The notes under the pieces are model-generated. The model worked only from the letters and a program-made list of their open reading frames with translations. It did no database searches and was not told where the DNA came from. A stretch of DNA of 64,000 bases from a virus. The stretch spans positions 57,868 to 121,867 of IMG/VR virus record IMGVR_UViG_3300028534_000013; one strand, given 5' to 3'. Shown here piece by piece: positions 1-64,000 of the stretch. Both the position numbers and the translations under genes were made by a program. Numbering within the stretch: position 1 is the first letter of the stretch; every line of letters starts with the position of its first letter.

Positions 1-350
1 TTTTCAACAAGTCTGGTGCATACCATGTTGGCGTTAACCCTTGTCCACCTCCATTCTTTATGCCTCCCGAACACACTTTTAAGTCTGTTATGGAACACTC
101 CACAGCTTCCTCCGTCACCATCCCACATGTTAACTTTAGCAAGCCCGGCCATAGATTCTTTCCACGCTATGGCTGTAAGGGTATATTGTAAATCTACAAC
201 TTCACCCCTTTTGAATACTTCATATAAAAGTTTTTGCTGTTGTAAAGATAATGAGTTGAATGCTTTTACATAATCTTTTACAGAATAAACCCTGTACCTT
301 GATGCGAACACCAAAGACACCAACATTAAAATTGTTAAAATTTTTTTCAT
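1..350 (-). CDS. Signal-peptide lytic transglycosylase/lysozyme-like protein (3' end runs off the window; not in the ORF track)
   Basis: Manual translation from ATG at 350 (TAATG overlap with the upstream stop): MKKILTILMLVSLVFASRY...LTAIAWKESMAGLAKVNMWDGDGGSCGVFH. Hydrophobic N-terminus plus an SLT-like AIAWKES...SCGVFH motif; frame is open to position 1. Confidence 0.7.
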   Translation of the reverse strand, partial: MKKILTILMLVSLVFASRYRVYSVKDYVKAFNSLSLQQQKLLYEVFKRGEVVDLQYTLTAIAWKESMAGLAKVNMWDGDGGSCGVFHNRLKSVFGRHKEWRWTRVNANMVCTRLVE

Positions 351-496
351 TATATCTTCCTTGTTTTGTATACTTTGCCGTCTTTTATAAACAGCATCAC
401 TCTTTTAAACGTTAAAACCAGACTGTTTTCTGTCCTTTTAATTTTCAACGGAACTCTTCCGTTAAGCGTGTTTGTTAAAACATCGAAACCTTTCAT
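350..496 (-). CDS. Small hypothetical protein (48 aa, MKGFDVL...)
   Basis: The track ORF 350-532 has an internal ATG at 496 preceded by AAAGGAGAACAG, the likely true start. Confidence 0.6.
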   Translation of the reverse strand: MKGFDVLTNTLNGRVPLKIKRTENSLVLTFKRVMLFIKDGKVYKTRKI

Positions 497-529
497 CTGT
501 TCTCCTTTCATAGTATTAAAAACCGGGCT

Positions 530-549
530 CATATATATATAACATGAAA
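530..549 (-). promoter_or_regulatory. Phage-type promoter motif copy (TTTCATGTTATATATATATG)
   Basis: 17/20 match to the TTTCACGGTATGTATATATG motif repeated in the 51-56 kb region; lies upstream of a small gene. Confidence 0.55.
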
Positions 550-561
550 AACCTTTTTTTC

Positions 562-1167
562 CTAATCTATTCTGCTGTTTAATGTGGCGTTACTTATTGT
601 TGTTGTTATTTTTGGAGCTGTTGTTTTTGAGCTTATAGACATAGGTGATAAAAAGGACGAAGAATTTGGAGGTATAATACTAAAATTAAATATTTTGCTT
701 GTAAACGTATATTTGTTAAATCTTTTTGAATTATTCATATTAAATGGGGAAACAGTTTTTGATTTATCTATTTCTACAAAACCTATAGAGTCTATTTCGT
801 CAGCTTTAAAACAATACAGTTTATTATATATTTTTTCAGCGTTAAAAGTTAGATTTCTGCCATCTATAGTAAATACTGAAATTGGTATTGAATCAGGGTT
901 TTTATTTTTTACATCATATACGAACACATAGTATGGGATTGAACCTTTTATCATTACCTGAAACGACTTTGCTCCCATAACTATATAATACCCATCATTT
1001 ATGGCTAAAAATTTAAGAATATACTTTCCGTTATATTCTGATTGTTCTAAATTTAACTTTGTGGATGTGTTTCCATCAAAATATACAACTGTAATAGTTT
1101 CAGGGTATAAGGTTTTTACAAACCCGTATAACCCTGTAATAGGAACAAAAGTTTTTATATGCTTCAA
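562..1167 (-). CDS. Hypothetical protein
   Basis: 201-aa ORF tightly coupled to the upstream ORF. Confidence 0.75.
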   Translation of the reverse strand: MKHIKTFVPITGLYGFVKTLYPETITVVYFDGNTSTKLNLEQSEYNGKYILKFLAINDGYYIVMGAKSFQVMIKGSIPYYVFVYDVKNKNPDSIPISVFTIDGRNLTFNAEKIYNKLYCFKADEIDSIGFVEIDKSKTVSPFNMNNSKRFNKYTFTSKIFNFSIIPPNSSSFLSPMSISSKTTAPKITTTISNATLNSRID

Positions 1168-1168
1168 T

Positions 1169-2857
1169 TTACACCTGCTTGTAAGAATTTCCTATTTTAA
1201 GTATTCCGTGGTTGTTAGGATTTAAAACTACATACATTAGCCCTTCTTCACCGTAAGTTGCGGTTCCTTTTTCTAGTTCGTCGCCGTCTACGCTTTTTAA
1301 TACATAATTTAATGTTGTGTTTTCCGAATAATTAGGACTGTAAGCTATAACAATATTTTTAGAATCACCAACTTTAAATATTTTTATCGCTTTATCTATT
1401 TTAGCAATATATGCGCAATTGTTTAAGTCAGCCGTAAATTCTGTTCCATATATATTATCAAATAATTGGTTCATTCCGGCTACTTGTATTTTTTCAAATG
1501 TGCCATCTTGTTTAACTGCATATAGTTTATACACAGGAACAGCTCCGCTTTTAGATATAACGCTGAATGATATTTTATCTCCTATACTATATTCTCCAGT
1601 ATCATCACTTGCGTTTACAGACGTTATCTCTGTAGATAATTTTTTTGTATTTCCACCAGCGTCTATAAGGTATGTTTCAACCGTATACTTTCCTATTTGT
1701 TTCATTTCCATATCAATAGATATTGCATCGTTTCCAGCCAATTCTTCATATACTATATCAGTTTTTATATGTTCATCTTTTCCTGCAATATTTACAACGT
1801 TTTGAATTACGTATGAATCAAACACAACTCTCCATAAAATATTTGTTATATTTTGTAAAGCTCCGCTTTCGGACGATAAGTTAATAGTGTACACTCCTGT
1901 ATCCGAGTTATATTCAACTCCAAGTACGGCATTTATATCTTCTGACACAAATACCGTTTTAGTGTCTTCAAAAGATATTTGTTTTCCGTCTTCATCCAAA
2001 CAATTGAACACAAGTTTTATTTCGTTGTCTTGATAACTGTTACAAGTGGATATGTTTATGTTTTTTAAGGGAGTTGAAAAATCGTTTATAGTTTCTGTTT
2101 TCTGCGTGTTTATAAACACGTCCACACTCTGAGGTATTAAATTTTTAGATATGTATAAAGCGATAGGCATCATTGGTTTTACTGCGTTACTGTAAATAGG
2201 ACTAAAATATGCAAATTGATATTTTATTTGGTTAAGCGTAATAAACTCTTGCTCTTCATTTTCCCCCACTACTGTTATTTTTATATTTGTAGGCTCTGTT
2301 TGAGTTCCGTCAGCAAAAACAAGTCTTATGTTTAAGTCGTATTCGCCTTTTTTTAGTCCTGTAAAACCGTTGAAAGGAACTACACCGTTTTCTGTTGACT
2401 CTTCAACTGTGTACTTTCTTTGAGGGAAAATTGTTTTTCCTTTAAACTCATACATTACTTTAGATGTCGCTTGTATTTCATTTAATGTCTCATTTATTTT
2501 GATTGTGTATTCTTTTGTTATTTCCACACCTATTTCAGATTTGTTAAAAAGAGATACGGCGATATACTCTGATGTTTTGCTGTTGTCATTTTTAATTATT
2601 AAATTATTAAGATAATTATGTGTGTGTAGTCTGTTGTTGTCTCCAGACCATAAACATATTAATATATCACTTCCATCACCCCATGGTGTTTCAAAAGATG
2701 TTTTATTAGGTATTTTAACTTCTACAAGATTTGAAGTTATGTTAAAAACTTCACCTTCGTAACTATCTTCACCGTTTACATCAAAAATAAATAATTGACC
2801 ATATATTGACTCACCTATTTCGTTAAAATTTGAAATGTCGACAATTATGCTTTTCAT
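1169..2857 (-). CDS. Putative virion structural protein (beta-rich, Ig-like repeats)
   Basis: 562-aa acidic, beta-strand-rich ORF with RBS AAAAGGAAAAAAATG; function inferred only. Confidence 0.6.
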   Translation of the reverse strand: MKSIIVDISNFNEIGESIYGQLFIFDVNGEDSYEGEVFNITSNLVEVKIPNKTSFETPWGDGSDILICLWSGDNNRLHTHNYLNNLIIKNDNSKTSEYIAVSLFNKSEIGVEITKEYTIKINETLNEIQATSKVMYEFKGKTIFPQRKYTVEESTENGVVPFNGFTGLKKGEYDLNIRLVFADGTQTEPTNIKITVVGENEEQEFITLNQIKYQFAYFSPIYSNAVKPMMPIALYISKNLIPQSVDVFINTQKTETINDFSTPLKNINISTCNSYQDNEIKLVFNCLDEDGKQISFEDTKTVFVSEDINAVLGVEYNSDTGVYTINLSSESGALQNITNILWRVVFDSYVIQNVVNIAGKDEHIKTDIVYEELAGNDAISIDMEMKQIGKYTVETYLIDAGGNTKKLSTEITSVNASDDTGEYSIGDKISFSVISKSGAVPVYKLYAVKQDGTFEKIQVAGMNQLFDNIYGTEFTADLNNCAYIAKIDKAIKIFKVGDSKNIVIAYSPNYSENTTLNYVLKSVDGDELEKGTATYGEEGLMYVVLNPNNHGILKIGNSYKQV

Positions 2858-2903
2858 TTTTTTCCTTTTTGTACGAGTATTTTGATATTTCGTAATATTT
2901 TAT

Positions 2904-2909
2904 TATAAT
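2904..2909 (+). promoter_or_regulatory. sigma70-type -10 box (TATAAT) for the beta-prime C-half operon
   Basis: TATAAT with upstream T-tracts, about 30 nt before the start codon. Confidence 0.5.
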
Positions 2910-2937
2910 TGTAGCAAAAAGATTATTAAAGGGAAAC

Positions 2938-4680
2938 TTGATGGATGCCGTATCTGCTTTGAACAGTTTTCTTCCAAGCGAATTTCATGTTAAAAAAAGC
3001 GATTTACCACTAACAAAAGCCAAACTAAATAAACTGTTAACAGAATATGCTAAAAAATACCCGGACCATTACGCTAAAAATATACATAAAATAGGGGATT
3101 TGGGAGAAGAATTAGCTTATTTACACGGTCATCATGTTGGTATTGATGATTTACTGCATCCAAACAGAAAAAAAATAGAATCTCTTTTGGATAAAGAAAA
3201 TAAAAAATTATCTCTTTTAAGCACCGAAAAAAAGAAAGAGCATTTGTTAAACGTTTTTGATAAGGTTCAAAAACTAACAATGGAACCAGACGGAAACCAT
3301 TTAGTTGACCAAGGTAAATCAAGAAGCAGAGGAAACCCAGCAACAATAACAAGAACTATAGGAGCTTCAGTTTACACTGTGGACATGAACTCGGAACCAT
3401 TTCCTTTTCTTATTAAAAACTCATTATCGTCAGGATATAGAAGCCATGAAATGTTTGCCGCCGGTTCTCAGGCCAGATATGCCGCTGTACAAGCTGCTAC
3501 TTCAACATCTGAACCTGGAGCAATGAGTAAAGTATTAATAGCAAACACAGAACATTTGAAAATATGCTGCAAAGATTGCGGGACAAGAAACGGTATTGAA
3601 TATAAAGTTGATGACCCACAAATAATAGGAAGGTATGAAGCGGGCACCAATAGACTTATAACCAAAGAATATGTTAATCAATTAAAAAAACAAAAGAAAA
3701 AAACAATAATAGTTAGAGACCCTATTACATGTCAGGCTAAAAACGGGGTATGTTCAATGTGCTATGGGCATAATGCGATGGGTAAATTATATGAGCCTGG
3801 CCACAATATAGGAATACAGGCATCTCAAACGGTTGGAGAAAAAGCAACACAGCTTGTTTTGTCGGCAAAACATAATATTAAAGGTAAAATAACATCTAAC
3901 ATACCTACAGGTTTTGAAGCACAAAAAATTTTATTAAATACGCCTAAATCTTTTAAAGGGAAAGCTACTATATCGACTACTGACGGCAAAGTAGAAAGGA
4001 TTGAAAGATTGAGTACTGGTGGTTACAATATAGTAATAGCCGGAAAAACACACTACGTTTCTCCAGAAGTTAAACCTAAAGTTAAAGTTGGCGATGAAGT
4101 GTTTAAAGGACAAACACTAAGTACAGGACTAGCTTCTCCGAGAGAGATAATGGAGCATTCAGGAGTATATCAAGCTAGAAAATATACGGTTGATAAACTT
4201 TATGAAGCAAATGGTGGAGATATAGATAAAAGAGTTTTTGGGGTTTTGTCTAGAGGATATTTGGAATTGGCTAAACATAAAAATGACGATATGCATGAAT
4301 TACATAATTACGATGCGTTACTTCATACTGTTGAAATCCCAAACACGCACACGGTTAAAACTTCTGACAAACAGATTATGAATAAATATCTAGCACAACC
4401 GTTTTTACATTACAGTCCCGGAACCAAAATTACATCAGGAATAGTAAAAAAAATGAAACAACACGGATTGAAAGAAGTAAAAGTATCACACAACCCTCTA
4501 CCTGTTGTGCCTGTATATAAAACTTATGAGCAAAAACCGTTAGCTAACACAACAATTTGGCAAAAAATGAATTATAGAGGAATCAAGAAAGGATTGACTG
4601 GGGAGCTTCTGTACAACAATGAAACTGATATTGGAAAACTGCAAAGCGATAGAGCAAAATATACACTTGGAAGATTGTGA
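2938..4680 (+). CDS. rpoC: DNA-directed RNA polymerase beta-prime, C-terminal half
   Basis: Beta-prime motifs: SRGN, bridge helix FAAGSQARYAAVQAATSTSEPGAMSKVL, DCGT, Zn site RDPITCQAKNGVCSMCYG, trigger loop IGIQASQTVGEKATQLVL. Lacks the DxDGD motif. Confidence 0.92.
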   Translation: MMDAVSALNSFLPSEFHVKKSDLPLTKAKLNKLLTEYAKKYPDHYAKNIHKIGDLGEELAYLHGHHVGIDDLLHPNRKKIESLLDKENKKLSLLSTEKKKEHLLNVFDKVQKLTMEPDGNHLVDQGKSRSRGNPATITRTIGASVYTVDMNSEPFPFLIKNSLSSGYRSHEMFAAGSQARYAAVQAATSTSEPGAMSKVLIANTEHLKICCKDCGTRNGIEYKVDDPQIIGRYEAGTNRLITKEYVNQLKKQKKKTIIVRDPITCQAKNGVCSMCYGHNAMGKLYEPGHNIGIQASQTVGEKATQLVLSAKHNIKGKITSNIPTGFEAQKILLNTPKSFKGKATISTTDGKVERIERLSTGGYNIVIAGKTHYVSPEVKPKVKVGDEVFKGQTLSTGLASPREIMEHSGVYQARKYTVDKLYEANGGDIDKRVFGVLSRGYLELAKHKNDDMHELHNYDALLHTVEIPNTHTVKTSDKQIMNKYLAQPFLHYSPGTKITSGIVKKMKQHGLKEVKVSHNPLPVVPVYKTYEQKPLANTTIWQKMNYRGIKKGLTGELLYNNETDIGKLQSDRAKYTLGRL

Positions 4681-5231
4681 TGAGTTTTAGTAAAAAAATA
4701 AAAGCTCTTGAGTTAGAAATAAAAAAATTAAGGCAAGAAATAAACACTTTAAAACACGACCATTTAACAGGGTTGGGAAACAGACACAAGCTTTCTGACA
4801 CATTGCGTTTTTTATATTCAGAAAATAACCCTAAAACAAAATATAGAATTTGTATGATTGATGTGAATTGTTTACATGAAATAAATAGACAATTAAGCTA
4901 CAATGTCGGAGATGTTATTATAAAATATGTGGCCGAAGAAATAAAAAAAAGATGCAGCGGAACTTCAGCCTTAGCCTTCAGAATAGGAGGCGATGAGTTT
5001 GTTATAATAATGCATTCTTATGACAAATTATGCCTTAGAGATGTTAAATATATAACTTATAGCTGTGTAGAGTTTAATCCTAAAAAAGATAGTTTTAGAA
5101 AGATAATGGATGAAATTGATGAAAAAATAAAAGAAAATAAAAAAAAGGACAAGATATGCAAAATTGGAGAAATTCAAGAGAGTATCGAAAATGGAGAGCT
5201 AAGGTTATACGCAGAGATGTTAGATGTGTAA
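4677..5231 (+). CDS. Compact GGDEF (diguanylate cyclase-like) protein with N-terminal coiled coil
   Basis: DHLTGLGNR, MIDVN..EIN...VGD and FRIGGDEF motifs; start overlaps the rpoC-C stop. Confidence 0.85.
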   Translation: MMSFSKKIKALELEIKKLRQEINTLKHDHLTGLGNRHKLSDTLRFLYSENNPKTKYRICMIDVNCLHEINRQLSYNVGDVIIKYVAEEIKKRCSGTSALAFRIGGDEFVIIMHSYDKLCLRDVKYITYSCVEFNPKKDSFRKIMDEIDEKIKENKKKDKICKIGEIQESIENGELRLYAEMLDV

Positions 5232-5458
5232 TATGTGGAAGCATTAAAAACAGAGTCGCACATCACTTAAATCATGCAACATATTTTGTAGAAGAAAGAT
5301 TTGACGTAGAAAACGGAGTATGTCTATGTAAAGAGTGTCATATACAATTTCATAACAATTTTAAAAGAAGTAATCGTGTAAAATGCACAAAGTATGATTT
5401 TAACAATTTTACTGAATTACTAAAATATGCAAAGGAGAAATTATGTTCGACAAAATAA
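5156..5458 (+). CDS. HNH endonuclease
   Basis: CxxC...AHH...NGVCLCKECHIQFH; N-terminal WRNSREYRKWR typical of small phage HNH proteins. Confidence 0.9.
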   Translation: MQNWRNSREYRKWRAKVIRRDVRCVICGSIKNRVAHHLNHATYFVEERFDVENGVCLCKECHIQFHNNFKRSNRVKCTKYDFNNFTELLKYAKEKLCSTK

Positions 5459-5751
5459 AATTAATTATAGTAGGTATAGGAAGTGTTTTAGTCGCATTTT
5501 TGGGTTTGTTTATTAAGCTTAAAATAACCGAACATCACGCCGAAAACCTCGAAAACGAAAATGAAAACATAAAACATCAAAACGAAGCTTTAAAACAAAA
5601 TGTAGAAGTTCAAAAAGAAGAATTGGATTTATCAAACGTGCAACATAAGATAGAAAAAGAATTTGATACAGCTCAAAAGAAAAAAGAATCTGAAATTGAA
5701 GAAAAAATAACGGAGGCTGAAAATGGCAAAAAAACTACTATTACTATTTAG
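5443..5751 (+). CDS. Putative i-spanin (Rz-like)
   Basis: Single N-terminal TM (IIVGIGSVLVAFLGLFI) followed by a coiled coil; overlaps a lipoprotein gene. Confidence 0.7.
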   Translation: MFDKIKLIIVGIGSVLVAFLGLFIKLKITEHHAENLENENENIKHQNEALKQNVEVQKEELDLSNVQHKIEKEFDTAQKKKESEIEEKITEAENGKKTTITI

Positions 5752-6019
5752 TTTGTTGTTTTTTGTAGGTTGTACACAAAAAGAAATTGTGTATATAAAA
5801 AGTAGATGCCCGTCTTTTAGGTATGAGCCTGCAATTCCAGAAAGTAAAACTTTTACTTTTTCAAACAAAAATGATAAAATTGTCTTATCGAAGCAAGATT
5901 TTAAGGAAATCTTAGAAAATTATTCTTTTATGAAAAATGAATTAAACCAAACAAAACAATACATAAAAGAATACAATAAAATGATACAAAGGATTAACGA
6001 TGCCGGATATAGTAACTAA
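5723..6019 (+). CDS. Putative o-spanin lipoprotein (Rz1-like)
   Basis: Signal peptide with lipobox FFVGC; Pro-containing segment CPSFRYEPAIP; 29-nt overlap with the i-spanin. Confidence 0.7.
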   Translation: MAKKLLLLFSLLFFVGCTQKEIVYIKSRCPSFRYEPAIPESKTFTFSNKNDKIVLSKQDFKEILENYSFMKNELNQTKQYIKEYNKMIQRINDAGYSN

Positions 6020-6560
6020 ATTGGAAAAGATAGCTGAAGAGCTTCCTAAAATAGAGGACGCTATTGGAGCTAAAGAAACTTTAGAGAAAATAGCTTTCGC
6101 TGTTAAAGCTTTAGAGGTTATAGACAAAGGTGGTATGAATAAAGAAGCCGCAATATCAACAGCTTCACTGAGTCAAATAGGCGGAACGATGGCTAAAGCT
6201 TTAGTTGCTGGACTTGGAATAGGTCTTGCAGGAGAAACGTTGGATATTGGACATCAAAAAGTAAAAAAAATATTTTTTGAGAGAAAATTAAACTCTTTGG
6301 CCAAAGCGGTAAAAAAAGAAGCTCCTGAACTAAAACACACAGATGACGGAAAAATTAAAAAAATGTTAGAAGCTGGGTATCAGTTGGCTCCTGAAGTAAT
6401 GGAGAATCCTACTCTTGCGGCAAGTTTCGTAAGCATAGGAAACAGCTTGGGAGGAAAAGTTGACCCTAACACAATGAAAACTTTCGCTGATATACATTCA
6501 AAACTAAACGGAAGGGGAAGGCTCTCTGACAGTTTGAGCTCAGGAATGGGTCTTATATAA
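6000..6560 (+). CDS. K-x-A motif protein with Gly-rich hydrophobic segment (putative internal head/ejection protein)
   Basis: EKIAE, EKIAF, NKEAA, then GGTMAKALVAGLGIGLAG. Confidence 0.65.
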   Translation: MPDIVTKLEKIAEELPKIEDAIGAKETLEKIAFAVKALEVIDKGGMNKEAAISTASLSQIGGTMAKALVAGLGIGLAGETLDIGHQKVKKIFFERKLNSLAKAVKKEAPELKHTDDGKIKKMLEAGYQLAPEVMENPTLAASFVSIGNSLGGKVDPNTMKTFADIHSKLNGRGRLSDSLSSGMGLI

Positions 6561-6569
6561 GGTGATAAA

Positions 6570-7115
6570 ATGGGAACTTACAAAGTAAAGCAAAAAAACA
6601 AAAAAACAAAATTTAGCATTTTCAATTTACCTAAAATAAAAACAAATGTTGATTTAGCTAAATATGACCCTATTACCGGAGAAAAAATAGCTCTTGATTC
6701 TGGCTCAGACAATATCCAAAGCGGGGCCCAACAAAACATTCCTGCTGCCTTATCCGGAAGAAGACAAATAAACAAAAACGATTATTACAATTTAAGAAAA
6801 ATAAAAATGGAAACTATGGCTGATGCTCTTCAAAGCAGAAAACAACCAGTAGACTTGTTTGAAGCTATAAAAAACGGCACAGTTGGAACTACTGCCGGAG
6901 TTGCTATAGGGAATATTTTAAATACTTCAAACAGAGCAAAAGGATTGTTAGGGATAGGGCTTGGTGGAGCTATTGCGGCAATGGATGTCAATAGACAACT
7001 AAGAAAATACAACAACCAAATGGCAGCTAGAGAAGCTTTAATAGGACAGCCTACTGACAGAGAGAAAGCCTATATGAAACTATTAAAAGAAAAATATTCA
7101 CAAGGTAAAAAATAA
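6570..7115 (+). CDS. Hypothetical protein with two Gly-zipper segments
   Basis: GTVGTTAGVAIG and GLLGIGLGGAIAA. Confidence 0.65.
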   Translation: MGTYKVKQKNKKTKFSIFNLPKIKTNVDLAKYDPITGEKIALDSGSDNIQSGAQQNIPAALSGRRQINKNDYYNLRKIKMETMADALQSRKQPVDLFEAIKNGTVGTTAGVAIGNILNTSNRAKGLLGIGLGGAIAAMDVNRQLRKYNNQMAAREALIGQPTDREKAYMKLLKEKYSQGKK

Positions 7116-7639
7116 TGGATATTTTTAATTATTCGGACACAGATTATTCTGCTGTTCTATATAAAGACTTTTTTGTTGTTTATATGGATTTGATAAAATC
7201 TAAACTTAGAGACAAAAATGTAGACGATACTATAGTAAGGCTTATGGATGCAGATACAATAAATGTCAATAGAGCGCCTTTGATAATTTTAAAAAGGACT
7301 CATAGCCCACAGCCTCCTACAGCAGCGCTTTTAAACGAAAGACTTAACACAATAAACGACAAAAACATAATTAATAGCGTTTCATACCAAATGTTTAACC
7401 TGTTGATAACCAGCTATGGAAATACATATTTAGAAGCTGAAAGACTTGCAAGTTTAGTGATAGAAGCAATAATATTGTCATCAATAAATAAAATAAGAAC
7501 TTTAAGCGAAGATAGAATTATAGGACATGAATTTCTAAACTGGTCCGAAACAGGATTGGTGTCTCAAGATACAAAATTATTTGCTAGTTCTATAGAAATA
7601 AGAATAAGCACGATGTTTGAAACATCAACAGTATTATAA
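7115..7639 (+). CDS. Hypothetical structural protein (tail completion-like)
   Basis: 174 aa, TAATG-coupled; ITSYGNTYLEAERLA resembles tail terminator proteins. Weak call. Confidence 0.45.
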   Translation: MDIFNYSDTDYSAVLYKDFFVVYMDLIKSKLRDKNVDDTIVRLMDADTINVNRAPLIILKRTHSPQPPTAALLNERLNTINDKNIINSVSYQMFNLLITSYGNTYLEAERLASLVIEAIILSSINKIRTLSEDRIIGHEFLNWSETGLVSQDTKLFASSIEIRISTMFETSTVL

Positions 7640-7651
7640 AAAGGATTTAAC

Positions 7652-8620
7652 ATGAATTTATACCCTTTGTTTTTAGGAAGCGGAAACTCTGCCGTAGCAG
7701 GTCAAGGTTCTTTCATATTGGCTATTAAAGCCGCATTCACTACAACAGAAAAAGTAACTAAAAAATATGAGCTTAATGGAAAGGCTATAGGCGAAGAAAT
7801 AAATTTCACTGCTAATTTTATCTCCAATTTACGTACTTACACAGGCTCCATAAGCGGTTTTATTGTTGAAGGGCTTCCTTATTATGCTATATGGATGCAA
7901 CTAATAAATGACTCTGTTACGTTAAATATGTCCCTTTTGTCAGAAGAATATAAAATAGCCACTATAACTCAAGAGATAAATATACAACAGCCAAATGTGA
8001 TATTTACTTTTGAAGCGCTTCCTGGTTCTGTGGAATTAAACTGCATTTTAGAAGAAAAAGATTTCACTTCAACTATATCAATAGGTGAAAATAGAATCAT
8101 AGAAATTACAAACAACGTTATCGAGCTCAACGAGAACAATGTAACTTTTAACACTCAAGCAGGAAATATTTACAGTGATATTTTAGAAGAAACAATATAT
8201 CCAACAAATATAAACGCAGAAATTTTAAATAACAACATTACTATATTAGGATATGTAAATGGAGAATTTGTAAGCATTAATACAAATATAGATAAAAATT
8301 ACGTAATCGAAATTAAGGAAGGGTGGAACAATATTATAGTGCCGACCCCTATAGCAAACAATAAAGAAATGAAAGTTTTTGATTTTATAAATATATTATC
8401 TAATTATATAGATAAAGAGCCTTATGAGGTATTTGAAATTGCTTCGTTTGTTGAAAATGATACAGAAAACAACTTTATTATCACAAAAGAGTTTATGTCT
8501 GATGTTAATGGACCAAATAACTTTAATTTATTTAAGCAAGTTGGTAACGAAATGTATCCTGTTCCGTTTTTAATTAAATCTTTAGTAGATGCAACTATTC
8601 CGCTAAAAGAAATACTATGA
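7652..8620 (+). CDS. Hypothetical structural protein
   Basis: 322-aa beta-rich ORF with RBS AAAGGA. Confidence 0.65.
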   Translation: MNLYPLFLGSGNSAVAGQGSFILAIKAAFTTTEKVTKKYELNGKAIGEEINFTANFISNLRTYTGSISGFIVEGLPYYAIWMQLINDSVTLNMSLLSEEYKIATITQEINIQQPNVIFTFEALPGSVELNCILEEKDFTSTISIGENRIIEITNNVIELNENNVTFNTQAGNIYSDILEETIYPTNINAEILNNNITILGYVNGEFVSINTNIDKNYVIEIKEGWNNIIVPTPIANNKEMKVFDFINILSNYIDKEPYEVFEIASFVENDTENNFIITKEFMSDVNGPNNFNLFKQVGNEMYPVPFLIKSLVDATIPLKEIL

Positions 8621-8850
8621 CCTGTGTAAGAATTGATAACATTGGGGTTATTCAAGAGATAGTAAGATACATGAGAGAAAAAGTTTTTGTTTGCAAAAAA
8701 AGATATGTATGTTTAAAAGCTAAAGATTTCGCTACCGAGAAAGTGTATCTTAATGAACTAATGGATATTTTAAGAAATGTTCCAATAAAAACAACTTTTG
8801 AAATAATGTACAACTACATAAGAGATGAAGGAGAATGTGATGCTCACTAA
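8617..8850 (+). CDS. Small hypothetical protein
   Basis: 77 aa, ATGA overlap with the upstream gene. Confidence 0.6.
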   Translation: MTCVRIDNIGVIQEIVRYMREKVFVCKKRYVCLKAKDFATEKVYLNELMDILRNVPIKTTFEIMYNYIRDEGECDAH

Positions 8851-10141
8851 ATATATAGACGCACAAATCGAATATGCTGAAGCTGAAAAAGAAATATGTC
8901 CCAATGGAAGATGTTCAATTGTTAAAACAGCGTCCGAAAGACCAGAAATATTTAATGATATTAAAATCAAAAAAAACCATGCATATTTGTATGTTATAGC
9001 TATGGGGGCAGGTGATTTTTATGGCGAAAATAAGAACGGAGATTTTTTTTGGGAAAAAGATTTAAAACAATATTACACTAAATTTTTGACTTCCGGGGTA
9101 TTTATTCAGCATGATAACAAAGACCCTTCAAAAAGCATTGGTAAAGTACTCAAAGCAATTTATAATGATGATATGCATAGAGTAGAACTGCTTATAGAAA
9201 TAAAAAAAGAATTGGCGCCTGATATTTATTACGCTATAGAAAATGGAGAAAGAATAGCGGTCTCTATGGGGACCAAAGTTACCGAAGAGCATTGCTCTTA
9301 TTGCGGACATGTAACAAAAGATAGCCTGGCAAACAGATGTGAGCACTTAAAATATATGATGCACCAAATTATGCCAAATGGTGTAAAAGTTTTTGCAGTC
9401 AACCATCCGCCTTTGAATTTTTTTGATATCTCTGTAGTTAGAAAACCGGCCGACACTCAAGGATATGCCTTGTTTCAAAAAGTTGCATCAGATAACAACG
9501 AGAGTCAAAAATCAAAAAAAATGGCTCTTTCTAAAATAGCTGAGCTTAAAAAAAGAATTGACGCATGGTCAGTTTCAAATCCTCTTAGCCATTCAGATGT
9601 TAAGGAAATGAAGCAAATACCAATGCCTGTTTTAAGTAATTTTGTCAAAGCTAATGATATTTTATTGAGACCGTCAGAGATAATAAGCTTATTAAGCAAT
9701 ATAGACGAACATACATATTATTCTATAACCAAACACGACACTCTTGAAACTATGATTAAATTATTGTCTTTACTTGAGGGTTGCGACCAACGTCCTACAG
9801 GGCCAGTTATAAAGCTTGCGTCAGAAGACAAATACCCGGTTTTAAATAAATTAAAACATAGAGAAATTTTAATAAAAGAAGCAATGAATCAAATGGAAGC
9901 AGAAAATATGGATGCATTTGGAAATAAAAGAATAAGGCTGACTAAAAAACATAAAACTACATCATACCCATACAATGAATATGCCGGAATAAGAATTAAC
10001 TTAAACAATGGAGATAGTGTAACCGTTCAAGAACACATATTTAATGATGTTTTTGACGCTTTCAAAGATAGCGGAGCAATTGATTCCGTGTACGGTATAT
10101 TGCCTAATGGAACTGAAAAAATAATAGCTGTTCAAAGGTAA
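8825..10141 (+). CDS. Phage prohead (head maturation) protease with Zn-binding insert
   Basis: GENKNGDFF, FIQHDNKDP, AVSMGTKV, CSYCG...CEHL and FFDISVVRKPAD motifs, matching the HK97/assemblin-like phage protease layout. Confidence 0.75.
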   Translation: MKENVMLTKYIDAQIEYAEAEKEICPNGRCSIVKTASERPEIFNDIKIKKNHAYLYVIAMGAGDFYGENKNGDFFWEKDLKQYYTKFLTSGVFIQHDNKDPSKSIGKVLKAIYNDDMHRVELLIEIKKELAPDIYYAIENGERIAVSMGTKVTEEHCSYCGHVTKDSLANRCEHLKYMMHQIMPNGVKVFAVNHPPLNFFDISVVRKPADTQGYALFQKVASDNNESQKSKKMALSKIAELKKRIDAWSVSNPLSHSDVKEMKQIPMPVLSNFVKANDILLRPSEIISLLSNIDEHTYYSITKHDTLETMIKLLSLLEGCDQRPTGPVIKLASEDKYPVLNKLKHREILIKEAMNQMEAENMDAFGNKRIRLTKKHKTTSYPYNEYAGIRINLNNGDSVTVQEHIFNDVFDAFKDSGAIDSVYGILPNGTEKIIAVQR

Positions 10142-10144
10142 TCA

Positions 10145-11320
10145 GTGGGTAAAAAGATTGGTTTAGGAAAAATAGTAAATATATTTATAGACCCTACAAA
10201 CACAATAAGAGCTAAAGTGAAGTTAGATAGCGGCGGATATATAAAGGTTGCGCTAGGGTCTGAGAAAATAAATGAAGGCGATATAGTATATGTTTTAAAA
10301 GATAACCTTGGTAGGTATTACATTACACATAAAGCGTCCTATAGTCAAACATTGTTTACTTATATAGAATCCCCATTTTATACAACTGTCGCCGGTGATT
10401 TTGTTACAGGTGTAACTTTACTTGATATAGGAAATGACAGTTTTGTTATAAATTTTGATTTGTTAAATTCCGGTTCTTTAGTGGTAGGTTCGGATATTGC
10501 GTACTTAGGCGTTGACTATGCCAATTATATAGTAATGAAAAGCGATTTGACTATTAGAAAATTTGAAAATGGAACGTTGATAGAGGGCCCTTTAGTGAAG
10601 GGTTTTTCCTTTGATAAAAAAATTTCATTTGAATTCTTAATAGGAAAAGTCAGGGACGACTTGCTACACTTGGATGCTATACAAGATATTGGAAAAATAA
10701 TATTCAAATCAACAACCCCTTTTGCTGAAATAATGGGTAGATACGGGGCTCAATTAATATCGGTATCTGATATATACAAAATAAAAGGAACTGGAGTAGG
10801 CTCTTATATTGAATTAATAACAATAAACCCATCTTTCGCATCAGATTATTTAGATGATGTTAAAACCAGCTTTTCAATGTTAACTGAAAAGTTAAGCATA
10901 TTCGGAATAAAAACTGATATGATAATTGAATTTGATATGGTGTTATCAGAAAAAACTTATGATTCAAATATTTTAATTTCATTTTTTGGAAAAAATTATT
11001 ATATTACATATTTTAAAGCTATAACTATTGACGGAAATATTATTGAAATAACGACAAAACATATTAAATTAAACAATACAGATGTTTTAAAAACAAATAC
11101 CGCCGAAATGAGATTTGATAAAATTTTTGTAAACAACGCTTTCTATGTTAACGAAGGAGAAACTTCTTTAGCAATATTAAACCCAAAACTAACATTACTG
11201 TTAAGAGATGCAGTATTGTCAGTTGATAAATATGAAATCACAGCTACAGATTATATAGACATGCATGTGGGCAACAAAGGTTTTTATATAGATATATATG
11301 GTACTAGCTCTCATCATTGA
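10145..11320 (+). CDS. Putative baseplate protein (N-terminal OB-like, beta-rich)
   Basis: GKIVNIFID...RAKVKLDSGG N-terminus; structural neighbourhood. Confidence 0.45.
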   Translation: MGKKIGLGKIVNIFIDPTNTIRAKVKLDSGGYIKVALGSEKINEGDIVYVLKDNLGRYYITHKASYSQTLFTYIESPFYTTVAGDFVTGVTLLDIGNDSFVINFDLLNSGSLVVGSDIAYLGVDYANYIVMKSDLTIRKFENGTLIEGPLVKGFSFDKKISFEFLIGKVRDDLLHLDAIQDIGKIIFKSTTPFAEIMGRYGAQLISVSDIYKIKGTGVGSYIELITINPSFASDYLDDVKTSFSMLTEKLSIFGIKTDMIIEFDMVLSEKTYDSNILISFFGKNYYITYFKAITIDGNIIEITTKHIKLNNTDVLKTNTAEMRFDKIFVNNAFYVNEGETSLAILNPKLTLLLRDAVLSVDKYEITATDYIDMHVGNKGFYIDIYGTSSHH

Positions 11321-11404
11321 TAATTCACTTATTTTATAAAAAAATTTTACTTTCTTTTTTTATATCTATAAAATAATAATGAAAAACAAACCAAAGGAGA
11401 TATT

Positions 11405-12091
11405 ATGAGTGAAATTCAAACACTTTTACAACTTGTTGCAAAGCATTTCGGTTGGCAAGTTGGGGACAAAATAAGAACCGAAATAAACAATGTCCTTTCA
11501 TTGGAAAATGTAGACATTCAAGAGCTTCAAAATAGAATTAAAACAATTGAAAGCATTCTTGACGCAGACCCGGACACAGAAGAGTTTGATGTTGCGCAAA
11601 ACATTATAACTCAAATTACAAACATCTTAACAAGACTTACAAACGTTGAAAATGACGTTTCAGACCTTAAAACAAGAATGTCAAACGTCGAATCTAAAAA
11701 CCAAGAACAAGACGGTAGATTAGACAACATAGAGAACCAATTGTCAAACCTAGCATCAAATGACGCAATTTCAAGTCTTCAGCAAGACGTTGACAACCTT
11801 GAAACGGAAGTTACAAATATAAACAATAACCTTACAGATGTAACTAACAGAGTAGACGCTATAGAAAGCGGCAAAGCTGATAAATCTTATGTTGATGAAA
11901 CGTTTGTAACAAAAGCAAGTATTACAGCTGTTGATGCAGAAGCTTTGGCGAACGTGTTCAGAGCGGCAATGGATTGCGGATATGCGGGAACAGCTTTAGA
12001 TGATTGCAATACTAACTCAAGTTCTTCATCTTCAACTGGAAGCTCAAATGGAAGCTCTGACGGTTCTACAGGAGACGGGGCAGTAATCTAG
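11405..12091 (+). CDS. Long coiled-coil protein with Ser/Gly tail (fibre/fibritin-like)
   Basis: Heptad repeats (LTNVENDVSDLKTRMSNVE...) and C-terminal SSSSSSTGSSNGSSDGSTGDG. Confidence 0.65.
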   Translation: MSEIQTLLQLVAKHFGWQVGDKIRTEINNVLSLENVDIQELQNRIKTIESILDADPDTEEFDVAQNIITQITNILTRLTNVENDVSDLKTRMSNVESKNQEQDGRLDNIENQLSNLASNDAISSLQQDVDNLETEVTNINNNLTDVTNRVDAIESGKADKSYVDETFVTKASITAVDAEALANVFRAAMDCGYAGTALDDCNTNSSSSSSTGSSNGSSDGSTGDGAVI

Positions 12092-12140
12092 TTGATTTTC
12101 CCCTTTCTTTTTTTGTATAATGCCTTTAAAAAGGCAGCCT

Positions 12141-12566
12141 ATGAAAATACCATCTAAAAAACCTCTTACTGAAAAACAAATTCAAAACATGATTATCAGG
12201 TATCTTGAATGGAGAAAAGATATATTTTTTTGGAGACAAAACTCTGGCTCTTTCACTGAAAAAGCAAAATCTGTGCTAAGTAAAATAATAAATTCAACAC
12301 CAGGATTAACGCCTGCTATAAAAGCGAGACTCATAGGTTCTTTTTATAGACAAATAGGACACTATGATTGTGCGAGCGTTAAGGGTCTCCCTGATATTGT
12401 TGCAATACAAAACGGAAAATTTATAGGGTTTGAAGTAAAAACTAAAACAGGTAGACAAAGAGAAACTCAGAAAAATGTTCAAGCTAAGATAGAAAAAGCC
12501 GGTGGTAAATATTATATAGTGAGAAGTGTAGATGAAGTAAAGGAGATATTGGACAAAAGCGAATAA
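12141..12566 (+). CDS. VRR-NUC family nuclease
   Basis: EKQIQNMII...WRQNSG...GLPDI...FEVKT..GRQRETQ...GGKYYIVRSVDEV. Start moved to the second ATG (AAAAGG RBS; the first ATG overlaps a TATAAT box). Confidence 0.88.
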   Translation: MKIPSKKPLTEKQIQNMIIRYLEWRKDIFFWRQNSGSFTEKAKSVLSKIINSTPGLTPAIKARLIGSFYRQIGHYDCASVKGLPDIVAIQNGKFIGFEVKTKTGRQRETQKNVQAKIEKAGGKYYIVRSVDEVKEILDKSE

Positions 12567-12569
12567 ACT

Positions 12570-12578
12570 TGTTACAAT
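12570..12578 (+). promoter_or_regulatory. Extended -10 promoter TGTTACAAT
   Basis: TG-n-TACAAT about 25 nt upstream of the 12603 start, followed by an AAGGAG RBS. Confidence 0.6.
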
Positions 12579-12602
12579 TAAAAAAAATTACAAGGAGCAT
12601 CT

Positions 12603-13241
12603 ATGAGTTTTATAGAAAAAGTGGCTAGTTATTTTCAAACTTATGAAAATTCTTCAGCTAAAGAAGGTTTGTTGAAAATAGCAGCTGAGGATGGAGTTAC
12701 AGCTGACGATTTAGTTGCGTATCATAATTTGGTATATGGCAACATTTTTACTGGTAAAAACCTTTTAAAAACAGCAAGTGAAAATCCGGAAAGTAAAATC
12801 ATTGCTATCGGAACAGCGTTCGATAAAGTGGCAAGTGGAGAAATGACTCCAGAAGAAGTGGTGGCCTATGCAAACGAATTAGGTATGACAAAAGAAGATG
12901 TTGATTTTATCTATGCACAGATAGAAAAACAAGCGCAAGAGGCAGGAGTTATTGAATCTGAATCAAATGAAAACGATGAAGAGTTGACTGATAAAGTGGC
13001 TGAAGCAATGGATTTTCTTGATGCGAACGGAATTGACCCTATCAGCGGATTAATAATCGCTGCTAATGTTAATGAAGAAGGGTTGATTGCTGACGAGAAA
13101 GTTGCAGAAGAGGCAGTTGAAGCTGGTTTTACTGAGGAAGATTTAACAAAAATTGCAGAAGTGGTTGAGTTTTTAGGGTCTGTAGATGAAAAAGTTCTAG
13201 CTACCGCTGAAGAATTATTTGCAGCAGCGCACCAGGAATAA
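12603..13241 (+). CDS. Acidic K-x-A repeat protein (scaffold/internal head protein candidate)
   Basis: 8 of its 13 lysines are in K-x-A (KVA, KIA, KTA, KVA, KQA, KVA, KVA, KIA). Confidence 0.7.
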   Translation: MSFIEKVASYFQTYENSSAKEGLLKIAAEDGVTADDLVAYHNLVYGNIFTGKNLLKTASENPESKIIAIGTAFDKVASGEMTPEEVVAYANELGMTKEDVDFIYAQIEKQAQEAGVIESESNENDEELTDKVAEAMDFLDANGIDPISGLIIAANVNEEGLIADEKVAEEAVEAGFTEEDLTKIAEVVEFLGSVDEKVLATAEELFAAAHQE

Positions 13242-13322
13242 TCTACTCCCTCTCTTTCTTTTTTACTATCAAATTTCACTTATCTATCTTTTTTTAGTAT
13301 AATTAACAAAAAAAGGACTGTT

Positions 13323-14285
13323 ATGTATCCAATAGAGGAATTAGCAAGTCAAATAGTAAACTCAGATGATGTTGTTGCAGAATTTGCAAAAGTTGCAAGC
13401 GACATGGATGATAGATGGAAGGTTACTTTAGCTAGAGAGGTAAACAAACAAAATTTTTTAAAAAAATTGCAAGAATCCGATTTGAATTCCGATATAAAAT
13501 TTGATGTTGTTGAGACACCTGAGATGTCTAAAATAGCTTGTGATAAAGAAAAAAAAGAGTCACAAAAAATAACTAAAACAGCTTCAGTTAATAAACAAAT
13601 AAGCATTGAGAAAAAAGCACAAATATTGCCTTCTATGTTCGTTATCAAACAAAATGAATCACTATACAGAGAAAAAATTTCTTCAGGATACGTGTGTAGA
13701 GAGTCTCTAACAAAAGAAGCTGAGGAAGCTATCAATGATGAACTTGCTTATGAAATTAAAGATAAAATAGCTGAAGAAGAAAAAGAAAAGAACAGGTTGT
13801 TGTTTGAGGCAAATATGGCAAAAGAAAAACTTCTTGACAAAATAGCCTCTTTAACGGATATGGAATCTGAAATGAGAACTGTAATAAAAGCGTTAGTCAA
13901 GTCTAATATGGAAAAATATGCCGAAGATATTTTGATGAGGAGCAATATAAGAACAGATATGCTGTCAAAAGTGGCAAGTGAAAATTTGCATCTTGAAAAA
14001 GAAGCCAAACTATATGATGCTATAGATAAATTAGCTAAAATTGATGAGCTTATTGAGAAAAAAGCTTTCGGGCCTTTAGCTAGAATTGTTACAACCATAA
14101 TAGGTAAAGGGTTGAATTTAGCAGGGACAGGGATTGCTTATGGAGCAAAAGGTGCAGCAACAGTCACCAAAGGGTTGGCTAGAACAGCAGTTAAACACCC
14201 TATCGCAACATCTGCTGTTATGGCAGGCTTTAAAACATCAGATAAATCTACTGACCACGTAAAAAATATAGTATTAGGATATTAA
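13323..14285 (+). CDS. K-x-A repeat protein with Gly/Ala-rich C-terminus
   Basis: At least 12 K-x-A motifs, then KKAFGPLARIVTTIIGKGLNLAGTGIAYGAKG. Confidence 0.7.
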   Translation: MYPIEELASQIVNSDDVVAEFAKVASDMDDRWKVTLAREVNKQNFLKKLQESDLNSDIKFDVVETPEMSKIACDKEKKESQKITKTASVNKQISIEKKAQILPSMFVIKQNESLYREKISSGYVCRESLTKEAEEAINDELAYEIKDKIAEEEKEKNRLLFEANMAKEKLLDKIASLTDMESEMRTVIKALVKSNMEKYAEDILMRSNIRTDMLSKVASENLHLEKEAKLYDAIDKLAKIDELIEKKAFGPLARIVTTIIGKGLNLAGTGIAYGAKGAATVTKGLARTAVKHPIATSAVMAGFKTSDKSTDHVKNIVLGY

Positions 14286-14286
14286 G

Positions 14287-15522
14287 ATGTTGGAAAGTTT
14301 TAATTCTTTAATTTCTACACAATTTAAGGAAGCGGTTTTAAATACCACCAGAAAAGAGGTTAATAATATTGTGGATACCTCAACTATGACAGATGAACAA
14401 AAAGAGGCAATAGAAACTTTTTTTGTCCAACCTCTGTTTTGGTCTAAATTGTATTTTTTTTCAGGAATATATTTTCAGTATAACGAGACTGATATTACAT
14501 CAACAATCATGAATCCAAATATTTCAGATGAAGACAAAAAGTATTTTATTGACACGTTGTTAATAAAACTTGGCATTGAAAGTACCGGCGACATAAACAA
14601 AGACGCCCAATTGATTTTAAATAAACTTTTTTATACCAATGAAGTAAAAACAACAGAAATTTCTTCACTGCTTTCAAATAGTGAAATAAAAACAATACAA
14701 TTTAGTCCAAACCTTATTCATTTTTGCAATGAATTGTCGCAATATGCATATGATAATTTTAAAGATTTATATTTAGCTGAAAATTTAAAAAGCTTATTTT
14801 TCATATCAGAAATAGCAGACGGAGCTGTATCTTTTGACAAAATAAATGAATATTTCAGCACAAAACAATCTACTCATCATTATAATTCAGCAGCACTATA
14901 TACTAGCAATAGTACCATAGTAAAAGATTCTCAAACTATTTATGTATCAGATGGTGATGTTAAAACTGTTTCCATTGACGGAATGTTTTTTGATATTAAA
15001 ATTACAGCCGACAATAATGAAAATCTAAAAATAAGCTTTACTGATAACAATTTTATAGGAAATGAGAAAAAGGAATATTTATTAACATTAATAGGACCTA
15101 TAAATATAACTATAGACTTATATGGAAGTAAAATTTCTGATAATACAGCATCTGAAATAAATTCAGTTCTTAAAGAATACGATTATAAAATAATGGCTCC
15201 TTTTAAAATAGAAGCTGAAATAACAGTAACCAATGAAAATAACTTAGAAAATTTATACGAATTGACTAATTTTAATAATTATAATGATTTTTTTGAAAAA
15301 ATAAAAACTTGTGCCAACGAATTAATTTTAAACAAAAACATGATTACAGATTATGTTGCAAATATATTTTTGAATCCTTTTGTATTTAAGTCTATTAACT
15401 TTAATTATTTAGGAATTCCTTTTGATAAAACTAAAATAACATCAAATATAAACAAAGACAATTGTTTAATTAAAATTAGTAAAATAACAGTCAAGGAAAC
15501 AGGCAATGTTTACTCCTTTTAG
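14287..15522 (+). CDS. Hypothetical structural protein (baseplate-like)
   Basis: 411-aa ORF coupled within a structural operon. Confidence 0.55.
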   Translation: MLESFNSLISTQFKEAVLNTTRKEVNNIVDTSTMTDEQKEAIETFFVQPLFWSKLYFFSGIYFQYNETDITSTIMNPNISDEDKKYFIDTLLIKLGIESTGDINKDAQLILNKLFYTNEVKTTEISSLLSNSEIKTIQFSPNLIHFCNELSQYAYDNFKDLYLAENLKSLFFISEIADGAVSFDKINEYFSTKQSTHHYNSAALYTSNSTIVKDSQTIYVSDGDVKTVSIDGMFFDIKITADNNENLKISFTDNNFIGNEKKEYLLTLIGPINITIDLYGSKISDNTASEINSVLKEYDYKIMAPFKIEAEITVTNENNLENLYELTNFNNYNDFFEKIKTCANELILNKNMITDYVANIFLNPFVFKSINFNYLGIPFDKTKITSNINKDNCLIKISKITVKETGNVYSF

Positions 15523-16213
15523 CATTGTGTATGGCAGTTACTCTGATAACATAGAACTTGATGGGGATATATCAAAAATATCACAATTGTATAATTCTCT
15601 AACAGAGATACAATATATTAATTACTCAAATAATGATTTTTTTATTCTGCCAACATATATAGAAGATATTGATACAGATAACTTTACTTTAAAAGACGCT
15701 TTTGGAAATGAAATAGATTCAGTTACGGGATATTTTAATGAAAATAACGTTTTAGTTGAATCAAACATAACTTTTCCTGCTAATAAAAACGATTATCCAG
15801 ATTTTTACAGCTTAAAAGGATTTGTTGCATATGCGAAAATACCAAATAATAAACAATTAAAAATAATTCCAATTTTTAAAAACAAAGAACAATATTGTGT
15901 TTTTGACAAAATTCTTCTCAATAGAATGGAATTGTTTTTAAATTATTTATTTGGGTGTGTTTATTCAACATTAGATGATAAAATCACAGAAATAGGAGAC
16001 GGTTATATTAAAGTAGGAGAAACTGCTTTTAATGTTGACAACGATTTAATATGCGTAAATGTTGATGACATAGTTAATAAAGGCGATTTGCTTGAAAAAA
16101 ATTTTTCATTTTCAAAACATGAAGGAATCATAGTTTTATCATATAAAAAAGATTTCACTTTCCCTATAAACATGGTGTTGCCTTTTGAGAAAATAAAAAT
16201 TGTTAAGGAATAA
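15506..16213 (+). CDS. Hypothetical structural protein
   Basis: 235-aa ORF overlapping the upstream gene. Confidence 0.6.
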   Translation: MFTPFSIVYGSYSDNIELDGDISKISQLYNSLTEIQYINYSNNDFFILPTYIEDIDTDNFTLKDAFGNEIDSVTGYFNENNVLVESNITFPANKNDYPDFYSLKGFVAYAKIPNNKQLKIIPIFKNKEQYCVFDKILLNRMELFLNYLFGCVYSTLDDKITEIGDGYIKVGETAFNVDNDLICVNVDDIVNKGDLLEKNFSFSKHEGIIVLSYKKDFTFPINMVLPFEKIKIVKE

Positions 16214-16215
16214 GA

Positions 16216-19200
16216 ATGTATTCTCCGTTTGCGTATGACCCATATGAAACCACAGGAAGCTCTTATTATTCTCCTTTATCCGGTTATTTAGCCGCCCCTC
16301 ACGTATTTAATCCGTCTACTTATGGACAATACGCTCCTGACACAATGGCTATGATGAGAACTCCTTACGGAGGAGCTTTCCAAACTCCTATGTCAAACAA
16401 CTATTACGGGACCATGATTGCTCATCCGTTTAAATCGTTTTTAACTTATAAGCTGCCTATATTTATGGCGCCCGCAGGATTAAATCCGGTTCTATTTAAT
16501 AATTATGAAAGCGAAGCTAAAGCTCAAGGGGCTATGGGGGCTACCGGATTTGCTGTAGGAACAGGAATGTCTATGGCTTTAGGTGCTGTAGGGGCTTCTT
16601 TTGGTGGTCCTATCGGAGCTATTGCTGGGTCTTTGCTAGGGGACGCTTTAGGAAGCACTATAATGGCCCCTCTTAATACTGCAGCCGGAAGAATTATACA
16701 AACTCATGAGGCTGCTAATTTACTTAATGTTGTTGGGGCAGGCAACAATGGTTTTGGAATAAGCATGGGACAAGCTACTAAACTATATAAAGATTTTACA
16801 TCTTCAGCTGTTGACCACCCTAGATTTTCACCAGAAGAACAACAGCTCACATTCAATGAGTTAGCAAGAAATTCAATGATAGATGATAGCGGAGATTTTG
16901 GTGAAGTTGAAATGAATGTTAAAAAAATGAAAAATATTGTAGAAAAATTAAGAGATTTATTTAACGGTAGCATAAAACAAACCATTCAAGCTTTAAGACA
17001 ATTAAATTTAACAGGAATAAGTTCTGAAGATTTTGTTCATGTTACAGCGGCTGCAGGAGTAGCAGCTGCAAATAAAGGACAAACTACAGCTGATTATATT
17101 AACAATGCAGTAAACACATCTCAAATAACTGCTGGTCAAACAGGATTTTCCAAAGGAACGATGTTTGAATTAAAAACAATGCTTGATAGTACTACAGATA
17201 TTGTTGGTAACGCTGTAGAACAATATTACAAAAAAGGTCTATCCAATAAAGATAGGGTTGAAAAATTTCAAACAGATTTTGTAAGAAGTATGTCCGTATT
17301 AGGTATGCACGGAGATATTTTATTAGCAAACAAATCAATGTCTCCTCAACAATATGTTTTAACAGCACTAGAAGCTGGCATACAAAAGTACAATAAAGAC
17401 ACAGGTGAACATTTAACCTTAAGAGATGTAATCAATAATAAACAGCTTCAAGAAAAGATAATGGATAGATACGGGGTTAAAGAGCTTCGAAAACTAGAGC
17501 AACAATACAATGGAGATTATAGTAAAATTTTTAAACATTTGGCAGACAAAGACAATAGTTATTATTACGATGTTTTAGATTTTCGTAGAACAGCCAACGA
17601 TTTAAAAAGAATGGACAGTAAAAAAGTATTAAACCTTATAAGTGACTATTGGCCCCATATGAGTAGTAAATTAAAAGACTTATTAGTACATAAAAAACTT
17701 GGAATGCTTAACCCAGAAGAATATGATTCTACGTTAAAAATGTTAAATATATACAACAATAATCCAGATTTGTTTGGAAAAATATTCAACACAAGCGAGC
17801 AAAGAACTGAAAACGCAATAGCTAAAGATAGATGGCAAAGACTAAAAGCTGAAAACAGTTTTCAAGCTGTATTTAGAAGAGTGAAATATAAATTTCAAGA
17901 AACTATGGCGGATATGGTTTCTTGGATACCTGGATTTGGTGACGATGAAACATTTAAACCGTTAAACACAAAAGTGGCACAAGGTAAAATAAGTAAATAC
18001 TATAATGTTTTAAACAAAATGGGTACCGCTAAATTGGATGATATGTTAGTGCAAGGATATTTTCCTAGTTCTTTTGAAGGAAATGTGTTTAGTGCGTTAA
18101 GAAGAACGTTTATCGGTAGCGGAAATGAAAGAGATGTAAGTAACAGAATGCAAGATTTACTAGGCGGACAATGGTTTTCTTACAATAGAGAAGATTTTCC
18201 TCACATATGGGCTGCAGCCAAACACAGAAGAAGGGCAATGGAAGATATGTATCACACAGTTGAATTATGGTCAAAAGGAGATATTGGAGCAACTGCAAAA
18301 TTGGCGACATATTTTTCTAAAAAAAGAACTGAAGATGAAACCAATCTAGCTTTTACAGGCATTGGGGCTACTGATGAATTTAAAAATTATTTTAAAAAAT
18401 TAACACAAACAATAACAGAAATAAATAACGCAATGAAAGAAGCTAAAGCAAAAATAGGTGAAGCACAATTCAACATTATGAATAGTAACGATGTAAGAGA
18501 AGATTTACTTAAAAAATTAAACTATAATGGCTCTTATGAGGAAATGATACAAAAAGCGCATGAAGATAAAAAATTAAAAAATAAAATAATAAAAACATAT
18601 GAAGAAGTTGGACTTAGTCAGGAGCAAGCAAACGCTTTATATAATTATGAATATAGTAAAATAAAAAAACAAAAAACCGTTAACGAGATGAAAACTATAT
18701 ATACAGCTGACGAAGCCGGAACAGTTGGTATACTTAGGCAAATGGGATATAAGGAAGATATAAAATACGATGATGTTAAAGATATATCAGAAGCATTAAA
18801 AACAAACCCTGTTTTTAAGAAAAAATTTATAGAATCATTAATGAAAAGCAATCATATAAGCAAAGAAGTAGCTACCAAAGTAGTTAATTATTTGGGTGAA
18901 TACGGAAATAAAGACTCCAATATTAGAGCTGATGTTTTATCGTTTAATCAAATTTCACAAGAAGATTATATGGAAGTATTCAAAAAAGACAACATTATTT
19001 CTAATATGTTTAAAAAGGGAGCAGCAGTAGAAACATTAAAAGCTATGCAGACCTATAAGAACAATTTTAATAAATTCTATAAAGGGATTAAAGTTTTGCA
19101 AGAGAATGAGGAATCAAACGATTATTATGGAAGTAGTGAAAACTCTAAAAAAATAATGAGTTTTATAACATCCGGAAAATATTTTGACAATAAAGAACAG

Positions 19201-19704
19201 CTTAGTGCTACACGTAAAGTATATGAGTCATTGAAAGAATATTTTGATAAAAACGGTAAGCTTGAATTTGGCGGCCGCACATACATGTCATTAAAAGAGT
19301 TTGTTTCAGATGAACGTGCTTTTAAATTATATACTAAAAAAATATTAAGTGCCGGATTTGCGTCTCAGATAAGCAAAAAACTTGGTATAGACGCATATAA
19401 AGACCCTGAAGATGTTATGAAGCTAATAAAGGGCGCTTTTAAATATGATGAACAGACAGGTAAATTTACACTTAAAAGCAAGGAAGAGTTAGATAAAAAT
19501 TTTAAAGATTTGCCAGGGTTGCTAAAAAAATTACATCTGGGAGATTCATACGCTGATTTAGGTAGAATAGAAAATCAATTAAATGGCGATAATAGTTTAA
19601 AACAGACAAATTCTTGGCTACAATCAATATACAGAGTATTGGAAGAAATCAAAAATGGAGACGATAAGAATTTAAAAATTAAAAATCCCCACATGAGACG
19701 TTAA
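16216..19704 (+). CDS. Tape measure-like protein
   Basis: 1162 aa, helical and low complexity, with a Gly/Ala-rich TM-like stretch (GMSMALGAVGASFGGPIGAIAGSLLG); close to a tail chaperone gene. Confidence 0.6.
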   Translation: MYSPFAYDPYETTGSSYYSPLSGYLAAPHVFNPSTYGQYAPDTMAMMRTPYGGAFQTPMSNNYYGTMIAHPFKSFLTYKLPIFMAPAGLNPVLFNNYESEAKAQGAMGATGFAVGTGMSMALGAVGASFGGPIGAIAGSLLGDALGSTIMAPLNTAAGRIIQTHEAANLLNVVGAGNNGFGISMGQATKLYKDFTSSAVDHPRFSPEEQQLTFNELARNSMIDDSGDFGEVEMNVKKMKNIVEKLRDLFNGSIKQTIQALRQLNLTGISSEDFVHVTAAAGVAAANKGQTTADYINNAVNTSQITAGQTGFSKGTMFELKTMLDSTTDIVGNAVEQYYKKGLSNKDRVEKFQTDFVRSMSVLGMHGDILLANKSMSPQQYVLTALEAGIQKYNKDTGEHLTLRDVINNKQLQEKIMDRYGVKELRKLEQQYNGDYSKIFKHLADKDNSYYYDVLDFRRTANDLKRMDSKKVLNLISDYWPHMSSKLKDLLVHKKLGMLNPEEYDSTLKMLNIYNNNPDLFGKIFNTSEQRTENAIAKDRWQRLKAENSFQAVFRRVKYKFQETMADMVSWIPGFGDDETFKPLNTKVAQGKISKYYNVLNKMGTAKLDDMLVQGYFPSSFEGNVFSALRRTFIGSGNERDVSNRMQDLLGGQWFSYNREDFPHIWAAAKHRRRAMEDMYHTVELWSKGDIGATAKLATYFSKKRTEDETNLAFTGIGATDEFKNYFKKLTQTITEINNAMKEAKAKIGEAQFNIMNSNDVREDLLKKLNYNGSYEEMIQKAHEDKKLKNKIIKTYEEVGLSQEQANALYNYEYSKIKKQKTVNEMKTIYTADEAGTVGILRQMGYKEDIKYDDVKDISEALKTNPVFKKKFIESLMKSNHISKEVATKVVNYLGEYGNKDSNIRADVLSFNQISQEDYMEVFKKDNIISNMFKKGAAVETLKAMQTYKNNFNKFYKGIKVLQENEESNDYYGSSENSKKIMSFITSGKYFDNKEQLSATRKVYESLKEYFDKNGKLEFGGRTYMSLKEFVSDERAFKLYTKKILSAGFASQISKKLGIDAYKDPEDVMKLIKGAFKYDEQTGKFTLKSKEELDKNFKDLPGLLKKLHLGDSYADLGRIENQLNGDNSLKQTNSWLQSIYRVLEEIKNGDDKNLKIKNPHMRR

Positions 19705-19730
19705 TTTTTTTGCTTTTTTTATTGATTTTT

Positions 19731-19739
19731 TGGTAAAAT
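19731..19739 (+). promoter_or_regulatory. Extended -10 promoter TGGTAAAAT with periodic upstream T-tracts
   Basis: TTTTTT-GC-TTTTTTT-ATTGA-TTTTT precedes TGGTAAAAT; no -35 hexamer. Confidence 0.6.
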
Positions 19740-19757
19740 ACAGAAAAAAGGAATTGT

Positions 19758-20024
19758 ATGGTTATTCCAATGTATGATAATATTTGCTGTGAAAGGCTCG
19801 GAGACGATAAAAAAACATCGTCAGGAGTGATAAGGGGAATCTCGAAAGAGAAACCGCTAATTGTAAAAGTTATATCTGTAGGCGATGAAATAAAAGAAAT
19901 AAGCCCAAACGATGTTCTCTTAATAAACAAATATTCTGGAGTTGAAATGGAAATTGATAAAAAAACAATGCTTTTCATAAAACCTACAGATGTGTTGGCA
20001 AAATTAAAACAAAAGGATAAATAA
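19758..20024 (+). CDS. groES: Co-chaperonin GroES/Cpn10 homolog
   Basis: PMYDNI...KKTSSGVI...KVISVG...DVLLINKYSGVEMEID...FIKPTDVLAKL follows the Cpn10 consensus; 88 aa. Confidence 0.9.
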   Translation: MVIPMYDNICCERLGDDKKTSSGVIRGISKEKPLIVKVISVGDEIKEISPNDVLLINKYSGVEMEIDKKTMLFIKPTDVLAKLKQKDK

Positions 20025-20596
20025 TGGCACTAGACTTAGAACAGCTTGCAGAAGAATCAACTGAAGCAACAGAAAAAAAGAACGAACAATCTGAAAACAA
20101 CAAAGAGGAAACAAAAGAGAAAAAAACTATTTTTGATGAAGCATCTCAAATACTTGAATTGCCTTTTGAGGTTGCAATGCAAAATTTAAAAGTAAGTGAA
20201 GAAGATATACTGGACGCAGGAAAACAATTATTTATTAACGGCAATTTTGAATATAAACTAAAGCTTCCTTTCGGTATGGAAGTAATTTTGAAAAGCAAAA
20301 AAGCGCTTGACGAAGTAGATTATTATACTTTTTTATATGACGCAATGCAGAAAGAGTTGAGCATGGAAGAGTTTAGGTACATGCTCAACATAAGAAACCT
20401 TGCCCATTGTATTGTTAAATTAGGGGATAAAGATATGTCTGATATGTCTTTTGACGATAAAGTAGATTATCTGTTATCATTACCTTCTCCGTTAATAGCG
20501 TCAATATTAAACCAAACTCAAAAATTTTGGAGTTTAATGTTGTTAATGATGCATAAAGATTTTGTGGGTTTTTTAATGGAAAAAGGGGAGCAGTAA
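20024..20596 (+). CDS. Putative tail assembly chaperone
   Basis: 190-aa acidic protein next to the tape measure gene, ending in a slippery heptamer. Confidence 0.6.
   Translation: MALDLEQLAEESTEATEKKNEQSENNKEETKEKKTIFDEASQILELPFEVAMQNLKVSEEDILDAGKQLFINGNFEYKLKLPFGMEVILKSKKALDEVDYYTFLYDAMQKELSMEEFRYMLNIRNLAHCIVKLGDKDMSDMSFDDKVDYLLSLPSPLIASILNQTQKFWSLMLLMMHKDFVGFLMEKGEQ
20566..20572 (+). other. Programmed -1 frameshift site G GGT TTT
   Basis: In-frame X XXY YYZ heptamer; the -1 frame is open from 20557 to 20841. Confidence 0.7.
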
Positions 20597-20841
20597 TATA
20601 CTGGGCACTAAAGCGTTTAGACAGAATGGACTCCCCTCCAGATGACGCTTTAGAAAATTTGGTTTTTGAGCAGCTAATCTATCTAAAAAAATATTCTAAA
20701 TTTTTGGAAATAATAATCCCAACACGTTTAATAGAAAAAGCTATAATTGCGCCTAACGTAAAAGAGGAATTCCGAAAAGATTTAGAAGAAGAATCACAGG
20801 AAAATGTAAAAGAACTAATTAAAGGATTGATAGTTGATTAA
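20572..20841 (+). CDS. Frameshift extension of the tail chaperone (contains track ORF 20626-20841)
   Basis: The -1 frame reads FNGKRGAVIYWALKRLDRMDSPPDDALE...; a fused product would be about 272 aa. Confidence 0.6.
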   Translation, partial: FNGKRGAVIYWALKRLDRMDSPPDDALENLVFEQLIYLKKYSKFLEIIIPTRLIEKAIIAPNVKEEFRKDLEEESQENVKELIKGLIVD

Positions 20842-22681
20842 ATTTGACAGATACTCTCCACTGGCCGAAGTTTTTAAAAACGAATTCAACGTTAAACCGT
20901 TTGATATTCAATATTGTTTTGATAGGCATTTAATTTTATACAAAGACAAATATTGGTTTGATACGGTTACTTCATTCGTTAATTTTATTAAACCTAAAAC
21001 AGACATTAATTATTTTATAGAAGAACACAGAAAAATAATTTCCCCTCTTGAAACTTTAAGAATTGAAGAGTATAAGCAAAACTTGGTTAATATAGATAAA
21101 ATTATGTCTCAAATACCTCACCAAGATAAAGGGAAAGATTATTTAATAGTTACAGAACCGGTTGCCGTTGTTTTTGGTGATAAAACCATAAAAGTTCCAA
21201 AATATGGAAGATTATATTTTGAGAAGAATTTCGCCAAACAGACTACCGGCCTTTTTGTTACAAACAAAAATGGACAAACTTTATTTTATGTTAGAGCCGC
21301 ATCTTTGTTGTCTAAACCTTTAAATTTTGATTCAAAAAAAATAAATAAAATATACTTTGATTACAATATGGATATAAATCAATTTAATAAAGATGATGAC
21401 ACTATTGTAGTGAAACCAAATCAGTTTATACTGCTTGAAGATATTGTTAAAAAAAATAAAAGAATAATAAAATTTTTTATGAGGGGCAAATTAACTGGCA
21501 AATTTTTATTAAAACATCAGGACATTATGTGGGCTATGTATAGAAACTCTCCTGTTAACGGGGAATTGATTTATGATGCAATTTTATCTGGCGATTATAC
21601 ACCTAATGAAATTACTCAAATAAAAAAAATGTTATATGATTTGGATATAACAAGATATATACACCCTAACTATTATAATGATTTTAGAAATTTAATTGTA
21701 TCTCTTCAAAGAAAGATAAACGAAAAAAAACAAATATATAAATTGACAAACAAATATATTATAGTTAGAGATTTTAAAACCATTAAAGAAAATAAAGCTA
21801 AATATCTGTTTGATGCTTTTTTTGATTACAAACATCTCTCAAAAGACGCAATTTTAATAAAATCAAAAACGCTAAAATTCAAACAAGAGCTAACCCATGC
21901 CAACATTCCCCAAGTTGCTTTTAAAATTATGCAAAAGGTGTCTCATACAGAACTTTTTAATGAAATTCGTGAATATGTGTCTGAATCTTTCAAAATACAA
22001 TACGGAATGGAAATAGTGTTATTAAAACTTTTAAATAAACACAAACCTTTCTTCTTTGGCAATTTTAACAACACTTTTCATATGGTGGGCAAAAATGGAA
22101 CATTAAAAATTGTATACGATAAAAAAGTAGAGCTAATAAAGGATGTTAAAAACCAAAAACAATGGGTTAAATTTAACAATTTTAGAAGTTTTTATATTTA
22201 TAAAACAGACTTATCTTTTAACTTAAATAAATTACTTAATTTTGTTAAGCAAGCAGTGTACATTAAAACACCCGCTATTGTAGATAATGTTTTAAAACTG
22301 ATTATTGGAGGACCTACTTATCATTTATTTAATATTGGTTTTGATTTTCCTTTATATGTAAAAGAAGGGTGGCACTCTAAAAAAATGTATAATTTGTTAA
22401 ATGCAAACGGAATAATAGATATTCCTTATCATAAAACATCTTACAGCAATGTGCATCCGTTTTATACAGACCACAGGTTTGGCGTCTACAAAAACAAAGA
22501 GCTAGAAAAAAAAGCTAAAAGAACTTATAGGGAAGTAAAGATGGAAGACGTCAAAAATGCGCAAATAAGGTTTTTATTACAAAGTATAAAAAATGGGCCG
22601 GAAGAATTTGATAAAGAAAAATGGAAAGAGGCTCTTGAAAAAACTTGGGTTTCTATTTTAGAAGAGGGAATAACGGTTTAA
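20834..22681 (+). CDS. Large hypothetical protein (basic)
   Basis: 615-aa ORF; no motif recognised. Confidence 0.75.
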   Translation: MIKFDRYSPLAEVFKNEFNVKPFDIQYCFDRHLILYKDKYWFDTVTSFVNFIKPKTDINYFIEEHRKIISPLETLRIEEYKQNLVNIDKIMSQIPHQDKGKDYLIVTEPVAVVFGDKTIKVPKYGRLYFEKNFAKQTTGLFVTNKNGQTLFYVRAASLLSKPLNFDSKKINKIYFDYNMDINQFNKDDDTIVVKPNQFILLEDIVKKNKRIIKFFMRGKLTGKFLLKHQDIMWAMYRNSPVNGELIYDAILSGDYTPNEITQIKKMLYDLDITRYIHPNYYNDFRNLIVSLQRKINEKKQIYKLTNKYIIVRDFKTIKENKAKYLFDAFFDYKHLSKDAILIKSKTLKFKQELTHANIPQVAFKIMQKVSHTELFNEIREYVSESFKIQYGMEIVLLKLLNKHKPFFFGNFNNTFHMVGKNGTLKIVYDKKVELIKDVKNQKQWVKFNNFRSFYIYKTDLSFNLNKLLNFVKQAVYIKTPAIVDNVLKLIIGGPTYHLFNIGFDFPLYVKEGWHSKKMYNLLNANGIIDIPYHKTSYSNVHPFYTDHRFGVYKNKELEKKAKRTYREVKMEDVKNAQIRFLLQSIKNGPEEFDKEKWKEALEKTWVSILEEGITV

Positions 22682-23441
22682 TTCTTGCGTCGTTCGAAGG
22701 AATTATTTGGGCGGTTATTTGTGTAGATGTCCTAACCCCTCCTATTGATGCTTCATTTGCGTTTTTTATTTCGAAAAATTCTCTTGTTGTTAAATCAAAC
22801 ATTATACTTCCTAGAACAAAATCGAGCCTACTAAATGTTGTGTATACAGCCAAATTATAAAACGTGATACCTTTGTCAGTAACAACCTGTTGCGATTGTG
22901 TTTTTATTCTTCTTGCTTTAAAATAAATAGGGATATAATGGTTTATCTGCCCTGTTCCGTTGCACATTGGACAATTTGTTGATATTCTTTGCCCCAAGTC
23001 CTCATCATAACATTCAGGGCAAGGCTGGCTTTCTAAATTTTTCACAAATAAAGCACATTCTGTTCCTGATATAGACCAAAGTCTTTCAAAGTCAAACATT
23101 AATTTGCTTACTATACCATATAAGTCTTTTCTTCCTTTTGGTTCCAGTTTAAATGTTGAAGACGTTTCTACAACATTGCCATCTTTTAATAATTCGAAAT
23201 AAAAATCTTTATAAAAAATAAAGTCAAATTCAATCATATTTACTTCAACTTCGTATATATTGTCATCTTTTTTTATTAAAATATTGTTTTTAGATTTGTC
23301 ATTTGTCAAATCATAAGAATCCATTTCTATTACCGCATTTTCAGTCATCATTTTCAAAACAATAGTATCATATTCTGAATCTGTAACAATTTCAAACTCA
23401 AGATTTCCTGCTGTAATTAGTAATATTTTAATATCAATCAT
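22653..23441 (-). CDS. Putative neck/head-closure protein with Zn finger
   Basis: CPECYD...CPMCNGTG, followed by a beta-rich domain. Confidence 0.5.
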   Translation of the reverse strand: MIDIKILLITAGNLEFEIVTDSEYDTIVLKMMTENAVIEMDSYDLTNDKSKNNILIKKDDNIYEVEVNMIEFDFIFYKDFYFELLKDGNVVETSSTFKLEPKGRKDLYGIVSKLMFDFERLWSISGTECALFVKNLESQPCPECYDEDLGQRISTNCPMCNGTGQINHYIPIYFKARRIKTQSQQVVTDKGITFYNLAVYTTFSRLDFVLGSIMFDLTTREFFEIKNANEASIGGVRTSTQITAQIIPSNDARIKPLFPLLK

Positions 23442-23881
23442 AATGAGATACTTTCATCGTTGTAATTTATCTCACTGGAAGTTATTTTAATGTTATTTTT
23501 ATCTTTTGGTATTACTGTTATGTTGTCTCTATAGATTGATATAGTGCCTTCTATTTGGTCTGTTTTATATTTGATATTAGACACATCAGATGCAGCGTTT
23601 ACAATTAAAGGCGTTTCAGAGATTTTGTTGTTCAAATCTACAAAAAAACTGTTGATAAGTTTAATATTTTCATTTATAGTTGGAATTATGTTTTCTATAT
23701 TATCTACTTTTTTTAACTCTATTATAGGCATTTCAAATCCTTTTTCTTTTATTTTGTTAATAAAATAATTTATTGATAATTCTATATCATTAAACACAGA
23801 ATTGATGCTGTTTAAACTTAGGGCGTCTATTGAGTTTATTTTTTTAAAAAACACCTTTAATTCAGCTATTATCGATACCAC
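23438..23881 (-). CDS. Hypothetical protein
   Basis: 147 aa, overlapping both neighbours. Confidence 0.6.
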   Translation of the reverse strand: MVSIIAELKVFFKKINSIDALSLNSINSVFNDIELSINYFINKIKEKGFEMPIIELKKVDNIENIIPTINENIKLINSFFVDLNNKISETPLIVNAASDVSNIKYKTDQIEGTISIYRDNITVIPKDKNNIKITSSEINYNDESISL

Positions 23882-24482
23882 CGTAATCCCTTAATGTTTT
23901 AATGTATGCTTGTTTCATTTTGTCTTGCAATTCTTTTCGTTTAGAATAATATGTTGTTTTTGGTAGCCCTGTATACTTATATGCTTTTTCAGGGGTCATA
24001 TTTTGAGATATTGTATGCAACACTTTTTCCTCTTCTTTAGAAAGCCCATGCAACAAATCTTTAGGATTAATATCTATTTTAGAAGTATCTACCCCATGAA
24101 CAATAGCTACATGCTGATTGTTTTCAAGTACACTTTTTACTTTTGATTCTGGTATTTTTAATTTTTTAGCAATATCATATGTGGTTGGGGTTATATGTTT
24201 GTAGGTTTTCATTTCTTTGTAAGTGTTAATTATTTTGTTTTCAATACCTTTAGAATATTCTGTGGTTTTTATTAAGCCCCCTTTTGCTTGGGCCGCTCTA
24301 CTCATTTTATTCATATATGTTGCTAAATGGGTTTGAAATTGGGATTTATTAGGGTCGTAAGTTTTTACGGCTTGATTGTATAATCTTTCAACATGGAAAT
24401 CCAACATAGCCGGGGAAAAATGTCCCTCATATCTGGTCTTATAATAAGATAGCAGTTTGTTTTTTTGTTTTTCATCCAGCAC
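23862..24482 (-). CDS. Phage sigma70-family-like factor
   Basis: Region 2-like QAVKTYDPNKSQFQTHLATYM, region 3-like PTTYDIAKKLKIPESKV, region 4 HTH-like LSKEEEKVL...AYKYTGLPKTTYYSKRK. Confidence 0.75.
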   Translation of the reverse strand: MLDEKQKNKLLSYYKTRYEGHFSPAMLDFHVERLYNQAVKTYDPNKSQFQTHLATYMNKMSRAAQAKGGLIKTTEYSKGIENKIINTYKEMKTYKHITPTTYDIAKKLKIPESKVKSVLENNQHVAIVHGVDTSKIDINPKDLLHGLSKEEEKVLHTISQNMTPEKAYKYTGLPKTTYYSKRKELQDKMKQAYIKTLRDYGGIDNS

Positions 24483-24483
24483 T

Positions 24484-25458
24484 TTACATCCTTATGGCCA
24501 TATCTCTATATGATTCCATTTTGTTGTGGTTGTGGTATCTGTCGTACATTATGCCTCCAGCCAATCCAACGCCTATTGTATCGTACACCATATTGCTTTT
24601 ATGTTTATCTACTGCTTTTGTCAATTTTTTATAATCAGGATGGTTTTTAGCTAAATCACCGTATTCTTTTTCAAGTTGCTTTAAACCTTTAATGGCCCCT
24701 CTATATTTTTTAAAGCTGGTTACTATAGGCACATATGCTGCTTTTTTTTGCAATAAATTAGGAATATTTGCAACATCATCAATATATGGGGCATATTTTA
24801 AAGCCGCTTGATTTATTCCATTATTTTTATTCGCTTCCTCTTCCTGGTGCTGTTTTCTTTTATGTAAATAATAAGAAATTGCAGGAATAGCTGACAATCC
24901 CAGCCCAAGTAAATTGCTGCCTCTTAAAAATCTACTAAATTTACTCATTTTTGCAGCCGGGTTAAAAGCTTTAAAACCTTCCCCAATCTCTTTAACTCCT
25001 CTCTTTAAATGTTCGACAGGATTAAATGCGTGTTTTAAATTTTTAAACAATTCGGCTTTATTTTTTGAATTAACCATTTTTTTACCGGCATCCATTCCAT
25101 GCATCATAGCTCCAAACGAATAAACACTTCCGGCAGCAGCGGGAGCATATATCATTCCTGCGTGCAGTAAACTTGGCTTATCGTCTTCTTTTATGTATTT
25201 TTCTTTTAACGCATTGGCGGCTTTATTTCCTGCATAAGAAGCTGCGGCACCGGTAACGCCTCCCGCAAATCCTCCAGCTAGACCGCCGCCTATATTTTTA
25301 GCTATTCCTTTTACTTTACTTACATTTTTATCAATTTTGTCGAAAGCTCCTATAGCTCCAGTAATAGCGGTATTAGTTAATGTATCATTTTTTATTTGCT
25401 GGTAAGCGTTTTTTTTATTTGTTTGCTGTATATTGTCATATTGCTGAATTGCTGGCAT
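24484..25458 (-). CDS. Gly/Ala-rich multi-helix protein with K-x-A (putative ejection protein)
   Basis: Several Gly-zipper segments (GGGLAGGFAGGVTGAAA, GLGLSAIPA, GVGLAGG) and QKKAA. Confidence 0.6.
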   Translation of the reverse strand: MPAIQQYDNIQQTNKKNAYQQIKNDTLTNTAITGAIGAFDKIDKNVSKVKGIAKNIGGGLAGGFAGGVTGAAASYAGNKAANALKEKYIKEDDKPSLLHAGMIYAPAAAGSVYSFGAMMHGMDAGKKMVNSKNKAELFKNLKHAFNPVEHLKRGVKEIGEGFKAFNPAAKMSKFSRFLRGSNLLGLGLSAIPAISYYLHKRKQHQEEEANKNNGINQAALKYAPYIDDVANIPNLLQKKAAYVPIVTSFKKYRGAIKGLKQLEKEYGDLAKNHPDYKKLTKAVDKHKSNMVYDTIGVGLAGGIMYDRYHNHNKMESYRDMAIRM

Positions 25459-25469
25459 TTTTGCTCCTA

Positions 25470-25763
25470 TTAATATTGTGCTTTTATTTTATAATATGTG
25501 TTAATTATAACACCATTGTTGTTAATTGTAAACCACCCATAATATGTGGTTGGTCTAGTTAAAAAATCATTAGTATTATATATAAATGTTATCTTGTTTC
25601 CGTCTATAGATTGAGGGGGAACTTCTTTTATTTTATCAGTTAATCCTTGCGCCATATTTCTTTTATAGAGAGTTAGCTTAATGTCAGACGCATTAGAGGA
25701 CAAATTATCCACTTCAACGTTTAAGGTTACCGTATCCCTGACTTTATGTTTAAATATTATCAT
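25470..25763 (-). CDS. Small beta-sandwich structural protein (BppU N-terminal-like)
   Basis: 97 aa; RDTVTL...ITFIYNTNDF...YYGWFTI. Weak call. Confidence 0.4.
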   Translation of the reverse strand: MIIFKHKVRDTVTLNVEVDNLSSNASDIKLTLYKRNMAQGLTDKIKEVPPQSIDGNKITFIYNTNDFLTRPTTYYGWFTINNNGVIINTYYKIKAQY

Positions 25764-25772
25764 AATATCTCC

Positions 25773-27599
25773 TTATTTTCCTATTTTTTTAATATCAATA
25801 ACTTTTCCGCTTTTATCTTTAATTGTTAGCGTTCCGGTATTTGAATTATCGTTTGATAGATTTCCACTATATACCGTTCCCCCGTTTTTATTGCTTATTG
25901 TTATATTTCTGCCACTTGATTGGTTGTTAAGCTCGTCTAGTAAATTTGTTCTTGATACAATATTCCCATTTTTGTCTTTGATTGTTAAAACGTTTGAATC
26001 AGGGTCGTTATTTATGTCTCCGGCTCTTGTTTTGCTTATAATGTTTCCATTTTTGTCCTTAATTATTAATACTCCTAAGTCAGGATTATTATCTTTATGG
26101 GCCAAAGGACCGTCATACACAATATTTCCATCTTTATCTTTTATAACTAAATGTCCGCCTGGATATTTTTCATAGCCTATATCAGGAGCGCTATCATCCG
26201 CTCCGCTTCCTCCGTCGCTTGAGTTATTGTCGGATGTTTCTTTGTTAACCTCTTTTTCTATATCAGCTAATGTTATTTTAACAATATCATCTTTTAATTC
26301 TGTACATAATAAATTTGAAATAGTTTCCACCCCTTCTGATGTTGGTATGAATTGTACGCTGGTGGACAATACCAGTAAATCAACCTGGTTTATTTCCAAT
26401 TGTTTAATTTCTTCGTAATTAAAATCTTTGTATTTTTCTAAAATAAAATCGTCTCTAGGAATTACATTAACCACAGAATATGCAGGAGCAATACCGACCA
26501 CTGAAACATTTGTAGATACTGTGTTTATTCTGTTTTTTAAACTTGATATATATTTTAAATAAGCCAACAGTAAAGAGCTTCCTTTGTATTCAGAATTAGC
26601 TGAAGAATTGTCTTTTTTTGCTTTTAACTTTAAAATTTTACTTTTCGCCACTTCTAACGGAGTTTCTTGCTTTTTATCTTTTGTTTTAACTTCTACATTC
26701 GTAAAAAAAGACATTAAAGGAGAGGCTATTGAATATTGATAATTACCCCCTATCGCAGTTGAGTGACTTAAATTTGTGTCCTTTAAAAAAGACACCACAT
26801 GTTTGTTTGCCCAGTCATCGTATTTTATAGAACCATTAAACGGATTAGCGCTTGAAATTCCACCTTCATTATCTAATGTATAACTAATAAACGTAATATT
26901 TCTTGAATAGTCAACAGTTTCATTTAAAGAAAGTACAGAATCAACATTACTTTGAATGCCATTATCTTGAGAAAATAATTCTTCTAAAGTATACATAGTA
27001 AAGGACGGTTGTGCCATATCCAACCCAACCGGAAAATCTTGCACTATTCTAAGACCCATATTCTGATATAATACATTTAATATTTCATTAACATTAATGT
27101 ATGAGTTAATCATGTTGAAAAGCATTTTTACAGAATTTGGATTTATAGTTAATTTATTCAAAATAAAATTATCGGTATCTTGAAGCGTTTTAGATTTGCT
27201 TATAAAAACCTTGTCTCCGTCTTTAACTCCTTCTGCCTTGTAAACCAAATTAAGAAGTTGATTCATTAGGTCAACCGGCGATAAAACAATATCTGTATCT
27301 ACAGTAATTATTTTTAAAAAATCGGTAGAATTTATTATAGGAATATCAGTAGTTTTGGAGACAGCAGAAATTGGATAGTTTCTGTTCATGTATACGAACA
27401 ATTTAGGTATCAAAACAGAAGTTGTACCTATGTTTGATGAACTAACCTGAGAAATACCTTTGGTCTCAATCCATCCTGTTTCTTGAAAATCATCTGGTTT
27501 TGATATGTATGTTTTTGATATGGAATAAAATGTAGTTATTTGCGCATTAAAACTACTAATAGAAAGTTGTGTTAAGTTTTTAAAATATCCTAAATCCAT
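25773..27599 (-). CDS. Putative baseplate/tail protein with C-terminal IKDKxG repeats
   Basis: 608 aa with five C-terminal repeat units. Confidence 0.55.
   Translation of the reverse strand: MDLGYFKNLTQLSISSFNAQITTFYSISKTYISKPDDFQETGWIETKGISQVSSSNIGTTSVLIPKLFVYMNRNYPISAVSKTTDIPIINSTDFLKIITVDTDIVLSPVDLMNQLLNLVYKAEGVKDGDKVFISKSKTLQDTDNFILNKLTINPNSVKMLFNMINSYINVNEILNVLYQNMGLRIVQDFPVGLDMAQPSFTMYTLEELFSQDNGIQSNVDSVLSLNETVDYSRNITFISYTLDNEGGISSANPFNGSIKYDDWANKHVVSFLKDTNLSHSTAIGGNYQYSIASPLMSFFTNVEVKTKDKKQETPLEVAKSKILKLKAKKDNSSANSEYKGSSLLLAYLKYISSLKNRINTVSTNVSVVGIAPAYSVVNVIPRDDFILEKYKDFNYEEIKQLEINQVDLLVLSTSVQFIPTSEGVETISNLLCTELKDDIVKITLADIEKEVNKETSDNNSSDGGSGADDSAPDIGYEKYPGGHLVIKDKDGNIVYDGPLAHKDNNPDLGVLIIKDKNGNIISKTRAGDINNDPDSNVLTIKDKNGNIVSRTNLLDELNNQSSGRNITISNKNGGTVYSGNLSNDNSNTGTLTIKDKSGKVIDIKKIGK
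25785..26150 (-). repeat. Five imperfect protein-level repeats, 25-27 aa each (IKDKDGNIV, IKDKNGNII, IKDKNGNIV, ISNKNGGTV, IKDKSGKVI)
   Basis: Read directly in the translation. Confidence 0.85.
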
Positions 27600-27606
27600 A
27601 ATTCAC

Positions 27607-29184
27607 CTAAAATAAATAAGTTTTTTCAGCAGCTATATTAATTCCGCTGTTAATATTTATAGCTTTGCAAGGTAATTCGTTGTTTACACATATAGGAGAT
27701 GTAAAAGAATATTCATCATCATCTAAAAACGATACTTTATTGTTTAGAATGTTTAAAAACTCCGAATTTGAAACAAGAACTTCTGCATTTACATGGTTAA
27801 ACAAAACAACAAGTAAATTTATGTTCGCCAGAGTAGCAGGAATTCCAGGGACAGGTTCAACAAAAGAATAAAAAATATCGTTACAATATTTATTAAACCT
27901 TCTGGATGTTATTATATATATAAAAAGTTCGGTATATGTTTTTTCCACATTAAACTCAGTTAATCCGGTGTCTTTTAAATAGTCGTTTAAAGTGGATTCT
28001 CCATGTGCGCCTTCACTGTTTGATAATAAATCTTTAATATAGTCAAAAATATTTGAACTAACTTTAGTGGTTATAGTTTTATAAATGGGAGTGGGGACGC
28101 TATCGCTTGAATAGCCATCAAACTGTTTACTATACCTATTCCATTCACTGTCTTTAAAAACCACATTTCCGTCTTGAACCATTTTTTCAAATAAAGACTC
28201 AAAAGAATCAATACTTAGAATTAATCTATAAAAATAGTCCATATATTTACCTACAAAAGTATCGTTTTTGGTTAAAAAGTTTTTAGCATCCGTGTCTATT
28301 TTTAACATTTCTTGTTTTGTAGGTTTATACGCTCCCATTTTCGCTAAAAAAACCGGATAAGATATGACGGAGTTTAATTCTGTTGAATCAATTACCGTCA
28401 ACTGTTTTAGATTGCTTAAATTTTTAAGAATTACTTCGTTAGATATTGCACTGTCTGTAATTATTGAATTTAAGCCTTCTAATGAGAATGTTTTTATATT
28501 TGAAAACTCAATAACAATATTAGTATCCAATAAACTAAAAGATGTTTCAGATACAGAAAAAATATTATTATTTATGTTTTTTGAAACATTTATGCTTATA
28601 TTTTTGTTTTGTTTGTTAGCAGACGATAGAGAGTTTCCTATTTCAATATTAACAACATCAGTATCGTTTAAACCGTTTAAATCTTGAGAGTATATTTTAA
28701 ATTTTACGGTTTTATCATTTATTGTATAAAAATTATTTGCAAACCATTCAAAGGACGGTATCTGGGAATCTTCAAAATCAGAAGAGCTTACCGTATCCGA
28801 ATATGTAAATTCAAATTCATTTACTTGCGACAGTTGGGCAAATGTTTTTGAGAGTTCTGCAATTAATTTATCTGTACTATCAGTAAGAATAACGGTATTA
28901 TCTTTAATGTGTAAATAACTACATTCTATTTCGTTGTTAAACAGTTTCATTTTTATATCTGTTAAAGCTGTCCAAGTGTTATTTTCAGGGATTATTTTAA
29001 GACCTCCACCTATCTGCATTTCTTCAACTGAAGAGGAAAATACAGGCACAGGCATTATTGTTTTCTTCCTACTTTCAAGATAATTGTTTACAAAATCCTG
29101 CAACGTCTCATCGATATAAGTAGTGGAAGTGTCCATGTAGTCTATTATAGATTTGTAATAATCAAAATCAAAAGTTATATCCAT
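27607..29184 (-). CDS. Hypothetical structural protein
   Basis: 525-aa ORF with RBS. Confidence 0.7.
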   Translation of the reverse strand: MDITFDFDYYKSIIDYMDTSTTYIDETLQDFVNNYLESRKKTIMPVPVFSSSVEEMQIGGGLKIIPENNTWTALTDIKMKLFNNEIECSYLHIKDNTVILTDSTDKLIAELSKTFAQLSQVNEFEFTYSDTVSSSDFEDSQIPSFEWFANNFYTINDKTVKFKIYSQDLNGLNDTDVVNIEIGNSLSSANKQNKNISINVSKNINNNIFSVSETSFSLLDTNIVIEFSNIKTFSLEGLNSIITDSAISNEVILKNLSNLKQLTVIDSTELNSVISYPVFLAKMGAYKPTKQEMLKIDTDAKNFLTKNDTFVGKYMDYFYRLILSIDSFESLFEKMVQDGNVVFKDSEWNRYSKQFDGYSSDSVPTPIYKTITTKVSSNIFDYIKDLLSNSEGAHGESTLNDYLKDTGLTEFNVEKTYTELFIYIITSRRFNKYCNDIFYSFVEPVPGIPATLANINLLVVLFNHVNAEVLVSNSEFLNILNNKVSFLDDDEYSFTSPICVNNELPCKAININSGINIAAEKTYLF

Positions 29185-29196
29185 ATCAAATCCTTA

Positions 29197-29886
29197 TCAC
29201 ACATATTTGAGCGCATGTTTTTTTACATCAAAATTACCGTATTCTAAATCGCTAACCGCTTCATCGTAAAGTTTTCTGTCCAACCCTGGAAATGGAAGTT
29301 TTTCTTTTAGAATGTCTTTTGCCGCTATATTATTATCATAATCGTAAAGTTCTATTTTAGAGCTGCCCGGTCTTAAAGTAAACCAATTGTTTTTTTTGAA
29401 GTCACAGACAAAATAAAAGCCGGCTTTATTCTTTACTATAAATTTTTCTTTAGCGGTTCCAACGGCCAGGTATATATCTACTTTTTTAGGATTGATAGCA
29501 ACAAGTCCTTTTGTTACTGGCTGAACTTCGTCAGAATCCTCTTCATATCCTCCTATGTCCCTTTTATAGCATACTGAGCTAACCTCTACGCCTACATTAA
29601 ATTTTTCATGTATAAACAACTTTCCGTCTACCAATTCAATTGGGTATGTGGAAATAAAAACCCCTATGTTTTTATTTGAAGACATTTGTTCTTCTGTCAT
29701 CATTAACAGTCTTTTTTTGTCATCCCATTTAACTCCAACATAAAACAAATGCTGGTTCTCATAAGTTACTCTTCTATTATCTATTACCCCTATATCCATT
29801 CTGCCTTTTACCGTTAAAGCAATACCTGACGGAATGTTTTTTTCTTTTTTGCTTAATTGTGCGTTAAAAATCACCTTAGCCATCAA
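29197..29886 (-). CDS. Hypothetical protein
   Basis: 229-aa ORF. Confidence 0.7.
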   Translation of the reverse strand: MMAKVIFNAQLSKKEKNIPSGIALTVKGRMDIGVIDNRRVTYENQHLFYVGVKWDDKKRLLMMTEEQMSSNKNIGVFISTYPIELVDGKLFIHEKFNVGVEVSSVCYKRDIGGYEEDSDEVQPVTKGLVAINPKKVDIYLAVGTAKEKFIVKNKAGFYFVCDFKKNNWFTLRPGSSKIELYDYDNNIAAKDILKEKLPFPGLDRKLYDEAVSDLEYGNFDVKKHALKYV

Positions 29887-30190
29887 TGTCCTTTGTAAAA
29901 TTATATATTTTAAAATCTCTTAAATACATCAGCTGATATATTAACCCTGTGTCTGTCTTTGTTGCGTTTTCATATTGAAAATTGTATTGGTTTAAATATG
30001 GATTTATTTTATTTTTTTTTGTATTTAAAGAAAATATATCACTTTTTGCGGCTATATCAAATTCAGTTTCTTTTGCATCAAAAAAATTATCTATTTGAGA
30101 ACTTTTTTTATACAAAAAGCCGTCTCTATGTAATTGGTTTACGTTTTTAAAAAAACCGCTTTCTATTAAATCTAAAACATTACTCAGCAT
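29876..30190 (-). CDS. Hypothetical protein
   Basis: 104 aa, overlap-coupled. Confidence 0.65.
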   Translation of the reverse strand: MLSNVLDLIESGFFKNVNQLHRDGFLYKKSSQIDNFFDAKETEFDIAAKSDIFSLNTKKNKINPYLNQYNFQYENATKTDTGLIYQLMYLRDFKIYNFTKDIDG

Positions 30191-30443
30191 TTTCTTCCTC
30201 TATTATTGGATTTTCCTCTATGTTAGATTTTTTTACAATTACGGAATATGTAATTATTCTTGTTATTGTGCCCTGCATATCGGTACTCTCAATAGTCTCG
30301 ATATGTTCGTATCTGCTATCCGTCAAAAGTTTTTGCATAAATTCTTCATATAAGTCTGTCACCGAAAAATCGGCGAAGATGAACATTTTTGTTTTTATTA
30401 TCTTTTTGTATCCATCAAGACCGAAAGTTCCGAAAACGTCCAT
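30180..30443 (-). CDS. Hypothetical protein
   Basis: 87 aa, TAATG-coupled. Confidence 0.65.
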   Translation of the reverse strand: MDVFGTFGLDGYKKIIKTKMFIFADFSVTDLYEEFMQKLLTDSRYEHIETIESTDMQGTITRIITYSVIVKKSNIEENPIIEEENAE

Positions 30444-30658
30444 TATTTTCTTCTGTCTCTAGCCATAATGGCCGATTTAACCATTTTTAAATACGGGGCA
30501 ACCTTACTTGCTACTTCTCCACTGCATTCTCTTAATTTTAATTGAAGAGCTGAAACTTGTTGTAAATCCAGGTTATCAGCCATCCAATTTGGACTTTTGC
30601 TTTCAAAAAAATGTCTTAATTTGGTGCAACTCCATCTTCCAATATCACCTACATTCAT
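30443..30658 (-). CDS. Hypothetical protein
   Basis: 71 aa with a GGAG RBS. Confidence 0.6.
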   Translation of the reverse strand: MNVGDIGRWSCTKLRHFFESKSPNWMADNLDLQQVSALQLKLRECSGEVASKVAPYLKMVKSAIMARDRRK

Positions 30659-30883
30659 TTACTCTCCTTTGTAAAAAATTCCGATATTTTGCAACAATCT
30701 TACATTAAAAGCCTCAACCGTTTTAAATCTTTCAAAATTTCTTACTTCAGCCGTAGATACAATAAAATCATCCATAAACTTAGGGCAGCTTTTTGCACTA
30801 ACGTTATAAAAATAATTTTTTTGCTGTGAAATCTTTTCCAATTTCTCGGTTGTAAGCTTATCGAATATTATAGCATTTTTCAT
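30659..30883 (-). CDS. Hypothetical protein
   Basis: 74 aa, TAATG-coupled. Confidence 0.6.
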   Translation of the reverse strand: MKNAIIFDKLTTEKLEKISQQKNYFYNVSAKSCPKFMDDFIVSTAEVRNFERFKTVEAFNVRLLQNIGIFYKGE

Positions 30884-33800
30884 TACGATTCCTTAGTATA
30901 ATTTATTAAAATTAAATTATTTTTATCATTATATGTTAATTTTAAATCTGTTTCACTTATGATTATATCACAATTTATACCAGCTGCTGCCTGTTCAATA
31001 TTTGCTTTAAAGTCAAATTTTGACAAATCTATATCAGTAACATCACCTTCAGCTATATCATTCATTGCGCCTATGCCGCATAAAAATATGTGAAACAATT
31101 CATAAGGTAATATATCTGTCATTGTGTCGTCGTTCATAAAAACAGTTCCAACGCATCCGTTAAAATAACTCTCATAATCTGATGAGGCAATACCGTTTCT
31201 TTTTATTGACTCGTAAATTCTAACGAATAAATTCATTAAAGCGCTTTCTGATGAATAAATATTTCTGGTAGGGCCTAATAATGCCGCAAAATCCCAAGGG
31301 TCAGCTCCGTTAAATCTGTCGTATAATATTTTGATTTGAGAAACCGAATCCTGTACACCTATAATGTTGTCTTTATCTTTTATAAAAAATGTTTTAATTA
31401 AGGCGTTCCATACTGTGTCTTTATATTTTAAAGAAACTCCGCTAGTACATCTATTAGATAAAAATCCCCCTATAGTGGCAAAATAACCATTTCTCACAAT
31501 GTCGATAAGCAACATATCATCATATATTGATAAAGTTTCTATAAGTTTGACATTAGAAGTAGACAAAGGAAGCACTACAGCTCTGCTGATATTGTCACCA
31601 TTAAGCGTCTCTTTAAGCGTTGCGTTTATAGCGGAAGGTAGTATTCTTAATGCAAGAGCTTTTTCGTTTGTGGACATGTTTTTATATTCTTGTGTTGTTA
31701 GTTTATCCAAGTCTAAATCAGATGTTTTGTTTATTTCTGTTTTGTATTGTCTTATATAAAGAGTTGAAAAAGTTACTACCGCCTCTTCCGGAGTTCCATC
31801 CAAGCCATAATCCATTGCTGGAGCTGATTCTGGAGTATCAAGCTCTAAAACTACATTCCTAAATGTATCGCTATGTAAATGAACTATTACATCATTAAGG
31901 TCAAAAAAGAATACTTCTAATAAATCAGTAATTTGTTCAAGCATATTAGGTGCGTTCTGCGCAAGAAATAAATCCATTAGGGCATGTTTTAAAACATATT
32001 CGTCTATTTGTGTTTCATTTCCGCTGTCATCTATTAAAGTATCGTTTTTAAACAGCTTAATCAACTCAGGATTTCTGGATAAATCGTTTAAAGTTACTTT
32101 TCCGTAATTTTTAAAATTAAACTCTTTAATATTTAACATGCCGTAAAAAGGTTTGAACACTTCTTTTAAATCCGTTTCTTTAAACGCATAAGACCCTATA
32201 ATATTTATGTTTTGTTTGGTTAGTAAATCGTGTGGCGTATATACATTTTCTTCTTGCATATAGTTGCTAAGCGTATTTTGCATTGTCGAAAAATATGTAT
32301 CACTCATTCCCAAGAACACTTTCTGAATGTCGTCTAACGATATTTCGTTGAAATAATTTAATTGAACAGAAGGAATAAATTGATTTTTTGGAGCAGTAAA
32401 TATCCCGTATTTTTCTACCATTGAGGTATTTTGGAAATAAAAATCAGCATCTACAACACTGTCATATATAGATATATATTTTAATTTCTTTTGCAATAAT
32501 AAATTCTTGTTAACAAGGGTGAGATTTTTTATTTCATCCACACATTCATACAAAGTTGAAACATCATTATCGTCTATTGAGTTATATTTATAATTATCTT
32601 CATCAGATTTCAATCTAACATCCGATATAGCTTTTGGAGTAAAGATAACTCCTGTTTGCATTATGTCATCGGATTCTTTTAAGCTGATTGGAGAATTTGA
32701 CGAATTAACACTGTTTTGAGGCTTGAACAGTTTTAAACTTGCACCTTGAAAAGCGTAATTTCTAACGTCATATTTAACCAGAACGTTTCTGCTAACAGGT
32801 TCTACATAATCCTGTTCCCCGCTTGTTGAAATAGTATGCTCTGAGTAATCTTTTAGAGTAAGTAGGATTTTGCTTGAGCTATTAGTGGCTGTACTTAACG
32901 TATCTGCGTTTATTAGCTCTACAAACTTGGAAGCTAAAGCTACTTCAGTATTTATATCAGGATTGTTTTCGTTAGTTGTATCAACGGTGTATTGAGTGTC
33001 GTCTATTTTTATATAATACACATATCCTCTTCTAAACTTAACAACCTCTACATTTCCGGTTTGATGTTTTCCATCTACATAAGACTGTGTTTTATTTATG
33101 TCAAACAAATCCGTAGGGGCTCCTGTTACTGTTAAATCAGTTTTTGTCGAAGTTAATATTATTTTACTGTCTGTTTGGTCTAAAGTAAAGTCCATTTCGT
33201 AAGGGTAATCATCATCAGTAGTATACGACGAGTTAACAAGTTCCACTTTAATAGGGCTGTCTGAATTGTTTACTCCGTCTAATATATCTCCTATAGTTGG
33301 ATACATTGTATCGCTTCCGTCTGATGCATACACTACCTCAAGAGTGTGATTGTCAGCATCCCAATTTACTTCCAAGTCATGTTCGCTTGAGTTGTCTTCA
33401 GTAAGAGATACGTTTACATCTAAACCTGTTTCCGTTGTAGGATAATACCATGCAAGTTTTATCTCGTTATCATCATCCTGAGGAGCTGCAGAATAATAAC
33501 CTGCTTCAGTTGTATAACTTACTCCGTCTATTCCTCCCGCAATATTACCTCCAAGTGTATCGGCCACTATGTCAGGGGTGTCATCTGTGGTAGGCGTATA
33601 TGAGTAATCTGCTCCATTTACATTTAGTGTGTTGGATTGTCCCGGAAATAAATATTTTACATATATTTCCACTATTGCGCTTTGTGCGCTTTGTGCGGCT
33701 TGCGTTTCTACAAAATCGCTTATTTTGCATCCGCTTCCGGTAATTTCAGAATCTGTAAGATTTAACTTGATTTCTTTAAATGATGAATTACTTAAAAATA

Positions 33801-34392
33801 AACCGTCTATATTGTTGAATGTTAAAAACAAATAATCTAAAACTTCATCTTTGTTATAGAACACAGTTTTAAAAGCTTTAACGTTTAAAATTGAATTACT
33901 TTCAAACGAGACATATGATACGGTTCCTGAGTTTACTGTTAGTGATTCAGTGGCTTTTGATAAAGTATTTATTTTTTCTTGCTGTTTTATTTCCCTAACA
34001 CTTAAAGCGTTGGTGTTAAAGTTATTTTTTTCTTGGGCAGCGTCCCATGTTTTATTCTTTTTCAAAAAATTAGCTTCAAGAAAATTATAAAAATCTAAAT
34101 ATTTTTTAATAGACGTATCGTCTGAAACTAAGTTATCGCATTTAATTTTAAAAACATCTGATTGCAATTCATACTCAATCCCAAGTAAATCACCTGATGT
34201 TTGTTTTAAATAACCGTCTATATTATTGGTAAATACTTTATTCAAAGTCACTCCTAATAAATTGTTTTTAATATCGTTGCTGTTTGTTAACAATGTAAAA
34301 ATTTTATCATATTGATTTACGGCATCAGAGAGAGCCAGTTTTAGCTCCTCTAAAGTATAATTGCCGCTTAATAACAATTCAACATTAGTCAT
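30883..34392 (-). CDS. Large virion structural protein (baseplate/tail) with central acidic Ig-like domains
   Basis: 1169 aa; central DNEIKL...LEVNWD...LEVVYASDG domain of the kind seen inserted in tail proteins. Confidence 0.55.
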   Translation of the reverse strand: MTNVELLLSGNYTLEELKLALSDAVNQYDKIFTLLTNSNDIKNNLLGVTLNKVFTNNIDGYLKQTSGDLLGIEYELQSDVFKIKCDNLVSDDTSIKKYLDFYNFLEANFLKKNKTWDAAQEKNNFNTNALSVREIKQQEKINTLSKATESLTVNSGTVSYVSFESNSILNVKAFKTVFYNKDEVLDYLFLTFNNIDGLFLSNSSFKEIKLNLTDSEITGSGCKISDFVETQAAQSAQSAIVEIYVKYLFPGQSNTLNVNGADYSYTPTTDDTPDIVADTLGGNIAGGIDGVSYTTEAGYYSAAPQDDDNEIKLAWYYPTTETGLDVNVSLTEDNSSEHDLEVNWDADNHTLEVVYASDGSDTMYPTIGDILDGVNNSDSPIKVELVNSSYTTDDDYPYEMDFTLDQTDSKIILTSTKTDLTVTGAPTDLFDINKTQSYVDGKHQTGNVEVVKFRRGYVYYIKIDDTQYTVDTTNENNPDINTEVALASKFVELINADTLSTATNSSSKILLTLKDYSEHTISTSGEQDYVEPVSRNVLVKYDVRNYAFQGASLKLFKPQNSVNSSNSPISLKESDDIMQTGVIFTPKAISDVRLKSDEDNYKYNSIDDNDVSTLYECVDEIKNLTLVNKNLLLQKKLKYISIYDSVVDADFYFQNTSMVEKYGIFTAPKNQFIPSVQLNYFNEISLDDIQKVFLGMSDTYFSTMQNTLSNYMQEENVYTPHDLLTKQNINIIGSYAFKETDLKEVFKPFYGMLNIKEFNFKNYGKVTLNDLSRNPELIKLFKNDTLIDDSGNETQIDEYVLKHALMDLFLAQNAPNMLEQITDLLEVFFFDLNDVIVHLHSDTFRNVVLELDTPESAPAMDYGLDGTPEEAVVTFSTLYIRQYKTEINKTSDLDLDKLTTQEYKNMSTNEKALALRILPSAINATLKETLNGDNISRAVVLPLSTSNVKLIETLSIYDDMLLIDIVRNGYFATIGGFLSNRCTSGVSLKYKDTVWNALIKTFFIKDKDNIIGVQDSVSQIKILYDRFNGADPWDFAALLGPTRNIYSSESALMNLFVRIYESIKRNGIASSDYESYFNGCVGTVFMNDDTMTDILPYELFHIFLCGIGAMNDIAEGDVTDIDLSKFDFKANIEQAAAGINCDIIISETDLKLTYNDKNNLILINYTKES

Positions 34393-36131
34393 TAATTATT
34401 GCCTTCAAGTTGACTTAGTCTGTTTTCAATGTCTTCAAATTTAGTTTTGTTGTTTTGGTTTTGTGTTTTAAATTTGTTTGCTAAAGCAAGTAGTGCATTT
34501 GAGATTGAATCAATAGCTTCTACGTGTTTATTCATGGATTCGGCAACTTTAGTTTGAAGCACAGCTGTATCTATATCTCTGTAAATTATTTCTTCCGGCA
34601 ATAATGTCGTGTTAAGCTCGTCTGTAATTTCAGCTTCAAGAAGCTCAAAACTTGATGCCCCTTTAACGTAAATAGCCAATTTACCAGTTTCAAAAGGAGG
34701 TTCTTCTACCGACAACATTTTTGTTTTTATTTCAATAAAATCTCCGTTTACGCTTTTAAACAGTCTCAAGCTTTTCCCGAACGGAGTAAAAGAAATAACA
34801 AGTTTGTAAATATTATTATCAAAAGATAGAAATTCTTCAGGAATTACAGTAAAACCGTCCACTAAGAAATTGTTTTTAGGCTGAGCTTTGAAATTGTAAG
34901 TAAGGTCCGCTCCGTTAGGATGTTTAACTACACAGTATCCTTTAACATTGTTTGCCAATGTTTCAAATACAGTGTTTTTTTCTGTAGAACCAGTAATTAC
35001 TGAAGTTTGCTCACCAAGAGAATTAACTCCATACACCACATCAGGAGAAGTGTTATATGTTTGTACCCCGAATATCACATTAAAAATATCATTTCTTGCC
35101 AATTCCGGATACTTTGAAAAAGCCGATTCAGTGTTTGCACTTTCTTGATAGGTTACCACATCTAAAACAATTCCTATACGCTGATTATCTCTGTCCACAA
35201 AAAGATAATTTCCGTTTTCATCAATAAATGACCATACAGGATATTTTAATGAAAGCTCGTTTTCTTCTGTTCCGTCAAAAACTTTTATTGTCCCGTTTAA
35301 AGAGACAATGTAGTATCTTCCGTTGGCAAGTTGTGCGTTTTGTACTTCGCTTTCGGTATTTACTGTACCGTCAACAAAATTAAAGAAATATAAATTGTTA
35401 TCAATGTCTATTAGCGTCAAAGAATCTTGAAAAGCTTTAACTGTTTTATACGTTAATGTAGTATCAACAGCTGAATAGTCTCCATCTCCCCAAATTGATA
35501 TTTTTCCATTTGCTTTTTTTATTACAACAAAATTGCTTCCCGCAAATATTCTTACCGGACTATCCGTTGAACTGCTATAATCATTTACAGCATCAGGAAC
35601 CGAAACTTTATCATCAGCGCTTTTACCGTTTACAACTACTATATTTTTATTTTCATTCGTATCTTTATAGATGAAGGCCACAAATCCGTCTCCAGCCGCT
35701 ACATCCACTACGTTGCTTGGTTGATTATCCGTTTGCCCATTAGTGTTGTCTCCATAAATATAAACATTTCCGTTTACTAACGCTGTTTTATTGGTTGAAC
35801 TTCCGTCTATTTTTATATTTTTAAAATCTATTTCATCAAAAGACGCTTTTTCTTCCCCGTTAACAATTAGTTTTTTTTCACTGTTGATATAAATTTTCTC
35901 ATCTCCGTTAAACCAATATGGAGCAGGTAATTCTGTTTCAACATAAGGGTCGGCCTTAAATAAAAATACAACACTTTTGTTTACAGACAAATCAAACGCT
36001 TCATTCGAAACAATTCCCGTGTTATAGTCTTGATTTTTTACATTATTTAGATAAATTCCGCCATCTTCCGTTAATGTAGCAGTGGCCCCTACTACGGAAA
36101 AATCACTACTGGTTAATTTTTGTGTTGCCAT
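34392..36131 (-). CDS. RCC1-like beta-propeller tail protein with C-terminal coiled coil
   Basis: GNVYIYGDNTNGQ...VVDVAAGDGF and IFAGSNFVVIKKANGKISIWG. Confidence 0.65.
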   Translation of the reverse strand: MATQKLTSSDFSVVGATATLTEDGGIYLNNVKNQDYNTGIVSNEAFDLSVNKSVVFLFKADPYVETELPAPYWFNGDEKIYINSEKKLIVNGEEKASFDEIDFKNIKIDGSSTNKTALVNGNVYIYGDNTNGQTDNQPSNVVDVAAGDGFVAFIYKDTNENKNIVVVNGKSADDKVSVPDAVNDYSSSTDSPVRIFAGSNFVVIKKANGKISIWGDGDYSAVDTTLTYKTVKAFQDSLTLIDIDNNLYFFNFVDGTVNTESEVQNAQLANGRYYIVSLNGTIKVFDGTEENELSLKYPVWSFIDENGNYLFVDRDNQRIGIVLDVVTYQESANTESAFSKYPELARNDIFNVIFGVQTYNTSPDVVYGVNSLGEQTSVITGSTEKNTVFETLANNVKGYCVVKHPNGADLTYNFKAQPKNNFLVDGFTVIPEEFLSFDNNIYKLVISFTPFGKSLRLFKSVNGDFIEIKTKMLSVEEPPFETGKLAIYVKGASSFELLEAEITDELNTTLLPEEIIYRDIDTAVLQTKVAESMNKHVEAIDSISNALLALANKFKTQNQNNKTKFEDIENRLSQLEGNN

Positions 36132-36143
36132 AATTTTTCCTTA

Positions 36144-36473
36144 TTATTTGTTTTTTTCAATTGCTTTTATAACCTTGCTGGCTATTTTGTCACCTAAAAC
36201 ATCAGCTATTTTTACCAAGTTTGCAATGTCTGTATTTCCCGCTTCTTCAGCTACTTTTATTAAGCCGCTAAGAGAATCAACCTTATCCAGTTCTGAAGCA
36301 ATTTTTTCAATTGATTGACTTACCTTATTTACAGCTTCAACTTCTAGATTTAAGTCATCCAGCTCAGCTGTGTTTTTTTCTGAAGCTTCTTTTTGCAGGT
36401 TTGTATCTGGTTTAGTTTCTTCCGTTTTCACTTCTTCTTTTACGCTTTGGATAAATTCTTGAAAAGAATGCAT
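36144..36473 (-). CDS. K-x-A repeat protein
   Basis: KEA, KIA, KVA, KIA, KIA in 109 aa; own TGATATTAT promoter at 36495-36503 and an AAGGA RBS. Confidence 0.75.
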   Translation of the reverse strand: MHSFQEFIQSVKEEVKTEETKPDTNLQKEASEKNTAELDDLNLEVEAVNKVSQSIEKIASELDKVDSLSGLIKVAEEAGNTDIANLVKIADVLGDKIASKVIKAIEKNK

Positions 36474-36547
36474 AACAAATCCTTTTTTTGTTAAATAATA
36501 TCAAAAAACAAGGGTATTAGCAAGAAAAAAAAGGGAGAAAGAGATTA

Positions 36548-38497
36548 TTAGAGGTTTGAAAGGTAATTGTATTTTCTGATTTTACCGCCAAAAATAACGT
36601 AAATATATTTACTTCCATCAGTAGTTTCTACGTTGATTGCATCGTTACCAAGCTGAATATCGTTTATATTCGCCACCGTTACTATACTGCCGTCAGCATC
36701 TTTATACCATAGAGTGTGTGTTTTATCTAAAACAAATAAATTTTCACCTAAAGAAAGAGTTTTTACAACTCCGTTAGATACTGCTGAAGAGGTAACATTA
36801 TTATCGTCATCAACAAGTTTGTAATCATCAAACACATTTGAATCCACCAATTCGCTGTCCGTAATTTCTTTTACGGCGTTACTGTTTAATACCGCAATAA
36901 TTTTATTTCCTACAGGGAATACATTGGCAATGTCAGTCAGATTCGCTGTTGCAATAGTTGAAACTGATTTAGAATCGTAAGCTGTTTCTCCAAGAACCAC
37001 GATTTTGTCTTCCGCTTGAATTAATGTTACAGTGTTATACAGGATTACAGATTTGATTTTTTTAATATCAAATTTTTCTTCCGTATAATATTTGTTGTCT
37101 TTTAGTTCTCCGTCTACAGTTATGATAACCATGTGGTTTTTATTTGTTCCGGCATAGCTCACATTAACATTTGAGGCCATTGTAAAATACAAATACATGT
37201 CGCTGTTGTTAAATTTAATTTTTCTGTCCATTGAGATTGCGCCGAATTTATCATCACTGATATACATAGGCGCAACTACATATTCTCCAAAATCGATAGC
37301 ATTTCCTGTAACACTGAATGTGTCACTTGTTTCGTCTGGGAAAACAACGTCAAAATATTTTGCGTTACCGCTGTCATCTACAGTCACTATTCTCACTTTG
37401 TCATCATATTGTTGCCCATACACAATGTTTTTGAAAATTGAAACCGCATAATATGTTCTTATAAAATCTTCATAAATAAGCCCCATAATAGATGAATCTT
37501 TCACAAGATTAAGTAAATCTGGATTATTAACAAGAGATTCAAAATATTCCCTGTAGCTGTCTTCATACACAAATTGAGAAAATGTTAAATTTACATCCAG
37601 ATGGTAATATTGGCTGAGTAACAAACCTAAAAATGCATCATTGTTAACAACAGCTGTATATAGCTTACTATCTTTTCCGGCTTTATTTACAACTTCAAAT
37701 ACGCATAGAGCTTCTCTTATCTCGCTGTCGTTGCTCATTTGAGCAATAAGCTCTTCATTATTGGCTATAGCTGCTATATCTGATTCTCCGGAAAGGAACA
37801 TTGCTCTACCGATTAAACCAAACGGGCTGTCAAGTGTAATATTTCTACTTGCGTCTTCTGATAGTACAAGAGAAAACGTAGTCGCTCTTGAAACCAATTC
37901 TTCAAGAGTTGAAAATTTATTATACGTTTCAAGGCCCGCTTCTTTCACTGCTATTTTAACGTATGCAAGCTCAACATTTTTGTAAGCGTCTTGAACTTTG
38001 TTAGGATATGTGCTTTTTACATATTCCCATAACTCATTGTTGACTAAAAGATTATCCCAAAAAGTATCAACATTGTACAATGCTCTTTCAAAGAATAAGT
38101 CGTTTTGCTTAAACACCTCATCCATAACATCTTGCGTAAAGAATACTTCGTTAAAATGTGTATTTGTAAAAATACTGTCCCCGAACTTTTTGATTGAAAT
38201 AATGTACAGCTTGCCGTTAATTTCAACTTCAGTATCGCTTTTCTTGTTAACAGTGGTTCCTTCAGGTTGACTTGCTATGAAAGCGTCCATTAGGCTTTGT
38301 TGCAATTTTGCAATTACATCATCAGACATTTGAAATTCAAGCAATTGCTGTAGTTTTTTTCTCAAGACCGAAGAATCAATAAAATTCTTTACATCCTCAA
38401 CAGTCGAATTTTCGTTATATAGATTGTCCAAAACAGACATATCAGGTAATTGGTTTATTACGTCGTTATCCGTAATGGTTGTTGTGAAATCTGCCAT
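36548..38497 (-). CDS. Putative tail fibre/adhesin-associated protein
   Basis: 649 aa; helical N-half and beta-rich C-half. Confidence 0.55.
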   Translation of the reverse strand: MADFTTTITDNDVINQLPDMSVLDNLYNENSTVEDVKNFIDSSVLRKKLQQLLEFQMSDDVIAKLQQSLMDAFIASQPEGTTVNKKSDTEVEINGKLYIISIKKFGDSIFTNTHFNEVFFTQDVMDEVFKQNDLFFERALYNVDTFWDNLLVNNELWEYVKSTYPNKVQDAYKNVELAYVKIAVKEAGLETYNKFSTLEELVSRATTFSLVLSEDASRNITLDSPFGLIGRAMFLSGESDIAAIANNEELIAQMSNDSEIREALCVFEVVNKAGKDSKLYTAVVNNDAFLGLLLSQYYHLDVNLTFSQFVYEDSYREYFESLVNNPDLLNLVKDSSIMGLIYEDFIRTYYAVSIFKNIVYGQQYDDKVRIVTVDDSGNAKYFDVVFPDETSDTFSVTGNAIDFGEYVVAPMYISDDKFGAISMDRKIKFNNSDMYLYFTMASNVNVSYAGTNKNHMVIITVDGELKDNKYYTEEKFDIKKIKSVILYNTVTLIQAEDKIVVLGETAYDSKSVSTIATANLTDIANVFPVGNKIIAVLNSNAVKEITDSELVDSNVFDDYKLVDDDNNVTSSAVSNGVVKTLSLGENLFVLDKTHTLWYKDADGSIVTVANINDIQLGNDAINVETTDGSKYIYVIFGGKIRKYNYLSNL

Positions 38498-38508
38498 TTT
38501 ATCTCCTT

Positions 38509-38898
38509 TTATACTGCATAATGTATTTCACCAGAATCGCTTGGATATTCTGGGTTATCTTCTCTACCTGTAGTTCCGTCCCAATCATTGCTTGGATTGT
38601 AAGAACCGTCAAGATTGTTGTCCGGTATTTGCTCATAAGTTCCCAACACATCATCGCTTACTGCCGCTGGGGAAACTGTCCCAAAAGTATTAAACAAATT
38701 ATATTTCAATATTGCAATATCTTGATTGATAGCCATAATTTGCTCTTGGTTTGCTATGCTTCTTTTTTCGCCGTCGGGAGTTTCGTAAATGAACGTATCC
38801 CCTTTTCTAAGGTCTATAACCATACAAGGATAAAGAAGAGAATCTCTATCCAATTCGTAAGAAGACTCTACGTTAGCCCCTATTAAATATATTTGCAT
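38509..38898 (-). CDS. Hypothetical protein
   Basis: 129 aa with a GGAG RBS. Confidence 0.7.
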   Translation of the reverse strand: MQIYLIGANVESSYELDRDSLLYPCMVIDLRKGDTFIYETPDGEKRSIANQEQIMAINQDIAILKYNLFNTFGTVSPAAVSDDVLGTYEQIPDNNLDGSYNPSNDWDGTTGREDNPEYPSDSGEIHYAV

Positions 38899-38908
38899 AT
38901 TAAGCTCC

Positions 38909-39517
38909 TTATCCGACTACTTCAAAGTCGCTGTCATCGCTTGTACTTATTGCCTGTTTGATTTCTTCAATTTTTCCGTCAAGATATGTTGTGCTGTCTT
39001 CTATTTTTGTGCCTAAGTCATCTGTTGTATATTGCACAACTTCCACAAACGCTGCAAGGTTTCTTAGGTCGATAGAAGGATTGCTTATTACAACATTATA
39101 TTTTCCTGGGTTAGGAATGTTAACAGGAATTTTGTATATACCTGTGTTACCAACCTGAGTTAAGGTGCTGTTGTAAGCAATATCTGCAACTAATTCTTTT
39201 CTAACCTTAATAATTCCACTGTCTACACTTTCAATGTAGTACATGTTGCCGTTTTCATCTTTAAACACCATTCCATCAGTAAGCGTACTGTCATCCGAAA
39301 CTTTAATAGTTTTAGTTCCTTTAGGCGCTTCTTCTGCAACTGTTGCTGTAGCTGGGCTGTCAACAGCCTCTATTACCTCTGTTACACTAACATTCGCTTG
39401 CGATACACTTCCATCTGCAAGATTGATTGTTTTAACAACAAAGTTTTCTATCCCGAAATACTTTTGTTTACTATTTATTGTTAATTCAAAATCTTGTCCT
39501 GCTTTTGCTAGAATCAT
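38909..39517 (-). CDS. Putative virion protein
   Basis: 202 aa, beta-rich, with a C-terminal coil. Confidence 0.6.
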   Translation of the reverse strand: MILAKAGQDFELTINSKQKYFGIENFVVKTINLADGSVSQANVSVTEVIEAVDSPATATVAEEAPKGTKTIKVSDDSTLTDGMVFKDENGNMYYIESVDSGIIKVRKELVADIAYNSTLTQVGNTGIYKIPVNIPNPGKYNVVISNPSIDLRNLAAFVEVVQYTTDDLGTKIEDSTTYLDGKIEEIKQAISTSDDSDFEVVG

Positions 39518-39544
39518 TTGTGCTCCTTATTTATTTTTTTTGGT

Positions 39545-39988
39545 TTATCCTGAAATTGTCCAACCGTCATCACTGTCTTCGATAACTGTGGTTGAGCCAG
39601 TTCCGGTTCCTGTCTCTGTAATGTTATTATACACAGTAGTTGGAACAATGTCTATAATGTTGGATACAACTGATTTTATTAACACGTTATAATTCCCTAA
39701 AGTTCTTGTAAACGGAGAACTCTGGTCATCGCTGTATAGATTACCCTTTACCGTTAGCGTATGGTTGGCTTCGTAAGGCCTTATCTTCCAACCGTTCATA
39801 AGAAAATACGTTATTCCCAATTTAGTATCACCTATAGGGTCGCCTCCAACATATCTCATTGCAAGAGGGTATTTTAGATTTTGAGGATTTGATAACCATA
39901 TTTTCCAATTATAATATAGTTTTCTTGTGTCCACAAAATCTTCACCATTATCCATGATAATTAATTTGTTTTGTCCATCAAACGTCAT
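39545..39988 (-). CDS. Phage tail-associated hypothetical protein
   Basis: TFDGQNKLII...AMRYVGGDPIG...YFLMNGWKIRP...GNLY pattern, recalled from phage tail loci. Confidence 0.6.
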   Translation of the reverse strand: MTFDGQNKLIIMDNGEDFVDTRKLYYNWKIWLSNPQNLKYPLAMRYVGGDPIGDTKLGITYFLMNGWKIRPYEANHTLTVKGNLYSDDQSSPFTRTLGNYNVLIKSVVSNIIDIVPTTVYNNITETGTGTGSTTVIEDSDDGWTISG

Positions 39989-39999
39989 TTTATCTCCTT

Positions 40000-42471
40000 T
40001 TAAAAGTATGTTACTTTAATGTTTTTTAAATATCCTGTAGCATAATCATACCAACATCTGGTATCTAAAACAATTTTTATTGTAGCCTTGTCGTTTATAT
40101 CGAGACTAACTTTACCCATATTTGAAACAGTCCAATAATTTGGTCCGGTTTTGTTGTATTTTAATTCATCATTTACGTATATATACAAATGTCCGCAGTA
40201 ATGAAGATAGACATCTGCCTCAAAAGTTTTGATTTTTTTAAACTCATAATGACACTCGCCTTTCAGTCTTCCACGATATGGAGGTCTGGCCGTTAATTTA
40301 ATCTCATCCTCACTATTCCAAACAGCGTATGAGTTGTGCTCCCACTTTTCATCATATAACTCTTTAGTTTCAGCAAAACTGGAGATTACCGGATAACTTC
40401 CGTAAAAAATGCCGTCATATTTAGGAGTTAATATTTTTTTATTTAAAAAAACATCTTTTAACCCATATTTAAGTGATAAATATTTAACCAGTTTCCCATC
40501 TTTAATTCTAGACATAAATTCGTATTTAGAAACAGAGCTCAAAATATGATTCCATACTTTACCTTTATGCTCAGGAAAATATAACCAAAATATTTCATCC
40601 AATGTCATATTTTCATAGTCTAAATTTTGGGTATCTATCGCCCAAGGTGCTACAGTTGTTTTGCTCACATCTGTTGATACAATTATTTTTTTATCAGAGT
40701 TTAGTCCTTGTAAAACGGTTTCTTTATCAACAACAGACATTTCATCAATATTGTTGTAATCTTTAACCGTATTTACCGCATTTGTTTTGCACAAAGTGCC
40801 GTATAAAACACTTTGTTTGTTTAAACATAAGTCTTTTTCGTCTATAAAATCAAGAACTTTGTTGTCACCGAATTTTTTAATATTCTGCCAAAAAAATTTA
40901 CTTTTAAATAAAGGTAACAATTCTTGTTTATAATTTTCGTATAAAAATTTCAATATATCATAAGAGAAAATATTTTTAAACTCTATATCTTCTATTACCA
41001 ATTGGTCAGATATGATGTTTATCAAATTCTTGGCAAACACATAAAAAGCTTCTCCAAAATGTGAATAATCATCGGAAAGATACCAAAATAAACGAATTAA
41101 TGCCCCTTTCCCATAATTAGCTGCGCTTATCATGCTTTCAGGACTTGTCCAATAATAATTGTAAGTTTCTCTAAAACCATAGCCTACAACTTTAAACGGT
41201 ATTGAATAAACCATACTTTCTAAATAATATGTTTTTAAACTGTCGTTTGAACGAATAGCCTCACAAGGGGCTTTACCGCTCCAAATATTTATCCCAGAAT
41301 TTTTTATATCTGGGCACATTTCTACACCAGAAAATAAGGTTGAAAACTTACCAACATTATTCACTTCATAATCTGTAACAGATGTCATTAAATATACTTT
41401 TTTACTGCTCATATTAAAACCGTAGCTATATCTAGCAATTCCCATATCGATAAAAACCCTGTGAGCCAACCCTCTGTCAGTAAAAAAACAAACAAGGCCG
41501 TCATCGTGTATAGCGCTTTTGATTTTGTTTGCAAGAGCCGTATTGGCAGGATAAGAATTTCTTGTCCCTACCCCTACAATAAACAAAAAATAAAAATCAG
41601 ATAATCCATGTGTATTTATATAATTTTCATCTATAAAAATAATTTTATCAGTATAAGCACCTGCAAAATCAATATTTTCAAAAACTTTTTTCATCGCTAA
41701 AGAACCTGCATCAGGGTTTTTTATATCTTTAACCAAAAAGCCTATTTTATTTTTATGGCTTTTTACACTGATTGTTCTCATAGGCCAATAGTTTTCTTCA
41801 TAAATATCGCCATCCGCATCATCCGAATGAAAAAAATATTTCGGGGGGATTACTTCAAAATTGCTGTCGCCAGGTTTTTTCCATAGTAATCTCCAGTTAT
41901 CTCCCCCAGTCATTTCTTCCTGTCTAAATTTGAACTTATAATATCCCGGTTTATCAAAATGAAATACTTTATGGTGGCTGGTGCATTTACACCATCCATG
42001 TCCGCCATACCACCCTACAATGTTTCCATTGCACGTAAAATCTACTGCATCGTCTCCATCTATAGCAATATCATAATCACCGGCTTTAGGTATATATAAA
42101 AATCCTTCAAAAATAGTCATATAATAATCGCTTGACCCAAAAGGGTTGTTACCAGAATCTTTTGTACAAATTATATTGGGAACTATTTTGGAGCTATATT
42201 TTTTAGATGAACATTTTTCTTCTAGTGAGTCTAGCCCGCTTTTGTTTGTAGGATGAGAGCTAATAAGTCCGTGGGTGTCGTATGTGCTCATTTTCACCCC
42301 AGGAATTAGGGCGACATCTGTATCGCTTAATTGTGGTTTCAAATTATACAGTGCGTCTAAAATCTGAGTTCTTATGTTTTTATCATTTAAAATCGAAACA
42401 ATTTCATCTTTACTTTTTTTATCAAGCGCCTTAAGCGCTGAAATAATTTTTACCGCTTTATAATTATGCAT
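40000..42471 (-). CDS. PA14-domain receptor-binding/adhesin protein
   Basis: FEGFLYIPKAGDYDIAIDGDDAVDF...YKFKFRQEEMTGG...LLWKKPG is PA14-like. Confidence 0.75.
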   Translation of the reverse strand: MHNYKAVKIISALKALDKKSKDEIVSILNDKNIRTQILDALYNLKPQLSDTDVALIPGVKMSTYDTHGLISSHPTNKSGLDSLEEKCSSKKYSSKIVPNIICTKDSGNNPFGSSDYYMTIFEGFLYIPKAGDYDIAIDGDDAVDFTCNGNIVGWYGGHGWCKCTSHHKVFHFDKPGYYKFKFRQEEMTGGDNWRLLWKKPGDSNFEVIPPKYFFHSDDADGDIYEENYWPMRTISVKSHKNKIGFLVKDIKNPDAGSLAMKKVFENIDFAGAYTDKIIFIDENYINTHGLSDFYFLFIVGVGTRNSYPANTALANKIKSAIHDDGLVCFFTDRGLAHRVFIDMGIARYSYGFNMSSKKVYLMTSVTDYEVNNVGKFSTLFSGVEMCPDIKNSGINIWSGKAPCEAIRSNDSLKTYYLESMVYSIPFKVVGYGFRETYNYYWTSPESMISAANYGKGALIRLFWYLSDDYSHFGEAFYVFAKNLINIISDQLVIEDIEFKNIFSYDILKFLYENYKQELLPLFKSKFFWQNIKKFGDNKVLDFIDEKDLCLNKQSVLYGTLCKTNAVNTVKDYNNIDEMSVVDKETVLQGLNSDKKIIVSTDVSKTTVAPWAIDTQNLDYENMTLDEIFWLYFPEHKGKVWNHILSSVSKYEFMSRIKDGKLVKYLSLKYGLKDVFLNKKILTPKYDGIFYGSYPVISSFAETKELYDEKWEHNSYAVWNSEDEIKLTARPPYRGRLKGECHYEFKKIKTFEADVYLHYCGHLYIYVNDELKYNKTGPNYWTVSNMGKVSLDINDKATIKIVLDTRCWYDYATGYLKNIKVTYF

Positions 42472-44872
42472 TGTTTTCTCCCTCTAAAACATATAACAAA
42501 TACACTTCTTCTTCTGATAACATTGTATTATATATTTTAAGGTTTTTCAATTTTCCATTATAATAAGACTCATAATCCCATACTCTGCTTCCACCTGCTC
42601 CGTGTTCAGCTCCAAGTATTGTGTAACGCTTGTTTGTTCCGGCCGCTTTATTAGCTGTTTCACCCTTATAAATACCGTCTATATAAAATTTAATGGTTTT
42701 GTTATCTCCTGTTATAATTACGTGATGCCATTGTTTAGAATCTACATTGTATGAGCCTCCATGTCCACCTTCATACCAACTGTTTGGCCTTACCGAAAAA
42801 CCTAATTTATTTACAGCCGCACTTATCATAATGTAATCAACATAATAGCCGGTTTCAAAAATTACACCGCTTGAGAAATCTTTAACCCATAAAGACACGG
42901 CAAAACTATTATTGTAAATATTTGTAGGAGTATTAAGAAAACAATAACCGTTCCCTTTAAACAGCAAGCTTCTTTCTGTAATTGAAACATTTGTAGGAGA
43001 AGCGGTATATCTGTTTTTAAACTCTTTAAAATCTTTTGTAAAAGGGAAAAATGCTATCTCTTTTTCTTTATTTATTACCCCTATTGAGGGATTATATATT
43101 TTTGAATAACTAACGTTTTTAATGTTTAAATCATTTGTTACAAATTCCTTATAATCAAGCATCCCGTTTCCGTAATTTGTTTCAATTAAGTTTTCAGATT
43201 TCCAAGTATATTTATTTGGAGACTCTTTAATTATAAATTTATATTTTTTAGCTACATCAACAAACAAAGCCAATTCAGAATCTTTAATGTCTTTATTTGT
43301 TAAAGATTTTAAATAGCCGTTTGCATCAAGATAAATGTAATCTTTTATTTTTTTGTCGTAACATACCGGTAAAATTTCTTTAAACGAAGCCACAATGGTT
43401 TTATTGTAACCGTTTACGTCATCGCCTTCCAGTGTAAAAACATTATCCATGTCTCTGGTGATAGTTTTTTTTGTATTGCCATCTGTTGTCCAATATGGAT
43501 GATGATGAAAACTAAATATGTTTAAAAATTTTAAATTATCACATACTTTGCAAGTGGAAAATATTTTTTTTGTAGGGAAAAAGTGCTTAGGGATAAAACT
43601 GCTTTCAATTTCATAAATGTTTTTATTTGAAACCCCTTCCACTTTTTTTAGATATTCTGTGCTTAAATTTAAGAATCCAAACAAAGATACTATATCCTCA
43701 TATGCCATATCTTCAATATATCCGGGCGTAAGCACATATTCGTAATATTTTTTATCGTTTCTGTTTAAAACAAAATCGGCAATTAATCTCAAGTTGTTTA
43801 TGTTGAAAATATCTCTTAATAATTCCTTGCCTGATTCATATTTTTCTATTGTTTTAAATAAATCTTTTGAGGCATCGGTTTTTAAAAAGTTTTTTAAATC
43901 AACAATATCGTCAGTAATAAATTCTAAATTATTTTCATAAAAAGCATATTGAAACAGCACGTGCTCATTATTGTTTGCAGCTTCTTCGATTAAATCTTTA
44001 TTTGTAGCAAAAAAATCATCTATTCCGTTATCTTTTAAACTTTTCCAAAATCCATACAATTTTAAAAAATCAACAGCTAAATCATTGTCAAGAAGCCAAT
44101 CCACAAACTCATTGGTTATAAAATGTTTATTTTTAACAAGAATCAAGCTTATATTGTTTAAACCGCTGTTTATCTCAATTTCAATTTCATTTTTCATTTT
44201 TATAATTGTTTCTTTTGTAAACCTTTTGTATTTGTCCAGATTTAAAAATAATACATAATCTTTGCCAACGTTTTTGTTAAATAATGCCACAATTTCATTC
44301 TGTTTCAATTTTCTATTAAAAATTAAAAACTCGTCAATTTCTCCTGTTAAAAAGCTATTAGGACTTCCTGATTGAGTATCATATCTAGCTCCTATCCCTA
44401 TTTTATTAGACGGATATCCCCATGGCCTATATGATGAACGGCTACCGGTCCATTTTAATTCTGTATCAATATACATTTCGGTTTCACCTGTTTTTTTATT
44501 GTAATACAAAACATAATGGTGAAATTCGTTTTTAGGAGGAGTGTAAACATTAATCCAGGTCCAATTGTTTCCTATCGCTATCTGTAAATAATTTCCATTA
44601 TGCTGGACTTCTATCAATTCTTGACCCAAATTAAACAAAATACCGCTAGCATGAATATTTGCCCAAAAAGAAATTGTTATTTCATTTCCCAATCCTATAT
44701 CAGACGCTTTGAAGCTAACTGAAGAAGAACCGTTGAAATGAGCAGCTTTTCCTACTACCCCATTAGTATAAGATTCGGTTCCATGCCAAGAAGGACGCAA
44801 GTCTTTAACTAACTCTATACCGCTTCCATCAAAAGGAACGTTAAAAACAGGTTTCAAATATCCATATTTCAT
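42464..44872 (-). CDS. Two-LamG (concanavalin A-like) domain adhesin
   Basis: N- and C-terminal modules: GKAAHFNG...TISFW...FHHYV...GEIDEFLIFNRKL and FAVSLW...WHHV...GKLKNLKIYNTMLS. Confidence 0.8.
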   Translation of the reverse strand: MKYGYLKPVFNVPFDGSGIELVKDLRPSWHGTESYTNGVVGKAAHFNGSSSVSFKASDIGLGNEITISFWANIHASGILFNLGQELIEVQHNGNYLQIAIGNNWTWINVYTPPKNEFHHYVLYYNKKTGETEMYIDTELKWTGSRSSYRPWGYPSNKIGIGARYDTQSGSPNSFLTGEIDEFLIFNRKLKQNEIVALFNKNVGKDYVLFLNLDKYKRFTKETIIKMKNEIEIEINSGLNNISLILVKNKHFITNEFVDWLLDNDLAVDFLKLYGFWKSLKDNGIDDFFATNKDLIEEAANNNEHVLFQYAFYENNLEFITDDIVDLKNFLKTDASKDLFKTIEKYESGKELLRDIFNINNLRLIADFVLNRNDKKYYEYVLTPGYIEDMAYEDIVSLFGFLNLSTEYLKKVEGVSNKNIYEIESSFIPKHFFPTKKIFSTCKVCDNLKFLNIFSFHHHPYWTTDGNTKKTITRDMDNVFTLEGDDVNGYNKTIVASFKEILPVCYDKKIKDYIYLDANGYLKSLTNKDIKDSELALFVDVAKKYKFIIKESPNKYTWKSENLIETNYGNGMLDYKEFVTNDLNIKNVSYSKIYNPSIGVINKEKEIAFFPFTKDFKEFKNRYTASPTNVSITERSLLFKGNGYCFLNTPTNIYNNSFAVSLWVKDFSSGVIFETGYYVDYIMISAAVNKLGFSVRPNSWYEGGHGGSYNVDSKQWHHVIITGDNKTIKFYIDGIYKGETANKAAGTNKRYTILGAEHGAGGSRVWDYESYYNGKLKNLKIYNTMLSEEEVYLLYVLEGENNA

Positions 44873-47388
44873 GACACTTCCTTATCTTCTTTATAAGGGA
44901 AGCCTAACAATCCGGCAGCGCCAATTATTTTTAAATTCTTAACATACCCGCAGTCATCTCCTCTTGTAACGCTTCCGTCTTTAGTGTATAAAAACTTAAT
45001 ATCTGCCGGGCCGTTTACTTCATAAGAATAATGGTTCCAGTTCGTGGTCCCGCTAATATACACTTTTTGTACGCCGTTTAAATAAAATCTCATATAATCA
45101 TAACGATATTCAGAGGAGACTTTCATGTCAAATTCAATAGTTTTAACAAAATCAAAATGAGCTGAGACTCCAGAGCTTTGTCTATCCCCGATGGACGGGT
45201 CGGTATGGAACGCACAGCATCCGTCCCAAATAGGCCTTTTATTACCTTCTGTTTTCCACTTTGAATCAAACGATTCTTTAGTTTCTGTATAAGAAATACT
45301 TGAACCTGAGCCTTTCCCAAAAGTGTATTTAACTATATTGCTTACCACCTTAGAAACCTCGGTTTTATTTCCTATTGCAACAATTATGCTGTTATCATCA
45401 TTAAGACCAAACTGATATAACAAATACAAATTTTTATCATCAGGTTGGATTTTACAATAATTTTCATCATCCACCTGTTCATCCACATTCACATATAACT
45501 TTTCAGCCCTGTATGAAACAAACCCTAGCAAAAGAGCTCCGGATACAGTTTCTGAAGGTTGACCATCAATCAAATCTTTCAAATAATTAACTTTTGTAAA
45601 ATCTTCATATAAATTGTTGCCTGCAATTATAAATTCATAAGGCATATAAGCAGTTTCAACTCCAACACCGGCATCTTCCAATATTGATAATATATTTTCG
45701 TTCACAATAATTGAATCATCCCTGTCGTTGTATATATCATCGCAAGGAAAAGATATATTATCTAGAAGATAAAACCCATTTCTTTTGTTTTTGCCATTCT
45801 CAATTTCAGCGGTAAAAGTGTTTCCGTTAAAAAACATCCCGTCTGGTTTTATATAAAAACACGGAACAGATTTTCCATTTGTAATTTTTTTATTAGATAG
45901 TGTGTATATTTCGTCAAGTATTTTTCCATTACTTTCTAAAACGGCATATGAGTAATCTTTCAATCCGTTTACCGGTTTTCTTTTTATAAAATTTGCATTA
46001 AGAATTTTAACTTGATTTTTATAAATTACTTTATCAAAAAGATATATACAGTCAACATCAAAAGTTAATGAATTTTTAAACCAGTGATTTCCTATATACA
46101 TAGTATTGTCATTCACGATAAAAATTGAAGATTTAACAATGGCAAACAAAATTATTTTATCGTTATAGTAGGCTTTTATGTAAGTATTGCTTGAGTCGCT
46201 ATTTATTACAAAAAATAAATTCTGAAATCCGTTTTCTTTTTTAAGTTGAACAGACTTAACTACCTGGTTGTTTGGAAGAGTAATATTCACAGTGTAATAA
46301 TTTTCATCTACAGTTTCTATTTCAGCTTTAAAAGTATCAGGTTTAATATTTACAGTTTTTTCTAAAGAAAATAAGCGCCCGTCATCAGCTTCCTTTATTC
46401 TCATCATTAACGATATTCCATTTGAGTTTACTTTTCCTAAGTTTAAAGCTGAGCTACCTTTTTTTAAAAATTTAAAATTATTATTTTCTTCAAAAATTAA
46501 ATCCGAATTGCTGCTTACGTTTTCACCGTTTATAGTATTTATTGTGTTTCCATTAAATTCAAGTAATATGATAGGTTTTATGTATAATGGGTTTAAGTTA
46601 TATTCTTCATTAAATTTAACTTCGATGTTTTCTTGTCTTTTAATTTCAACGTTTGCCACAGAGCATTCGGCCAAACGTTTTATTTCTTCTTCATAAACAA
46701 GTTGCTTTTGTTGAGGTAAATTGGTTATTCTATCTTTATATAACTTAAATACGTTTTCCTCTGAAAGATAATCAAATATATAGCAAAATTCATCTACTAT
46801 ACCGCAAAAATTAACTCCTCCTCCCGATTCTATTCCTATATAAATTTCATTTAAAGGCATTTCTTGTATAACCGATACATTAGAAGTTCCTTTTATTTTT
46901 GCTCCATTTACATACACATCAAAAACATTTCTATAAACATTGAAAGTGATTGTAAGATGATAAAATTTTCCAATTTCAAATATTTGTCTATCTGAAACAA
47001 AAACGTTTTTTTTGCCAGTATGTATTACAAGCTTATTATCTTCAGTTGTAGATATAGGCCTTATAGCTATTTTAGAATCATTAGAATTGCCTATAGTAAC
47101 AACGGCATAATTTCCATCATTGTAGCAATCTTGCTTAAACCAAAAAGCAACAGTTTGTTCCCCTTGTTGATGTGTATCGGTTCCTCCTGGTATTTTAATA
47201 TAGTTTTCACCGTTCAGTTTAACGCCTTGGCCTATTTTAGCATCACAATATAGTTCGTTTCCAACCCACTGTGCAGGCACGTTGTTTTTGGAAACATCTT
47301 TAATGTTGCCGTCAAAAGGAAAACGACAAACCACGTATCCATTATAAGAATCAAAAAAAGAAGAAGGTTTGTTTTCAGTAAATAACAT
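44869..47388 (-). CDS. LamG-domain adhesin with C-terminal beta-sandwich
   Basis: RFPFDGN...GQGVKLNG...TVAFWF...FYHL...GIVDEF; C-terminal EFDMKVSSEYRYDYMRFYLNG. Confidence 0.75.
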   Translation of the reverse strand: MLFTENKPSSFFDSYNGYVVCRFPFDGNIKDVSKNNVPAQWVGNELYCDAKIGQGVKLNGENYIKIPGGTDTHQQGEQTVAFWFKQDCYNDGNYAVVTIGNSNDSKIAIRPISTTEDNKLVIHTGKKNVFVSDRQIFEIGKFYHLTITFNVYRNVFDVYVNGAKIKGTSNVSVIQEMPLNEIYIGIESGGGVNFCGIVDEFCYIFDYLSEENVFKLYKDRITNLPQQKQLVYEEEIKRLAECSVANVEIKRQENIEVKFNEEYNLNPLYIKPIILLEFNGNTINTINGENVSSNSDLIFEENNNFKFLKKGSSALNLGKVNSNGISLMMRIKEADDGRLFSLEKTVNIKPDTFKAEIETVDENYYTVNITLPNNQVVKSVQLKKENGFQNLFFVINSDSSNTYIKAYYNDKIILFAIVKSSIFIVNDNTMYIGNHWFKNSLTFDVDCIYLFDKVIYKNQVKILNANFIKRKPVNGLKDYSYAVLESNGKILDEIYTLSNKKITNGKSVPCFYIKPDGMFFNGNTFTAEIENGKNKRNGFYLLDNISFPCDDIYNDRDDSIIVNENILSILEDAGVGVETAYMPYEFIIAGNNLYEDFTKVNYLKDLIDGQPSETVSGALLLGFVSYRAEKLYVNVDEQVDDENYCKIQPDDKNLYLLYQFGLNDDNSIIVAIGNKTEVSKVVSNIVKYTFGKGSGSSISYTETKESFDSKWKTEGNKRPIWDGCCAFHTDPSIGDRQSSGVSAHFDFVKTIEFDMKVSSEYRYDYMRFYLNGVQKVYISGTTNWNHYSYEVNGPADIKFLYTKDGSVTRGDDCGYVKNLKIIGAAGLLGFPYKEDKEVS

Positions 47389-47398
47389 TTTATTCCCC

Positions 47399-49600
47399 TT
47401 AATTGTTTAATAATTCTAATGCCAAGGCATAAGCTTTATCTGCTTTTGATATTACATTAAACACAGCATCGGATTCTTCTGAAACGGTAGATGACATTTC
47501 CACAGGTTCGGCAATTGATTTACCGGTTACAACCAACACTACGTCAAACGGCTGATTAGGTATTCTTCCATTTTCGTCGTTATACAGATAATCGTATTCA
47601 AAAGTGAGTTTCTCGGCTCCGTTTACTTTGCCCACTATAGGATTTCCGTCTTTATCTCTTACAATATATCCTTCTCCGTTCATATAGCTGTCTTTATACA
47701 TTAACGCATATGTGGCATCAGGGTCTGATTGTAATAATGCGTCAAACATAATAGTTATAGGTTTAAAATATACAGGGTAAGCAAATCTTGTATCATTTGT
47801 TGCTATTTTGATTTCAGTTAAAGTTAACGTTGTGTTATCGTCTAAATCAGACGCATCTATTTTTAAATAGAACTCAAAAGATTCTCCATCAATTATGCTG
47901 TTTACCGAAGTTAATTTTTCGGCGTTAAACAACATATAATCTGTTTCTGTATCAGCTGTTTTTACTTTAAATAAAAATCTTAAATCAGAATTGCTTCCCC
48001 CAATTTGAGGCTCCTGGTCTTTAAAAGTTATTCCTCTTAATGAGAAAGGAGCTTTATATTCAATAGCATCACCTTTTTTTAAATGTAAACCGGTTCCATA
48101 TTCGAATTTAGGGTCACCGTTTAATACTGTAGAGGTTTTATTTTTTGTGAGGTGTATTAACAGTTCGCCTTCTCCGTTGTCTTTATATATTTCAAATAGG
48201 GTTGTGTTTTCAGCTCCGTTATTGATAGTTACATCAGAGGCATATATACCTTTAACCTGTGTGTTTTTTGAATATATGGAATATTCTCTAGGTGCATCTG
48301 ATACAAAATTTTGGACAAGCAAATCATCACTCATATTGTCCATTTTTACAGTTGCGCTGCTTCTACAGCCCTTAAACCTAGCGTTTACAAATTTACAGCT
48401 ATAAGCAACATCACATCTAACAACATAATTAGCATAATCGTCATCAGCCTCCATTGAAAGCATATCGATTTTAGATGAGTTAAGAACTCTTAAAAATGAA
48501 TCGTAAGAACCCCCTCCCGCAGGGATTTTAATTTTATCAAGCCTAACATGTGAACATCCCTCAAGAAAAACATTTGGCTGTGAATTGCTTGACGAGTTTT
48601 GTAAGTTTACGGTATTGGAAGAGTTTACTATTCCTATTTCTGTGTTGTTAATGTTGTTTAGTTTAAGAGCTCCTCCGACATTGTTTATATTGTCTGTTAC
48701 AAGATTCTGTACCGTGTCAAACATTACGGCATAATCAGTTCCGGAGTCTCTTTTAATTAAATATCCAAAAATATTTTTAGCAATAACATTATTGCAGTAA
48801 GATAAAGCAAATCCATAACTTTTAACGCTTTGAGAAACCAAATTGTCTATTTCCATATCATTACTGTATCTTATGCTGATACCGCTTGAATAAGTACTGT
48901 CGCATGCAAATATTGAATTTTTAACGTTTACATTACTACAATAGTTCATGTATGTAGGCTTTTTAACGGTTACATAATTCATCTTTAAATACGTTAAATC
49001 CGAAAGGTTCATACTAACATTAGACATAGCCACATTGTTTAACGAAATAAAACCGCCCAGTCCAGTATAAAATCTCACACTAGAAGAATTATTGTCTCCG
49101 TCTGTAGTTGACATAATGATGTTAGGAACGAAAATTTTACATCCGTTTGCGGGAACTAAACCTCCGTCGGCAGTATCTGTAAATTTAATTTTTCCGTCTT
49201 CTACCCTAAATACTCTTCCCGTCAATTCATTTGCTGCAAAATCTGTAAACTGATAATCCACAGCCCCTGCATTGATACATCTCCATAACTCATATTCGCC
49301 GCTATCAGGAGCAGTTTCAACAAACACCCCTCCAAGAGTATGGTCTGGAAAAGGCAGGTCTATTTCTTGACCGAGACTTCCATCAGAAGTTCCAATAGCA
49401 ACAAGTTTACCGCTAATATTTAATTTCCCCAAAGAGTATACTTTGATATAAATTTTATCAAATTGTAAGAGTTTAATTTCGTCAGTATTGTTTGCAACGT
49501 TAAAAGAACCGTCCTGTATTTCCAGCTTAGTTATTAAATCAGGCCAATTATCAGGAGTTATGCTTACCACATCCCCGTTGGTAATAGTAAAATCTGCCAT
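47399..49600 (-). CDS. Right-handed beta-helix (pectin-lyase-like) tail spike/fibre
   Basis: Repeating Asn/Val/Cys-rich coils (YCSNVNVKNS, YCNNVIAKNI, GCSHVRLDKI). Confidence 0.7.
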   Translation of the reverse strand: MADFTITNGDVVSITPDNWPDLITKLEIQDGSFNVANNTDEIKLLQFDKIYIKVYSLGKLNISGKLVAIGTSDGSLGQEIDLPFPDHTLGGVFVETAPDSGEYELWRCINAGAVDYQFTDFAANELTGRVFRVEDGKIKFTDTADGGLVPANGCKIFVPNIIMSTTDGDNNSSSVRFYTGLGGFISLNNVAMSNVSMNLSDLTYLKMNYVTVKKPTYMNYCSNVNVKNSIFACDSTYSSGISIRYSNDMEIDNLVSQSVKSYGFALSYCNNVIAKNIFGYLIKRDSGTDYAVMFDTVQNLVTDNINNVGGALKLNNINNTEIGIVNSSNTVNLQNSSSNSQPNVFLEGCSHVRLDKIKIPAGGGSYDSFLRVLNSSKIDMLSMEADDDYANYVVRCDVAYSCKFVNARFKGCRSSATVKMDNMSDDLLVQNFVSDAPREYSIYSKNTQVKGIYASDVTINNGAENTTLFEIYKDNGEGELLIHLTKNKTSTVLNGDPKFEYGTGLHLKKGDAIEYKAPFSLRGITFKDQEPQIGGSNSDLRFLFKVKTADTETDYMLFNAEKLTSVNSIIDGESFEFYLKIDASDLDDNTTLTLTEIKIATNDTRFAYPVYFKPITIMFDALLQSDPDATYALMYKDSYMNGEGYIVRDKDGNPIVGKVNGAEKLTFEYDYLYNDENGRIPNQPFDVVLVVTGKSIAEPVEMSSTVSEESDAVFNVISKADKAYALALELLNN

Positions 49601-49626
49601 ATCAATCCTTTAATCATTTTTTACAA

Positions 49627-49635
49627 ATTGTATCA
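49627..49635 (-). promoter_or_regulatory. Extended -10 promoter TGATACAAT driving the fibre operon
   Basis: The same 9-mer occurs at 51311-51319 and 54435-54443; followed by an AAAGGA RBS. Confidence 0.65.
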
Positions 49636-49657
49636 TATTTGAATAACATACACAATT

Positions 49658-50623
49658 TTAAGAAGTGTACTTCCCTAATAAATACGATATTGAAGCCGAT
49701 AAGTTTCTTTTTTGAATGAAATAGTTTTCATCAATATAAGTATCCTCAACCGCTCCGTTTGCAAAGAAATTATCCAATGAGTTTTTAAGAATGTTATAAT
49801 CTTGCTCCACAGGCATTTCCATTACAATAGAATCGTTTAATTTTTTGTAATCAGAGTTTAAAATATCCCCGATTAAAACCATGTTATGTTTTGCTGTTTC
49901 TGGAATTTTAACTTTTTTATCTAAAACACCGTCCAAAGCTAAATAAGATTCCTGTAATTCATCTAGATTTACCTGACCGTAAGGAAAAGACGAGTCTTTA
50001 CTTACTACTAAAACACTTTCCTCAGCTTTTATGTTATCAATTGATATTTTGTTTTTGTTGCCGGATATAGTTATTGTGTTCAATTTTAACAAAAGAGTCC
50101 AAGACGACAAATCATCAATCACAATAGGCTCTGATTTTAAATAAAAATAATCCGATAGTATAGAGTACGGCGCAACAAAAGTACGCTCATTTTTATCGCT
50201 ATCAGTGAAAACAACACTATCATCGTACAACAACTGGGAAGCTTTAATTTTTGAGCTATTTAAAATACTCTCATCATCCAAAAGCTCTTTAAACATTAGG
50301 GAGTTGTTTTTATTAACAGGTGTTTTTAGCTTTATGTAATACATAGAGGAAAAAACATTGTTGGCCGGAATAAAATATTTACTCCAGAATTCCAGACTTA
50401 AATCTTGAAATATTTTATCAGTAGGTATATTAGAAGCATTTACTTCAAAACAGGTTATTTCGGTTCCGCTTGGCGGGAACATAGTAACCGTTTCCACATA
50501 GTCATATTCTTTTAAATAGTTCAACACCATTTCTACGTTATTTTTTGTGTTTTGAATCATCCCTGACGCATATTTTAACGCATCAGCTAAACTGTCTATC
50601 GTAACAGCCATAACTATCCTCAC
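49658..50623 (-). CDS. Hypothetical protein
   Basis: 321 aa; true start is probably the ATG at 50611 after GAGGA. Confidence 0.7.
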   Translation of the reverse strand: MRIVMAVTIDSLADALKYASGMIQNTKNNVEMVLNYLKEYDYVETVTMFPPSGTEITCFEVNASNIPTDKIFQDLSLEFWSKYFIPANNVFSSMYYIKLKTPVNKNNSLMFKELLDDESILNSSKIKASQLLYDDSVVFTDSDKNERTFVAPYSILSDYFYLKSEPIVIDDLSSWTLLLKLNTITISGNKNKISIDNIKAEESVLVVSKDSSFPYGQVNLDELQESYLALDGVLDKKVKIPETAKHNMVLIGDILNSDYKKLNDSIVMEMPVEQDYNILKNSLDNFFANGAVEDTYIDENYFIQKRNLSASISYLLGKYTS

Positions 50624-50697
50624 ATATCAGGCCAACCGAAAGGCGGCCACTCTATTTTATCTATTGGTTTTGGTCCAACGTCACCTTTTAAAATCAT
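50620..50697 (-). CDS. 25-aa micro-ORF MILKGDVGPKPIDKIEWPPFGWPDM
   Basis: AAAAGGA RBS; fills the gap between two genes; stop overlaps the next start. Confidence 0.45.
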   Translation of the reverse strand: MILKGDVGPKPIDKIEWPPFGWPDM

Positions 50698-50708
50698 AGC
50701 TTATCCTT

Positions 50709-50981
50709 TTATAATGGTTTAATTACGTCTTTGATAGCATCTACGTATAAATCCACCTCTTGTATAAATTGAGGGTTCTTTTTTTCTTCACGAACTTCTC
50801 TTATAGCTTTGTTTAGTGCCCTTACCGAGAGACCCGCATCCTTGACGTTTTTTACAATCTCTTTTCTTTCGCTTTTCAAAGCGTCTATTCTTTCATCTAT
50901 TAATTGAATTTGGTTTGCTGCTTGAGACAATATTTCTTTTGCTTCCGCCTCAGATATTACTTTTTGTGTTTTTTTTGCCAT
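50709..50981 (-). CDS. GapR/DUF2312-like (T4 DsbA-like) DNA-binding protein
   Basis: IQLIDERIDALKSERKEIVKNVKDAGLSVRALNKAIR pattern. Confidence 0.7.
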   Translation of the reverse strand: MAKKTQKVISEAEAKEILSQAANQIQLIDERIDALKSERKEIVKNVKDAGLSVRALNKAIREVREEKKNPQFIQEVDLYVDAIKDVIKPL

Positions 50982-50990
50982 ACATACTCC

Positions 50991-51290
50991 TTAGCAATGT
51001 GTTTGCATTAATTTATCTGCTTTTTGTAGCACGTTTTGATAACCGTGTTGAGCTGCCCTTATTTTGGCCGCTTTTAACATTTTGCAACTTATTTTACCTG
51101 TGTTTGGGTTTACGATAGGGAATTTTTTCTCACCAGGAAGAAGAAAAGCATTTGGACCATGTTTTTCCAACAAATGTTCCCTCACACTGGTTTTGTGAAT
51201 TTTTTCTTTAAGCGTTTGTCCAAACTTTAAAGCCTTAGGGCTTCTAGGGTTTTGAAATGCTATTTTTTCTACGGCTATTTTGTACAACAT
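50991..51290 (-). CDS. Small basic K-x-A protein (MLYKIAVEKIAF...FLLPGEKKFPI)
   Basis: Start moved to the ATG at 51290 (AAAGGAAATGTT RBS; TGATACAAT promoter at 51311-51319). Confidence 0.7.
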   Translation of the reverse strand: MLYKIAVEKIAFQNPRSPKALKFGQTLKEKIHKTSVREHLLEKHGPNAFLLPGEKKFPIVNPNTGKISCKMLKAAKIRAAQHGYQNVLQKADKLMQTHC

Positions 51291-51359
51291 AACATTTCCT
51301 TTTTTTGATAATTGTATCATTTTTACAGACAAATGGCAAAGTCGGGAAAAATAACCACG

Positions 51360-51379
51360 TTTCGTGGTATGTATATATG
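51360..51379 (+). promoter_or_regulatory. Phage-type promoter motif TTTCGTGGTATGTATATATG
   Basis: Repeated 20-mer upstream of a plus-strand cassette gene. Confidence 0.7.
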
Positions 51380-51442
51380 AAAGAGAGATTTTGGGCTTAC
51401 TCTCTATAATAAAAAAGTCGATTTTAATTAAAAGGCAAAGCT

Positions 51443-51592
51443 ATGAGAAATATTCTAGTAGTGAACGGTGTAGTGTATGTAAGTACAAGAGAAAATTTGA
51501 AAAAGTTGCAAAAAAAATTAGGCGGAGTCATCAATCCTCCTAAATGGGTGTGTAACCCGTTTAAAGGTGGATGGAAGATAGTTTCCGTCTAA
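51443..51592 (+). CDS. 49-aa protein MRNILVVNGVVYVSTRENLKKLQKKLGG... (not in the ORF track)
   Basis: AATTAAAAGG RBS module, downstream of the promoter motif. Confidence 0.7.
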   Translation: MRNILVVNGVVYVSTRENLKKLQKKLGGVINPPKWVCNPFKGGWKIVSV

Positions 51593-51615
51593 TCTTTTCT
51601 CTCTATTTTTTTTGG

Positions 51616-51939
51616 TTACTGTTTTTTTCTTAATTTTTTTAAAACTTTTTTATTTTTTTCATATTCTTTGTCAGTCCATCCGGTGAAAGGGTTAATTGCG
51701 TTCTCATTTTTTGAATGTTTGGCTGCTGCGTGCGCCATTCTGTTTCTGTGTAGCTCCATATTGAATCTTGTCAAAGGGTCATTCCCCATAAATGCATATC
51801 CTAAAAAAGGGTGTTTCTCGCCGTATTGTTTTCTAGCTTTTAACATTCTTTCTGTTTTTTCGCTTTCAGCGGCATAATCATGTGCATCTAATTTATGTCC
51901 AGCTCTTGTAACTGCAAACGCCAATTTATATAGCCCCAT
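51616..51939 (-). CDS. Small basic K-x-A protein (MGLYKLAF...)
   Basis: AAAAGGA RBS; TGGTTTAAT promoter at 51964-51972. Confidence 0.7.
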   Translation of the reverse strand: MGLYKLAFAVTRAGHKLDAHDYAAESEKTERMLKARKQYGEKHPFLGYAFMGNDPLTRFNMELHRNRMAHAAAKHSKNENAINPFTGWTDKEYEKNKKVLKKLRKKQ

Positions 51940-51992
51940 TTTAATTCCTTTTTATTTTTTATAATTAAACCATTTTTTAAAAAAAAAATCAA

Positions 51993-52012
51993 TTTCACGG
52001 TATATATAAATG
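51993..52012 (+). promoter_or_regulatory. Phage-type promoter motif TTTCACGGTATATATAAATG
   Basis: Repeat copy upstream of the radical SAM gene. Confidence 0.7.
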
Positions 52013-52051
52013 GAGCAGGCCATAATCCTGTAAAAAATTAAAAGGACGAAA

Positions 52052-52867
52052 ATGAAAACAAAAATTTTAAAATACGGGAAAAAAATATGTGGAGAAACAA
52101 GAAAAGCCGACTTCCTGAGAGCTTTCGAAAGAGAAGTTGAAACTACTAGAATTTTTAGCTTTGGGGCGTGCAATTTTCACTGCCCGTATTGCAAAAGAGA
52201 TTGTCAGCTTGTAGATACAAACGGCAACCCAATTCGTGCAGAAGAGGTCCCATTTGAAGAGGTGCTAGCTGTGGTTGATGATGCTGTAGCAAAAGAGCAA
52301 AGAGTGAGGTTGTCAGGAGGGGACCCAGTTATGTTTCCAAAAGAGAGCCTTGCCATAGCTAAATATGCTATAGATAAGTATGGGCAAAAAATTAGCATTG
52401 CCCACAATGGTTCAGGTATGAGATATGTTAAATCTCTTGCCCCTTACCTGGACTATGCGGCAATTGACCTTAAGGGGCATGACGGAGAGGAGCTTGCAAT
52501 GAGAGCAGGTATACCTGAAAAGACTGGAGATAAAATGCTGAAAAGCACTCTTGCGGTTCAGGATTACCTTGCATCTCAAGGGGTACTGGTGGACGTAAGA
52601 ACACCAGTGTTCGACACAACCACTCTTGACAATCTACATAGTATGGCAGAACAAATTGTCAAAGGGGGAGTAGAGAATAAGTTCTGGACCCTCAGAAAAT
52701 ATAATCCGGTTCGCTGGATTGACTGGGGGACAATTCCTCAGGAGACTCTGCTCCAATACGCTGAAATTCTCAGCAAGGAGTTCCCAGAGCTTCCTATAGG
52801 GCTTCGCCTAAAATGGAGTGGGGGAGCAAAAGAATTTATAATTTTAAAAGGAGGCAAAAGAATATAG
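52052..52867 (+). CDS. Radical SAM protein (PflA/NrdG-like activase family)
   Basis: CNFHCPYC [4Fe-4S] motif, RLSGGDP, IAHNGS, AIDLKG, DVRTP; GC content visibly higher than the flanks. Confidence 0.9.
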   Translation: MKTKILKYGKKICGETRKADFLRAFEREVETTRIFSFGACNFHCPYCKRDCQLVDTNGNPIRAEEVPFEEVLAVVDDAVAKEQRVRLSGGDPVMFPKESLAIAKYAIDKYGQKISIAHNGSGMRYVKSLAPYLDYAAIDLKGHDGEELAMRAGIPEKTGDKMLKSTLAVQDYLASQGVLVDVRTPVFDTTTLDNLHSMAEQIVKGGVENKFWTLRKYNPVRWIDWGTIPQETLLQYAEILSKEFPELPIGLRLKWSGGAKEFIILKGGKRI

Positions 52868-52878
52868 CCTCTTTTTTT
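52846..52878 (+). terminator. Intrinsic terminator after the radical SAM gene
   Basis: GAGGC/GCCTC stem followed by T7. Confidence 0.55.
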
Positions 52879-52880
52879 GT

Positions 52881-53102
52881 TTACAATAATTGACTACCGG
52901 CTATTCCACCAACAAGGCCAGCAATCCCACTTTCTAATCCAGTTGTATGTGTTCCCCTAAAACCTAATTTGTGTGCCCCAGCTACAGCTAAGCCTGACGC
53001 AACACCTTTAAACAACTTAGACTTAAAAAACGAATTCTTGTTTTTGTTTTGCTGTATTTTTTCTGCAGCTATTTTATATAATTTTAGCAAAGAATACTCC
53101 AT
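52881..53102 (-). CDS. Small K-x-A protein with Gly-zipper C-terminus, cut off from its promoter/RBS
   Basis: LYKIAAEKI...GVASGLAVAG...GIAGLVGGIAG; no RBS immediately upstream. Confidence 0.65.
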   Translation of the reverse strand: MEYSLLKLYKIAAEKIQQNKNKNSFFKSKLFKGVASGLAVAGAHKLGFRGTHTTGLESGIAGLVGGIAGSQLL

Positions 53103-53164
53103 CTAAAATACGAAGTAATTAGGTGGAGATGAATTTGCTATACACGAAGTGTATTATCTATTAC

Positions 53165-53193
53165 TTGACACTTTAGATAAAATTTAGTAATAT
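53165..53193 (+). promoter_or_regulatory. Canonical sigma70 promoter TTGACA-17-TAATAT for tnpB
   Basis: TTGACA at 53165-53170, 17-nt spacer, TAATAT at 53188-53193; ATG at 53200. Confidence 0.65.
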
Positions 53194-53199
53194 ACCAAT

Positions 53200-54297
53200 A
53201 TGTATTCCTACAAATTCAGAATATACCCAAAGAAAGAAATAGCAGAGTTGTTAATAAAATGGTTTGGATGTAGTAGATATGTGTGGAATTGGGGATTAGA
53301 CAGAAAAACTCAACACTATAAAGAAACAGGAAAATCCCTCTCATATCTACAATTAGCCAATGAATTAACTCTTTTAAAGAGGGAACAAACTTGGCTAAAA
53401 GAAGCACCATCTCAACCATTGCAACAGGTGCTTAAACAACTTGAAACTGCATTTGCAAAATTTTTTGAAAGGAAGGCTGGGTATCCTAAATTCAAATCCA
53501 AGAAGAACTCAACTCAATCCTTGCAAATTCCTCAGGGATTTAAAATTGAAGAGAATAAATTATATCTTCCAAAATTAAGAAAAGAACCTATAAAAATAAA
53601 ATTACATAGAAAAATCAAAGGCAATATCAAACGCATTGTAGTGTCTATGAATAAGATAGGTCAGTTTTTTGTATCAATTATAACTGACTATACTCCTGAA
53701 AAACTTCCTAAATCTAACAAAAAGATAGGGATAGATTTGGGATTAAAGCATTTTCTAATAACAAGCGACGGTAGAAAAATTCCACTACCTAAATGGTTTA
53801 AAAAAACTGAAATTCTAATTAAGAGAGTTCAAAGAAAGTTATCAAGAAAACAGAAAGGAAGTAAGAGATATGAAAAGGTTAGACAAAGATTAGCTAAACT
53901 TCAATTAAAAGTATCTAATCAAAGATTAGACTTCTTGCACAAACTTTCAAAACAGCTGATAGACGAAAACCAAGTCATAGCTATTGAGAGTTTGTGTATT
54001 AAAGGAATGATTAGAAATCATAAACTAGCTAAATATATTGCAAATGCAAGCTGGGGTAAATTCACTGAACTACTTAAATATAAAGCTAAATGGTATGGTA
54101 GAACTGTAGTGTCAGTAGATAGATTTGCCCCAACTTCAAAAATGTGCAACAAATGTGGATACATCAAACAAGACCTTAAACTCTCTGATAGAGCTTGGAC
54201 CTGCCCAAGATGTGGAACTTTCCACGATAGAGATATTAACGCTGCTCAAAACATTCTTGAGTTAGCGTTAACTACCGCTGGAACAGCGGGAAGTTAG
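53200..54297 (+). CDS. tnpB: TnpB RNA-guided endonuclease
   Basis: N-terminal HTH YKFRIYP...FGCSRYVWN; RuvC triad GIDLG / AIESL / DRDINAA intact; CNKCG...CPRCG Zn ribbon. Confidence 0.95.
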   Translation: MYSYKFRIYPKKEIAELLIKWFGCSRYVWNWGLDRKTQHYKETGKSLSYLQLANELTLLKREQTWLKEAPSQPLQQVLKQLETAFAKFFERKAGYPKFKSKKNSTQSLQIPQGFKIEENKLYLPKLRKEPIKIKLHRKIKGNIKRIVVSMNKIGQFFVSIITDYTPEKLPKSNKKIGIDLGLKHFLITSDGRKIPLPKWFKKTEILIKRVQRKLSRKQKGSKRYEKVRQRLAKLQLKVSNQRLDFLHKLSKQLIDENQVIAIESLCIKGMIRNHKLAKYIANASWGKFTELLKYKAKWYGRTVVSVDRFAPTSKMCNKCGYIKQDLKLSDRAWTCPRCGTFHDRDINAAQNILELALTTAGTAGS

Positions 54298-54427
54298 GCT
54301 CGTGGAGGTAGCTCTGACGGGGTTAACCTCTTAGGTTGGCTAGTCATCTACCGATGAAGCGAGAAGCTCCCTCTATAACTAGTTAGAGTTTAGAGGGAGT
54401 AGTTCACATAACACACGTCTTCCTTTT
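54265..54427 (+). ncRNA. Predicted TnpB omega/reRNA scaffold plus guide (guide about 54408-54427)
   Basis: Typical ACCGCTGGAACAGCGGGAAG...GCTCGTGGAG...GATGAAGCGAGAAGC...TCAC right-end sequence; boundaries approximate. Confidence 0.7.
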
Positions 54428-54434
54428 TTTAATA

Positions 54435-54443
54435 ATTGTATCA
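54435..54443 (-). promoter_or_regulatory. Orphan TGATACAAT promoter with AAAGGAAG RBS pointing into the tnpB right end
   Basis: Near-identical to the module upstream of 51290; the adjacent ATG is immediately followed by TGA inside the element end. Confidence 0.65.
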
Positions 54444-54471
54444 TTTTTCAAAAAAAAGGAAACTATTAACG

Positions 54472-54491
54472 TTTCACGGTATGTATATATG
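54472..54491 (+). promoter_or_regulatory. Phage-type promoter motif TTTCACGGTATGTATATATG
   Basis: Repeat copy. Confidence 0.7.
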
Positions 54492-54541
54492 AGTGAAAGA
54501 GTTTACGGTCTCTAAAATCGTAAAAAATTAAAAGGATTAAA

Positions 54542-55000
54542 ATGTTTGAAGTAATAGCAAATTCTTTAGATTTCACGGTAAATCTTATGGCTTTTACAGC
54601 AGCGGTTGTTTATGGTTTTAAATATTTTAAAGCAAAAAAAGCGAGATTAAGTCTAGCTCAAGATGGGTATGTTTGGGTTGTAATTCAGGTAGGACATCCA
54701 GTGGTGGCGGTTTTCAAAGAACAATTCAAAACCGAACCGGATTACATAATTGACCCTGAAATTGAACTTGGTCATTTAGTTATATCTGGAACAAAAGATT
54801 ATCAAAAGATAATTAAAAGATTCAGGGATATACTAAAAGCCAACCAGGATAAAGAAATCAGGGTCATCACATCTGGGCCTACGGCTTTAAATGCGTTGCT
54901 TGGGCAAGCCGCAGGACCTCAATATGATGTAGTATGGTATCAATGGGATTTGGCTACGAAAAATTATAACCCCATTCCCCCATATGCAGGTTTACTGTAA
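54542..55000 (+). CDS. N-terminal TM plus SAVED/CARF-like single-lobe domain
   Basis: TM LMAFTAAVVYGF; C-terminal EIRVITSGPTALNALLGQ...VVWYQWD...YNP resembles the SAVED C-terminal signature (H-h-F..P..LA..LG...h-Y...Y.P). Confidence 0.5.
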   Translation: MFEVIANSLDFTVNLMAFTAAVVYGFKYFKAKKARLSLAQDGYVWVVIQVGHPVVAVFKEQFKTEPDYIIDPEIELGHLVISGTKDYQKIIKRFRDILKANQDKEIRVITSGPTALNALLGQAAGPQYDVVWYQWDLATKNYNPIPPYAGLL

Positions 55001-55024
55001 ATAAAAAAATTAAAAGGATAAAAA

Positions 55025-55099
55025 ATGTTAATAGGTGGAATATGTTTTTTTGGCGGAATGTTTATATTTCTTATGTGGAATTTAACGAGAGAGGTGTAG
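55025..55099 (+). CDS. 24-aa hydrophobic micro-ORF MLIGGICFFGGMFIFLMWNLTREV
   Basis: AATTAAAAGGA RBS module; ends 1 nt before the next ATG. Confidence 0.6.
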   Translation: MLIGGICFFGGMFIFLMWNLTREV

Positions 55100-55100
55100 C

Positions 55101-56051
55101 ATGAAAGTATTTTTAGCAAAAAACCTGAAAGAGGCAATTAGTGTAGCAGAGGAAGAAAAAACAAAAGGAGCTTTCGTTGTGGCTGTTGAAGCAGAGTGGG
55201 GAGATGAAGCGCTGGAATCACCTTACGCAGATATAGCTCTAAACCATCACGGGTCAAGGGCGTCTAACCCGTGTCCAAGCGAAATTGGAATTGTAGCACC
55301 ACAAGTGGTTGAGCTATGTAAAAAACATAAAAACAAAACTTACATAGTAAGCCACATAGACGCCGATACAATATTTGGAATTATGTGGTGCGAGGGGCTG
55401 TTTGACGCTGAAAAAGGATACGCTCCCGATTTAGTTCAAATAGCCAAAATGGTGGCGTTTACAGATAAGAACGGGCGTCACATAGCGATGAGTGAATTAG
55501 AAGCTTTAAACGATACAGATGCTTTTAAAAAGTGGCTCTCACTCGGGTTACTATTTAGCAGAAACGCCATATCATTTAAAGGGGATATATCTGAACATGT
55601 GGCTAAAATAATATATGCCGCATCTCAGATTATATTCTCAAAAAACATCAAAGAGAGCCAAATATACAAAGAGGCTCTCGAATGGGAAGCAGGCAAAGCT
55701 AAAAGCGCAAAAGAGGCAATCACATACAAAGACGATATTTTATTGGGGTTTGCCTCTAAAAAATTTATGTGCGACAATTATGCGTTGTTTGCGGATGAAG
55801 ACGGTATTGTAAGAAAAATAATCATCCAGTATGACTTGCATAATAAATCCATATTATTGGCCGCATATGACGCAAAGACGGCACAGGATTTTTTCGGTAA
55901 AAAAGGAGTAGTAGGGCCACTACAAGATTTTTTTGGAAATGAGGCAGGCGGCCATATCGCTATCGGAGGAAGCCCTAGAAATAAGCCTATGAAATGGCAA
56001 GATTATAAAAAATTTCTCAAATTCATTAAAAGCAAAATTTGGGAAAAATAA
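55101..56051 (+). CDS. Putative circularly permuted DHH-like phosphoesterase
   Basis: LNHHG precedes VSHIDADT (reverse of the usual RecJ/DHH order); later D..G; C-terminal AGGHIAIGGSP resembles the DHHA1 GGGH motif. Confidence 0.55.
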   Translation: MKVFLAKNLKEAISVAEEEKTKGAFVVAVEAEWGDEALESPYADIALNHHGSRASNPCPSEIGIVAPQVVELCKKHKNKTYIVSHIDADTIFGIMWCEGLFDAEKGYAPDLVQIAKMVAFTDKNGRHIAMSELEALNDTDAFKKWLSLGLLFSRNAISFKGDISEHVAKIIYAASQIIFSKNIKESQIYKEALEWEAGKAKSAKEAITYKDDILLGFASKKFMCDNYALFADEDGIVRKIIIQYDLHNKSILLAAYDAKTAQDFFGKKGVVGPLQDFFGNEAGGHIAIGGSPRNKPMKWQDYKKFLKFIKSKIWEK

Positions 56052-56056
56052 CTACA

Positions 56057-56076
56057 TTTCGTGGTATGTATATATG
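56057..56076 (+). promoter_or_regulatory. Phage-type promoter motif TTTCGTGGTATGTATATATG
   Basis: Part of a 48-nt repeat (56041-56088 vs 51344-51391, 3 mismatches). Confidence 0.72.
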
Positions 56077-56079
56077 AAA

Positions 56080-56185
56080 GGGAGATTTGCGACCTATGGC
56101 GCCCGTGAGGGGTAAAACAAATTTCCCTAAGCAAGGCAAGAGCCATAGGCAGGGTATGCCCTAACCCTGATGCCAAATAGGGTAA
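56080..56185 (+). ncRNA. Structured, pseudoknotted 5' leader RNA of unknown class
   Basis: Stems 56080-89/56118-27, 56093-100/56142-49, CCC-GTGA-GGG and 56150-55/56164-69. Confidence 0.45.
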
Positions 56186-56207
56186 AAATCAAATTAAAAG
56201 GACGAAA

Positions 56208-56411
56208 ATGAAATACACATTAAAAAATCTAAAAGTAAACTTCGGTGTAGATAATGGTGACAACAGTGTAATTACAGGTGCTAAAAATGAACTACATGGC
56301 GAGTTACTTATTGAAGAGTTGGAGATTGAATATAGTGCGGAAGAGTTTAAAGAGCTTATTGGAGTCGCAAAAGACGCAATCTCAATCATAAAAGAGCTAC
56401 GCAATCTTTAA
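56208..56411 (+). CDS. Small acidic hypothetical protein
   Basis: 67 aa with an AATTAAAAGGACGAAAATG start module. Confidence 0.75.
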   Translation: MKYTLKNLKVNFGVDNGDNSVITGAKNELHGELLIEELEIEYSAEEFKELIGVAKDAISIIKELRNL

Positions 56412-56415
56412 GATT

Positions 56416-56562
56416 GCTGCTCTGCTTTGAGTTCATTAAGGTGAATTGAAAGCAGCGTAAACGCCCGCCCGAGCCTATAATCGGGTCTGACCGCCAACCG
56501 GAGCGGGTTAATCCGGTCCTTGCACAGAATTCATTGCGGTGAATTGTATGCAGGGAAACCTG
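56416..56562 (+). ncRNA. Structured intergenic RNA with twin related hairpins
   Basis: GAGTTCATTAAGGTGAATTG (56429-48) and GAATTCATTGCGGTGAATTG (56527-46) cap two long stems; CAGG-GAAA-CCTG hairpin. Confidence 0.4.
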
Positions 56563-56586
56563 TAAATAAAAATTAAAAGGACGAAA

Positions 56587-56922
56587 ATGAAATTTGTAAA
56601 TCTAACGCCACATACAATAAAAATTGTAGCATTAGCTACAGACGGAAAAGAAATAGTAGTAGAACCAAGTGGAACAATTGCAAGAGTTGAAACTATTGAA
56701 AAAGTTATAGCAGAGGTTGACGGAATTCCAATCGTTAAAAGAACTTTTGGTGAAGTTAAAGGAATTCCTGCTCCGGAAGAAGGAGTGGGGTATATTGTCT
56801 CAGCTATGGTATTATCAGCTGTAAAAGGGCGCATAGATGTTTACGCCCCTGACACTGGTAGTACAGCTATCAGAAATGATAAGGGACAGATTGAAGCGGT
56901 GACCAGACTAGTAAGAGCTTAA
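56587..56922 (+). CDS. NLTPH-family protein, candidate Crn4-like ring nuclease/anti-CRISPR
   Basis: VNLTPH.I...PSG.IARV...IP.P.EG..YIVS...R.DV.APDTG..AIR..KGQI; family link recalled, not searched. Confidence 0.55.
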   Translation: MKFVNLTPHTIKIVALATDGKEIVVEPSGTIARVETIEKVIAEVDGIPIVKRTFGEVKGIPAPEEGVGYIVSAMVLSAVKGRIDVYAPDTGSTAIRNDKGQIEAVTRLVRA

Positions 56923-56924
56923 GC

Positions 56925-57262
56925 CTATGGGAAGGAAAACCCAAAAAACCCGTTTATGTGAGGTCGTTAAACATTTGGTAAGAAAAAGGTTATCGTCTTT
57001 CCGATGCGGGTAGGAAAGAGAATGAACGTTGTAATAATTCCCGTCTGCTATGCGGCAGCAGAGTGTAGAAGAGGTGCCTAGGTTTCCTCGGTTAGTTAGG
57101 CTGCACAGATGTTTATATTTAATAAGAAACCGAGGGTTAAATATATTTTAAAATATCTCTCCTGCCGCCATTGAGGGCACACATCAATGAGGAGAGACAA
57201 GGAGTTTATTATGTTAGCTACAGGGAGAAAGGGAGTGTGCATTTCCCCTTTCATTAGCACCT
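56925..57262 (+). ncRNA. About 340-nt densely base-paired region, possibly with a 24-aa ORF (57211-57285)
   Basis: At least six stems, including long-range AGGTGC/GCACCT pairing and a pseudoknot (see findings). Confidence 0.4.
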
Positions 57263-57292
57263 GTTTATTTTTTTGCTTACCTTAAAAGCAAC

Positions 57293-60200
57293 CTATTTCT
57301 TTTTCATCCCGTTTGGATATTTTGTCGCATGATAGAATCCTACATAAGGGTCAAGGTCTATTTTCATTTGTAAATTTTCATTGTTTCTGGCACCAAAAAG
57401 CTGTTTTGATGCAAGCATTTTATTTTTCACATCATCAATCGCTTTTTGAGTTAATGGTGCATGAATTGCCAATTGGTCACCGTCATAATCTGCGTTTTGC
57501 GGATTTTCGTGTAACGGGGAAATCCTCATAGCATTATCAGGACTAATCTTTGCGTATGCTCCAATCATGTTATGTTTGTGTAATGTAGGAGCTCTGTTTA
57601 TAACAACAGGTACCTCTTTCATTGTGTCTTCAAGAAATCTTTTTGCTGTATGCGTTCTTTCCTCTAAATGTTTTTGTATATCAGTAGAACTAAGACCGGC
57701 TTGTGACATTTTTCTTGTTACATGCGGTTCGAAAATCTTCCATGCAACTTCTTTAGGCAGCTCTACCTGGTCCATAGGCAAATATTTTTCTTTAGGAATA
57801 ATGACTGCTCTTCCGGATGTAAACACTTTGTTTTGTAATACGTTTTGTTGCCATAAACTTTCTTTAGGTTTTTTGCCAGCTATAATTTCCTGAACAGATT
57901 TAACACCTTTTCTTTTTAATACAGGGTCAGGGGAATCGTTAACTCCATACATTGCTCCTACGTGTTTTTGTAGTTCCGTTTTTAACTTGCCCGTTATAGG
58001 GTGGTTATCGCCAAATTCTTTTTTTGCTTCCTTTAAGGCGTTAGCGGCACTAATTATGGTTGAATAATGATTGTTTATATCGTGGTCAACCACTGTTCCG
58101 TTAGGCAATTTGCTTACCGGCCTATATTTAGTTGGAATTACAGGTATTTTGCTTATAAAAGCTACGTCTTTTAAGTGCATATCATTTTCTTTAAGTTTTT
58201 TTATAGCTTTTACAACTCTCACCCCCTGGTTTATTTTGTTAGGGTCATTTGTTTTTTTAATAGCCTGTTTGTATGTTTTTTCTACAGTGTTAAGATTTAC
58301 TTTGTTTAACTGTTTTTCTATTTCAGAAATTTTTCCTTCTTCTATTTTTTTATCCAATTGTTTTTCCGACATTCCAAGCACTTTGGCTACTATAGGCTTA
58401 TAGTTTGGATTAATTATTTTGTCGCCCAGTTCTATATGTCCATAATAGTTTCCATCACCCCCGAATATTTTAGGGTCATAAAAACCGTGAGGCACTTCGT
58501 TTAAAGTCCCATGTTTTAAACCAAAAGGAGACTTAACCTCACCATTGGACATTTTTTTAATATCTTTATCGGTCATAGGGACTACTTTTATTTTATCTCC
58601 TTCTTCCACTACATTCATATGCATTTGATGTAAAAGAGATTTGAACTTTTTAAGTGATGTTTTTTCTTCGGGCATAGGTAGAATGCTGTCTCCTCTCATA
58701 AAAGCATTGAACCAATCTCTGTTTTTTTGAGACCTTATTTTAAAAGTTTCCCTTAAGAAATCTTTTGCTCCGTGGGCGAGAAGCGCATTGACTTCCATGT
58801 TTGAAATAGAGCTTGCAGAAGTTTTACCGCCTTTTTTAGGCTGGTCCAATCCGTCTGTTGCCCCGTATCCTACTGCGCTCCAAGCACTGTCCCCTTGTTT
58901 AAATAATTTTTGAACATGATAGTTGCCTATAAAAACAGGGTTTTTTAAATAGGTTTTTCTAACTGGGTCATAAACCTTGTGATACAGTTTTACACCATGT
59001 TTTTCGGCCTCTTTTTTTGCAAATTCAGCAAGATTTTCATCCGTAAAATGAGGAATAACATACTGTTTTCCGGTCTTTTCTGAAACAGCTCCCAAGGTAG
59101 CCTCTATAATCTGCGCCGGATTTTGTCTTGATGCTACACCTGCACCGCCCATTATTACATCTATCGGTTTACCGTGTTCATCGTGAGGCATTTCTTTATC
59201 AGGTATAATTTTAGAAATTATCCCTTTATTACCTGAACGTCCGGCAATTTTATCTCCCACTTTTAAAGGAGCTTTGTATGTAAGTATCATTCTCACTTTA
59301 CTTCTGCTGTCGTCTATTTTGTCTAACTTTGTAGGATAATCGTACTTCCATTCTTCCATAAAAGGAGCATATCCTCCATATAACAGTTTTTTTACTTTTT
59401 CATTTGAAAATTTAACTTCATTTTCGTCTAGTTTTTTTACGCCCAAATAAACAGGTTCTCCTTTATGTAAATGGACGCCAGGTTTTAAAAAACCTTTTTC
59501 ATCATATTTGTTCAAATCTATTTTTTTGGCTATATCCGGAAACAGGTTTACAAACTTTTGCTTATTGAATTCTATGTTTTTATCTTTATCAATGTCTTTT
59601 TTGTGATAATGTAAAGATGTCATTTTTTTGGCGGCACTTTCACTAACTACAAAAGCGTCATTTCTTGTCCCGGGATACATCATAAAACCTACTCTTAAGT
59701 TTTTACCTAAAGCATATTGACCGTCTTTTGTATAGTTGCTGTCTGCAAGATGTTGTCCTGCTTTCACTTTATCTCCAACTTTAACGGTTGGGTAATGTTT
59801 GATATATGTTTTAGTGTTAAGAGGGGTTTTGTATGCTGAATAAGGAACCTTGTGTGTTTTTCCATCTTTATCCTTAACGTAAATCATGCCTTCTTTTTTG
59901 TCCATTTTTACAATTGTTCCGTCAACCGGAGCAACAGGGAGATGTTGTTTCGCATACTCAGTAAGAGGAACGTTTCCTTTGCTGTCTCCTATTACAACAT
60001 GTGGCCTATCTCTTTCGGCAAGAGGGAGTGCCTGTAAAATATGTTTTGAGGCCATTAGATTTCTGGTAGGGTCATTGCTGCTTAGCGCTCCCAATGAGTT
60101 CATTGCAGGACCAAACATTAACGATGCATCAGGAATCTGATAATCAGCCTGATGTATTTTGCCTTCAAACAAATTGTTTCCATGTCTTATCCCAACAGTT

Positions 60201-61549
60201 CCTTTTTTGTCCACATCAGGAAAAGCTACTTTTTTGTCCCATAAATCTTTTAATCTTTTTACTTCAAGCTTCCCTGTTTTCAGATTTTTTACTAACATTG
60301 CGGGATTGTTGTGTTTATCTACATATGCGTTTTCGGTTAAAGACAATGTTATGCCGGTATTAGACCCTTCTGGAGATTTAATCGGGTCTATATATCCTAA
60401 TTGTGACAAATGCAACCCTCTCATTGATGGAGTTATCACTTCACTTGATTTAACCCCTCCTTCACCCAATGGTGTTACGTCTGCGTTTATTTGCTGAATC
60501 TGTAAAGGGTTATATCCTTCCGGCATTCTTGAAATAGCAGACGTTGTTACGAAATTTTTACTGGCTTTATTTAAAAGAGGTTCATTCCATACATGTTCCA
60601 CTTTTGCTGGATTAAAACTGTTAAGTGGAGCTCTTTTTTTCCATATCTCTTTGTTTAGATTTCTTTTAACGCCTTCAACAATCAAATCTTCGGGCTTCAT
60701 TACTTTTTTATAAATTAAATTTTCCTTATCGTCAGCCTCAGCTTCACCCCTTTTAACTTTTACCACTTTTTTTGTAGCCGCCAATAATGCATCTTTATTT
60801 ACATGGTCAGTATTAACACCTAAAGTGTGTTTGGTTGCCTCCGGGTCTAGCTTTCCGCTTTGAATAGCTTCTTTTAATTGCGCCATTCCTTCAGGCGTAT
60901 TAGCTTTATCAGCTGAAACAACACCGGTTACTTCGGCTAATGATTTTAAAGTTTTATTCAAGTCGCTTTTTGATTTAGTCAAAACGTACAGCTTATCACC
61001 TAATTTTTTCTTAATTTCATCATCGGACGCTCCAAGTAATTTATAGATATCATAAGCGTTATATTTTCTGCTGCCTACTTCCACCCATAAATCATCCTTA
61101 GATTGAGGTGTAACTACTTTCATACTTTGACCGCCCGCTGTATTAAACATTGTTTCAACGTTTCCGTTATTTTTAACCATCGTGTATCCGGACGGCTTCA
61201 ATCTAAATTGATGAGGAATAACATAATGTGACCCTTCCACTAAATATGTCCCCAGTTTGTTTTTATATGGTATAGAGCCGACATACACTTTTTTTTCATC
61301 TTCCACTTTTCCAGTATGTTTGTTTACTACTTTAGCTGTGGCATATACTTTTGTGTGAACCGATTTTTTCTTTTTTAGCGCTTCCTGCATGGAGTGCCAA
61401 TCATCTTTAGGGTCTTTAAATTCTATGTTTTCAAAATGTAAAACTTTATGTGCCCCGCTAATAGGATTATTTTCTAGGTGTTCTTTTATTTTTTGTTTTA
61501 TATCTTCATTGTGTTTCTCAGGGCTAGTTATAAGTTTTTTAAATTCCAT
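57293..61549 (-). CDS. rpoB: Fused RNA polymerase beta plus beta-prime N-terminal (catalytic) half
   Basis: Beta motifs GSIPY...GTYLVEG, YIDPIKSPEGSNTG, DPTRNLMAS..LQALPL, GDKIAGRSGNKG, SRQNPAQIIE, GG...SNMEVNAL; then beta-prime motifs GFYDPKIFG, GHIEL, IPVIPTKYRP, SGRAVI, NRAPTLH and NADYDGDQ. Confidence 0.95.
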   Translation of the reverse strand: MEFKKLITSPEKHNEDIKQKIKEHLENNPISGAHKVLHFENIEFKDPKDDWHSMQEALKKKKSVHTKVYATAKVVNKHTGKVEDEKKVYVGSIPYKNKLGTYLVEGSHYVIPHQFRLKPSGYTMVKNNGNVETMFNTAGGQSMKVVTPQSKDDLWVEVGSRKYNAYDIYKLLGASDDEIKKKLGDKLYVLTKSKSDLNKTLKSLAEVTGVVSADKANTPEGMAQLKEAIQSGKLDPEATKHTLGVNTDHVNKDALLAATKKVVKVKRGEAEADDKENLIYKKVMKPEDLIVEGVKRNLNKEIWKKRAPLNSFNPAKVEHVWNEPLLNKASKNFVTTSAISRMPEGYNPLQIQQINADVTPLGEGGVKSSEVITPSMRGLHLSQLGYIDPIKSPEGSNTGITLSLTENAYVDKHNNPAMLVKNLKTGKLEVKRLKDLWDKKVAFPDVDKKGTVGIRHGNNLFEGKIHQADYQIPDASLMFGPAMNSLGALSSNDPTRNLMASKHILQALPLAERDRPHVVIGDSKGNVPLTEYAKQHLPVAPVDGTIVKMDKKEGMIYVKDKDGKTHKVPYSAYKTPLNTKTYIKHYPTVKVGDKVKAGQHLADSNYTKDGQYALGKNLRVGFMMYPGTRNDAFVVSESAAKKMTSLHYHKKDIDKDKNIEFNKQKFVNLFPDIAKKIDLNKYDEKGFLKPGVHLHKGEPVYLGVKKLDENEVKFSNEKVKKLLYGGYAPFMEEWKYDYPTKLDKIDDSRSKVRMILTYKAPLKVGDKIAGRSGNKGIISKIIPDKEMPHDEHGKPIDVIMGGAGVASRQNPAQIIEATLGAVSEKTGKQYVIPHFTDENLAEFAKKEAEKHGVKLYHKVYDPVRKTYLKNPVFIGNYHVQKLFKQGDSAWSAVGYGATDGLDQPKKGGKTSASSISNMEVNALLAHGAKDFLRETFKIRSQKNRDWFNAFMRGDSILPMPEEKTSLKKFKSLLHQMHMNVVEEGDKIKVVPMTDKDIKKMSNGEVKSPFGLKHGTLNEVPHGFYDPKIFGGDGNYYGHIELGDKIINPNYKPIVAKVLGMSEKQLDKKIEEGKISEIEKQLNKVNLNTVEKTYKQAIKKTNDPNKINQGVRVVKAIKKLKENDMHLKDVAFISKIPVIPTKYRPVSKLPNGTVVDHDINNHYSTIISAANALKEAKKEFGDNHPITGKLKTELQKHVGAMYGVNDSPDPVLKRKGVKSVQEIIAGKKPKESLWQQNVLQNKVFTSGRAVIIPKEKYLPMDQVELPKEVAWKIFEPHVTRKMSQAGLSSTDIQKHLEERTHTAKRFLEDTMKEVPVVINRAPTLHKHNMIGAYAKISPDNAMRISPLHENPQNADYDGDQLAIHAPLTQKAIDDVKNKMLASKQLFGARNNENLQMKIDLDPYVGFYHATKYPNGMKKK

Positions 61550-61559
61550 GTCGGTCCTT

Positions 61560-62156
61560 CTATAGGGTATATGTTTTAATTTGTTTTGTAGAATCTACGA
61601 CTCTTGCCGATTGCCAGTTAATACTATCTGTTTCCGTAATTTTTAAACCAATAAGGTCTTTACTTTTAACTTTATCATAATAACCGGTTACCTCTAATAT
61701 TAACGATGGAATAGGAGCTTTTGCTACCGCTTTGGGCTCTCCTGATATTGGTATAAAAAACATTGGTTCATACACCATCGTTTTGTTTTGATATGTGATA
61801 AGTTGAGCGTCAGGAGCTTGAATGCCGGCTTCTGTTTTGTTTATTTTCCCTGGTTTTTCTATTTTCACATACGCAGTTGTGTAAAAAGTATAGGGAATGC
61901 CTTTTATGCTTTCCTGCCCTTCCATAATAATAGTTCCGTTGTCGTCAACATCTCCAGAGCTACCGTCGCTCGAACCAGTTGAGCTTCCACTTCCTGAGCT
62001 ACTATCTGTTGAAGCTGGAGCGCTTCTCTCTACATTATCAGTTATAACTGTTGTAGTTGTTTTTATTGCTACAGGTATTCTGTATAGTTCCCCGCTTAAT
62101 GTCATAAATCTGGCCGCAATCAACTCTTTAGATGTTGATTTTTTAATTATACTCAT
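61560..62156 (-). CDS. Hypothetical protein with Ser/Gly linker
   Basis: 198 aa; SSSGSGSSTGSSDGSSGD. Confidence 0.7.
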   Translation of the reverse strand: MSIIKKSTSKELIAARFMTLSGELYRIPVAIKTTTTVITDNVERSAPASTDSSSGSGSSTGSSDGSSGDVDDNGTIIMEGQESIKGIPYTFYTTAYVKIEKPGKINKTEAGIQAPDAQLITYQNKTMVYEPMFFIPISGEPKAVAKAPIPSLILEVTGYYDKVKSKDLIGLKITETDSINWQSARVVDSTKQIKTYTL

Positions 62157-62599
62157 TAATAGTTTCCTTCAAAATCGTAAGAGTTTGAACTTACTTCTCC
62201 CCACATCTCTTTATAATAATTAGCAGCTGTTATAGACTGAAATATCTCCATCGCTTTTTGTTTATATGTGTTTGCTAAACTCAAATATTGACTTGCTTTG
62301 TTTGAATAGTCAATATTTCCGACATTGTCGTCGTTAATTTGCATTTGGTTTCTATTTTCCTGATTAGCAACCGCTTCAAGTAAGTACGATATAACCATAA
62401 AATGGATAGCCACCACAGGAATTCTATCAAAAGTGGCTAACGCAGGGTATCTAGCAAACGCTTCATCTTCCGCATCCTGAGCAGCATCAAATATTTCACT
62501 ATCTTCGAACTGCTCTTCGTATGACAATATAACATTCAACTCGTCAACATCTCTTATCATCTGCCTAACCCTTTCCGGGTTAACTAAATCTACAAACAT
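62156..62599 (-). CDS. Putative head-tail adaptor/neck protein
   Basis: Helical 147 aa; ENRNQMQINDDNVG.IDYSNKASQY pattern. Confidence 0.5.
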   Translation of the reverse strand: MFVDLVNPERVRQMIRDVDELNVILSYEEQFEDSEIFDAAQDAEDEAFARYPALATFDRIPVVAIHFMVISYLLEAVANQENRNQMQINDDNVGNIDYSNKASQYLSLANTYKQKAMEIFQSITAANYYKEMWGEVSSNSYDFEGNY

Positions 62600-62608
62600 T
62601 TTGTGCCT

Positions 62609-62974
62609 TTACTGATTATTTTGATTGTTGTTTCTCCCGAACATTAAATGGCCTGCTCCATATGTTGCCAAACCTCCTACGGCCAATCTTCCAGCTCCTC
62701 TTGCAGTAGCCATATTACCTCGTAACAATTTACCTTTATTGTTTCCGTAATTAAATCCCATTCTCATATTTTTGCCTATTTGCTTAGAAAAACTTAAGCC
62801 TTTTTTTAAAGCTGTTTCACCCTCGGCTTTTGCTAAATTTGCACCAAAATTTCCAACAGTTTGAAGCGCAGCATTCCCTGAATTTAACAATCCTTTACCC
62901 ACATTTAACATGGTCCCAAAAATACCAGCTTCTTTATCTTCAATATACATTTCAGCTATTTTTTCTAACGCCAT
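62609..62974 (-). CDS. K-x-A protein with Gly-rich amphipathic body
   Basis: MALEKIAEMYIEDKEAGIFGTMLNVGKGLL...GRLAVGGLATYGAG. Confidence 0.7.
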   Translation of the reverse strand: MALEKIAEMYIEDKEAGIFGTMLNVGKGLLNSGNAALQTVGNFGANLAKAEGETALKKGLSFSKQIGKNMRMGFNYGNNKGKLLRGNMATARGAGRLAVGGLATYGAGHLMFGRNNNQNNQ

Positions 62975-63006
62975 ATTACTTCCTTTTTTTTAATTATTAT
63001 ACCTTA

Positions 63007-63579
63007 TTATTGCTCTTTTGTCATATATGTAACGATAGCTTCTTTGCCAGTTAAATCATCTGTTGCCCCTAAATCTATTGTGTTTCCGTCTATTGTTACC
63101 ACAAACTCATCAAACACATTATTGTCTTCATCTACTTTTACTAAAGCAATGTTGTTAATAATATCTCCTTCCGGCCTATCATCAAGTTCTATTTTAGAAC
63201 CGTTTATAATAGTTTTAATTACAGTTTTTATTTTATATGCACCAAAAGCAAAATAACTCCTTAACGCAGTTACAATATTAGATATATTATCTGTAAAAAC
63301 ACTCATAAAATTAGACCTGGTGACAATTCCTTGCGGAATAATGTCATATCTGTTTTTAGATAGGCGGTAAACAGATTTAGCTTGATTTGAATAGTACAAA
63401 TAGTATTCTCCACTTCTTGAGTCAAACACGGCAGCATATCCGAGTAACGTACTTCCGTCATCCGTGTCTGTATTATATATATTATTAAACATTCTGTTTA
63501 AAAAATTAACAATATCTTGATAAGTTGCTGTTGACTGCTCCCTCACAAGAACATCAACTTTTTTTAATTTATACCCCAT
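63007..63579 (-). CDS. Hypothetical structural protein
   Basis: 190 aa; GGAG RBS; TAGTATAAT promoter at 63610-63618. Confidence 0.65.
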   Translation of the reverse strand: MGYKLKKVDVLVREQSTATYQDIVNFLNRMFNNIYNTDTDDGSTLLGYAAVFDSRSGEYYLYYSNQAKSVYRLSKNRYDIIPQGIVTRSNFMSVFTDNISNIVTALRSYFAFGAYKIKTVIKTIINGSKIELDDRPEGDIINNIALVKVDEDNNVFDEFVVTIDGNTIDLGATDDLTGKEAIVTYMTKEQ

Positions 63580-63697
63580 ATCGTCTCCAAGAAAATATTA
63601 TTTAGCTAAATTATACTAAAAAAGACCAAAAAATCAAACAAATATTTGACTGAACTCCCTTTTTTTGTTATTATATGTAATAAAAAAACAAAAAGGA

Positions 63698-63976
63698 GAC
63701 ATCGTGAAATACGAACAGCTTATCGCAGAAGTAGCTAAAAAAACAAACAACACTAACAGTTACGTAAAAGAAGTGCTTAATGCGTTTCAAGAAATTATCG
63801 TAAAACAAGTTAAAAATGGCGAAAAAATCAGACTTCCTAAACTGGGAACTTTTGAAAAAGTAGAAAGAGCGCCAAAAATTACAATTCTTAAGGATAAAAC
63901 TTATAACGTCCCTAAAAGAGCGGCTCTCAAATTTACTGCTACAGCACCAGTAAAAAGACTTTTCAGGGGTGAATAA
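63698..63976 (+). CDS. HU/IHF-like DNA-binding protein
   Basis: LIAEVAKK...GEKIRLPKLGTFEKVERAPK...VPKR..LKFTA; likely start GTG at 63704 after AAAAGGAG (track ORF 63665-63976). Confidence 0.9.
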   Translation, partial: DIVKYEQLIAEVAKKTNNTNSYVKEVLNAFQEIIVKQVKNGEKIRLPKLGTFEKVERAPKITILKDKTYNVPKRAALKFTATAPVKRLFRGE

Positions 63977-63993
63977 CCTCTTTTCTTTTTTTT
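63965..63993 (+). terminator. Weak intrinsic terminator after the HU gene
   Basis: AGGGG/CCTCT stem followed by a T-run. Confidence 0.4.
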
Positions 63994-64000
63994 AATTCAA

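Follow-up and report, generated by a model that had tools for sequence, protein, structure and literature searches.

The segment between positions 54472 and 56922 of the window (the whole stretch of 64,000 nucleotides that was analysed; all positions refer to it) raises the question of whether five neighbouring phage genes form a single pathway. The initial annotation had described them as one integrated module that senses or sponges cyclic nucleotide messengers, then opens and then degrades them. We favour another reading, to which we assign a probability of roughly 60%: an accessory region of mosaic make-up next to the gene for the phage RNA polymerase, assembled from independently acquired cassettes and serving as an anti-defence hotspot against type III CRISPR-type nucleotide signalling, rather than one co-evolved five-gene pathway. 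The cassettes would have accumulated one by one, all sharing one leader, with a common promoter-like motif recurring at several of them.

All five plus-strand open reading frames and both motif copies were present at their claimed positions, and the frames were translated. ORF1 (54542-55000, 152 aa) is followed by a micro-ORF of 24 hydrophobic residues (55025-55099, MLIGG...TREV), by ORF2 (55101-56051, 316 aa), by ORF3 (56208-56411), an acidic protein of 67 aa with a pI of 4.7 as had been described, and by ORF4 (56587-56922, 111 aa). The promoter-like motif occurs as an exact copy 5' of ORF1 (54472-54492, core 54478-54492) and 5' of ORF3 (56057-56077, core 56063-56077), both on the plus strand. 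Its 15-mer core, GGTATGTATATATGA, is found in exact form precisely three times across the 176,653-bp genome, always on the plus strand and all within 4.7 kb (window positions 51366, 54478 and 56063), and a degenerate plus-strand copy lies at 51999. Allowing up to three mismatches, nine matches were obtained against 3.05 expected, a number that none of 100 shuffles gave. Every motif copy sits 38-130 nt 5' of a plus-strand accessory gene. An exact leader, ATTAAAAGGA, precedes four of the five ORFs, the micro-ORF among them, as well as a radical SAM enzyme gene (52052-52867, plus strand, 271 aa) that lies outside the five-gene coordinates. ORF2 lacks this leader; it starts one base past the stop codon of the micro-ORF and has a GAGG of its own. 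The GC content of the region (36-47%) is higher than that of the genome (33%), and the five-gene stretch adjoins the phage RNA polymerase gene.

Adjacency, common direction, a shared leader and two motif copies are what one would expect of a single co-expressed and co-evolved early module. In it, a membrane-bound SAVED protein would detect the messenger or soak it up, the micro-peptide would be a helper at the membrane, opening and degradation would fall to the DHH enzyme together with Crn4, and the acidic protein would play an auxiliary part. The three enzyme or sensor folds would also suit nucleotide messengers. We nevertheless consider this module very unlikely, and the first argument against a simple operon lies between ORF3 and ORF4. 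The two genes are separated by two strong hairpins (the segment 56412-56580 folds with z = -4.2), so that co-transcription of ORF4 from the motif at 56063 is no more than a possibility. The first hairpin belongs to a GC-rich structured element directly behind ORF3 (56412-56520, plus strand), which also comprises a GC-rich stem region. The second opens what we call the Crn4 cassette (56521-57283, plus strand), in which this hairpin is followed by the leader, by ORF4 and by some 360 nt of non-coding, GC-rich DNA.

The boundaries of the cassette became apparent by comparison with a sibling phage that shares 78-84% DNA identity over the aligned segments. The sibling retains the order ORF1-ORF2-ORF3-RNA polymerase, an adjacency of the three ORFs seen only in these two close relatives. 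It also has the structured element behind ORF3, with two-sided stem changes that preserve pairing, and a one-mismatch copy of the motif at the position of the 56063 copy. The alignment ends at approximately 56511-56520 and resumes at 57284; in place of the Crn4 cassette, the sibling carries a different sequence of 650 bp with a minus-strand gene for 192 aa. Directly 5' of its ORF1, on the other flank, lies an AcrIII-1/DUF1874 gene (PF08960, 5.2e-11, above the cut-off), which was not found in the genome of the phage studied here. Thus, two unrelated ring nuclease families flank the same core, Crn4 in one phage and AcrIII-1 in the other, which marks the site as a hotspot where genes against type III CRISPR are swapped in. 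The anti-type III CRISPR role originally proposed for the site gains support from the sibling's AcrIII-1.

The same comparison bears on the two smallest genes. The micro-ORF falls within a stretch of about 60 nt that is missing from the sibling, where the leader leads straight into ORF2. A hydrophobic 24-residue frame does exist as had been reported, but conservation is improbable and its status as a gene is doubtful. ORF3 is conserved only in the sibling (58% identity), again 3' of ORF2, and no family match was obtained for it in Pfam, PADLOC or NCBIfam; neither a fold nor a family could be assigned.

The clearest anti-defence candidate is ORF4. It matches the PADLOC model Unk_01 (PDLC01138) over its full length (2.2e-23, residues 1-110) and the model C3a69 with 1.6e-11. 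Its sole significant sequence match in the PDB is Crn4b (9r7b; E = 1.4e-3), an alignment restricted to residues 3-88 in which the NLTPH motifs coincide. Among 112 homologues, T7 and H9, which align with this motif of Crn4b, are 99% conserved, and R96 is 97% conserved. In Crn4a the triad is T13/H15/R112 and a hairpin is approximately 10 residues longer (PMC12830947); R96 corresponds to R112 by position, given the offset of six and the shorter hairpin, while the pairwise PDB alignment ends at residue 88. Homologues of ORF4 were found in 22 phage records, and phage and plasmid orthologues of Crn4b have already been reported (PMC12830947). By its sequence, ORF4 is a member of the Crn4 family of ring nucleases that has retained both catalytic residues, His and Arg, which bears out the annotation as NLTPH/Crn4-like. 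By analogy with characterized Crn4 enzymes, a dimer of ORF4 would cut cA3 and cA4 to linear products by means of H9 and R96, and this cleavage would switch off effectors activated by cyclic oligoadenylates.

For ORF1, the assignment as SAVED-like is supported by profiles and by predicted structure. Its similarity to Pfam SAVED (PF18145; 3.2e-5, profile positions 100-186 of 190) and to NCBIfam SAVED (6.4e-6) remains below the respective cut-offs (24.2 bits versus 26.2, and 25.9 versus 33), and it matches a short SAVED model of PADLOC, SAVED4--SAVED, with 2.8e-9. The AF2 model is of moderate confidence (pLDDT 66.8). Searches with it were led by SAVED and CARF sensors: Foldseek placed SAVED-CHAT (8tl0) first among the PDB entries and the viral ring nuclease AcrIII-2 (9r8s) second (E 1.3e-3, TM 0.48, 19-20% identity, with undetectable sequence similarity), the AFDB yielded short SAVED proteins (4.9e-8), and the nearest Atlas cluster, 70% SAVED, scored 0.91. 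Two fused CARF-like lobes were not found in ORF1; the soluble part of about 110 residues forms one Rossmann-like lobe. A homodimer was predicted with a score of 0.82 against 0.00 for the best of three controls. Among proteins of solved structure, 20 of 30 pairs of one chain and one of 23 single chains attained this score, counts that apply only roughly here because a custom alignment had been used. The dimer runs agree in at least 98% of contacts with a partner pLDDT of at least 91, and the predicted interface (residues 110-126 and 130-135) is the most conserved stretch of the protein. Dimers of CARF and SAVED proteins have already been solved, so the passing score could in part be due to resemblance to such structures.

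Judged from these profile matches and models, ORF1 is a protein of the CARF/SAVED fold type with a single lobe and a predicted homodimer. It is probably tethered to the membrane by an N-terminal hydrophobic helix, although the maximal Kyte-Doolittle value of 1.41 (19-residue window) is borderline and makes the anchor likely, not certain. Two chains would pair through their most conserved residues, and the resulting CARF-like platform would have two-fold symmetry and lie on the cytoplasmic face of the membrane. This platform would most likely bind a symmetric cyclic or SAM-linked nucleotide and may act as a sponge, a decoy or a slow ring nuclease.

The combination of a transmembrane segment and a sensor is the architecture of known membrane effectors, and ORF1 also matches the SAVED_TM model of PADLOC (1.1e-8). 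It is thus conceivable that ORF1 belongs to a signalling or exclusion device owned by the phage: a membrane effector like Cam1, Cap14 or the CARF-TM of Panoptes, gated by a cyclic nucleotide from the host or from a phage GGDEF protein, which controls lysis timing or excludes competing phages while Crn4 and ORF2 serve as off-switches. The phage does encode a stand-alone GGDEF-domain protein (4677-5231; PF00990, 6.7e-18), and cellular Crn4 adjoins effectors as a reset enzyme (PMC12830947). On the other hand, the GGDEF gene is about 50 kb away and its product covers no more of the profile than positions 2-93 of 161, the hydrophobic helix of ORF1 is a single, borderline one and not a pore-forming module with several membrane passages, the sibling phage keeps ORF1 without Crn4, and neither Cas10 nor a CD-NTase was seen in the region. 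We regard such a device as highly improbable.

The genes that accompany ORF1 elsewhere argue for cassettes acquired separately. In four of four independent related loci (L001, L003, L012 and L013), the radical SAM gene adjoins the ORF1 homologue, with varying gene order. Three of these loci also carry a homologue of Mvol_0529 (PADLOC 5e-34), a type III-B CRISPR accessory family defined in PMC6546367. Neither ORF2 nor ORF3 nor ORF4 was found near ORF1 homologues in the relatives compared. In the phage studied here, a TnpB insertion of the IS605 family (53200-54297, plus strand; Pfam OrfB_IS605 4e-27, Cas12f1-like_TNB 1.2e-25) lies between the radical SAM gene and ORF1; in all relatives compared, no such insertion separates the two genes. 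The real functional partner of ORF1 would then be the upstream radical SAM enzyme, here split off by the insertion. However, the linkage is known only from one group of related phages, and common descent may account for some of it. The enzyme itself (Pfam Radical_SAM, 5.5e-11) most resembles NrdG2 (1e-14) and viperin (2.8e-10) among named families, both far below the cut-off, and the genome holds a 56-aa ORF resembling the C-terminus of NrdD. Since the best named similarity is to NrdG-type activases and this small ORF is present, the enzyme may have an unrelated job. A bolder proposal is that the radical SAM enzyme and the membrane-tethered SAVED dimer, joined in the relatives by the Mvol_0529 homologue, constitute a new counter-defence module of phages. 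In such a module, a type III messenger would be caught by the dimer at the membrane, the place of action of effectors such as Cam1, CorA or CARF-TM. The radical SAM enzyme would break down or modify a messenger with an adenosyl or SAM moiety, for instance SAM-AMP, and the DHH/DHHA1 enzyme would clear linear products. As it stands, we hold this proposal to be quite unlikely.

ORF2 had been annotated as a permuted DHH protein. No sequence match was obtained in Pfam, NCBIfam, PADLOC or the PDB, including the DHH (PF01368) and DHHA1 (PF02272) profiles, and a profile built from 80 sequences of the family did not recover any DHH chain from the PDB; one distant fused member gave a weak DHHA1 match (0.0091). 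By contrast, the AF2 model (pLDDT 85.7) placed DHH enzymes at all 50 of the 50 best Foldseek matches in the PDB. The PAP phosphatase 8a8k was matched over the whole protein (VIA Z 12.2, 242 residues), and the DHHA1 domain alone reached a VIA Z of about 11 with an rmsd of 2.1-2.2. Foldseek is a strictly sequential aligner and its alignment covers both domains end to end; the first and last residues aligned by VIA-align are 1-316 of the model and 27-315 of the 8a8k chain. Thus, the DHH/DHHA1 fold stood, while a circular permutation found no support, because aligners that keep the sequence order match canonical enzymes from end to end. With this, all three family calls made by eye, for ORF1, ORF2 and ORF4, hold at the level of family or fold.

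The ORF2 family comprises 515 representative clusters at 50% identity. Its invariant residues are E30, H49, H50, S84, H85, D87, D89, G283 and G284. More broadly, E30/E32, H49-H50, H85/D87/D89, D122 and G283-G284(-H285) show full or almost full conservation, and they may correspond to the canonical DxD, D, DHH, D and GGGH motifs. A collinear reading fits if ExE is taken for the first motif, NHH for DHH and D-x-D-T for the fourth motif. According to its predicted structure, ORF2 is a two-domain phosphoesterase of the DHH/DHHA1 fold, divergent and from an uncharacterised family outside Pfam. It would be a metal-dependent phosphoesterase acting on a small nucleotide or a short oligonucleotide. It could carry out the last step in the removal of linear products, but the contexts of its relatives point equally to general nucleic acid metabolism. 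All family members whose context was examined lie on phage-like or large-phage contigs. In other large phages, the relatives stand between genes for DNA ligase, an RNA polymerase beta-like subunit, a PolB exonuclease domain and QueC, or near SSB and dCTP deaminase. In four such large records (G002-G005), neither Crn4 nor an AcrIII-1 match above the cut-off was present, and ORF1 was not found near the ORF2 relatives in the replication and transcription clusters compared.

These neighbourhoods speak against the single module and raise the converse possibility that only Crn4 is an anti-defence protein and its neighbours are passengers: ORF2 a housekeeping phosphoesterase of nucleic acids or nanoRNA for replication or transcription, the radical SAM enzyme a glycyl-radical activase and ORF1 a membrane protein without an immune role. 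The NrdG2 similarity and the NrdD-like ORF fit this assumption, as does the insertion of the Crn4 cassette as a separate unit. Yet a second, unrelated ring nuclease lies directly 5' of ORF1 in the sibling, the sensor fold of ORF1 is otherwise known from cyclic nucleotide immune signalling, and its cluster in relatives includes the Mvol_0529 homologue, from an accessory family of type III-B CRISPR. We therefore judge the passenger status of these genes to be unlikely. The single module might still draw support from NrN, the SAM-AMP phosphodiesterase, which is among the structural matches of ORF2 (9lqc with SAH-AMP; VIA Z 10.7, 16% identity). This value, however, is within about 1.5 units of the matches to PAP phosphatase, RecJ and NrnA and hence tied with those of many DHH enzymes. 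The postulated sequence of sensing or sponging, opening and degrading could not be upheld, since the genes come apart in every comparison and are distributed independently: ORF1 travels with the radical SAM gene, the ORF2 relatives lack ring nucleases, and the sibling has neither Crn4 nor the micro-ORF. A hotspot filled by independent cassettes remains the reading that we prefer.

To our knowledge, very few viral countermeasures to type III CRISPR signalling are known (AcrIII-1, AcrIII-2, viral Crn4 orthologues and SAM-AMP lyases). A site at which two unrelated ring nucleases are swapped between sibling phages is a place to seek more anti-signalling genes. Candidates beside them are a half-SAVED protein, probably anchored in the membrane and linked to a radical SAM enzyme, and a large DHH/DHHA1-like family without a Pfam entry. 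Should ORF1 or its partner act on messengers, a membrane-localised or radical-chemistry route of immune evasion would be added. If not, the ORF2 family would still be an undescribed enzyme, kept by several large phages (records of 130-281 kb) beside replication and transcription genes.

Among known systems, ORF4 compares with the Crn4/Unk01 proteins (Crn4a of A. procaprae, Crn4b 9r7b). With these it has in common the full-length profile match, the NLTPH motif, which includes the catalytic His (H17 in Crn4b), a conserved Arg (R103 in Crn4b) and the small, Crn4b-like size. Enzymes of this family are homodimers with an arm-exchanged beta-hairpin fold which cleave cA3 and cA4 (Crn4a also cA6) independently of metal, giving linear products with a 2',3'-cyclic phosphate. 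The similarity of ORF4 to the solved Crn4b is only distant and the N-terminal extension is missing; its gene lies not in a CRISPR locus but in a cassette next to a phage RNA polymerase gene. The AcrIII-1/Crn2 protein (DUF1874, PF08960) of the sibling occupies the same site with the same presumed job, but is unrelated to Crn4 in fold and family. ORF2 shares its predicted two-domain fold with NrnA, PAP phosphatase (8a8k), GdpP, PggH, archaeal RecJ and the CRISPR protein NrN (9lqa-c); its invariant His-His and Asp-x-Asp clusters in domain 1 and GG(H) in domain 2 would be further common features. What separates it from these enzymes is that sequence profiles do not detect it, that Glu-x-Glu would stand in for the usual first Asp-x-Asp and that the spacing between the first motifs is very short. 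From NrN, which belongs to type III CRISPR of the CorA type, it differs in addition by the missing sequence match and by the lack of a link to a CRISPR locus or to CorA, which was not seen nearby.

The soluble domain of ORF1 is of the same fold class as AcrIII-2 (9r8s; PMC12751052), whose catalytic residues are R96, K99 and H128 (AcrIII-2 numbering), and as the SAVED sensors SAVED-CHAT (8tl0), CalpL, Cap4 and Cap5. Like AcrIII-2, it would be a virus-encoded sensor without an effector domain. In contrast to all of these, ORF1 has one lobe and not a fused pair, and a probable hydrophobic anchor precedes this lobe at the N-terminus. Its gene is linked to that of a radical SAM enzyme, and its predicted assembly is a symmetric homodimer in place of head-to-tail stacks. 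In combining a probable membrane anchor with a predicted dimeric sensor, it resembles Cam1, Cap14 and the type II CARF-TM of Panoptes (PMC13577387), from which it is set apart by its much smaller size, its single borderline N-terminal helix, its phage origin and the fact that no cyclase partner was seen nearby.

The phage record behind the window (its bases 57868-121867) is a 176,653-bp virus, complete by CheckV, and it encodes a multisubunit RNA polymerase. The five ORFs lie just upstream of the gene for the 1418-aa fused beta/beta-prime protein of this polymerase (57293-61549, minus strand), in a plus-strand block with a GC content of 36-47%, compared to 33% for the whole genome. Elsewhere in the window, the RNA polymerase beta-prime C-terminal gene is immediately followed by a gene (4677-5231, plus strand) for a stand-alone GGDEF-domain protein of 184 aa, which matches positions 2-93 of the 161 in PF00990 (6.7e-18) and may be a phage nucleotide cyclase. 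The block comprises ORF1 (54542-55000, 152 aa), a micro-ORF (55025-55099, 24 aa), ORF2 (55101-56051, 316 aa), ORF3 (56208-56411, 67 aa, pI 4.7) and ORF4 (56587-56922, 111 aa), all on the plus strand. Only three exact copies of the 15-mer GGTATGTATATATGA exist in the entire genome (51366, 54478 and 56063 in the window); they share the plus strand as well as about ten further flanking bases. A degenerate copy at 51999 precedes a radical SAM gene (52052-52867, plus strand, 271 aa), and the sibling phage IMGVR_UViG_3300026484_000528 has a copy with one mismatch at the position before ORF3. The exact leader ATTAAAAGGA is shared by four of the five ORFs and the radical SAM gene. This arrangement of ORFs, motif and leader is real and far beyond chance, and all five plus-strand ORFs and the motif copies of the initial annotation (exact at 54478 and 56063) are present. 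The idea that the motif is a hairpin was rejected since only one copy is palindromic. Pattern scans for sigma-70 promoters and terminators gave signals no higher than background, and searches for tRNAs and Rfam families turned up nothing meaningful in the window, the region or the sibling locus. Beneath the first exact motif copy, a basic 49-aa ORF (51443-51592, plus strand, pI 10.5) with a near-identical leader is a further member of the same small accessory cassette set. Between the motif at 56063 and ORF3, the 5' leader (56078-56200, plus strand) folds into a long stem with interruptions (-37.9 kcal/mol, z = -2.25) and has no match in Rfam.

The most clear-cut assignment was obtained for ORF4. 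Its product matches the PADLOC model Unk_01 over the full length (2.2e-23), described there as an unknown small protein that is sometimes fused to CARF, and also the type III-D accessory family C3a69 (1.6e-11). The sole significant PDB sequence match is Crn4b (9r7b, 1.4e-3), with the NLTPH motif aligned. Chi et al. defined Crn4, synonymous with Unk01, as a small ring nuclease that is dimeric and acts on cA3 and cA4, in the case of Crn4a also on cA6, with H15 and R112 as essential residues, and reported Crn4b orthologues in phages and plasmids that are likely anti-CRISPRs (PMC12830947). Among 112 ORF4 homologues, N5-L-T7-P-H9 and R96 are 97-99% conserved, and the position of R96 corresponds to R112 if one takes into account that the hairpin of Crn4b types is about ten residues shorter. 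A total of 22 deposited phage records contain homologues (Bacillus, Paenibacillus, Microcystis, Thermobifida and archaeal viruses). The by-eye assignment of ORF4 to Crn4 was thus borne out, and its sequence places the protein as a new member of this known ring-nuclease family.

The most informative comparison was that with the sibling phage. The sibling aligns to 54522-55054 and 55179-56511 (78-79% identity) and to 57284-61947 (85%), and encodes ORF1, ORF2, ORF3 and the RNA polymerase gene. It lacks the micro-ORF, so that its copy of the shared leader continues directly into ORF2, and the place of the Crn4 cassette (approximately 56521-57283) is taken by another segment of 650 bp with a gene for 192 aa on the minus strand. 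Directly upstream of its ORF1, a GC-rich cassette encodes an AcrIII-1/DUF1874 protein (PF08960, 5.2e-11, above the cut-off; also Csx16, 1.8e-9). AcrIII-1 was not found in the genome of the window, and Crn4 had no match in the 48-kb record of the sibling, which is only 26% complete according to CheckV. Opposite flanks of the same core hence hold two unrelated ring-nuclease families in two closely related phages, which is what one would expect of an anti-defence hotspot on which cOA-signalling immunity exerts selection. The AcrIII-1 block (sibling locus L016:1-780) is visibly richer in G+C than the surrounding phage DNA, has long, structured-looking non-coding flanks without an Rfam match and resembles the segment next to Crn4 in the window that is likewise GC-rich and non-coding (56923-57290). 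After ORF3, a GC-rich segment is enclosed by a pair of similar hairpins (z = -4.2; 56412-56580, plus strand; counterpart L016:2630-2745). The first is kept in the sibling although both stem strands carry changes, and the Crn4 cassette begins with the second, so that both may be sites of recombination or processing. For ORF3 itself, neither a family match nor a useful Atlas neighbour was obtained.

The SAVED-like nature of ORF1 was also upheld. For the C-terminal 80-100 residues, SAVED profiles of three collections gave matches (Pfam 3.2e-5, slightly under the cut-off and limited to the profile's second half; NCBIfam 6.4e-6; PADLOC 2.8e-9). In the AF2 model (pLDDT 66.8), the N-terminus forms a long helix, behind which lies a single Rossmann-like lobe. 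The best PDB matches of the model were SAVED-CHAT and AcrIII-2, a viral ring nuclease of the SAVED type, and after these Csm6, Cap5, Cap4 and CalpL. The best AFDB matches were short stand-alone SAVED proteins (4.9e-8, 29% identity), and the Atlas result agrees. As modelled, ORF1 combines a single SAVED/CARF-like lobe with a hydrophobic helix at its N-terminus. The hydrophobicity of this helix is borderline (1.41), and the basic KAKKAR stretch directly behind it suggests a cytoplasmic sensor domain. A homodimer predicted for residues 40-152 scored 0.82 (best control 0.00), with a contact agreement of at least 98% between runs and a pLDDT of at least 91, and its interface is formed by the invariant stretches 110-126 and 130-135. 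Among proteins solved as same-chain pairs, 20 of 30 attained this mark, compared with one of 23 solved as single chains; these counts are rough for ORF1 because a custom alignment was used. Since CARF and SAVED dimers have already been solved, the result reflects likeness as much as binding.

No relative of ORF1 was detected in the isolated phages searched. Four related loci that are independent of one another (L001, L003, L012 and L013) each have the ORF1 homologue directly next to a homologue of the radical SAM gene, with a gene order that differs among the loci. The conserved neighbour of ORF1 is therefore the radical SAM gene and not ORF2 or ORF4. In the window, the two genes are separated by a TnpB element (53200-54297) and a 73-aa minus-strand ORF (52881-53102). 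Three of the four loci encode, beside the radical SAM and half-SAVED genes, a 127-aa protein (L003:4546-4929, L001:6679-7065, L013:1530-1913) matching the type III-B CRISPR accessory family Mvol_0529 (5e-34, PADLOC), and two additionally a protein of 171-180 aa. Homologues of the 127-aa and 171-aa companions are missing in the genome of the window. The radical SAM enzyme shows weak likeness to NrdG-type activases and viperins. Outside the window, a 56-aa open frame (G000:C1:162864-162968 of the same genome, minus strand) matches the C-terminal glycyl-radical region of NrdD just below the cut-off (24.9 bits) and could be a target of this NrdG-like enzyme. Immediately past the TnpB stop codon, a GC-rich segment (54298-54410, plus strand, up to 48% GC) is compatible with an omega (guide) RNA region. 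Among cellular TnpB proteins, even the nearest relatives, mostly from Bacillaceae, are only about 42% identical and thus too distant to name a host.

ORF2 was recognised by no sequence profile, and PDB sequence searches with ORF2 alone or an 80-sequence profile found no DHH enzyme; its fold was revealed by structure only. The confident AF2 model (pLDDT 85.7, pTM 0.83) retrieved DHH enzymes as all 50 best Foldseek PDB matches (PAP phosphatase, NrnA, RecJ, GdpP, PggH and DhhP). VIA-align gave Z = 12.2 over 242 residues against 8a8k, Z of about 11 (rmsd 2.1-2.2) for the DHHA1 domain alone and Z = 10.7 against NrN, the CRISPR SAM-AMP phosphodiesterase. As the latter match tied with other DHH enzymes, ORF2 was rejected as an NrN orthologue specifically. 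In 80 family members E30, H49, H50, S84, H85, D87, D89, G283 and G284 are invariant, and E32, D122, H127 and R293 nearly so. On its model, ORF2 has the fold of DHH/DHHA1 phosphoesterases and represents a previously undescribed family, which comprises 515 representative clusters in an exhaustive profile search. Of the "permuted DHH" initially proposed, the fold stands but the permutation is not supported: strictly sequential aligners matched ORF2 end to end and, given the published NrN numbering (DHH at 85-87), we read its motifs as collinear and compressed (ExE, NHH, DxDT and AGGH, in this order). Ten long fused members contained no informative Pfam partner domains, a search with a 7-sequence alignment found no cellular relatives, and isolated phages yielded one weak relative.

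In several other large phages, relatives of ORF2 share co-directional blocks with genes for DNA ligase, an RNA polymerase beta-like subunit, a PolB exonuclease domain or QueC, others being near SSB, dCTP deaminase or GapR. Four large records with relatives (G002-G005) contained neither Crn4 nor an above-cut-off AcrIII-1 match. These contexts argue against a dedicated anti-signalling role of ORF2. On large phage contigs of 130-281 kb (L019-L024), the genes of this Pfam-less DHH-like family recur about 1.5-3 kb downstream of an RNA polymerase beta-like subunit gene, in blocks shared with DNA ligase, a PolB exonuclease domain or QueC, which hints at a core nucleic-acid role.

The adjacency of ORF1, ORF2 and ORF3 is confined to the window and its close sibling. 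A single five-gene module that senses or sponges, opens and degrades second messengers is not supported, as the partner of ORF1 is the radical SAM gene, the sibling record lacks the micro-ORF and a Crn4 match, and relatives of ORF2 reside elsewhere. The region is a patchwork and not a five-step pathway. Action against type III CRISPR is a credible theme for it, mainly on account of Crn4 and its swap with AcrIII-1. Crn4 is of an already known kind. The DHH-like family, and the tethered half-SAVED protein together with the radical SAM enzyme as its partner, are new variants whose functions are putative.

Follow-up and report, generated by a model that had tools for sequence, protein, structure and literature searches.

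The stretch of DNA analyzed here (the window; 64,000 nucleotides, positions 57,868 to 121,867 of IMG/VR record IMGVR_UViG_3300028534_000013) carries a phage gene for a protein, P0001, in which a hydrophobic N-terminal helix precedes a single unit related to one half of a SAVED domain. With roughly even chances in our judgement, this half-SAVED protein is a membrane-tethered cyclic oligoadenylate binder or ring nuclease serving phage counter-defence. Profile searches and the predicted fold place it among the SAVED proteins, and a gene context in which ring-nuclease-type neighbours recur favours a counter-defence set, with P0001 as ring nuclease or sponge.

The half-SAVED gene and the phage that carries it

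The gene and the signals in front of it are as follows.
54472..54482, plus strand: motif TTTCACGGTAT, resembling a phage promoter, some 60 nt 5' of the half-SAVED gene
54532..54536, plus strand: AAGGA, ribosome-binding site of the half-SAVED gene as read from the sequence, 5 nt before the ATG
54542..55000, plus strand: half-SAVED gene, an open reading frame encoding P0001 (152 aa)

The record, classified as viral, is 176,653 bp long with a CheckV completeness of 100, and encodes a multisubunit RNA polymerase of phage type as well as a head protease. A sequence-only reading made before this analysis had called the gene phage-borne, and was right in this respect. The sequence has an in-frame TAA at 54521-54523, upstream of the ATG, and a start further upstream is therefore ruled out. 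The motif TTTCRYGGTAT has four exact copies in the window (51360, 51993, 54472 and 56057; chance expectation 0.11), all of them on the plus strand. Each copy precedes a plus-strand accessory gene, one of which is the radical SAM gene described below, and to judge from the sequence the copies probably represent a class of phage promoters. Synonymous changes (60 codons) outnumber non-synonymous ones (18 codons) between the half-SAVED gene and its 88%-identical homologue in locus L005, and we therefore regard the open reading frame as a real gene under purifying selection.

Homologues of P0001 were recovered with 52-88% identity, a search of cluster representatives gave 24 members, and the Atlas cluster of the family holds about 900 members. 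Two giant matches from the representative search (2060 and 2939 aa) turned out to be Calx-beta/fn3 surface proteins and were taken as spurious repeat matches. No match was found by tblastn against 50,697 phage records or in PHROGs, and a search for related loci with a narrower family alignment matched one IMG/VR contig and nothing in the GTDB genomes.

One SAVED-type unit behind a hydrophobic helix

Two parts were distinguished in the protein.
54551..54628, plus strand: hydrophobic helix at the N-terminus (about residues 4-29), with the basic KAKKAR behind it
54668..54997, plus strand: single SAVED/CARF-like unit (residues 43-152), delimited by the structural model and by structural and profile matches

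The sequence-only reading had described some 120 residues with a SAVED-like signature at the C-terminus, about half the length of a SAVED domain, and Pfam, NCBIfam, PADLOC and our family profile all bear this out. Pfam PF18145 aligned residues 65-144 with profile positions 100-186 of 190 (E = 3.2e-5), the 24.2 bits being slightly under the cut-off of 26.2, and precomputed PF18145 matches are present on close homologues. The NCBIfam SAVED model aligned positions 148-256 of 261 with residues 43-145, and PADLOC assigned the protein to 'SAVED4--SAVED' (E = 2.8e-9) and 'SAVED4--SAVED_TM' (E = 1.1e-8). A profile built from 31 family members and compared with PDB sequences retrieved CalpL (2.9e-11) and AcrIII-2 (4.6e-11, both lobes), and Cap4 was matched too.

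The AlphaFold model of P0001 (pLDDT of 89.3) consists of a helix at residues 2-39 and, after it, a single beta-alpha Rossmann-like unit. Foldseek gave AcrIII-2 (9r8s) as the top match with an E value of 2.5e-4, and a probability of 1.00 to AcrIII-2, Cap4, SAVED-CHAT and Cap5. VIA aligned the model with 3TM-SAVED, Cap4, Cap5 and Cap14 at Z scores of 9.7-10.0 (Cap14, 9.8; Cap5, 9.7) and rmsd values of 2.6-3.1 over 97-107 residues, and with CalpL and AcrIII-2 at Z scores of 8.8 and 8.3, respectively. In a wide structure search independent of Foldseek, the eight chains with a Z score of at least 8 were all SAVED proteins, and CARF proteins came next. The modelled fold is thus of SAVED/CARF type, and the Rossmann-like core on which the sequence-only reading depended is found by AlphaFold, Foldseek and VIA alike. 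Only the hydrophobic helix and the single unit are present in P0001, and the earlier statement that it has no effector domain stands. As P0001 comprises one lobe, it does not have the two-lobe architecture, a pseudo-dimer within one chain, that defines SAVED.

Of the single N-terminal TM segment proposed earlier, the helix itself is present and a TM segment is clear in most relatives, but the best 19-residue Kyte-Doolittle mean in P0001 is only 1.41, which is moderately hydrophobic. Most relatives possess one or two clear TM segments with 19-residue values of 1.6-2.7, whereas P0001 and its two closest relatives share a shortened N-terminus (1.41-1.53). Membrane tethering is therefore probable, not certain, for the window copy. 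CalpL offers a caution here, since an earlier prediction had placed it in the membrane and it proved soluble (bioRxiv 10.1101/2021.12.06.471393). The basic KAKKAR after the helix suggests an N-out, C-in topology with the SAVED-like domain in the cytoplasm. The TM region of the relatives bears a conserved W..EP motif and often a Glu or Asn in mid-helix.

Conserved TM segments raise the alternative that the half-SAVED protein is a ligand-gated membrane effector, in which messenger-bound dimers would stack or cluster and the TM helices would perturb the membrane, as in Cap14, 3TM-SAVED or Cam1. Cam1 is a membrane effector composed of a TM helix and a CARF domain. Together with the radical SAM enzyme, such an effector would form a self-contained two-gene system, used for defence in cells and for superinfection exclusion, or early lysis once detected, in phages. 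The family-wide conservation of the TM segments with their W..EP motif and mid-helix Glu or Asn agrees with this alternative, and so does the presence of two membrane effectors, 3TM-SAVED and Cap14 (Z = 9.7-10), among the best structural matches. The window copy itself fits it less well, as its helix is shortened and weakly hydrophobic and a His occupies the catalytic position (see below).

Predicted homodimer and candidate active-site residues

The residues discussed below map to the gene as follows.
54695..54697, plus strand: codon of His52 in the beta1-alpha1 loop (QVGHP), which aligns beside H128 of AcrIII-2
54872..54913, plus strand: S111-G112-P113 loop and helix 114-124, core of the dimer interface according to prediction and conservation

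A dimer prediction, suggested by the sequence-only reading as a check, was run with two copies of residues 38-152 and an alignment of our own. A homodimer was predicted with a score of 0.83 against 0.02 for the best control, a contact agreement of at least 98% and a pLDDT of at least 88. Among solved homo-pairs, 20 of 30 attained the mark applied, as did 1 of 23 single chains; resemblance to SAVED/CARF structures already solved may help the protein to attain it. The predicted interface spans residues 110-126 and is centred on helix 114-124 and its surroundings. S111-G112-P113, G121-Q122, Y133-Q134, Y87 and P146 are nearly invariant in the family, and most of the family-invariant residues fall within the predicted interface region. 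A relative of 290 aa, P0022 (locus L008, 1536-2408), possesses a TM helix and two tandem half-SAVED units, which restore a full SAVED-like protein by natural fusion; upstream of it is a gene with an Nmad3 domain.

For residue mapping onto AcrIII-2, we applied an offset of 7 between the chain numbering of 9r8s and that of the paper. S194 of AcrIII-2 falls opposite S111 in the alignment, and H128 comes next to the position of His52, within a loop. In AcrIII-2, the substitution H128A abolishes cA4 cleavage and S194A nearly does so (PMC12751052), and the equivalent His is catalytic in both CalpL and Csx15 (bioRxiv 10.64898/2026.10.26.761840). Among the 32 family members compared, position 52 is occupied by Arg in 20, His in eight, Lys in three and Gln in one, the His being found in the clade of the window copy (the window clade). 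The non-nuclease sensor Cap4 bears an Arg at the equivalent position, and the Arg at position 52 of most members is accordingly a point in favour of a membrane effector. R96 and K99, which lie on the upper face of AcrIII-2 after a 'Y..IP' motif, have no identifiable counterparts in the window clade. By sequence, R150 of the Arg-type relatives, located four residues after P146, could match R96, but this residue is missing from the window clade, for which R95 and R107 are candidates only, by inference, for a tail-face Arg. As position 52 is mostly Arg and R150 is missing from the window clade, the residues do not make up a recognisable complete composite active site. Ring cleavage by the window clade is plausible from its residues.

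The fold and dimer predictions also bear on whether P0001 is a decaying, functionless remnant of a host TM-SAVED effector acquired by the phage. A remnant might be expected from what was seen of its size (half a SAVED domain), its Pfam score under the cut-off and its N-terminus, which is shorter than in close relatives. A functionless protein would be hard to reconcile with the strong purifying selection seen in the codon differences, a coherent family with invariant motifs and a large Atlas cluster, the confident fold and dimer predictions, and a promoter-like motif and ribosome-binding site of its own. We consider such decay highly improbable.

The radical SAM partner and the gene context of the family

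Two genes upstream of the half-SAVED gene are relevant here.
52052..52867, plus strand: radical SAM gene, PFL-activase-like, 271 aa (Pfam Radical_SAM), the usual partner of the family
53200..54297, plus strand: IS605-family TnpB insertion (Pfam OrfB_IS605, Cas12f1-like_TNB and HTH_OrfB_IS605)

In the window, the TnpB insertion separates the radical SAM gene from the half-SAVED gene. The model of the radical SAM protein (pLDDT of 91.9) is nearest in fold to pyruvate formate-lyase activating enzyme (PFL-AE), and no PDB sequence matched the protein at an E value of 0.001 or better. Considering that the gene might be NrdG, NrdD was sought in the phage, and nothing beyond sub-threshold fragments turned up. 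A 56-aa open reading frame located outside the window, in L010 (G000:C1:162864-162968, minus strand), matched the last 31 positions of the NrdD model with 24.9 bits; its product is possibly a small 'spare part' protein of glycyl-radical type, on which an activase-like radical SAM enzyme could act.

Among relatives with 59-62% identity, L001 and L002 have the two genes overlapping, and L003 has them one gene apart in reverse order. A half-SAVED relative with 33% identity is likewise downstream of a radical SAM gene. Within short flanks, L008 and L009 contain the half-SAVED family and no radical SAM gene. A search of viral, metagenome and genome collections with the radical SAM protein alone yielded 93 distinct loci, of which the 64 with at least 600 bp on both sides were regarded as informative. 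The half-SAVED family was found within 1 kb of the radical SAM gene in 21 of these 64 loci. In these 21 the two genes invariably shared a strand, came in both orders and frequently overlapped.

AcrIII-1/DUF1874 genes (8/64) and Crn4-like genes (8/64) were also present near the radical SAM gene in the informative loci. Fusobacterium phage Fnu1 provides one of the radical SAM loci with AcrIII-1/DUF1874, and its copy is listed in the AcrIII-1 paper. Among the remaining neighbours, matches to PADLOC models were obtained for Csx3/Crn3 (five), Csx20, Csx15/20, Csx16 and another SAVED4, the others being heterogeneous. Csx16, Csx20, Crn2, Crn3 and Crn4 are demonstrated ring nucleases (PMC12409355, PMC12830947). 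Altogether, the radical SAM family adjoins members of at least six ring-nuclease families (AcrIII-1/Crn2, Crn4-like, Csx3/Crn3, Csx16, Csx20 and Csx15/20) or the half-SAVED family, and it occurs frequently in CPR genomes, Fusobacterium phages and large phages (the window and L012-L118). A half-SAVED gene and a Crn4-like gene occur together in 5 of the 21 loci, and the half-SAVED protein is therefore not simply interchangeable with a ring nuclease. In the literature searched, no paper connects phage radical SAM enzymes to ring nucleases, to SAVED or to SAM-AMP. In two viral contigs, the gene directly 3' of the radical SAM gene (L020, 4836-5390; L021, 4778-5392) is Cas5c-like and stands alone (PADLOC E = 1.3e-43; Pfam Cas_Cas5d, 7e-17); it may be a CRISPR decoy.

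Five small genomes of CPR-like type (0.9-1.5 Mb) have the Arg-type module on the chromosome, in variable islands made up of small unannotated genes, with the housekeeping genes gyrA, ruvB, tsaE and sod on their flanks. Csm1 over the cut-off was not detected in these five genomes, which may be incomplete. Neither Cas10 nor Csm1 was found near the half-SAVED family on the phage contigs or in the CPR-like islands, and the family thus showed no type III association there. Among the island neighbours in L137-L140 (G001, G002, G004 and G005), one had a weak PRTase-CE match.

The consistency of the pairing suggests another alternative, in which the half-SAVED protein serves the radical SAM enzyme as an accessory or regulatory subunit and has no link to immune messengers; it might, for example, tether the enzyme to the membrane or control it by sensing SAM, 5'-deoxyadenosine or another nucleotide. 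The radical SAM pairing is indeed the most consistent feature of the family, the overlapping reading frames suggest translational coupling, and PFL-AE, to which the fold is nearest, acts on a protein partner. On the other hand, the radical SAM family pairs elsewhere with at least five unrelated ring-nuclease families, which points to cyclic oligoadenylates as the common theme; furthermore, the pocket residues of the half-SAVED protein align with the cA4-handling residues of AcrIII-2, and it contains no glycyl-radical motif. We regard a subunit of this kind as improbable.

The same loci speak on both sides of the membrane-effector alternative. Tight coupling with the radical SAM gene in either order, and modules in variable islands of small genomes in which Csm1 was not detected, count in its favour. 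In two thirds of the loci, however, the radical SAM gene has no half-SAVED gene with it, and its neighbours there are frequently dedicated ring nucleases. A counter-defence cassette accounts for this better than a signal generator paired with an effector. We know of no radical SAM enzyme that synthesizes an immune messenger, which also counts against an effector. The superinfection-triggered effector that the earlier reading offered as its second choice is thus less favoured by gene context, and we retain a ligand-gated membrane effector as the main, albeit less likely, competitor.

Neighbours downstream in the window

Three open reading frames follow the half-SAVED gene.
55025..55099, plus strand: hydrophobic micro-ORF, 24 aa, with a AAAAGGAT-type ribosome-binding site as in the half-SAVED gene
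55101..56051, plus strand: protein of 316 aa with a predicted DHH/DHHA1-like fold, its Atlas structural matches being to clusters of DHH/DHHA1 phosphoesterases (TM of 0.56-0.59)
56587..56922, plus strand: Crn4b-like protein, 111 aa, with an NLTPH motif; matches PDB 9r7b (Crn4b) at an E value of 0.0014 with the motifs aligned

There is no room for the micro-ORF in L005, the locus of the 88%-identical relative, where the gap is 38 nt. Pfam gave no match for the 316-aa protein, and its gene is directly 3' of the half-SAVED gene in L005-L007 as well; it probably belongs to the half-SAVED transcription unit. The Crn4b-like gene comes after a second promoter motif downstream of the DHH/DHHA1-like gene, and its product is, from its sequence match, a candidate phage ring nuclease. 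A homologue is located directly 3' of the radical SAM gene in L017, and in L005 an AcrIII-1-family gene is directly upstream of the half-SAVED gene. The cassette that the window gene shares with the DHH-like and Crn4b-like genes is a further point against a membrane effector.

Proposed role in counter-defence

Among the decoy, sponge, ring nuclease and dominant-negative mimic put forward from the sequence, gene context favours the ring nuclease or the sponge; the function itself is a prediction. We propose that P0001 would be anchored at the inner membrane, with a cytoplasmic part made of one SAVED-type Rossmann-like unit. Two copies would pair via the helix after the Ser-Gly-Pro loop into the shape of a whole SAVED domain, as in Csx15; the homodimer is predicted only. 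The dimer would bind a host cyclic oligoadenylate, most likely cA4 and possibly cA3 or cA6, made by a host type III CRISPR or related signalling system. The pocket with His52 and Ser111 would probably cleave the messenger slowly, or at least sequester it, and the DHH-like and Crn4b-like neighbours could complete its degradation. The same promoter-type motif may drive both the half-SAVED gene and its radical SAM partner as one counter-defence cassette. The gene, the class of its fold, the conservation of the family and the neighbouring genes were observed directly in this analysis; in the scheme, we infer the ligand, catalysis, topology and the roles of the anchor and of the radical SAM enzyme.

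The anchor weighs against this binder or ring nuclease. It has no obvious use in a sponge or a nuclease, yet TM segments are kept in nearly all relatives, and conserved TM segments are a hallmark of membrane effectors. The TM conservation, the CPR-like islands without detected Csm1 and the co-occurrence with Crn4-like genes therefore keep the effector alternative alive. A more tentative idea, which we doubt more than we believe, joins the two genes: their products might be a two-component module in which the radical SAM chemistry destroys, alters or makes an immune nucleotide messenger (a cyclic oligoadenylate or SAM-AMP) and the half-SAVED protein, tethered to the membrane, captures it there. 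If true, the module would be a new anti-type III CRISPR or signalling class common to large phages and CPR bacteria.

To our knowledge, phage counter-measures against type III CRISPR signalling are few, namely AcrIII-1, AcrIII-2, Crn4b-like enzymes and broad phosphodiesterases. A counter-defence binder or ring nuclease would add to them a membrane-tethered family of half-sized SAVED proteins (about 900 in the Atlas cluster), a phage-borne analogue of Csx15. A radical SAM enzyme acting on immune messengers would be new chemistry in the arms race between phages and hosts. The His-type phage clade and the Arg-type majority provide a natural test of what makes a SAVED-type sensor a nuclease.

Comparison with known systems

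Dimerising half-SAVED proteins have already been described, namely the type III CRISPR-associated Csx15 ring nucleases reported in 2026 (PMC13148439; bioRxiv 10.64898/2026.10.26.761840). Neither this precedent nor the radical SAM partnership figured in the sequence-only reading. Like Csx15, of which the homodimer mimics one SAVED monomer, P0001 has a single SAVED-like unit of about 110-130 aa, which homodimerises according to prediction only, and the window clade shares the His just after beta1 on the ligand face. The rare N-terminal TM-helix and tandem fusions of Csx15 parallel the TM helix of the family and P0022. On the other hand, P0001 had no match to the PADLOC Csx15/20 model at E values up to 1, and its nearest sequences are SAVED4 (CalpL and AcrIII-2). 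No Csx15 chain was matched in the PDB sequence and structure searches, for which Csx15 structures may be missing from the database copy. The half-SAVED gene is phage-borne and coupled to a radical SAM gene, whereas Csx15 is reported to be absent from phage genomes (PMC13148439) and is coupled to Cas10. The tail-face C-terminal Arg cluster of Csx15 is not seen in the window clade.

AcrIII-2, the vSAVED of virus TGBSV (9r8s; PMC12751052), resembles P0001 in being virus-encoded, of SAVED4 type and free of an effector domain, but it is a soluble, full two-lobed SAVED protein of about 236 aa, while P0001 is one lobe with a hydrophobic helix. CalpL, a Lon-SAVED protein of the SAVED4 clade (7qda, 9eyi), is the closest solved relative in sequence, superimposes on P0001 with an rmsd of 3.0 over 105 aligned residues, and binds and cleaves cA4 with its SAVED domain. 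Unlike P0001, CalpL is a cellular protease effector of 500 aa with a full SAVED domain, found in type III CRISPR loci.

Cap14 (2TM-SAVED), 3TM-SAVED (9om7, 9wq2/9wq3) and Csx23 (PMC11014256) share with P0001 the order of TM segment or segments and cytoplasmic nucleotide sensor, and Cap14 and 3TM-SAVED are among the highest in structural Z score to P0001. The helix of P0001 and the basic stretch before its sensor correspond to this arrangement, albeit with a weak TM segment. TM-SAVED and Cam1-type proteins serve host defence as effectors encoded in CBASS or type III loci, and their SAVED domain is full or their CARF domain canonical, whereas P0001 is a half unit of a phage with ring-nuclease-type genes around its own, and no messenger synthase (CD-NTase, Cas10 or mCpol) is found beside its gene. 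The kind of protein is already known from Csx15, AcrIII-2 and TM-SAVED; the half-SAVED variant described here is new in being phage-borne, in its hydrophobic N-terminal anchor helix and in its coupling to a radical SAM gene.
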